IMG/VR virus record: IMGVR_UViG_3300035666_000153
Span: 1 to 24,634 of that record
From: a virus
Lineage: Duplodnaviria; Caudoviricetes
DNA length: 24,634 nt
Strand: one strand, 5' to 3'
The position numbers and the translations under genes are program-made. Position 1 is the first letter of the stretch; every line of letters begins with the position of its first letter. The notes under the pieces were generated by a model that did not search any database, was not told the DNA's origin, and saw only the letters and a program-made list of their open reading frames with translations. Shown here piece after piece: positions 1 to 24,634 of this stretch.

Positions 1-14
1 TAGACGCAAAAAAC

Positions 15-245
15 ATGAATAGCGTTACTGTGAATGGGATATTTAACATACATAAACTACTTGCAGAAAAACAATTAAGCAACGAACCAGTTCCACAATC
101 GTTTAATTTAGGAAGTGCTGAAATAAAGATTAATGAGTACAAATCCAAGCTAACTACAATAGTGTCTTCAGAAACAAAGAGAAAATACTACATTAACGAT
201 GGACTGTATCAGTGCGTAAAGCCGGTGATAAAAAATGTATTTTAA
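15..245 (+). CDS. hypothetical protein (possibly 5'-truncated by the window)
   Basis: ORF track; co-oriented with neighbours. Confidence 0.55.
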   Translation: MNSVTVNGIFNIHKLLAEKQLSNEPVPQSFNLGSAEIKINEYKSKLTTIVSSETKRKYYINDGLYQCVKPVIKNVF

Positions 246-276
246 TACATATTTATTTTTAAAATAACAACATAAA

Positions 277-603
277 ATGTCAGACGTTTTTAAGCCAAAA
301 TTAAGAGTTAGCGTTAGCGGTAAAAATTTACCTGTCGCTTTCGACTTAAATACAAGCGAAACAAAAAAGGGTATAGTAATATACTTTATATTGGAAGAAA
401 ACATACAAGATCCGAGAGATTTACAAGAGTTAACTAATAAGATAAGCACTTGGTTGCAAAAGAAATTTGCCGATCAAGAATTGATGGTTACTTATAACGA
501 CCGTAATGCGTATTCTAAAAACACAATATCGTTCATAGTACCGATGGCTTCTATGGTAGATCTTTTAGTAAGAAGTTTAAAGGGAAGCGGTACAGCTTCA
601 TAA
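277..603 (+). CDS. hypothetical phage protein
   Basis: 108 aa ORF preceded by CATATTTAT motif at 248. Confidence 0.75.
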   Translation: MSDVFKPKLRVSVSGKNLPVAFDLNTSETKKGIVIYFILEENIQDPRDLQELTNKISTWLQKKFADQELMVTYNDRNAYSKNTISFIVPMASMVDLLVRSLKGSGTAS

Positions 604-613
604 ATTATAAATT

Positions 614-928
614 ATGGTTTCGAAAAAAAGAAGGCCTCCAAGAGCCATATTCTACGACGCCTTAAACGTAAAGGCCGAAGATTATAAAGATTCGGAGCAG
701 TTGAAAACTCTGCTAAATAAAGAAATACCATTAGCGATATTTGACGCAGTTCATAACAGAAGAAATTCAGCGCTCGTATTCGAAATAAATAATTCAAGTA
801 ATTACTTAGAGATAAAAAAAGAATATTGGGCGAAGGCATTAGATTGGTGTTTACCACATTACGTGGAGTTAGAAGACTATAAAACTTGCTCTGAAATAAA
901 ATCTATTATAGAAAAATTAACACCTTAA
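614..928 (+). CDS. hypothetical protein with UVR-like C-terminal motif
   Basis: 104 aa; EDYKTCSEIKSI resembles the UVR (UvrB/C) coiled-coil motif. Confidence 0.7.
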   Translation: MVSKKRRPPRAIFYDALNVKAEDYKDSEQLKTLLNKEIPLAIFDAVHNRRNSALVFEINNSSNYLEIKKEYWAKALDWCLPHYVELEDYKTCSEIKSIIEKLTP

Positions 929-930
929 CA

Positions 931-1335
931 ATGGCAGAAGATTACAAAGAAATACAAGCTGCTGTAGAAAGCATACTGAATGTAAAGACTCATGTAAAGA
1001 GGAAAAAAAGAAATCAAACAGAGAAGCGAATGGAGCTCTTTGTTAACGTTATATCTAGATTAGAAGAGATTATAGTGAGATCTCAGATAATGAGCGTAGA
1101 CATGCAGTTAGATTTTTTTGAATACGATGAAAAATTTATGCAAGTTATAGACGCATTGTTTTACATAAATTTCGGTCAATCGGGATCAGATCTTATATCC
1201 TATTATTTGTATGAAAGAATAAACGAAGACGGATCGATCAATCCCATAATAGATAAGAACGGAACAGAAGTATACATAGAAACTCCTTATCAGTTGTGGA
1301 ACGTATTAAATGACATGAAAGTTCACGATCAATGA
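931..1335 (+). CDS. hypothetical phage protein
   Basis: 134 aa; tight spacing, ATGA overlap with the next gene. Confidence 0.75.
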   Translation: MAEDYKEIQAAVESILNVKTHVKRKKRNQTEKRMELFVNVISRLEEIIVRSQIMSVDMQLDFFEYDEKFMQVIDALFYINFGQSGSDLISYYLYERINEDGSINPIIDKNGTEVYIETPYQLWNVLNDMKVHDQ

Positions 1336-2102
1336 TCCCGAAAAAGAGAACAGGTTTACATCTAACTAGAAAAATATATACAGGAACTTGGAAGTATGCA
1401 GGATTGTCTCTTAGGGAAGAGGACATACTTGAGGCGATGAAGTACACGAAGTCCAATAACGAAGCAGCTAAGTACTTAGGTATATCTTATCCAACCTACA
1501 AAAAATACGCTAAGGCGTTCGTAGATCCCATCACCGGAAAAACTCTTTGGGAAACTCACCTAAACCAGAGTGGATTGGGTACATCTAGGCCCAACTTAAG
1601 CAGCTTTAAAGAAGAATCTTTAGATGAATTATTGCGTCCCAATCAGACGGCGACAGAAAAAAGAATAGCATCTCTAAAAATTAAACTACTCGCAGACGGT
1701 AGGTTGGGTCAAGCATGTTCTTGTTGTGGATACGATAAAGTTAGAAAATTGGACAATAGGTCTCCTTTACTTTTACACTTTAAAGATTTCGATAGATCTA
1801 ATTGGTCGCAAGATAACATTACTTTGCTGTGTTACAATTGCGCTTTTGATAAGGGATTGGACGAGTTTAGTAAGTCTGTTATGAGAAACATAGATGCTTT
1901 CGGTGTACTCGACGAGGGAATAACTAATTCTGCTAGAAGAACTTTTTACCAATTAGAAAATAGCGTAGTTGACGCACTTAATGTTGTAGAGGGCTTAAAC
2001 GAAGCTTCAGAGCGAGCAGCAAGAGACGAAAAAGAAGGTAAAGACGAATCCAACGATGACGACGGATCAGAAATGTCTTTGGTGAGTTATTTGTGGTCAT
2101 GA
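1332..2102 (+). CDS. HTH plus HNH-like Zn-binding endonuclease
   Basis: N-terminal HTH (NNEAAKYLGISYPTYKKYA); CSCCG...LLLHFKDFDRSNW...NITLLCYNC, the same architecture as 12519-12959. Confidence 0.7.
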   Translation: MIPKKRTGLHLTRKIYTGTWKYAGLSLREEDILEAMKYTKSNNEAAKYLGISYPTYKKYAKAFVDPITGKTLWETHLNQSGLGTSRPNLSSFKEESLDELLRPNQTATEKRIASLKIKLLADGRLGQACSCCGYDKVRKLDNRSPLLLHFKDFDRSNWSQDNITLLCYNCAFDKGLDEFSKSVMRNIDAFGVLDEGITNSARRTFYQLENSVVDALNVVEGLNEASERAARDEKEGKDESNDDDGSEMSLVSYLWS

Positions 2103-2116
2103 CTTCACCGTAACTA

Positions 2117-2157
2117 AATATTTTATTTTTAGTCAAATATCATATAATTTTACCTAT
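2117..2157 (+). promoter_or_regulatory. putative host-sigma-type (early) promoter
   Basis: AAATATTTTATTTTT...TATAATTTTACCTAT, matches the repeated motif ending in TAnnTTT(A/G). Confidence 0.5.
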
Positions 2158-2559
2158 ATGAAGAAAAATAAAAATCTGCACAGAGGTACAGCTAAGCGAA
2201 TATTTGAATGGTGCGTAAAAAATTATGGTAGATCAAAGTATAACGGTACATACCCAAATTTAAAATATGTAGATACCAACAAACTCGAAGGATTCACTGG
2301 TGACGGATTTTACGAAGACTTAGAAAACACAATATACGTAAATAGTAAATCACCGAATATTAAAAATTTAGAAGACTTAGCTAGGACGATAATTCATGAG
2401 TACTCACATTACAAATTTCATAATATGAACAAGTATTATGATCTAGCAGAAAAGTTCACTCATGATAATCATCCATACGAAATAGAAGCAAATCAAATAG
2501 AAGACAGAGATTACACAAAGTGTCTATTGCACATGAGACAAATTTTTAAAATTAAGTAA
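2158..2559 (+). CDS. zincin-like metalloprotein (HExxH)
   Basis: TIIHEYSHY plus downstream HPYEIEA. Confidence 0.75.
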   Translation: MKKNKNLHRGTAKRIFEWCVKNYGRSKYNGTYPNLKYVDTNKLEGFTGDGFYEDLENTIYVNSKSPNIKNLEDLARTIIHEYSHYKFHNMNKYYDLAEKFTHDNHPYEIEANQIEDRDYTKCLLHMRQIFKIK

Positions 2560-2581
2560 TATTTACAATATTTATCTTCAG

Positions 2582-2800
2582 TTGACAATGGTATTAGAAC
2601 AAGCTTTAGAGACGATAGCCCACTCGGTAATACCCGAAGGTGTACATGAAGTCCTACACATAGATTGTAGAGATGCATGGGTTAAAACAGTGTCTGATAT
2701 GGTAGAAAAAAGAATGATGCCTGCAACTACACAAAACATTAAAAAGTTAGCGAATGGCTGGGAAACATTATTATACCTAAAATATAGCTCATTGAACTGA
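2582..2800 (+). CDS. hypothetical protein (start possibly ATG 2588)
   Basis: ORF after AATATTTAT motif; TGATG coupling to the next gene. Confidence 0.6.
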   Translation: MTMVLEQALETIAHSVIPEGVHEVLHIDCRDAWVKTVSDMVEKRMMPATTQNIKKLANGWETLLYLKYSSLN

Positions 2801-3144
2801 TGGAAAAATTAGCTTTAACCTCATTATTACAACAACCAAACGTAACAACCGGACAAGACGTAATGTTACAGTATGGTGTACTCGGAGTTTTGTCCGTTTG
2901 CCTTGGATATTTTGCATACAATCAGTATACAAGATTACTTAAGAAAAACGATGATCTTGAGAAAAAAGTTGATAAACTTCAAAATGAAATGATGACGCTT
3001 TTAGTTGAAGAACGTGAGAGAATGTCACAATTAGTTAAAGAAAATACTCAAGCTTTAATAAGTTTACAGAACTTGATATATCAAACTTTAGTAGCAGCGC
3101 AAATATCGATACCAAACCACCTCACGAGCAATAAAGAGGAATAA
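2800..3144 (+). CDS. membrane protein with coiled coil (holin-like, BhlA/UviB-type architecture)
   Basis: single TM segment YGVLGVLSVCLGYFAY followed by heptad repeats. Confidence 0.6.
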   Translation: MEKLALTSLLQQPNVTTGQDVMLQYGVLGVLSVCLGYFAYNQYTRLLKKNDDLEKKVDKLQNEMMTLLVEERERMSQLVKENTQALISLQNLIYQTLVAAQISIPNHLTSNKEE

Positions 3145-3167
3145 TCAAACACATATAAAAATAAGTT

Positions 3168-3392
3168 ATGAAAGAAAAGAAGCACATTTGCAAAGTCTGT
3201 AAGAAAGAAATACATAGGCTTAGGGTAAAATTGGGATACACAGACACGTGCGTAGAGCATTCCACGTCTCAGAAGTATACAGGTATAATATCTTCGGTAG
3301 GAAACACAGAAACTTATGAAATGCAAATTATCAAAGATCCAGAATTGGCAAAGAGGATGGTCAACTTAGCAAATTCTAGATATTCAGACTAA
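3168..3392 (+). CDS. small Zn-finger protein, DksA/TraR C4-like
   Basis: CKVCKKEIHRLRVKLGYTDTCVEH. Confidence 0.6.
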   Translation: MKEKKHICKVCKKEIHRLRVKLGYTDTCVEHSTSQKYTGIISSVGNTETYEMQIIKDPELAKRMVNLANSRYSD

Positions 3393-3398
3393 TATTTA

Positions 3399-3596
3399 TT
3401 GAAAAATACCATGAAGCCCCAATTAAAAGAGATGCTTAAAAACATGTCTCCAGAAGATAGACAACAATTAAAAGAGTATGCAGATTCTTTAAAAGAGATA
3501 CGAAAGGCGATGTCTGAAATAATAAAATCAGCGAAAAGCAAATCAATGAAAGAGGTTGGAGGCAATATGATGGGTAAATCATTGCCTATAAAATAA
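3399..3596 (+). CDS. hypothetical protein (start possibly ATG 3411)
   Basis: ORF after AATATTTAT at 3391. Confidence 0.6.
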   Translation: MKNTMKPQLKEMLKNMSPEDRQQLKEYADSLKEIRKAMSEIIKSAKSKSMKEVGGNMMGKSLPIK

Positions 3597-3610
3597 TAAA
3601 ATAAATCGTT

Positions 3611-3976
3611 ATGAAAAAAACAAAAAAGCATTGGTATACGAATGTTAAAAAGTACATTTTAAATTTGTATTACCTTACATTCTACAAAAAAAGACTAGAA
3701 AAAGAGAGACTTCAAATATTATCTGGTTTATTAGATACAGATAATTCTATATGGAAATACGTAATCGATAAACGTAAAGCAATTCCATCGCTCGCTTCAC
3801 ATATATATGTCCAAAAATCACAGAAGATTGAATCTTTACCTATCAATCCTTCTACAGGAGAAGTATGGTTCGTAAATGAACACTTTCAGCCTAAAGATTC
3901 TGCTGATGTCATCGCAACTAATGCTGAATTTACTGGATCACTTAATAATGAGGACAGTACTAAAATAGCAGATTAA
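3611..3976 (+). CDS. hypothetical protein
   Basis: 121 aa ORF. Confidence 0.65.
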   Translation: MKKTKKHWYTNVKKYILNLYYLTFYKKRLEKERLQILSGLLDTDNSIWKYVIDKRKAIPSLASHIYVQKSQKIESLPINPSTGEVWFVNEHFQPKDSADVIATNAEFTGSLNNEDSTKIAD

Positions 3977-3981
3977 GATTC

Positions 3982-4542
3982 ATGATAAAATTAAAAACCA
4001 TATTAAAAGAAGTATTACAAGAACTTGAAATACCATCCAATATATGGATAGATTATGACTTGGGTAAAGTAGATAATGACGGTATGAATAATATATGGAA
4101 TATGTACCAAACTTCATATCTTAAACAAGGCATGGATTTATCTGCTAATTCAGCTTCTGAAATGCGATCAAAATATAAAGCAGTTCGTTTAAAAGATATA
4201 GATAATGATAAGATACCAGATGCATTTATCATCTATAAACCAAGTACATTTGGTAATAAAATTGCATTACTTGCCACAAACGGAAAACCAGAAGCCAAAA
4301 GAGATTTAGTTAATCATGCAATTAAATTATGTAAAACTCCAGGTTGGTTTATTGAAGCAAGTGCAAAGATGGAGGATATTATGAAATCATCTGGTGCACC
4401 CGCAGTTACAGACGAAAAGAAAATTATAGATATTTTAGGTAATGATAAAGAGCTTGACTTTATAGGAGATGGATATTATACTCGTAATCTTTCGAAAGTA
4501 AATAAACGAATTGTAAAAAGAATCTACGGTATACCTAATTAG
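3982..4542 (+). CDS. hypothetical phage protein with MIKLKTILKE N-terminus
   Basis: 186 aa ORF. Confidence 0.75.
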   Translation: MIKLKTILKEVLQELEIPSNIWIDYDLGKVDNDGMNNIWNMYQTSYLKQGMDLSANSASEMRSKYKAVRLKDIDNDKIPDAFIIYKPSTFGNKIALLATNGKPEAKRDLVNHAIKLCKTPGWFIEASAKMEDIMKSSGAPAVTDEKKIIDILGNDKELDFIGDGYYTRNLSKVNKRIVKRIYGIPN

Positions 4543-4570
4543 ATTTAACATTCATAATTAAATAAAGGTT

Positions 4571-4930
4571 GTGACCAGAATAAATATAGGAATTCCAGTA
4601 AAAGAGTTACATTATAAACACTTATTGGCCGAACACCGAGAAATAGTCAGGGTACCTACGCTGGCAAAAAGAAGAACGCATTTCTCGGACATACCTAAAC
4701 AGTTTACCCTCGGTAGGGGTCACGTTAAGTTTTTTTACGATAAGTTAAAGTATCTAAGGAACAGATACGAAGAGCTCTTCGAAGAGTGCATCAATCGAGG
4801 ATTCAATGTCACGTATTACGGCACTTCGTGGGCCGACGTACCTGAAAAATTGATGGGCGATTATATACCGACCCAAAACGATATAGAGATTATAGAAAAA
4901 AGATTGAAGGAAAGGGCACCTAAGAATTAA
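4571..4930 (+). CDS. denV: pyrimidine-dimer DNA glycosylase / T4 endonuclease V
   Basis: MTRIN start, HLLAEHREIVRV, FTLGRGHVKFFYDKLKYL. Confidence 0.93.
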   Translation: MTRINIGIPVKELHYKHLLAEHREIVRVPTLAKRRTHFSDIPKQFTLGRGHVKFFYDKLKYLRNRYEELFEECINRGFNVTYYGTSWADVPEKLMGDYIPTQNDIEIIEKRLKERAPKN

Positions 4931-4999
4931 AATTAATTGTATAAATTATTTTACTTATTTTTATCAAAAGTACAAATAATGTTTATACAATAGAAGTTT

Positions 5000-5401
5000 A
5001 TGAATAACGAAAGATACGAGCAGATTATTGATGAAGCGTACAAGAATTACCAAAAATACCCATTAGCAACAAGATACGATCATCGTACAAATCTTCTTTA
5101 TAAAAATAGTCATAAAGGTTGGTGTATGTTGAATGGTCGTTCTATGATATCTCCGCATCCAACTCGTCATTTAACAAAAGAAGAATTCATCAACAAATGT
5201 AAAATCGATTCAGAGTTTTCTCAAGAGTTTGGATTGAAGATTGAGGAGCGAGAATTGAGTTTGGAAGAACGAACTCAATTGGCAAGAGGTAAAGTTGTTC
5301 CATTACTCGGTAGTAAAGAAGATTCATATAATGAAGCTGGTATCCCAACTAAACTAATCACACTAACATATAACAACGAAACAATAGAAAGTTATGAATA
5401 A
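5000..5401 (+). CDS. protein resembling the non-catalytic insertion segments of the neighbouring ThyA
   Basis: EEFINKCKIDSEFSQEFG, RELSLEER and IPTKLITL match ThyA segments. Confidence 0.7.
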   Translation: MNNERYEQIIDEAYKNYQKYPLATRYDHRTNLLYKNSHKGWCMLNGRSMISPHPTRHLTKEEFINKCKIDSEFSQEFGLKIEERELSLEERTQLARGKVVPLLGSKEDSYNEAGIPTKLITLTYNNETIESYE

Positions 5402-5624
5402 GCAAGAGTTTAAATCAGGAATAGTATACCTTCCCTATATTACAAAAATAATTAGTACTTCTATTAATGGTACGACTGTTTGGCACAGTAATAAATTTAT
5501 TAATTTCTGGTTAAAAATAAAATTCTTTTTTTATAAACCAGAAGCCCTTAAAAAATTAGAAATTTACGCAAATAAAAAAGTCTCTGCAAAATATTATCAA
5601 TCTATTAAAATTAAAGCAAAATGA
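5394..5624 (+). CDS. hypothetical protein
   Basis: overlapping start/stop coupling. Confidence 0.65.
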   Translation: MNKQEFKSGIVYLPYITKIISTSINGTTVWHSNKFINFWLKIKFFFYKPEALKKLEIYANKKVSAKYYQSIKIKAK

Positions 5625-5905
5625 ATAAGATATCAAATTTGTTTATGAATCTAATTCGTATCATAATACCAAAAACCGAGTTAGAAAAGATTATTGATCA
5701 TATCAGCACTTTAAAAAACGATCCAGATAACTATGGAAAAATTTCCGCAATGTATCTTAAACTGCATACAATGTATGCTGTAATGATTGGAAAACGTGGC
5801 GATGTTAGTATAAACTTTTATTACTCTCAATTTTTCTTTAATCTTCATAAGGATTATAGAGAGAGATATTTTGAACATAAATTAAAACAAAACGAAAATG
5901 AATAA
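5621..5905 (+). CDS. hypothetical protein
   Basis: ATGA coupling. Confidence 0.65.
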   Translation: MNKISNLFMNLIRIIIPKTELEKIIDHISTLKNDPDNYGKISAMYLKLHTMYAVMIGKRGDVSINFYYSQFFFNLHKDYRERYFEHKLKQNENE

Positions 5906-6113
5906 TATAGACGAACGAATAAAAGAAGGAGCTAAATTAGCACGTAAACACGAAGAGCTACGTGATCAAATTCTAAATGATCCTAATATGCCACAAGAGA
6001 TAAAAGATATTATCATTGAGAATAGAATACCTGATGATAAGATTGTTGATTTAACTGATGGTAGAAGAATAAAATACATTAACCCTGATACATTTGAAAT
6101 TGAATATGAATAA
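5898..6113 (+). CDS. hypothetical protein
   Basis: coupled ORF; begins ATGAATAATATAGAC, identical to the thyA start. Confidence 0.65.
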   Translation: MNNIDERIKEGAKLARKHEELRDQILNDPNMPQEIKDIIIENRIPDDKIVDLTDGRRIKYINPDTFEIEYE

Positions 6114-7395
6114 TATAGACCGTCAATACCAATCACTCCTCCAAGATATACTTGACAAGGGTATCACTAAAAGCGATCGTACTGGTACTGGTACGCTATC
6201 AGTATTTGGTAGACAGATCCGTCATAAGATGAGTGAGGGGTTTCCACTCCTAACAACAAAAAAGATGGCTTGGAAGTCAATCGTAACAGAACTACTATGG
6301 TTCTTACGAGGTGATACTAACATCAAATTCTTAGTGGATAATGGTTGTCATATTTGGAACGGAGATTGCTATAAGAAGTACTATACTGAATGGAATAAAA
6401 GTATTCCAGGTGATGGTATATTTAGTTCTAATGAGTATAAATCACCAACAAAATATGAATCAACTAATTTTAATCAGGAAGAATTCATCAACAAAATCAA
6501 AACAGATGATGAGTTTGCTAAGAAGTGGGGTGATTTAGGACCGATTTACGGTAAGCAGTGGAGAAATTGGAAAAAACCAATTAAAACTATCGGTGACCCT
6601 AAACCATCGCAACAACCAATTGACCAAATCGCAAACCTAATTAATGACATCAAAACAAATCCTGATTCAAGACGTTTAATGGTTAATGCGTGGAATGTAG
6701 GTTATTTAGAAAAAATGACGTTACCACCATGTCATTATGGATTTCAAGTTTATACAAGAGAGTTGAGTTTGGAAGAGAGGCTTAAGTTGTGTAATGTAGA
6801 TATTGATACAGATATTGATGAAGCTATTAAAAAAGATAGTAGAGACATTATAAAAAAATACCTAGATTACACTAATACCCCAACACGAGCAATCTCTCTA
6901 ATGTGGAACCAACGCAGTGTTGATACATTCCTTGGTTTACCATTCAACATAGCATCTTATGGACTACTATTAGAAATTATAGCTAAGGTAGTTAATATGG
7001 TACCTGATGAATTGATTGGCAACTTAGGCGACGTACACCTTTACAATAACCACATTGAACAAGCAAAAGAACAGATTGGTAGAGAGTTGAGTTTGGAAGA
7101 ACGAGTTGAATTGTTCATAAAACAAAACAATGGTTCACATCCTTACGATATTGAAATGTTGGATGATTATAATATCCTAACTAGAACAAGAGAACCTTAT
7201 GAATTACCATCATTAAATATCAACACTGAATTTTGGCAAACAGAAAGTGGTGAATGTGGTATAGGACTACTTAGTACAGACGGATTTATTTCAGCCTTAT
7301 CTAATGATGCTTTTATAAAATGTTTATTAGAAGAAGATATACAGTTAGGAAACTATCAATCACATCCAGCAATTAAAGCACCTTTAAGTAATTAA
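6106..7395 (+). CDS. thyA: thymidylate synthase with insertions
   Basis: DRTGTGT, FPLLTTKK, ELLWFLRG, DLGPIYGKQWR, PDSRRL, LPPCH, QRSVDTFLGLPFNIASY, GDVHLYNNH; ATG 6106 preferred over TTG 6094. Confidence 0.97.
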   Translation: MNNIDRQYQSLLQDILDKGITKSDRTGTGTLSVFGRQIRHKMSEGFPLLTTKKMAWKSIVTELLWFLRGDTNIKFLVDNGCHIWNGDCYKKYYTEWNKSIPGDGIFSSNEYKSPTKYESTNFNQEEFINKIKTDDEFAKKWGDLGPIYGKQWRNWKKPIKTIGDPKPSQQPIDQIANLINDIKTNPDSRRLMVNAWNVGYLEKMTLPPCHYGFQVYTRELSLEERLKLCNVDIDTDIDEAIKKDSRDIIKKYLDYTNTPTRAISLMWNQRSVDTFLGLPFNIASYGLLLEIIAKVVNMVPDELIGNLGDVHLYNNHIEQAKEQIGRELSLEERVELFIKQNNGSHPYDIEMLDDYNILTRTREPYELPSLNINTEFWQTESGECGIGLLSTDGFISALSNDAFIKCLLEEDIQLGNYQSHPAIKAPLSN

Positions 7396-7423
7396 TATAA
7401 ATCATAAAATAAAAACAACAGTT

Positions 7424-7576
7424 ATGGCAAAACAAAAACAATCGACAAAAAATTTAAGCGGTAGAGGCTACGATTACGAAGAATTTAGAACTTCGATCTT
7501 AAATCTATTAAATAACTATTTGCTATTGACCACTCAAGAACGTAACGATATCGTTAAAATGGCTAAAAGATTTTAG
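7424..7576 (+). CDS. small hypothetical protein (50 aa, MAKQKQSTKNLSGRGYDYEEF...)
   Basis: read manually; A-rich leader before ATG. Confidence 0.6.
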   Translation: MAKQKQSTKNLSGRGYDYEEFRTSILNLLNNYLLLTTQERNDIVKMAKRF

Positions 7577-7583
7577 TGGCCAG

Positions 7584-7659
7584 AAAATTCTTTATTGATA
7601 ACCAATCAGTTGCGCACATTGGTAATCAATCAGTTGCACACAACTAATTGGAAATTAAC
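7584..7659. repeat. cluster of TTG(A/G)(T/A)AA(C/T)CAATCAGTT repeats (2 direct, 1 inverted)
   Basis: copies at 7584-7611, 7618-7636 and inverted 7641-7659; same motif at 15490-15622 and 20091-20160. Confidence 0.8.
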
Positions 7660-7672
7660 GATATCACTTAAA

Positions 7673-7715
7673 AAATAAATTTTTTTATATCAAATAGTTG
7701 TCGTAATTTTAACTT
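7673..7715 (+). promoter_or_regulatory. putative promoter P1 of the ncRNA/tRNA region
   Basis: AAATAAATTTTTTTATATCAAATAGTTGTCGTAATTTTAAC, nearly identical to 15635-15677. Confidence 0.65.
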
Positions 7716-7762
7716 ATATCACAATCAAAAAATGTTATTTTAAAATAAACTTTAGCACCAAA

Positions 7763-7806
7763 AAATTAAATTTTTTTATTTCATTTAGCTATCGTATATT
7801 TACTAT
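7763..7806 (+). promoter_or_regulatory. putative tandem promoter P2
   Basis: AAATTAAATTTTTTTATTTC...CGTATATTTACTAT. Confidence 0.6.
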
Positions 7807-7834
7807 ATAACATTAACAAACAGATCTTTGAACA

Positions 7835-8686
7835 TACTGTTATCCATTAACGAGGCTTCGGCTAAGTTATAAATAACATTCGGCTGCATATAGTCGTTAA
7901 ATAAACCGGGAAACCGGTATAAAGTGAGATCAATTGCTAAAATGATCTTGCGCCTTGTAAAAGAGGTCGAGTATGCACACGGAATATCTATCAACCTTAA
8001 TTATCGAGGGTAACACTGTAGAGAAAGTGGTTGATAGACTCGGTGACTGTGGGTCATTGAGTTGAGCTTGGAAAAGCAATAAGAATAATCCGTACGGGTA
8101 CATGCAAAAAGTTTGGTTATCCGATCAAATTATTGCGTTACTCATTGTTGGAACGTAGTCTTAAAGCCGAAAGGCATGATAAAAAACAGGTGGTGCTGTT
8201 GTTATCCTATACAGTTGTTTACCAAAGCGCGGTATCGAAGATTACTAACAACATCGAGGTAGGGATACTTCATAAGGTAGTTGAATATCTACCCTGACAA
8301 AATCGGGGCCGGTTCAGCGGTGAGCCACTACCTTTACAATCCACAAGCTAAACTTTGCCTTTTGACGCAAATCAAATTAAACAAAGCCAAAGCGCTCACC
8401 AGCTACGGACGAAAGATGCCTACACAGTAACGAGTTGTTCGTTGCACTAAAAGGCCGCAAGCCAATTAGTAGTTTTCCGAAAAGGTCGTAATCTCGCAAG
8501 GATTAGTCAGCACGGCAGTGTTGAACGATTGGAGTAAGAAGAGAGTAGTCCAAATAAAAGTAGCTCAAGGGGTGATTAGTCTAACTAATCGGCATTGTCG
8601 GAATAGTTTTCAAAAGAAACTGGACAAAGGGGGAAACAAACATAATCCTCGCAAAGATTCGACACACAAAGCTATAGTCTCAGGCT
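7835..8686 (+). ncRNA. giant structured ncRNA, GOLLD-like (~850 nt)
   Basis: no credible ORF; GC-richer than flanks; many tetraloop hairpins (CCGG-GAAA-CCGG, GCC-GAAA-GGC, GGC-CGCAA-GCC, ATCT-CGCAAG-GAT); size and position beside a phage tRNA array; 3' end AGAGTAGT...GTAGCTCAA...AGTCTCAGGCT recalled as GOLLD-like; boundaries approximate. Confidence 0.7.
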
Positions 8687-8694
8687 TTTATTTT

Positions 8695-8737
8695 TACATT
8701 AAAGGTTAGTGTGGGTTCGATTCCCACGAATGTAGCA
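8695..8737 (+). ncRNA. tRNA minihelix (acceptor stem plus T arm only)
   Basis: TACATT...GTGGG-TTCGATT-CCCAC-GAATGTA-GCA. Confidence 0.55.
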
Positions 8738-8745
8738 TAATTACG

Positions 8746-8755
8746 CATATTTATA
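8746..8755 (+). promoter_or_regulatory. CATATTTATA phage promoter-like motif upstream of the leader
   Basis: also at 248, 2567, 3391, 10555, 12506 and 13060, always shortly before a start codon. Confidence 0.55.
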
Positions 8756-8770
8756 AACGTAAAATTAATC

Positions 8771-8914
8771 ATGGCACGAATATTAACACATACAGCAACT
8801 TGGCAAAACGAACGTAGAAGTACGTTGCTGGTGGGGTATTGCTTTAGTTCGATTAATGCGGACGTGCAGGGCAAACCGAAAATACCAGGGCTATGTGATA
8901 CTAATTTAGGATAA
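8771..8914 (+). CDS. putative attenuator leader peptide (47 aa, all 20 amino acids)
   Basis: MARILTHTATWQNERRSTLLVGYCFSSINADVQGKPKIPGLCDTNLG*; contains ACCAGGGCT (8884-8892), complementary to the 5' arm of the terminator. Confidence 0.75.
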   Translation: MARILTHTATWQNERRSTLLVGYCFSSINADVQGKPKIPGLCDTNLG

Positions 8915-8936
8915 ACTCTAAATAAAAAGAAATTAC

Positions 8937-8970
8937 AAAAGCCCTGGTTCAAAAAATCAGGGCTTTTTTT
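8937..8970 (+). terminator. intrinsic terminator (attenuator) directly before the first tRNA
   Basis: AAAAGCCCTGGTT-CAAAA-AATCAGGGCTTTTTTT. Confidence 0.88.
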
Positions 8971-8972
8971 AT

Positions 8973-9044
8973 GGTGATGTAGCTGAGATGGATTAGCGTA
9001 AGTTTGAAAAACTTAAGAGAGAAGATCGTTACTTCTCATTACCA
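8973..9044 (+). tRNA. tRNA-Phe(GAA)
   Basis: GGTGATG/CATTACC acceptor; TAAGT-TTGAAAA-ACTTA; atypical T-loop ATCGTTA. Confidence 0.88.
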
Positions 9045-9062
9045 CATGAAAAAACAATAGAA

Positions 9063-9182
9063 ATGAAACGAATACTGGTAAAAATAGTAAAAAATATTCT
9101 TATTGGAAAAAGAAATCAACGTCTTAATCCAATTACATTTAAGATTGCAAATTTTATTTGTTTAAGAATACCAAATATCTAA
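9063..9182 (+). CDS. small basic hypothetical protein (39 aa)
   Basis: MKRILVKIVKNILIGKRNQRLNPITFKIANFICLRIPNI*. Confidence 0.4.
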   Translation: MKRILVKIVKNILIGKRNQRLNPITFKIANFICLRIPNI

Positions 9183-9212
9183 AAATGAAACGAAAACGAA
9201 AACATATTAATT

Positions 9213-9286
9213 ACCTCCATAGCTCAATTGGCTAGAGTAGCTGACTCTTAATCAGTGGGTTCCGAGTTCGAGTCTCGGTGGGGGTA
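9213..9286 (+). tRNA. tRNA-Lys(CTT)
   Basis: cloverleaf; GCTGA-CTCTTAA-TCAGT. Confidence 0.95.
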
Positions 9287-9298
9287 CTAAAAGTAGAT

Positions 9299-9371
9299 AC
9301 CCTCGTAGCTCAACTGGTAGAGTACGTGACTTTTAATCATGGGGTTGTGAGTTCGAATCTCACCGGGGGTA
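9299..9371 (+). tRNA. tRNA-Lys(TTT)
   Basis: cloverleaf; CGTGA-CTTTTAA-TCATG. Confidence 0.95.
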
Positions 9372-9444
9372 CATAATAAATAAAATAAAACTAAATTAAA
9401 ATGAAAAAAATATTTGATGCCTTGTAAGACTAAAACCCTTACAA

Positions 9445-9756
9445 ATGAAATCTATTCAAGAGTATACCACTACTGTAAACAGAAGTGTTTATAACAAGGT
9501 ACACAAAGAAAGACACGCTCGTTGCTCATATTGCAAATGGCATGGTCCACATTCAGAGAATGATAGTTGGAAATGTTATTACAAAAGTGACTACAACGGC
9601 AAAGCTAAAGAAAAATATCCTAATTGGAAATTAGTTTCTAAAAATAAAAAACAGTGGATGAAAAAAACACTGATTTTTGAAAATGTTACAAATTCCCATG
9701 GTCGTTGGACTTACTGGATTAACATTAAATGGCATAATAAAATTAGGCCAAAATAG
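9445..9756 (+). CDS. basic CxxC protein with YPNWKLVSKNKKQW motif
   Basis: 103 aa; CSYC; preceded by an 8-codon uORF and a hairpin. Confidence 0.75.
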   Translation: MKSIQEYTTTVNRSVYNKVHKERHARCSYCKWHGPHSENDSWKCYYKSDYNGKAKEKYPNWKLVSKNKKQWMKKTLIFENVTNSHGRWTYWINIKWHNKIRPK

Positions 9757-9783
9757 ATCATTGACATATTGGTATTAAACACA

Positions 9784-9854
9784 TCCGGCTTGGTGCAATG
9801 GCAGCATGATAGTCTCCAAAACTATTGATATCAGTTCGAATCTGATAGCCGGTG
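9784..9854 (+). tRNA. tRNA-Trp(CCA)
   Basis: ATAGT-CTCCAAA-ACTAT; ATCAG-TTCGAAT-CTGAT. Confidence 0.92.
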
Positions 9855-9859
9855 CAATT

Positions 9860-9932
9860 GCTCTCGTAGTTCAATGGATTAGAATAGGTGACTACGGATC
9901 ATCTGATAAGCGTTCGAATCGCTTCGAGAGTA
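9860..9932 (+). tRNA. tRNA-Arg(ACG)
   Basis: GGTGA-CTACGGA-TCATC. Confidence 0.92.
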
Positions 9933-9939
9933 CGAATAA

Positions 9940-10009
9940 GGTCGAGTTGGTCGTGGCGGCCGGTAGATCTGCAAAATCTATGGCGTGAGTTCAATTCTCA
10001 CCTTGACCT
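9940..10009 (+). tRNA. tRNA-Cys(GCA)
   Basis: TAGAT-CTGCAAA-ATCTA; U73; short D loop. Confidence 0.88.
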
Positions 10010-10043
10010 CTTAATTATCGAGAAGTAGTACAATGGTTAATAT

Positions 10044-10119
10044 CTGGATATGGCCGAGTTGGTGAGGCACTAGTTTTGGGAACTAGACCAGGCAGGATCG
10101 ACACCTGCTATCCAGACCA
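10044..10119 (+). tRNA. tRNA-Pro(TGG), encoded CCA
   Basis: CTGGATA/TATCCAG; CTAGT-TTTGGGA-ACTAG. Confidence 0.92.
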
Positions 10120-10139
10120 AGGTTCGAATTTTTATAAAT

Positions 10140-10212
10140 GGGCTGTTGGTATAGTTGGCTAACACACTTGCCTTGCACGCAGGAGTCGGGGATTCGAGTT
10201 CCCCACGGTCCA
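10140..10212 (+). tRNA. tRNA-Ala(TGC)
   Basis: G3:U70; CTTGC-CTTGCAC-GCAGG. Confidence 0.94.
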
Positions 10213-10220
10213 CGCCGGTA

Positions 10221-10293
10221 AATTGTAAGTAGGTTTCCATATAAACTAACTTTCAGGTTTGAGTCGCAGCTGTACCTTAAACAGCTGACAATT
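10221..10293 (+). ncRNA. unknown multibranched small RNA
   Basis: AATTGT/ACAATT closing stem; CAGCTGT-ACCTTAA-ACAGCTG hairpin. Confidence 0.45.
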
Positions 10294-10365
10294 AGAAGAT
10301 TAGCTCAGAGGCAGAGCATCGCCCTTACATGGCGAGGGTCGGGATTTCAAAATTCCCATCTTCTA
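10294..10365 (+). tRNA. tRNA-Val(TAC)
   Basis: TCGCC-CTTACAT-GGCGA. Confidence 0.92.
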
Positions 10366-10373
10366 CAACAATT

Positions 10374-10445
10374 GCGGGTATAGCACAACGGTTAGTGCTC
10401 TAGTTTTCCAAACTCGAGATGTCAGTTCGATTCTGACTACCTGCC
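10374..10445 (+). tRNA. tRNA-Gly(TCC)
   Basis: GCGGGTA/TACCTGC; loop TTTCCAA. Confidence 0.9.
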
Positions 10446-10455
10446 ACTTAACTTT

Positions 10456-10528
10456 TAACTACGATGGGCTAATATGAGGGTTCAAATCCCGCCGTTCCCA
10501 CTAACGAAGGATTGGTTTAGCGTAGTTT
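10456..10528 (+). ncRNA. unknown RNA with internal T-loop
   Basis: AACTACG/CGTAGTT closing stem; GGG-TTCAAAT-CCC. Confidence 0.45.
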
Positions 10529-10533
10529 TAAAC

Positions 10534-10557
10534 TGCTACATAGTGTAATGGTAACAT
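10534..10557 (+). pseudogene. 5' remnant of a disrupted tRNA (Gln-like)
   Basis: TGCTACA-TA-GTGT-AATGGTA-ACAT; acceptor partner TGTAGCA at 11333-11339. Confidence 0.75.
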
Positions 10558-10580
10558 ATTTATATAAAAAATAGACTTAT

Positions 10581-11243
10581 ATGCACTTTATAATATATCG
10601 CATCACTAATATTATAACTGGAACTTTTTATATTGGAGTGCACAAAACTAAAAATATAAATGATACGTATTTAGGCTCTGGTACTCTTATAAGAAAGGCA
10701 ATAAGAGAATATGGTAAAGAAAATTTTACTAAAGAAATTTTAGAAGAATTACAAAGTGAAGAAGAAATGTTAAAGAGAGAAGAAGAAATTGTCACTAAAG
10801 AATTTATACAAAATAATGATGTTTATAATATTATGGTAGGCGGAGGATATGGTAGTAGAGAAAAAAATGGTCTAACTTTTATTAATAAGAAACATAGTAA
10901 AGAATCAAGAAAAAAAATACAAGAAAAGCGCAAAGGAAAAAAGCTCAGCGAACAAGTTAAATTAAAAATGTCTAAAAATCATTTTTCTAAAAAAGATCAA
11001 GAAGCACATAGGGAAATAGCAAAAAAGGCCTCAAGATCTAGAAAGAATATTAAAGACGGTCTTTCTGCAGAAACAAAAGAGAAGATAAGAAATGCTATAC
11101 TTATTAAGACAAGAAAAGCTGATTATATATCTCACAATAAAGGTTTAAAAAGAGAAAAAATAAAGTGTCCTTTTTGTAATAAAGAAGGATCGATGAATAC
11201 TATGAAAAGGTGGCATTTCAATAATTGTAAAATTGTCCCGTAG
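10581..11243 (+). CDS. GIY-YIG homing endonuclease (Seg-like) with NUMOD3 repeats and C-terminal Zn finger
   Basis: IIYRITN...FYIGVH...YLGSG...YNI; KKHSKESRKKI; CPFC...WHFNNCK. Confidence 0.92.
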   Translation: MHFIIYRITNIITGTFYIGVHKTKNINDTYLGSGTLIRKAIREYGKENFTKEILEELQSEEEMLKREEEIVTKEFIQNNDVYNIMVGGGYGSREKNGLTFINKKHSKESRKKIQEKRKGKKLSEQVKLKMSKNHFSKKDQEAHREIAKKASRSRKNIKDGLSAETKEKIRNAILIKTRKADYISHNKGLKREKIKCPFCNKEGSMNTMKRWHFNNCKIVP

Positions 11244-11308
11244 TAGAACGGTTATTATGCCAGATTTTGGCTCTGGAGATGAAGGTTCGATTCCTTCCGG
11301 GACAACCA
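11234..11308 (+). tRNA. tRNA-Gln(TTG), encoded CCA; overlaps the endonuclease stop codon
   Basis: TGTCCCG/CGGGACA; CCAGA-TTTTGGC-TCTGG. Confidence 0.93.
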
Positions 11309-11320
11309 TATCTATATTAA

Positions 11321-11340
11321 TTCGACCCCTTCTGTAGCAT
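11321..11340 (+). pseudogene. 3' remnant of the disrupted tRNA
   Basis: TTCGACC-CCTTC-TGTAGCA-T. Confidence 0.7.
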
Positions 11341-11349
11341 CAATAAATT

Positions 11350-11433
11350 GGAGAGTCCTAAAGGAGTAGTTAGCTGTCTTGAAAACAGTGAAGTCGGTAA
11401 CACGGCGTGGGGGTTCGAGTCCGTCACTCTCCG
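11350..11433 (+). tRNA. tRNA-Ser(TGA)
   Basis: GGAGAGT/ACTCTCC; GCTGT-CTTGAAA-ACAGT; long variable arm; atypical D arm. Confidence 0.88.
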
Positions 11434-11435
11434 CT

Positions 11436-11515
11436 AAATCTCTGGGTGACTAAAAGACGTACCTGACTTTTAACCGCCGAACCTGGGACCGGTAGGGGTA
11501 GCACATAGGAGATTT
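11436..11515 (+). ncRNA. unknown structured RNA
   Basis: AAATCTC/GAGATTT closing stem; TAAAAG...CTTTTA internal hairpin. Confidence 0.45.
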
Positions 11516-11523
11516 TTTTACAT

Positions 11524-11595
11524 GGGTCTATAAGCTTTAAGGTGAAGCGTAAGTTTGTGGCACTTAAGAACTCGGTTCGATACCGTGATAGACCC
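11524..11595 (+). tRNA. tRNA-His(GTG)
   Basis: G-1:C73; TAAGT-TTGTGGC-ACTTA. Confidence 0.93.
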
Positions 11596-11596
11596 C

Positions 11597-11697
11597 AAAA
11601 ATATGTGTGCTGGTGCTGCCGACGGGCGCGTTGATAGTTCGATTCTATCTAATAATCTGGTGAACGAAATGGTTCGATTCCATTAACATATATTTTT
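11597..11697 (+). ncRNA. unknown RNA with two T arms
   Basis: AAAATATGTGT/ACATATATTTT closing stem; GATAG-TTCGATT-CTATC and AATGG-TTCGATT-CCATT. Confidence 0.6.
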
Positions 11698-11702
11698 ATT
11701 CT

Positions 11703-11788
11703 GGAGAGTAAAACAGTGAGGTTGCTGTCACCGCCTGCTAAGCGTGTGGTACCCTAAAAAGGTATTTGCTTCGATGCAATGCTCTCCG
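11703..11788 (+). tRNA. tRNA-Ser(GCT)
   Basis: GGAGAGT/GCTCTCC; loop CTGCTAA; long variable arm. Confidence 0.85.
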
Positions 11789-11792
11789 CAAA

Positions 11793-11846
11793 CCCAGTAT
11801 GACGCACATCTTGGTCCGAGTGTGATGGAAAGCTGGTATCGGACCC
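11793..11846 (+). ncRNA. small pseudoknotted RNA
   Basis: CCAG/CTGG and CACAT/GTGTG stems; loop GGTCCGA pairs with 3' TCGGACC. Confidence 0.5.
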
Positions 11847-11850
11847 TATT

Positions 11851-11923
11851 GCTTACTTAGCTCAATGGTCAGAGCATCCGCCTGATACGCGGAAGGTTGG
11901 AAGTTCGAGTCATCCAGTAAGCA
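11851..11923 (+). tRNA. tRNA-Ile(GAT)
   Basis: TCCGC-CTGATAC-GCGGA. Confidence 0.93.
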
Positions 11924-11929
11924 CAATAC

Positions 11930-12001
11930 GCTTTCGTAGCTCAGAGGCAGAGCAGGAACCTGTTAAGTTCAAGGTCGAGATATCGTAATTCTCCGAAAGC
12001 G
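11930..12001 (+). tRNA. tRNA-Asn(GTT)
   Basis: loop CTGTTAA; G73; atypical T-loop ATCGTAA. Confidence 0.9.
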
Positions 12002-12008
12002 CAAACAA

Positions 12009-12090
12009 GCCGACGTCGCATAGTGGCAATTGCAAGGGACTGTAAATCCCTCCTCGTAAGAGTTCGTAGGTTCGAGTCCTACCGGCGGCA
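12009..12090 (+). tRNA. tRNA-Tyr(GTA)
   Basis: AGGGA-CTGTAAA-TCCCT; variable arm. Confidence 0.94.
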
Positions 12091-12104
12091 CAGAAAATAT
12101 ATAG

Positions 12105-12140
12105 TACGTATAGTCAATTTTATAGATTATATTTACTATA
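12105..12140 (+). promoter_or_regulatory. putative internal promoter in the tRNA array
   Basis: TATATTTACTATA identical to the core of P2 (7795-7807). Confidence 0.45.
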
Positions 12141-12152
12141 CAATAAACAAAT

Positions 12153-12224
12153 GCTCCTGTCATCTAATGGTTAGGATGTCAGATTTTCGATCTGAAAATG
12201 CGAGTTCGATTCTCGTCGGGAGTA
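12153..12224 (+). tRNA. tRNA-Glu(TTC)
   Basis: TCAGA-TTTTCGA-TCTGA. Confidence 0.93.
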
Positions 12225-12229
12225 CAATC

Positions 12230-12303
12230 GGTCTATTGGTGTAATGGTTAACATGTCTCACTGTCTATGAGAAGACGTCTCGGTTCGAGTCCGTGATAGA
12301 CCG
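12230..12303 (+). tRNA. tRNA-Asp(GTC)
   Basis: TCTCA-CTGTCTA-TGAGA; G73. Confidence 0.92.
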
Positions 12304-12305
12304 CT

Positions 12306-12374
12306 AAAAACTACCTGCTAGTTCAACCAGCGCATGACGTGGAGGTGACTACAGTGGAGAGTAGGTAGTATTTT
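12306..12374 (+). ncRNA. unknown small RNA
   Basis: ACTACCTGCT/AGTAGGTAGT 10-bp closing stem. Confidence 0.45.
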
Positions 12375-12377
12375 AAT

Positions 12378-12463
12378 ACCCTCATGGTGGAATTGGGAGT
12401 CACGCTTGGCTTAAGATCAAGTGGGCCGTAAGGTCCGTGTCAGTTCGAGTCTGACTGGGGGTA
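12378..12463 (+). tRNA. tRNA-Leu(TAA)
   Basis: CTTGG-CTTAAGA-TCAAG; long variable arm. Confidence 0.93.
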
Positions 12464-12518
12464 CAAAAAAAGATAGACACGTTGGAGTGTTTTTCTTAAA
12501 TGTCTCATATTTATTAGT

Positions 12519-12959
12519 ATGAAACAAATAGATGAAAAACATTTTAGACAAGTTTGTCAAGAATCTAATTCTATGGCAGAAGCTGCAGTTAAATTAGATT
12601 TACATTTTAATACCTTTAAAAGGTACGCAATTAAATTTGATTGTTATATGACAAATCAATCAGGAAAGGGAATGACAAAAATCGTTCCACCTAAAATTGA
12701 TTTACAAGAAATTTTGGAAGGTAAACATCCACATTTTCAAACGTTCAAATTGAAAAATAGATTATTAAAAGAAAAAATAATCGAAAATAAATGTTCTGTG
12801 TGTGATATTGAAGAATGGAATGGTAAGAAATTAAATATGGAATTAGACCATATTGATGGGAATAGGACCAATCATAAATTGGAAAATTTAAGAATATTAT
12901 GTCCTAATTGTCATTCACAAACTGATACATATCGAGCAAAGAATATAAAAAGAATATAA
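12519..12959 (+). CDS. HNH homing endonuclease with N-terminal HTH
   Basis: CSVC...ELDHIDGNRTNHKLENLRILCPNCHSQT. Confidence 0.93.
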   Translation: MKQIDEKHFRQVCQESNSMAEAAVKLDLHFNTFKRYAIKFDCYMTNQSGKGMTKIVPPKIDLQEILEGKHPHFQTFKLKNRLLKEKIIENKCSVCDIEEWNGKKLNMELDHIDGNRTNHKLENLRILCPNCHSQTDTYRAKNIKRI

Positions 12960-12962
12960 TTT

Positions 12963-13035
12963 AGTGGTGTGGCGCAATGGTTAGCGCAAGATGCTTATAC
13001 CATCGAGGTTACGAGTTCGAGTCTCGTCATCACTA
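12963..13035 (+). tRNA. tRNA-Ile(TAT)
   Basis: AGTGGTG/CATCACT; GATG-CTTATAC-CATC. Confidence 0.9.
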
Positions 13036-13082
13036 CCGGGTCACTTTTTGTACCTTGAACATATTTATAATAAATAATAGAT

Positions 13083-13709
13083 ATGCCAAGGCAAAAACAC
13101 AAGTACCATTTCATTTACAAGACAACAAATCTTAATAATGGAAAGTACTACATAGGAATGCATTCGACTTCTAATTTTAATGATGGTTATTTAGGAAGCG
13201 GAGACAAACTTAGAAGATCTATAAGAAAATATGGTAGAGAGAATTTTAAATTAGAGATCTTAGAATTATTTAACGATAGAGAATCGTTAGCTAAAAGAGA
13301 AAGAGAATTGGTGAATGAAGGTTTACTAAAAGACCCGATGTGTATGAATTTGGCTCCCGGCGGAGTAGGTGGTATTTTTAATGAAGATCATCATGAAAAA
13401 ATGAAAAAAGGTGCTTCTAAGCGACTTAAATTAATGTGGAAATCTAAAGATTATAGAGATAAGTTTGTAGTACTAGGATCTCAGACATTTAAAAGATTAC
13501 ATAAAGAGGGTAAAATTAAATATGATACGTTCACTAATAAGACCCATTCAGAAGAAACAAAAACAAAAATAGGTAACGCAAATGCATTAAAACAAAGTGG
13601 ATCATCTAACTCTCAACATGGAACGATGTGGATCACAAATGGAGTTGAGGATCAAAAAATAAAAAAAGATTCTAAAATACCAGAAAATTGGTATAAAGGA
13701 AGAAATTAA
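13083..13709 (+). CDS. GIY-YIG homing endonuclease (Seg-like) with NUMOD3
   Basis: FIYKTTN...YYIGMH...GYLGSG; KTHSEETKTKI; WITNG. Confidence 0.92.
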   Translation: MPRQKHKYHFIYKTTNLNNGKYYIGMHSTSNFNDGYLGSGDKLRRSIRKYGRENFKLEILELFNDRESLAKRERELVNEGLLKDPMCMNLAPGGVGGIFNEDHHEKMKKGASKRLKLMWKSKDYRDKFVVLGSQTFKRLHKEGKIKYDTFTNKTHSEETKTKIGNANALKQSGSSNSQHGTMWITNGVEDQKIKKDSKIPENWYKGRN

Positions 13710-13714
13710 TACAT

Positions 13715-13788
13715 TGCGGGGTAGAGAAGTGGTCATCTCGTGACTCTCATAAGGTCAAAATCGCTAGTTCGAATCTAGCCCACCGCAA
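13715..13788 (+). tRNA. tRNA-Met(CAT), initiator-like
   Basis: TGCGGGG acceptor, GAG/CTC D stem, loop CTCATAA; lacks the three G:C anticodon-stem pairs. Confidence 0.85.
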
Positions 13789-13790
13789 CA

Positions 13791-13924
13791 AAACACTGAC
13801 TGACTCTCAGGCTGGTTGTCGACAAACCGAATGAGAAAAAAGCAGTAGCACCCTCGGCCGATGCATCGTAAAACTTCAATAAAGCCGTTAAGATTGGGAC
13901 GAGACGGGTATCCCAACAGTGTTT
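13791..13924 (+). ncRNA. unknown structured RNA (~135 nt)
   Basis: AAACACTG/CAGTGTTT closing stem; ACTG-ACTCTCA...TGAGA...CAGT and TTGGGA...TCCCAA arms. Confidence 0.55.
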
Positions 13925-13929
13925 AATTT

Positions 13930-14001
13930 GGCACTATAGCTCAAAGGCAGAGCGCCTCATTCATATCGAGGAAGTTGAGATCTCAGAATTCTCTAGTGCT
14001 A
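13930..14001 (+). tRNA. tRNA-Met(CAT), elongator (or Ile2)
   Basis: GGCACTA/TAGTGCT; loop TTCATAT. Confidence 0.85.
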
Positions 14002-14006
14002 CACAA

Positions 14007-14080
14007 GGTCGATTAGTTCAGCTGGTCTAGAACACTTGATTTGTAATCATGAAACCTCGGTTCGAATCCGAGATCGACCT
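14007..14080 (+). tRNA. tRNA-Thr(TGT)
   Basis: loop TTTGTAA; CTCGG-TTCGAAT-CCGAG. Confidence 0.92.
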
Positions 14081-14082
14081 CA

Positions 14083-14244
14083 AAAATAGGAGGAGGTGGG
14101 CTTGGAAGTAGCCATCCTTTAAAGAGTTGTCCCCCCTGTGGGAGCGTACGGACAAAAAGTCAATATCCTAGGAAATCGTTATGGGATATCGCACGTAGGT
14201 CGTAACGAGCCTCGTATCTTGGTGTAACAACACACTCCTATTTT
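14083..14244 (+). ncRNA. 23S rRNA H43-H44 (L11-binding, GTPase-associated centre) mimic RNA with ~90-nt insert
   Basis: AGGAGGTGGGCTTGGAAGTAGCCATCCTTTAAAGAG...GTGTAACAACACACT matches 23S ~1051-1108; closed by AAAATAGGAG/CTCCTATTTT. Confidence 0.8.
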
Positions 14245-14247
14245 AAT

Positions 14248-14320
14248 GCGGAAGTAGCTCAATCGGTAGAGCGTTACTTTGCCAAAGTAGAGGTTGCCGA
14301 ATCGTACTCGGTCTTCCGCT
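14248..14320 (+). tRNA. tRNA-Gly(GCC)
   Basis: GCGGAAG/CTTCCGC, U73; loop TTGCCAA. Confidence 0.92.
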
Positions 14321-14324
14321 CGAT

Positions 14325-14426
14325 ATACAGCTGAATATGTGTGTGGAGTTGCAATCGTCGAAACATGTATTGAACATCATGCCGCCTGTCAGACTTCAAG
14401 ACTCGAGGAGACATGATTGCTGTTAT
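14325..14426 (+). ncRNA. unknown three-way-junction RNA
   Basis: ACAGC/GCTGT; AATATGTGT/ACATGTATT; ATCATG/CATGAT. Confidence 0.5.
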
Positions 14427-14431
14427 TATTT

Positions 14432-14503
14432 GGTCTCGTAATTCAATGGAAGAATGTCTCCCTTCTAAGGAGAACGTTGGGGATTCGAATTCCTCCGAGA
14501 CTA
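14432..14503 (+). tRNA. tRNA-Arg(TCT)
   Basis: TCTCC-CTTCTAA-GGAGA. Confidence 0.94.
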
Positions 14504-14517
14504 CAAAAATTAATATT

Positions 14518-14685
14518 ATGGTAGTAACATATATTGTAAATGTTATTTTTATTTTGTTTATTTTATTTATAGTATGGTTTATAATCTGTTCTATAATTTA
14601 TAGAGAGAAAGATGGTGATGATTTTTCAGGACAAAGTGATAGACAAAAAAAGAATGACGATTATAATACAGACTACTACCCATAA
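14518..14685 (+). CDS. small membrane protein (55 aa)
   Basis: hydrophobic N-terminus then acidic tail; start moved downstream of tRNA-Arg. Confidence 0.6.
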   Translation: MVVTYIVNVIFILFILFIVWFIICSIIYREKDGDDFSGQSDRQKKNDDYNTDYYP

Positions 14686-14691
14686 TAAAAT

Positions 14692-14774
14692 AGTCAGGTG
14701 GCGGAATGGTATGCGCAATGTGTGGGCAAGTAAAATCCACTTATCACTTACAGGTTCGAATCCTGTCCTGACTA
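14692..14774 (+). tRNA. tRNA-like element, undetermined anticodon
   Basis: perfect acceptor AGTCAGG/CCTGACT, D arm and T arm; aberrant anticodon arm GTGGG-CAAGTAAAA-TCCAC. Confidence 0.7.
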
Positions 14775-14776
14775 CG

Positions 14777-14898
14777 ATGACACGCACGACAACCTGGAAC
14801 GGGTCGACACTGAACAGGCTCTGTGAATGAACATAACAAGTACCTCACTTGTGCGTAGGTAAATTTCAAGCTTGTTTGACCGTGGGGAAAGGCCCACT
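14777..14898 (+). ncRNA. unknown pseudoknotted RNA
   Basis: AACAGGCT/AGCTTGTT and GGTCGA/TTGACC stems; loop GTGCGT pairs with 5' ACGCAC; GTGGG-GAAAGG-CCCAC. Confidence 0.5.
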
Positions 14899-14902
14899 TT
14901 AT

Positions 14903-14983
14903 GCCCCGATGGTGGAATTGGTAGACACACCGCACTTAGGATGCGGCGCTTCGGCAGTGAGAGTTCGAGTCTCTCTTGGGGCA
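14903..14983 (+). tRNA. tRNA-Leu(TAG)
   Basis: CCGCA-CTTAGGA-TGCGG. Confidence 0.95.
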
Positions 14984-15019
14984 CTGGGTTAATTTATCAA
15001 TAACTGCAAATAACATTTT

Positions 15020-15478
15020 ATGAAAAAAGTATACAAGACTTTGATAAGCAACGAAGCGATAGAGGTTATAGATTATATCCAAGCTTATTTAAATGCTCAC
15101 CAAGACGTAGAAATCTTAATAGGATGTGATTCTCAAAATAGAAAAAAAGAGACTCTCTATGCGATCGTAATTGGTCTTTACAGACCTGGTAAGGGAGCTC
15201 ACGTACTTTATTCTAAATTCAATACGATTAGAGAGCGGGATAATACCAATAGATTGTTAAATGAAGTGTGGTATAGTGTAGAGATAGCAGAAGAGATTAG
15301 AAAAACCACTAACGTTAAAGCTACGTGGATAGATATAGATTTAAATCCCGACCCAAAATATAAATCAAATGCCGCTCTAACTAGTGCAGTTGGTATAGTG
15401 ACAGGAATGGGATATTCTGTAAGACATAAAGGAAATTCACCAATTATGACTTATGCTGCTGATAATTTAGTGAAATAG
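15020..15478 (+). CDS. RNase H-like YkuK (DUF458) family protein
   Basis: ILIGCDSQ, RLLNEVWYS, IDIDLN, YAAD acidic motif pattern. Confidence 0.85.
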   Translation: MKKVYKTLISNEAIEVIDYIQAYLNAHQDVEILIGCDSQNRKKETLYAIVIGLYRPGKGAHVLYSKFNTIRERDNTNRLLNEVWYSVEIAEEIRKTTNVKATWIDIDLNPDPKYKSNAALTSAVGIVTGMGYSVRHKGNSPIMTYAADNLVK

Positions 15479-15489
15479 ATAGTTGTTAC

Positions 15490-15622
15490 GATTTATCAAT
15501 CAGTTATATATATGATTAAATTATATATATAAAGCGTTGGTTTTATTGACCAAAATTCTTTATTGGAAACCAATCAGTTACACATTAATTAAAAATATAT
15601 ATGTAACTGGTTGGTTTTTAAT
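15490..15622. repeat. second cluster of CAATCAGTT repeats (2 direct, 1 inverted)
   Basis: 15490-15507, 15552-15583, inverted 15602-15622. Confidence 0.8.
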
Positions 15623-15634
15623 TTGCATTTTTTA

Positions 15635-15677
15635 AAATAAATTTTTTTATATCAAATGGTTGTTGTAATTTTACTAT
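15635..15677 (+). promoter_or_regulatory. putative early promoter
   Basis: near-identical to 7673-7715. Confidence 0.65.
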
Positions 15678-15702
15678 TGATGACTGACAAAACAGTCACG
15701 TT

Positions 15703-15945
15703 ATGATTATTATGAATACGAATGAATTATCTCTATTTGAGCTTAACGATTTGTATCAAGCGATATCAAATGAAACCGCGACCACCCGGGAATTGTCGAA
15801 AACTTACGGTGGTTATTTTACTGAAATATTACCGAGAATGGAAGCTTTAACGTTAAAAATACAAGTTGCCTTAGATACTAAAATAGCAGAATCGGAACTT
15901 GACAAGCTTTTGATGACCTTTATTAACCAAAAAAACAATCAATAG
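15703..15945 (+). CDS. hypothetical protein
   Basis: ORF downstream of promoter. Confidence 0.65.
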   Translation: MIIMNTNELSLFELNDLYQAISNETATTRELSKTYGGYFTEILPRMEALTLKIQVALDTKIAESELDKLLMTFINQKNNQ

Positions 15946-15947
15946 TT

Positions 15948-16223
15948 ATGAATACGACACAATTAGATTTATCGAAATTAGCTAAATCGCTGTACTTTAA
16001 AGAGGTTACCGTAGACAAGTATCGATTAAACTTCCTCAGAGAGCTGAATAAGAGGACGGTCGTAGATAAAAGATCGGAAGGTTTCCACTGTTGTTACTGC
16101 GCTAAATTAAGCAAGCAAGAAGTTGCATTTTCTCAAACGAACATAGTAATTTTTCCTTTCGGCAACAAAGAAGAGTTGTGGATAGTTAATTCTCACTACG
16201 ACGGGTGCCGGGGGTGGGATTAA
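15948..16223 (+). CDS. hypothetical protein (CxxC; HYDGCRGWD C-terminus)
   Basis: 91 aa ORF. Confidence 0.7.
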   Translation: MNTTQLDLSKLAKSLYFKEVTVDKYRLNFLRELNKRTVVDKRSEGFHCCYCAKLSKQEVAFSQTNIVIFPFGNKEELWIVNSHYDGCRGWD

Positions 16224-16268
16224 CACTCGCACAATTATAAAAAAAGTATTAACGCAATTACATTAATA

Positions 16269-16589
16269 ATGAGGAAAAGAAAAAGATCAGATAGGAATCA
16301 CTTAATATACGAATTAGTTAACACAATTAATAATAAAAAGTATGTTGGTGTAACAGTATGTATTGGTCGAGCTTACAAATACACAGCTATCAGAAGGTTT
16401 CAAAAACACGTGTTTAGAGCCAACAAAGAATCTTACGATTGGGCTTTATATAAAGACATGAGAAAATTTGGACCAGACGTGTACGATATATACGTAGTGT
16501 GCGTAGTGAGGGGAAAATCAGAAGCTCATCGAATAGAAACTAATATGCTGCAAAGCTTAGAATATAAATTAAATTCAACACACAAATAA
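16269..16589 (+). CDS. minimal GIY-YIG nuclease domain protein
   Basis: LIYELVN...KYVGVT...RRFQKH...AHRIE...LN. Confidence 0.8.
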   Translation: MRKRKRSDRNHLIYELVNTINNKKYVGVTVCIGRAYKYTAIRRFQKHVFRANKESYDWALYKDMRKFGPDVYDIYVVCVVRGKSEAHRIETNMLQSLEYKLNSTHK

Positions 16590-16604
16590 AAAAACAAAAC
16601 AGTT

Positions 16605-17423
16605 ATGAAAACTTACAAGTCATTTAACGAATTAAACGGTAACACTCTCGCAGAAGGGGACATTGTCGTATTTAATGGAAATAACTATTTCGCTCCCACC
16701 AATCGCGGATCGTTTCTTTCTTCAAGAACTACTGCGGTAAGCAACGATAGACCGTTCGTAGATGCCGGCTTTTCCACGGCGCGTCTAATCCGTAAATTAG
16801 CAAACTTAGCGTACGGATATACGCCGAGTAATGGAACATGGCCTCCAGCTGCAGCAAATGATTACGAAGCTCTAACTAGATTGGTGTTAGTGCTGTTTCA
16901 ATTTTTAGAGGGTAAAGAAAAAGCGGAAGTGAACATCGACGGAGTGAAGTTCTTCGTAGACAAATCAGCAAATAAAATAAAAGTCGACCCAATCGATAAA
17001 GTAGAAGTGTCCGTAGAATTCGTTAAGAGAGCGCATGAAGCTGCGTGCTCAGCGTGGAAAAAGAACATAGAAAACGAGTTTCCGCATTTATTTATGAACG
17101 ATACGCAATTAATTCAAAAAGTCGTAGATAAAGTTTTATCAGACTCTGGCGCTAAGCTATATTTTATACATCTTATTAACTTAGCGAGACGAGGAGACAT
17201 TTCCATCGCGCGTATAGGAGGTACTCGCGAATACATAGTTAACGTGCCTCTTCCTTCTGCAAACACGGAATGGACTTTTGAAGTTTTTGAATTCGTAAAA
17301 AAATTCTGCGACGTCTATAAGATTGAGAATCCAAAGCATTTTGTGTATCCAACACACGGTATGCACAAAGATCTATTGCCAAACGATAATAACTTTATGC
17401 AAATTAAAGTCGTAGTAAGATAA
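16605..17423 (+). CDS. hypothetical protein
   Basis: 272 aa ORF. Confidence 0.8.
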   Translation: MKTYKSFNELNGNTLAEGDIVVFNGNNYFAPTNRGSFLSSRTTAVSNDRPFVDAGFSTARLIRKLANLAYGYTPSNGTWPPAAANDYEALTRLVLVLFQFLEGKEKAEVNIDGVKFFVDKSANKIKVDPIDKVEVSVEFVKRAHEAACSAWKKNIENEFPHLFMNDTQLIQKVVDKVLSDSGAKLYFIHLINLARRGDISIARIGGTREYIVNVPLPSANTEWTFEVFEFVKKFCDVYKIENPKHFVYPTHGMHKDLLPNDNNFMQIKVVVR

Positions 17424-17448
17424 ACGTATTAAAATACAATAAATAATT

Positions 17449-17694
17449 ATGATACAAAAATTTATAAAATCGGTAACTCTTATTGCGCTGCTATCTTTTA
17501 TTGCTTCTTCATGCACAAACGAACGCGATTACACAATAATTCAAAAGTCGTTGATAATATCAAATCCAAATTTAGCGGAATATACGTATAGAACGAGCAA
17601 CCATTTCGACGGTCCAATCGATTTTGTTGATAGCGCAAATCGTTACGTTATAGGAGATGACATTAGAAAATATATGTTAAACAATTCAAAATAA
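17449..17694 (+). CDS. putative lipoprotein
   Basis: signal peptide with lipobox IASSC. Confidence 0.65.
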   Translation: MIQKFIKSVTLIALLSFIASSCTNERDYTIIQKSLIISNPNLAEYTYRTSNHFDGPIDFVDSANRYVIGDDIRKYMLNNSK

Positions 17695-17699
17695 AAACC

Positions 17700-18029
17700 A
17701 TGAGTAATTTTAATCAGTTGTGCGTTTGGCCTGGTACCGTAGTAGGTCAAGAAAATATTGAAGACTTTGAATCTTTCTTTTTGAAAGAGATGAACGTTAG
17801 AGTTAAGTACAGCGAAGAAGTGAAAACGAATCCAGAACTCGGAGAAACCTTAGAACAATCCGGAGGCAGAAACGATTTGTTTTTCTTTGTACACGACGAA
17901 GACGTGGCAAAATTTGCTATTCCTCGCCTACAGATGGGTATTAGGTGGTGGGAAGACGTAGTATCTTACAACCACGGTTCGTATCTCTACACTAAAGAAA
18001 CGTTAGAAAAATATCCGATCAATTGGTAA
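17700..18029 (+). CDS. hypothetical phage protein
   Basis: 109 aa; GGRNDLFF...GIRWWED. Confidence 0.75.
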   Translation: MSNFNQLCVWPGTVVGQENIEDFESFFLKEMNVRVKYSEEVKTNPELGETLEQSGGRNDLFFFVHDEDVAKFAIPRLQMGIRWWEDVVSYNHGSYLYTKETLEKYPINW

Positions 18030-18040
18030 AAATATAAATT

Positions 18041-18313
18041 ATGAATTATCATATAATAACTAATAGAATAACTAATGAGCGGAAAAAAGAAATTGGGAAG
18101 ATAATTAATGAACTTATCTATTCTACCTACGATAGCGGAGTTTATTGGCAAGATATATACGATCACACTCAATCTCACGCGATATACGGAATACCGAAAG
18201 ATAAAGTGGACGATTACAAATATAAGCTTAAAAAACTGGGCGCAACCAGATTTAGAGTCGTTAAAAATAGCGGCAACCCAATCCTTTGTTTCAACGCAGA
18301 AAAAATAAAATAA
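18041..18313 (+). CDS. hypothetical protein
   Basis: 90 aa ORF. Confidence 0.7.
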   Translation: MNYHIITNRITNERKKEIGKIINELIYSTYDSGVYWQDIYDHTQSHAIYGIPKDKVDDYKYKLKKLGATRFRVVKNSGNPILCFNAEKIK

Positions 18314-18317
18314 GTAT

Positions 18318-18560
18318 ATGAACATTCCATCTAGAAAAAAAACAACAAAACAAAACGTAAGAAAATTTTTTACATCAACCGCCGTATCGACCGTAACAGA
18401 TTCGGATATCCTTGGAGATATTGCTGGTTCATTGATCGGCAGTATGTTTAGTAATTCTGACAGTTCTTCGTCAAGCGATAGCTTTTCGTCAAGTGACAGC
18501 AGTTTTGACGGATTCGGAGGCGGAGATAGCGGAGGCGGTGGAGCCACCGGAGATTGGTAA
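18318..18560 (+). CDS. small Ser/Gly-rich protein
   Basis: C-terminus FDGFGGGDSGGGGATGDW. Confidence 0.7.
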   Translation: MNIPSRKKTTKQNVRKFFTSTAVSTVTDSDILGDIAGSLIGSMFSNSDSSSSSDSFSSSDSSFDGFGGGDSGGGGATGDW

Positions 18561-18581
18561 TAATTTAAAAATAAATCAAGA

Positions 18582-18731
18582 GTGATAATTTTTAAAGTCA
18601 GATTAAAAGAACCACCCGGATATAATTTCGGCGTATGGACTTCTTATTTAGAACTTTACATACTAAACAAAAAAGTTTGTGAATGGTTCATGAGTGCTCA
18701 CCCAAATATTACTAAAAAGAAAAAACTATAG
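18582..18731 (+). CDS. small hypothetical protein (49 aa, GTG start)
   Basis: read manually; fills the gap, stop 2 nt before the next ATG. Confidence 0.4.
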   Translation: MIIFKVRLKEPPGYNFGVWTSYLELYILNKKVCEWFMSAHPNITKKKKL

Positions 18732-18733
18732 TT

Positions 18734-18931
18734 ATGCCAAACATGAGTTATTGTAGATTCGAAAACACACTAAACGATTTACGAGATTGCTACCAAAACA
18801 TGGACTCCGACGATGTTAGTCAACGGGAGTTTTACAAGAGAAAACAACTACTCGAATTGTGTATCAGTATATCAAAAGAATACGAACACTTACTAGACCT
18901 GGAGTACGAGGAAGATATAGATGAAGACTAG
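18734..18931 (+). CDS. hypothetical phage protein (MSYCRFENT motif)
   Basis: 65 aa with acidic tail. Confidence 0.75.
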   Translation: MPNMSYCRFENTLNDLRDCYQNMDSDDVSQREFYKRKQLLELCISISKEYEHLLDLEYEEDIDED

Positions 18932-18985
18932 TGTTCGGATTGAGTGAAAAGATAAATTTTTATTTTCGGTAAACATTGAGTATAT

Positions 18986-19588
18986 TTGATTATGATGAAT
19001 AAGAATGCTACCGAGTTTATAGCTCTAGTAAAAGACGAGTGTAAAAAGCACGGCATAAAGTGTAAGTTAAAAAATACTTCTTACGTGAAGTTAGAAGGAG
19101 ACATTAAGTGTAGCGGGTACTTCGACGAAACTGGCAGAGAACTAGTAGTTTCAATGAATAGAAAAGACAGCTTAGAGATACTTGTGCACGAATACGCTCA
19201 CATGACCCAATGGTTGGAAAATTGTGAACCTTGGAGAAAGGGCCTAACTTCTATAATTCGATTACAATCTTGGTTAATGGGAGAAGATGTACTAAGAATT
19301 AGGTATCACGTTAAGAATTGCATCAACTTAGAATTGGACAACGAAAAGAGATCCGTCAATATCATTAAAAAATATAATTTGCCAGTCAATATTACAAAGT
19401 ACAAACAAAAAGCAAATGCTTACTTGTACTTTTACGGTTATTTGATTGAGACCAGAAAGTGGAGCAAACCGAGTAACTCTCCGTACAAGAACAATGTTAT
19501 AGTAAAAGCGATGCCTAAAAGATTTGTGTCTAATTACTTAAACGCACCAGAAAAAATAATCGAAGTGTTTAGATCTCAACAAGTATAG
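18986..19588 (+). CDS. zincin-like protein (HExxH)
   Basis: ILVHEYAHMTQW...LELDNEKR; true start likely ATG 18992 or 18995. Confidence 0.75.
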   Translation: MIMMNKNATEFIALVKDECKKHGIKCKLKNTSYVKLEGDIKCSGYFDETGRELVVSMNRKDSLEILVHEYAHMTQWLENCEPWRKGLTSIIRLQSWLMGEDVLRIRYHVKNCINLELDNEKRSVNIIKKYNLPVNITKYKQKANAYLYFYGYLIETRKWSKPSNSPYKNNVIVKAMPKRFVSNYLNAPEKIIEVFRSQQV

Positions 19589-19597
19589 TGACCAAAT

Positions 19598-19638
19598 AAT
19601 TAAATTTTTTTATCTTCAATAATTCGTATAATATTGAA
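19598..19638 (+). promoter_or_regulatory. putative promoter
   Basis: AATTAAATTTTTTTATCTTC...CGTATAATATTG. Confidence 0.5.
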
Positions 19639-19670
19639 GTATTGTTTAACAATTAAATGCAGGTTACACC

Positions 19671-19919
19671 ATGAAAACAAGCAGCAACAGACCGAGCAAT
19701 TACGAAAAGCGTAGCTACCTTCAAAAGGCGGCGATCGTTAACCGTAAACTCCGTCAAGGTGACATCACCAAGATCGCAGAAGCGGTGGGTTATTCAACAA
19801 CTCACGTGAGCGATGTGATTTCAGGTAAGCAGTTCAATTACACAATTTTGAACCGAGCTTTCGACATGACTCGCGGTAGAAAATCCAACGCGGTACGTTT
19901 GGCCGAATTTGAAGCTTAA
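19671..19919 (+). CDS. small HTH DNA-binding protein (Cro/XRE-like)
   Basis: DITKIAEAVGYSTTHVSDVISG; monocistronic layout. Confidence 0.8.
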   Translation: MKTSSNRPSNYEKRSYLQKAAIVNRKLRQGDITKIAEAVGYSTTHVSDVISGKQFNYTILNRAFDMTRGRKSNAVRLAEFEA

Positions 19920-19948
19920 TTTTTTAAGTTTATTTTTGGTTAGTTATC

Positions 19949-19976
19949 AAGGACACCTTAATCGGTGTCCTTTTTT
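19949..19976 (+). terminator. intrinsic terminator
   Basis: AAGGACACC-TTAATC-GGTGTCCTTTTTT. Confidence 0.9.
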
Positions 19977-20090
19977 CGTTTATACGTACTTACCACAAGC
20001 TCGCCATTTAACATTTTTTGTATACATTAATAAACATTCGCATGATTATTACGCGCTGGTGGTGAGCTCCTAATGAATGATATTAACGCG

Positions 20091-20160
20091 TTGATAACCA
20101 ATCAGTTACACATTATAAAAAAGAATATCTATAACTCATTGATTTCCAATGGAGAATTTT
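20091..20160. repeat. third cluster of CAATCAGTT repeats (inverted pair)
   Basis: TTGATAACCAATCAGTTACAC and inverted ATAACTCATTGATTTCCAATGGAGAATTTT. Confidence 0.8.
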
Positions 20161-20164
20161 TTTG

Positions 20165-20205
20165 AAATATTTTTTCGTTTCAAATAGTTTTCGTACATTT
20201 ACCCT
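20165..20205 (+). promoter_or_regulatory. putative early promoter
   Basis: AAATATTTTTTCGTTTCAAATAGTTTTCGTACATTTACC. Confidence 0.6.
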
Positions 20206-20248
20206 GTAAGGGCCAATCGTAAGTAATAATATTAATTAAATTTTATAT

Positions 20249-20443
20249 ATGAAGAATGTAAAAAGTATCGATGTAAAGTTTGGTAGATTATACAACAACC
20301 CAACTTTTAACAACTTGTTTAGTAGGTGGAAACGAGAGTTGATTGTGAACGTGTGGATAAACATGAGAGTCAATCACACGCATTACGCAGACATTAAAAG
20401 AATGGCGTCTGCGTTCGGTTACGAAGTTAAAGAAAATAAATAA
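20249..20443 (+). CDS. hypothetical protein
   Basis: first ORF after promoter. Confidence 0.65.
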   Translation: MKNVKSIDVKFGRLYNNPTFNNLFSRWKRELIVNVWINMRVNHTHYADIKRMASAFGYEVKENK

Positions 20444-20467
20444 TTAAAAAAACAAAACAAAAACAAA

Positions 20468-21070
20468 ATGACACACCCAATAATTAAAACAGAAAACTAT
20501 CTACTTGTTGTAGATGAATCAGAGATTAAAGTAATGGATTGGTTTTACTTAGATGATGCTATAATAATCGCACAATATATAGCTGACAAACCGGTAAAGG
20601 AATCTAAAAAAATCACCTTTCACCTACCACTAAACAATGCACCTACACTTGAAGGAGTGCCTTTGTTACCACCATTGGAAGATGATGAATCAATATGTCC
20701 TTATCCCGAAGAAAAGCAAAATGCAGTTGATTGGAATAATGGTTACAACAAAGCCAAAGAGAAGTATAAGTACACAGAGGAGGAATATAATAAGTTATTA
20801 TCTTTTATCAAAAAAATAGATGATGAAGGATACGACCCTTATGATTCTGCACACCATTTGCAAGTTAGTAGGTATGTAGATGAAGCAAGAAACATAATTC
20901 AATCCCTCCAACAACCAAAATATCCTGTTGCTTTTGAGTGTCAAATGATAGCACTTTATACAGACGGTTATACTGATGATAGGGTAAGAAGATTTTACGG
21001 TGTTCCTAAACCCAAAACAATCACCAACTCACAAGGATTAACACAATTAGTGGGTAAATACATTTATTAA
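20468..21070 (+). CDS. hypothetical phage protein
   Basis: 200 aa ORF. Confidence 0.8.
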   Translation: MTHPIIKTENYLLVVDESEIKVMDWFYLDDAIIIAQYIADKPVKESKKITFHLPLNNAPTLEGVPLLPPLEDDESICPYPEEKQNAVDWNNGYNKAKEKYKYTEEEYNKLLSFIKKIDDEGYDPYDSAHHLQVSRYVDEARNIIQSLQQPKYPVAFECQMIALYTDGYTDDRVRRFYGVPKPKTITNSQGLTQLVGKYIY

Positions 21071-21474
21071 AATAAAATAATATGACAAACTCTATCAACG
21101 AAAGAATTTACTGTTCTGCTATTTGGTATCATAAAATAACTCCACATTATCCACTTGGATTAAGAAATCCAAATAATATTACTAAAGGTGTTGTTGTATT
21201 AGGACATAGACACGCAGATATAATTAGGAATGTTGGTAATTTATTAGGTAAAAGAACTGTTGAAAATGGTAAAGATTCAGTTGGTGAATATACTCAAGGA
21301 TTCTTAACTAATAAAGATAGATTTGTTGATAGAAAAGAAGGAGCAGAGATTGCTTGGAGAGAAAATCAAATATTGGATAAAGGAAGGTCTAATCCTAACT
21401 ATCTTTATTCAGAAGACATTTATTAAAATTAAATTGAGTTAAAAACAATTAGTAGGTAAATACATTTATTAAAA
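21043..21474 (+). repeat. 30-bp direct repeats flanking one gene
   Basis: ACAATTAGT(G/A)GGTAAATACATTTATTAAAA at 21043-21072 and 21445-21474. Confidence 0.85.
21082..21426 (+). CDS. conserved hypothetical phage protein
   Basis: GHRH...QGFLTNKDRFVDRKEGAEIA...LYSEDIY. Confidence 0.8.
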   Translation: MTNSINERIYCSAIWYHKITPHYPLGLRNPNNITKGVVVLGHRHADIIRNVGNLLGKRTVENGKDSVGEYTQGFLTNKDRFVDRKEGAEIAWRENQILDKGRSNPNYLYSEDIY

Positions 21475-21487
21475 ATAAAACTTCAAT

Positions 21488-21655
21488 ATGAAAAAAATTA
21501 TTAAAGGAATATTACATTTTGTTTCTTGCTTTTTAACAGGAGCTATTATAAAATCTCTTTGGATATCACACGGTGATGATTGGAAAATATTGCTGCCATT
21601 GTTTTGCATTTGCATAACATTAATAAACGCAATAGATTTAGATGATGCTAAATAA
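21488..21655 (+). CDS. small 2-TM membrane protein (55 aa)
   Basis: read manually: MKKIIKGILHFVSCFLTGAII...ILLPLFCICITLINAI. Confidence 0.6.
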   Translation: MKKIIKGILHFVSCFLTGAIIKSLWISHGDDWKILLPLFCICITLINAIDLDDAK

Positions 21656-21667
21656 AACAAACACACT

Positions 21668-21913
21668 ATGAAAGGAATATACCTAACCGAAGAAGCTAAG
21701 AAAGAGATTGAAGCTAAGATAGCTGAACTTGAAAAAGAAGGTGATATTTGGTCGGACTGTTTTGGAATAGCAATGGATGTTTATCAAAAAATCCTCTCCT
21801 CAGCAACAATCCTTCCTGTTGAAGAAAGTTGGCGGAAATGCGGGATTGTAAATAGGAAAGACCGTGAATATGTAATAGACCTTTATCCAAACGGAGTGAT
21901 TATTAAAAAATAA
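21668..21913 (+). CDS. hypothetical protein
   Basis: 81 aa ORF. Confidence 0.7.
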   Translation: MKGIYLTEEAKKEIEAKIAELEKEGDIWSDCFGIAMDVYQKILSSATILPVEESWRKCGIVNRKDREYVIDLYPNGVIIKK

Positions 21914-21917
21914 AAGT

Positions 21918-22301
21918 ATGCAAAATTACAAAATTTTAGGACAAAAGTACGGAGTTACGATCACTAAACCGTGGAGCAAAGAAATGTACGAACACAACGA
22001 CACCGTAGCCGACTTCATGAAGGAAAATATATTTACGGCCCTCACCTCTGCGTATAATCAATGTAATAGCAATTTGCAAATCCAATTGGAACACGAAGCA
22101 GAAAATAAATTGAGATACGTAGCAAAGTCTTTGTGTGGTTATGGATTCGGCTCATCTTACAGTATAGACGATATATACTCAGAGGCTTGTAAGGAGTTAG
22201 ATAACGTACAAAATTACTGGTTAAACGAAATATACCAAGATTTGGTTAAGTTAGACTACGTTAGACAGTTGGACGTTCTAATGATTGGGTACGAAAAATA
22301 A
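21918..22301 (+). CDS. hypothetical protein
   Basis: 127 aa ORF. Confidence 0.75.
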   Translation: MQNYKILGQKYGVTITKPWSKEMYEHNDTVADFMKENIFTALTSAYNQCNSNLQIQLEHEAENKLRYVAKSLCGYGFGSSYSIDDIYSEACKELDNVQNYWLNEIYQDLVKLDYVRQLDVLMIGYEK

Positions 22302-22330
22302 TATTTTACATAATCGTAAACTTACTATAT

Positions 22331-22483
22331 ATGCACAAAGCTAAACTACAAAACGAGAAGAGGCTAGATCAAATCAGAGACGGTGCGTACGATGGTAGGT
22401 ACAAATCAAAAGTGATACCAAACAAGAAAAAATTGGCCCAAAAAAATTGGGCAAGAAATTCAAAATCCACCAAAAAAATATAG
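22331..22483 (+). CDS. small basic protein (50 aa), possibly ArfA-like
   Basis: read manually: ...DGAYDGRYKSKVIPNKKKLAQKNWARN... Confidence 0.6.
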   Translation: MHKAKLQNEKRLDQIRDGAYDGRYKSKVIPNKKKLAQKNWARNSKSTKKI

Positions 22484-22484
22484 T

Positions 22485-22853
22485 ATGATAGCAAAAATTA
22501 AAATTGTAAATTACTTAACTAACGAGGTAGTGAAAGACGAAACTGTACATAAGTCATTCACACTAAACGAAATGAGAGATTGGGCGGATCGAGCGAGCAT
22601 AAAGTTCTGTGATCTGTACCCAGATTGCGGAGTGACTATATCTTACCAAGACGGAAAAAGTTTTATCGCTACGCAGCCGAAGAACATGAGGATAGACGAG
22701 GCTATGTATTACGACGGAGAGATGACGTGGGACGAGTACTCAAATAAATGGTACAAGTTCGACGAATCGATGTGCGTAGAGTACCCTGTGGAAGTAGAAG
22801 AAGAGAGCGTAGATCCTTGGGAATTGGATAAGGCGGATCCATCATGCGATTAA
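22485..22853 (+). CDS. hypothetical acidic protein
   Basis: 122 aa ORF. Confidence 0.7.
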   Translation: MIAKIKIVNYLTNEVVKDETVHKSFTLNEMRDWADRASIKFCDLYPDCGVTISYQDGKSFIATQPKNMRIDEAMYYDGEMTWDEYSNKWYKFDESMCVEYPVEVEEESVDPWELDKADPSCD

Positions 22854-22874
22854 CACATTAATAAAAAAATAACT

Positions 22875-23261
22875 ATGGAACAAATACGACCAGCATACGC
22901 TACATTTGAACAAGCTAAAAAGCTTAAAGAGAAAAGATTTAATGAAATCTGTTTTTCATGGTATTCAGATGTAGGTGATAGAATACTTTATGGAGCAGCT
23001 GAAATGGATTTTAAAGCACCAGAACAATGGCAAGTAGTAGAATGGTTAAGGGTTAATCATGGTATTCACTTAGAAGTATCTTGTGATGTTTATGGAGAAT
23101 TATGGTTTGTTAAATTAGAGGTGTGTTCAAAAGAAGTTTGGGATGATTTGGATAAAAGACATAAGATATTAACTGCACATCGCAAATTTAATAATCAACA
23201 TAAATCAAAACAAGAAGCATATAGTGCAGCATTTGATTACATTTTAAATAATTTAATATGA
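22875..23261 (+). CDS. hypothetical protein, paralog A
   Basis: paralog of 24073-24516. Confidence 0.8.
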   Translation: MEQIRPAYATFEQAKKLKEKRFNEICFSWYSDVGDRILYGAAEMDFKAPEQWQVVEWLRVNHGIHLEVSCDVYGELWFVKLEVCSKEVWDDLDKRHKILTAHRKFNNQHKSKQEAYSAAFDYILNNLI

Positions 23262-23536
23262 AAAATAAAGAACTACAAGAATTACTCAAAAATTTTCCTG
23301 ATGATATGGAAGTTTGGGTATCAGATAATGGATATTGCGAAGGCGGTGAAAGATTAAATAAAGTTCAAGTAGTGAAAGCTATTGACGCTGGTTTAGATGG
23401 AGATCAAGTTGGTGATGAATACATTTATGTAGAAGATGACACTAACATTTCAGAGTATTTAGTTAAAGGATATTTCTTATCAGAAGATGGTGAAACTTTA
23501 TCTAAAGAAATAATCTATTTAAATAATAGTATTTAA
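23258..23536 (+). CDS. hypothetical protein
   Basis: ATGA coupling. Confidence 0.7.
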   Translation: MKNKELQELLKNFPDDMEVWVSDNGYCEGGERLNKVQVVKAIDAGLDGDQVGDEYIYVEDDTNISEYLVKGYFLSEDGETLSKEIIYLNNSI

Positions 23537-23537
23537 T

Positions 23538-23915
23538 ATGATAGTGATTACAATTTTTACAGCAATAATTTTAATATGGCTATTAATTGCCTTAATCAAT
23601 AAAAGAAAGAATAGCGGGCTATTTAAACAATTGGGTAAATATGGTTATGAACCCATTACACCAGAGTTCTCTTTAGAACAGCTTGATAATCTCCCTTTAG
23701 ATGATGAAAGAGTTGTTGAAGAGTATAAAAACATAGCTAATATACTTTTTGAAGAATTTGGAATACTTGTATTAACTCTTCAACTGATACCTGGATGGAG
23801 GTATTCTATCACTAGTAGATATAAAGGAGACTTCTTAGGTTCAGATAAAAACTATCCAACAAAACAAGAAGCATTACGTGCTGCATTTATTCATGTATTA
23901 AGAGAATGGATATGA
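23538..23915 (+). CDS. membrane-anchored hypothetical protein, distant paralog of A/B
   Basis: N-terminal TM; C-terminal TKQEALRAAFIHVL resembles SKQEAYSAAFDYIL. Confidence 0.7.
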   Translation: MIVITIFTAIILIWLLIALINKRKNSGLFKQLGKYGYEPITPEFSLEQLDNLPLDDERVVEEYKNIANILFEEFGILVLTLQLIPGWRYSITSRYKGDFLGSDKNYPTKQEALRAAFIHVLREWI

Positions 23916-24076
23916 AATACTTAGTTTCCTGGATAATTTGGAATAGAAATAATCCTGAGTGGAGAGCTATATATAAGTTTCAAAAATGCTCTACTGAAGA
24001 AAAAGCAAATAGACTTAGATCTAATCTTTTAAAACAAACTTCTTTTATTGAAGTTTATATATCTAAAATCATATGA
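23912..24076 (+). CDS. small hypothetical protein (54 aa)
   Basis: read manually; ATGA overlaps on both sides. Confidence 0.6.
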   Translation: MKYLVSWIIWNRNNPEWRAIYKFQKCSTEEKANRLRSNLLKQTSFIEVYISKII

Positions 24077-24516
24077 CACAAATACAACCATCATACGCAA
24101 CCTTTGAACAAGCTAAAAAACTTAAAAAGATTGGGTTTGACTCATATACAAACATTGGATATTCTGAATCTGGTAAAAAGTATTATCATCAAGGGGGTCA
24201 AGAGCCTGTAAAAAATGGACAAAACTACTATGAAGGGCGTGACTATCAAGGTGAACCATTTTTATGTTCAGCACCTGAACAATGGGAAGTTGTAGAATGG
24301 CTAAGAATCAATCATAGTATTCACGTAGAAGTATCTTGTGATGTTTATGGAGAATTATGGTTTGTTAAATTAGAGGTGTGTTCAAAAGAAGTTTGGGATG
24401 ATTTGGATAAAAGACATAAGATATTAACTGCACATCGCAAATTTAATAATGAACATAAATCAAAACAAGAAGCCTACTCAGCAGCATTTGATTATATTTT
24501 AAACAACTTGATATGA
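24073..24516 (+). CDS. hypothetical protein, paralog B
   Basis: paralog of 22875-23261. Confidence 0.8.
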   Translation: MTQIQPSYATFEQAKKLKKIGFDSYTNIGYSESGKKYYHQGGQEPVKNGQNYYEGRDYQGEPFLCSAPEQWEVVEWLRINHSIHVEVSCDVYGELWFVKLEVCSKEVWDDLDKRHKILTAHRKFNNEHKSKQEAYSAAFDYILNNLI

Positions 24517-24634
24517 CATCAGCAAATACAATAGAATACACAATATTTGACAAAAATAATAAAGAAGTTGGACGTCACTCACAAAATATAATGTGTAGTA
24601 CATGTAATGATGGATTGGAGAAATTTCAACCTTA
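24513..24634 (+). CDS. hypothetical protein, partial (runs off the window)
   Basis: ATGA coupling; open to the window end. Confidence 0.55.
   Translation, partial: MTSANTIEYTIFDKNNKEVGRHSQNIMCSTCNDGLEKFQP

Follow-up and report, generated by a model that had tools for sequence, protein, structure and literature searches.

The 24,634-nt viral DNA stretch analyzed here (the window) carries, directly upstream of a large tRNA array, a short leader open reading frame (ORF) that specifies all 20 amino acids and is followed by an intrinsic terminator. On the basis of sequence comparisons and folding models, we predict (probability, roughly 80%) that this leader acts as a transcription attenuator under ribosome control, senses the supply of nearly all aminoacyl-tRNAs, and likely controls transcription of the phage tRNA array. 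Comparisons across loci of related freshwater phages indicate that the element is conserved and is under selection for amino acid completeness.

Layout and conservation of the leader

The leader ORF (positions 8771 to 8914, plus strand) comprises 47 codons and reaches all 20 amino acids by codon 36; codons 2 to 36 form the predicted sensing stretch. There are 32 distinct codons in the first 36 and 37 in all 47, methionine occurs as the start codon alone, and 24 of the 61 sense codons (AAG among them) are missing. Between the ORF and its putative target lies an intrinsic terminator (segments 3 and 4 plus a T run; 8937 to 8970, plus strand; -16.8 kcal/mol). Its stem (8937 to 8967) contains 13 pairs, the T run ends at 8970, and the first gene behind it, for tRNA-Phe, starts at 8973 (i.e., after a gap of 2 nt). 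Codons 38 to 41 hold the antiterminator strand (segment 2; 8884 to 8892, plus strand), which is the exact reverse complement of positions 8940 to 8948 (9 bp). The first-pass annotation had described this ORF with its codon counts, the 9-bp complement, and a terminator ending 2 nt before the first tRNA; our recount agrees with all of these, and the coordinates that it gave for the ORF, the two complementary strands, the terminator, and the tRNA start are correct. A ATATTTAT motif (8747 to 8754, plus strand) is a candidate phage promoter or initiation element. It is found no more than 40 nt 5' of the ATG in 18 of the 21 leaders compared, and the window as a whole contains 8 copies versus 5.3 expected (i.e., no enrichment). 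The leader peptide has no match in annotated phages, PHROGs, or Pfam.

Peptide, alignment, and DNA-pattern scans provided 21 leaders for DNA analysis (19 without two near-duplicates). Locus L041, where peptide, terminator, and array are present without an in-frame ATG, was left out of this set, and L009, L047, and L280 (the last without the leader layout) were dropped as false matches. Every one of the 21 leaders has an ATG-initiated ORF of 39 to 48 codons that is open through segment 2, a distance of 19 to 28 nt from the ORF end to the terminator arm, a terminator of -12.8 to -18.6 kcal/mol, and tRNA genes or a tRNA-Phe-like gene starting downstream; all 20 amino acids are present in 18 of them. 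In 20 of the 21 leaders, arm 3 of the terminator finds its best partner 37 to 47 nt upstream, within the last quarter of the ORF (for L020, a positional segment 2 with one mismatch was set by hand). Duplexes of segment 2 and arm 3 are more stable for cognate than for swapped partners (means, -12.5 versus -10.5 kcal/mol; 0 of 20,000 permutations were as good), and coordinated changes in segments 2, 3, and 4 occurred in four lineages (L043/L063, L032/L033, L024/L029, and L027). Two-sided changes were observed at 8 of 11 consensus terminator pairs (19 leaders). The 2:3 duplex outperformed those of codon-shuffled ORFs (at most 10 of 200) in just 12 of the 19 leaders. Two features that the earlier annotation had proposed to look for in related phages were thus found, i.e., a conserved short ORF at the heads of tRNA arrays (21 loci; 54 peptides) and covarying antiterminator and terminator arms.

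From the plain DNA alignment, RNAalifold recovered the terminator alone. The consensus fold of 17 codon-aligned leaders contains a small conserved hairpin inside the ORF (hairpin A; 8811 to 8826, plus strand; codons 14 to 19), the positions of which are paired in 12 to 16 of the 17. Hairpin B (8834 to 8877, plus strand; codons 22 to 36) is also conserved; it lies directly 5' of the antiterminator, ends before segment 2, and keeps its core pairs in 14 to 17 of 17 leaders, with few compensatory changes. It is a candidate RNA polymerase pause hairpin that might synchronize the ribosome and the polymerase. A further pairing had been suggested, in which positions 8828 to 8840 bind segment 2 (a 1:2 helix). 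This pairing does appear in the truncated fold of this stretch, but its register is not conserved; the upstream partners of segment 2 vary among the homologs, and we rejected the register as a family feature. No conserved 1:2 helix sequestering segment 2 in the untranslated leader was found.

The hairpins inside the ORF explain some of the fixed codons (ACG with CGT), as would be expected if the leader were a structured noncoding RNA or a constitutive terminator, with the ORF as a by-product of RNA conservation and the array transcribed from other promoters or through processive antitermination. The promoter-like and boxA-like motifs inside the array (described below) fit that account as well. 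We nevertheless regard it as very improbable, given that the ATG and a frame of 39 to 48 codons open through segment 2 are kept at all 21 loci, that amino acid completeness is far above column-matched nulls (see below), and that the terminator and tRNA-Phe are just 2 nt apart.

A leader directly upstream of tRNA-Phe is missing in three (L049, L053, and L058) of eight inspected loci anchored on that tRNA. The closest cultured relative by ThyA, Flavobacterium phage immuto_2-6A (57%; best among annotated phages), has by eye no such leader before its small tRNA cluster. A scan of genome contigs gave two matches (L280 and an 11-residue match, L279) and no credible cellular homolog, which is weak evidence of absence. 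In the near-identical relatives L018 and L019, compared with positions 8971 to 9045, the leader and terminator are the same and the tRNA-Phe allele differs, so that the leader stays in place while the tRNA genes that follow it are exchanged.

Amino acid completeness of the leader peptides

Protein searches, in which homologs were gathered by similarity to a 20-amino-acid query, yielded 54 distinct full-length peptides (mean identity, 48%) after 5 of 59 had been dropped (two N-extended peptides of 74 and 81 residues, a 57-residue duplicate, a 34-residue fragment, and a 1,189-residue false match). All 20 amino acids are present in 45 of the 54 peptides and at least 19 in 53; the nine incomplete peptides lack one or two amino acids, often Glu. 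Column permutation gave a mean of 27.6 complete peptides and a maximum of 39 (5,000 permutations). The complete set is already present upstream of the antiterminator in 42 peptides, versus 15.1 by column permutation. Simulations on the tree from a root with 20 amino acids gave 29.6 complete whole peptides (as many as the 45 observed in 1 of 600 simulations) and 17.6 complete upstream of the antiterminator (as many as the 42 observed in 0 of 600). Completeness is retained while positions move: Ala occurs in 53 of the 54 peptides, yet no column holds more than 19, and Val occurs in 51, with at most 20 in any column, so that both wander across five or more columns. Leaders L207 and L222, which were found by DNA patterns alone (i.e., without the peptide), contain all 20 amino acids in another order, and L195 contains 17. 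Between nearest pairs, single-copy residues differ less often than multicopy residues (58 of 476 versus 501 of 1,437, both directions counted), as they also do when seven fixed residue types are left out (47 of 201 versus 446 of 1,310). The rescue of changed single-copy residues elsewhere in the nearest peptide was modest (47 of 58 versus 39.7 expected).

Some positions are near-invariant (His7, Trp11, Tyr-Cys-Phe, and Pro36), and selection on the protein sequence is detectable although weak (pN/pS = 0.67; pN < pS in 128 of 136 pairs). Such features would suit a small peptide with a function of its own or one that arrests the ribosome as a nascent chain, with the terminator either ending the transcript or answering peptide-specific stalling. 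However, the residues that do not vary are rare ones present in single copy, as coverage of all amino acids explains too; L207 is equally complete and has the same switch despite another residue order; the peptide matches no family in Pfam or PHROGs; and segment 2 covaries with the terminator. We consider a peptide function of this kind highly doubtful.

The first-pass annotation had called the leader "pan-codon" and had proposed that it samples nearly every tRNA species. The latter proposal holds, in that 24 of the 26 anticodon types of this array have a cognate codon within codons 2 to 36 (Lys-CTT and elongator Met have none; the 26th type, Ser-GCT, was called by eye), and completeness exceeds both the column and the tree nulls. 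In this stretch, the chance of 20 amino acids in 36 codons of a single ORF is approximately 0.002 to 0.003 (six null compositions), and 7 of 4,002 36-codon segments of the window's own genes contain all 20. At least 32 distinct codons are likewise improbable against random codons (P = 0.0001 to 0.016) and occur in 0 of the 4,002 gene segments, but the count is ordinary once the peptide is fixed (P = 0.46 with uniform usage, 0.12 with genome usage, and 0.02 with pooled leader usage). Across the leaders, the number of distinct codons is not above the synonymous expectation. The pan-codon reading is ruled out by this ordinary count and by the 24 absent sense codons. Both codon families of Leu, Ser, Arg, Ile, and Gly are kept in 171 of 190 slots (141 to 146 expected), and G-ending codons are in excess in four-codon boxes (46% of 159 versus 12% of 979), in part because of pairing within the hairpins. 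By these codon counts, the term that fits the leader is pan-amino-acid and, nearly, pan-isoacceptor; pan-codon does not apply.

A 20-amino-acid ORF accompanied none of the generic terminators of this sequence type (0 of 162 distinct terminators from 121 loci). A search for the 2-3-4 pattern alone gave 68 distinct matches from 94 loci, not counting duplicates and matches less than 200 nt from the locus start; an ORF with all 20 amino acids was present in 5 of the 15 matches before tRNA genes, versus 0 of the 53 without tRNA. A short ORF of any composition was found in 14 of these 15, and one of the five complete ones is nearly identical to this stretch. Unrelated leader/terminator cassettes were also seen before tRNA genes of other large phages (in oriented coordinates, L225, 2441 to 2527; L188, 2446 to 2523; and L266, 228 to 326; also L213 and L230). 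In three of the four unrelated cassettes tested, the codons match the downstream tRNAs. The L225 leader has Val, Ala, or Ile at 13 of 17 codons and is followed by Val, Ala, and Ile tRNAs (P = 6 × 10^-8, the frame having been picked by eye from two), 12 of 15 codons match in L188 (P = 0.001), and 6 of 21 match in L266 (P = 0.007); the L213 leader showed no match to its tRNAs (5 of 26; P = 0.22).

Proposed switch and the downstream array

We modeled the RNA 3' of the ribosome, up to arm 3, with a footprint of +15 or +12. In this stretch, the 2:3 helix is kept for A-site codons 2 to 36 (+15) or 37 (+12) and is then lost up to the stop codon. With the +15 footprint, the last new amino acid appears at this boundary or one codon before it in 15 of 16 complete leaders; the exception is L059, where Arg first appears after the switch point. 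With no ribosome, the modeled probability of the 2:3 helix is 0.90 to 1.00 in all 19 leaders. When the full terminator is present, 3:4 dominates at equilibrium (0.94 in this stretch), and antitermination would therefore have to be kinetic. Since 1:2 is not conserved and 2:3 wins in the model, the untranslated leader is predicted to read through by default. In the same way, without an obligatory 1:2 helix, a stall at an early codon would also give read-through, which resolves a problem for a sensor of all codons. The covariation and the footprint model together place an antiterminator that is exclusive with the terminator where a ribosome can cover it. The attenuator logic of the first-pass annotation is thus retained in part: the footprint-constrained fold frees the antiterminator for stalls at codons 2 to 36, but in place of the trp-type 1:2/2:3/3:4 scheme, any lag is predicted to give read-through.

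In the mechanism that we propose, a ribosome keeping pace would reach codons 37 to 46 and cover segment 2, so that the terminator would fold and transcription would stop before tRNA-Phe. With a ribosome held at A-site codon 2 to approximately 36, or with none, segment 2 would pair with arm 3 ahead of the synthesis of arm 4, and the polymerase would continue into the tRNA array. As each tRNA species is represented by one or two codons, a mild shortage would affect the switch less than would a general slowdown or the severe loss of any one tRNA. Because the output is tRNA, tRNA depletion appears to be a more sensible signal than amino acid starvation, and the signal selected for would most likely be tRNA depletion in infection through demand, decay, or host tRNA-cleaving defenses. 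A more specific version, to which we give somewhat less than even odds, is a cis-acting "pangram" sensor of giant freshwater phages that reads the whole tRNA pool and induces the replacement tRNAs only upon destruction or depletion of any tRNA by the host. It would be an inducible, broad counter to tRNA-cleaving immunity, with related leaders retuned to the tRNAs downstream of them, and its codons would predict which tRNAs are under attack.

The predicted default of read-through without a ribosome would also suit an attenuator that senses translation rate or coupling in general (antibiotics, attack on ribosomes or elongation factors, or initiation failure), with completeness providing representative timing and the loss of single tRNAs not being the selected signal. 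One or two codons per tRNA would give low sensitivity in theory, as outlined in PMC1183508; a tmRNA lies directly upstream in three relatives; and a tRNA array of Anabaena is described as responding to translation antibiotics (PMC10272220). With a pure timer, however, there would be no need for each amino acid to be retained while positions move, for Leu, Ser, Arg, Ile, and Gly to be represented by both of their families, or for leaders to match smaller arrays, and we judge this alternative unlikely relative to a sensor of the aminoacyl-tRNA supply.

The array behind the leader (8973 to 14984, plus strand) contains 25 genes called by ARAGORN that cover all 20 amino acids, further tRNA-like genes, and three homing endonuclease genes (10581 to 11243, 12519 to 12959, and 13083 to 13709), which each have ATATTTAT upstream and apparently overlap or abut tRNA genes. 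Three genes are not in the ARAGORN set: a Ser(GCT)-like tRNA gene called by eye (11702 to 11789) and, both found by Rfam, a tRNA with a CAT anticodon (13930 to 14001) and a tRNA that has a long arm and an atypical anticodon region (14692 to 14774). A tRNA-Ile with a TAT anticodon, which is rare in bacteria, is located at 12963 to 13037 and occurs also in L020, L033, and L207; the leaders keep an ATA codon. A 103-residue ORF of no known family (9445 to 9756; 66% identical in L003) lies inside the array and is covered by low-depth RNA contigs. Non-tRNA spacers richer in G+C (13790 to 13930, 14085 to 14245, 14325 to 14430, and 14775 to 14900) look like small structured RNAs, and positions 14091 to 14127 are similar to part of some abundant RNA contigs of other organisms (perhaps 23S rRNA-like).

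The earlier proposal that the leader gates a complete array was borne out as to position and content, i.e., the leader stands at the head of an array that covers 20 amino acids; full control is uncertain. A promoter-like 13-mer (12128 to 12140, plus strand) 25 nt 5' of tRNA-Glu is a possible second entry that bypasses the leader. It is identical to a copy upstream of a GOLLD RNA (7795 to 7807, plus strand), the two exact copies compare with 0.24 expected, and its midarray position is common to L019, L024, and L029; it resembles the Bacteroidota -7 element. Full control by the leader may thus extend no further than the first part of the array, and the 13-mer could drive the second half independently. 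Motifs similar to the boxA consensus occur before tRNA-Trp (9756 to 9766; a similar one precedes tRNA-Trp in L007) and before the GOLLD RNA (approximately 7824 to 7833) and may indicate rRNA-type processive antitermination.

The GOLLD RNA is a separate upstream RNA of approximately 830 nt (7858 to 8686, plus strand; Rfam RF02032 at 8273 to 8686, 236.7 bits). Freshwater metatranscriptome contigs span 7858 to 8685 with adapter-marked ends at 7848 to 7858 and 8682 to 8685, and hence GOLLD appears to be a discrete RNA that stops before the leader; near-identical sequences are abundant in such contigs of several studies. The RNA contigs of seven runs do not cover the leader, and contigs cannot show absence or level. 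We discarded the idea of the leader as part of the GOLLD transcript or model, as the model ends at 8686 and the RNA contigs at 8682 to 8685. GOLLD was absent near the leader in five of five relatives' loci listed in full, and a tmRNA is located just upstream of the leader in three relatives; the leader therefore goes with the array rather than with GOLLD. The occurrence of GOLLD near phage tRNA islands has been noted before (bioRxiv 2024.12.08.627333). Between GOLLD and the leader, sequence and folding point to a tRNA 3'-half-like remnant (T-arm and acceptor-like strand; 8697 to 8738, plus strand) not called by ARAGORN or Rfam; it may be a disrupted tRNA gene, serve as a processing signal, or represent what is left of an att-like site. 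A host within the Bacteroidota is probable, given the ThyA relative, the A-rich start context lacking a Shine-Dalgarno sequence, and a promoter motif of the Bacteroidota type.

Relationship to known regulatory systems

It has long been asked why phages carry tRNA arrays, and a sensor wired to an array would state what the phage responds to. If the attenuator reading is true, leader-peptide attenuation extends to tRNA genes, to phages, and to an input of all amino acids, and the leader offers a 200-nt genetic reporter for the loss of any tRNA. Rfam contains no family for the leader element. We found no account of leader-peptide attenuation of tRNA arrays in the literature searched, and the supplements of a 224-motif survey (PMC5737381) could hold such a motif.

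Antitermination set by the charging state of tRNA, as proposed here, is also the principle of the T-box riboswitch. A T-box recognizes a single uncharged tRNA by direct binding and involves no translation of an ORF. No T-box match to this leader was found in Rfam at E values up to 1; the only hit was a subthreshold Thr_leader match on the terminator (26 bits; gathering threshold, 55).

A reason to induce phage tRNAs is offered by phage T5, the tRNAs of which offset host tRNA cleavage by PARIS AriB (PMC12409363). The abstract-level account of that system describes no leader-based induction (PMC12409363). The closest functional parallel is the trn L-array of Anabaena, a long tRNA array that is switched on in translational stress (PMC10272220; PMC8421152). 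It differs in that control is exerted by a protein repressor, TrcR, acting at initiation (PMC8421152), and the words "attenuat" and "leader" are absent from the main text of that paper.

In its proposed mechanism, the leader resembles the trp and his attenuators, which likewise have a short leader ORF and exclusive 2:3 and 3:4 helices and in which the relative progress of ribosome and RNA polymerase decides the outcome (as outlined in PMC1183508). Their leaders carry codon runs for one to three amino acids, whereas here all 20 are present, mostly once or twice, with no run for one or a few. Leader-peptide attenuators of enterobacterial amino acid operons include the multivalent thr and ilv leaders and that of pheST. 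The targets also differ, being biosynthetic or synthetase genes in those systems and phage tRNA genes here, and in the absence of a conserved 1:2 helix to sequester segment 2, this leader is predicted to permit read-through when untranslated. Judged from its sequence, the element would thus work like a trp/his attenuator but departs from that class in three defining features, i.e., the codon run, the conserved 1:2 helix, and the biosynthetic target.
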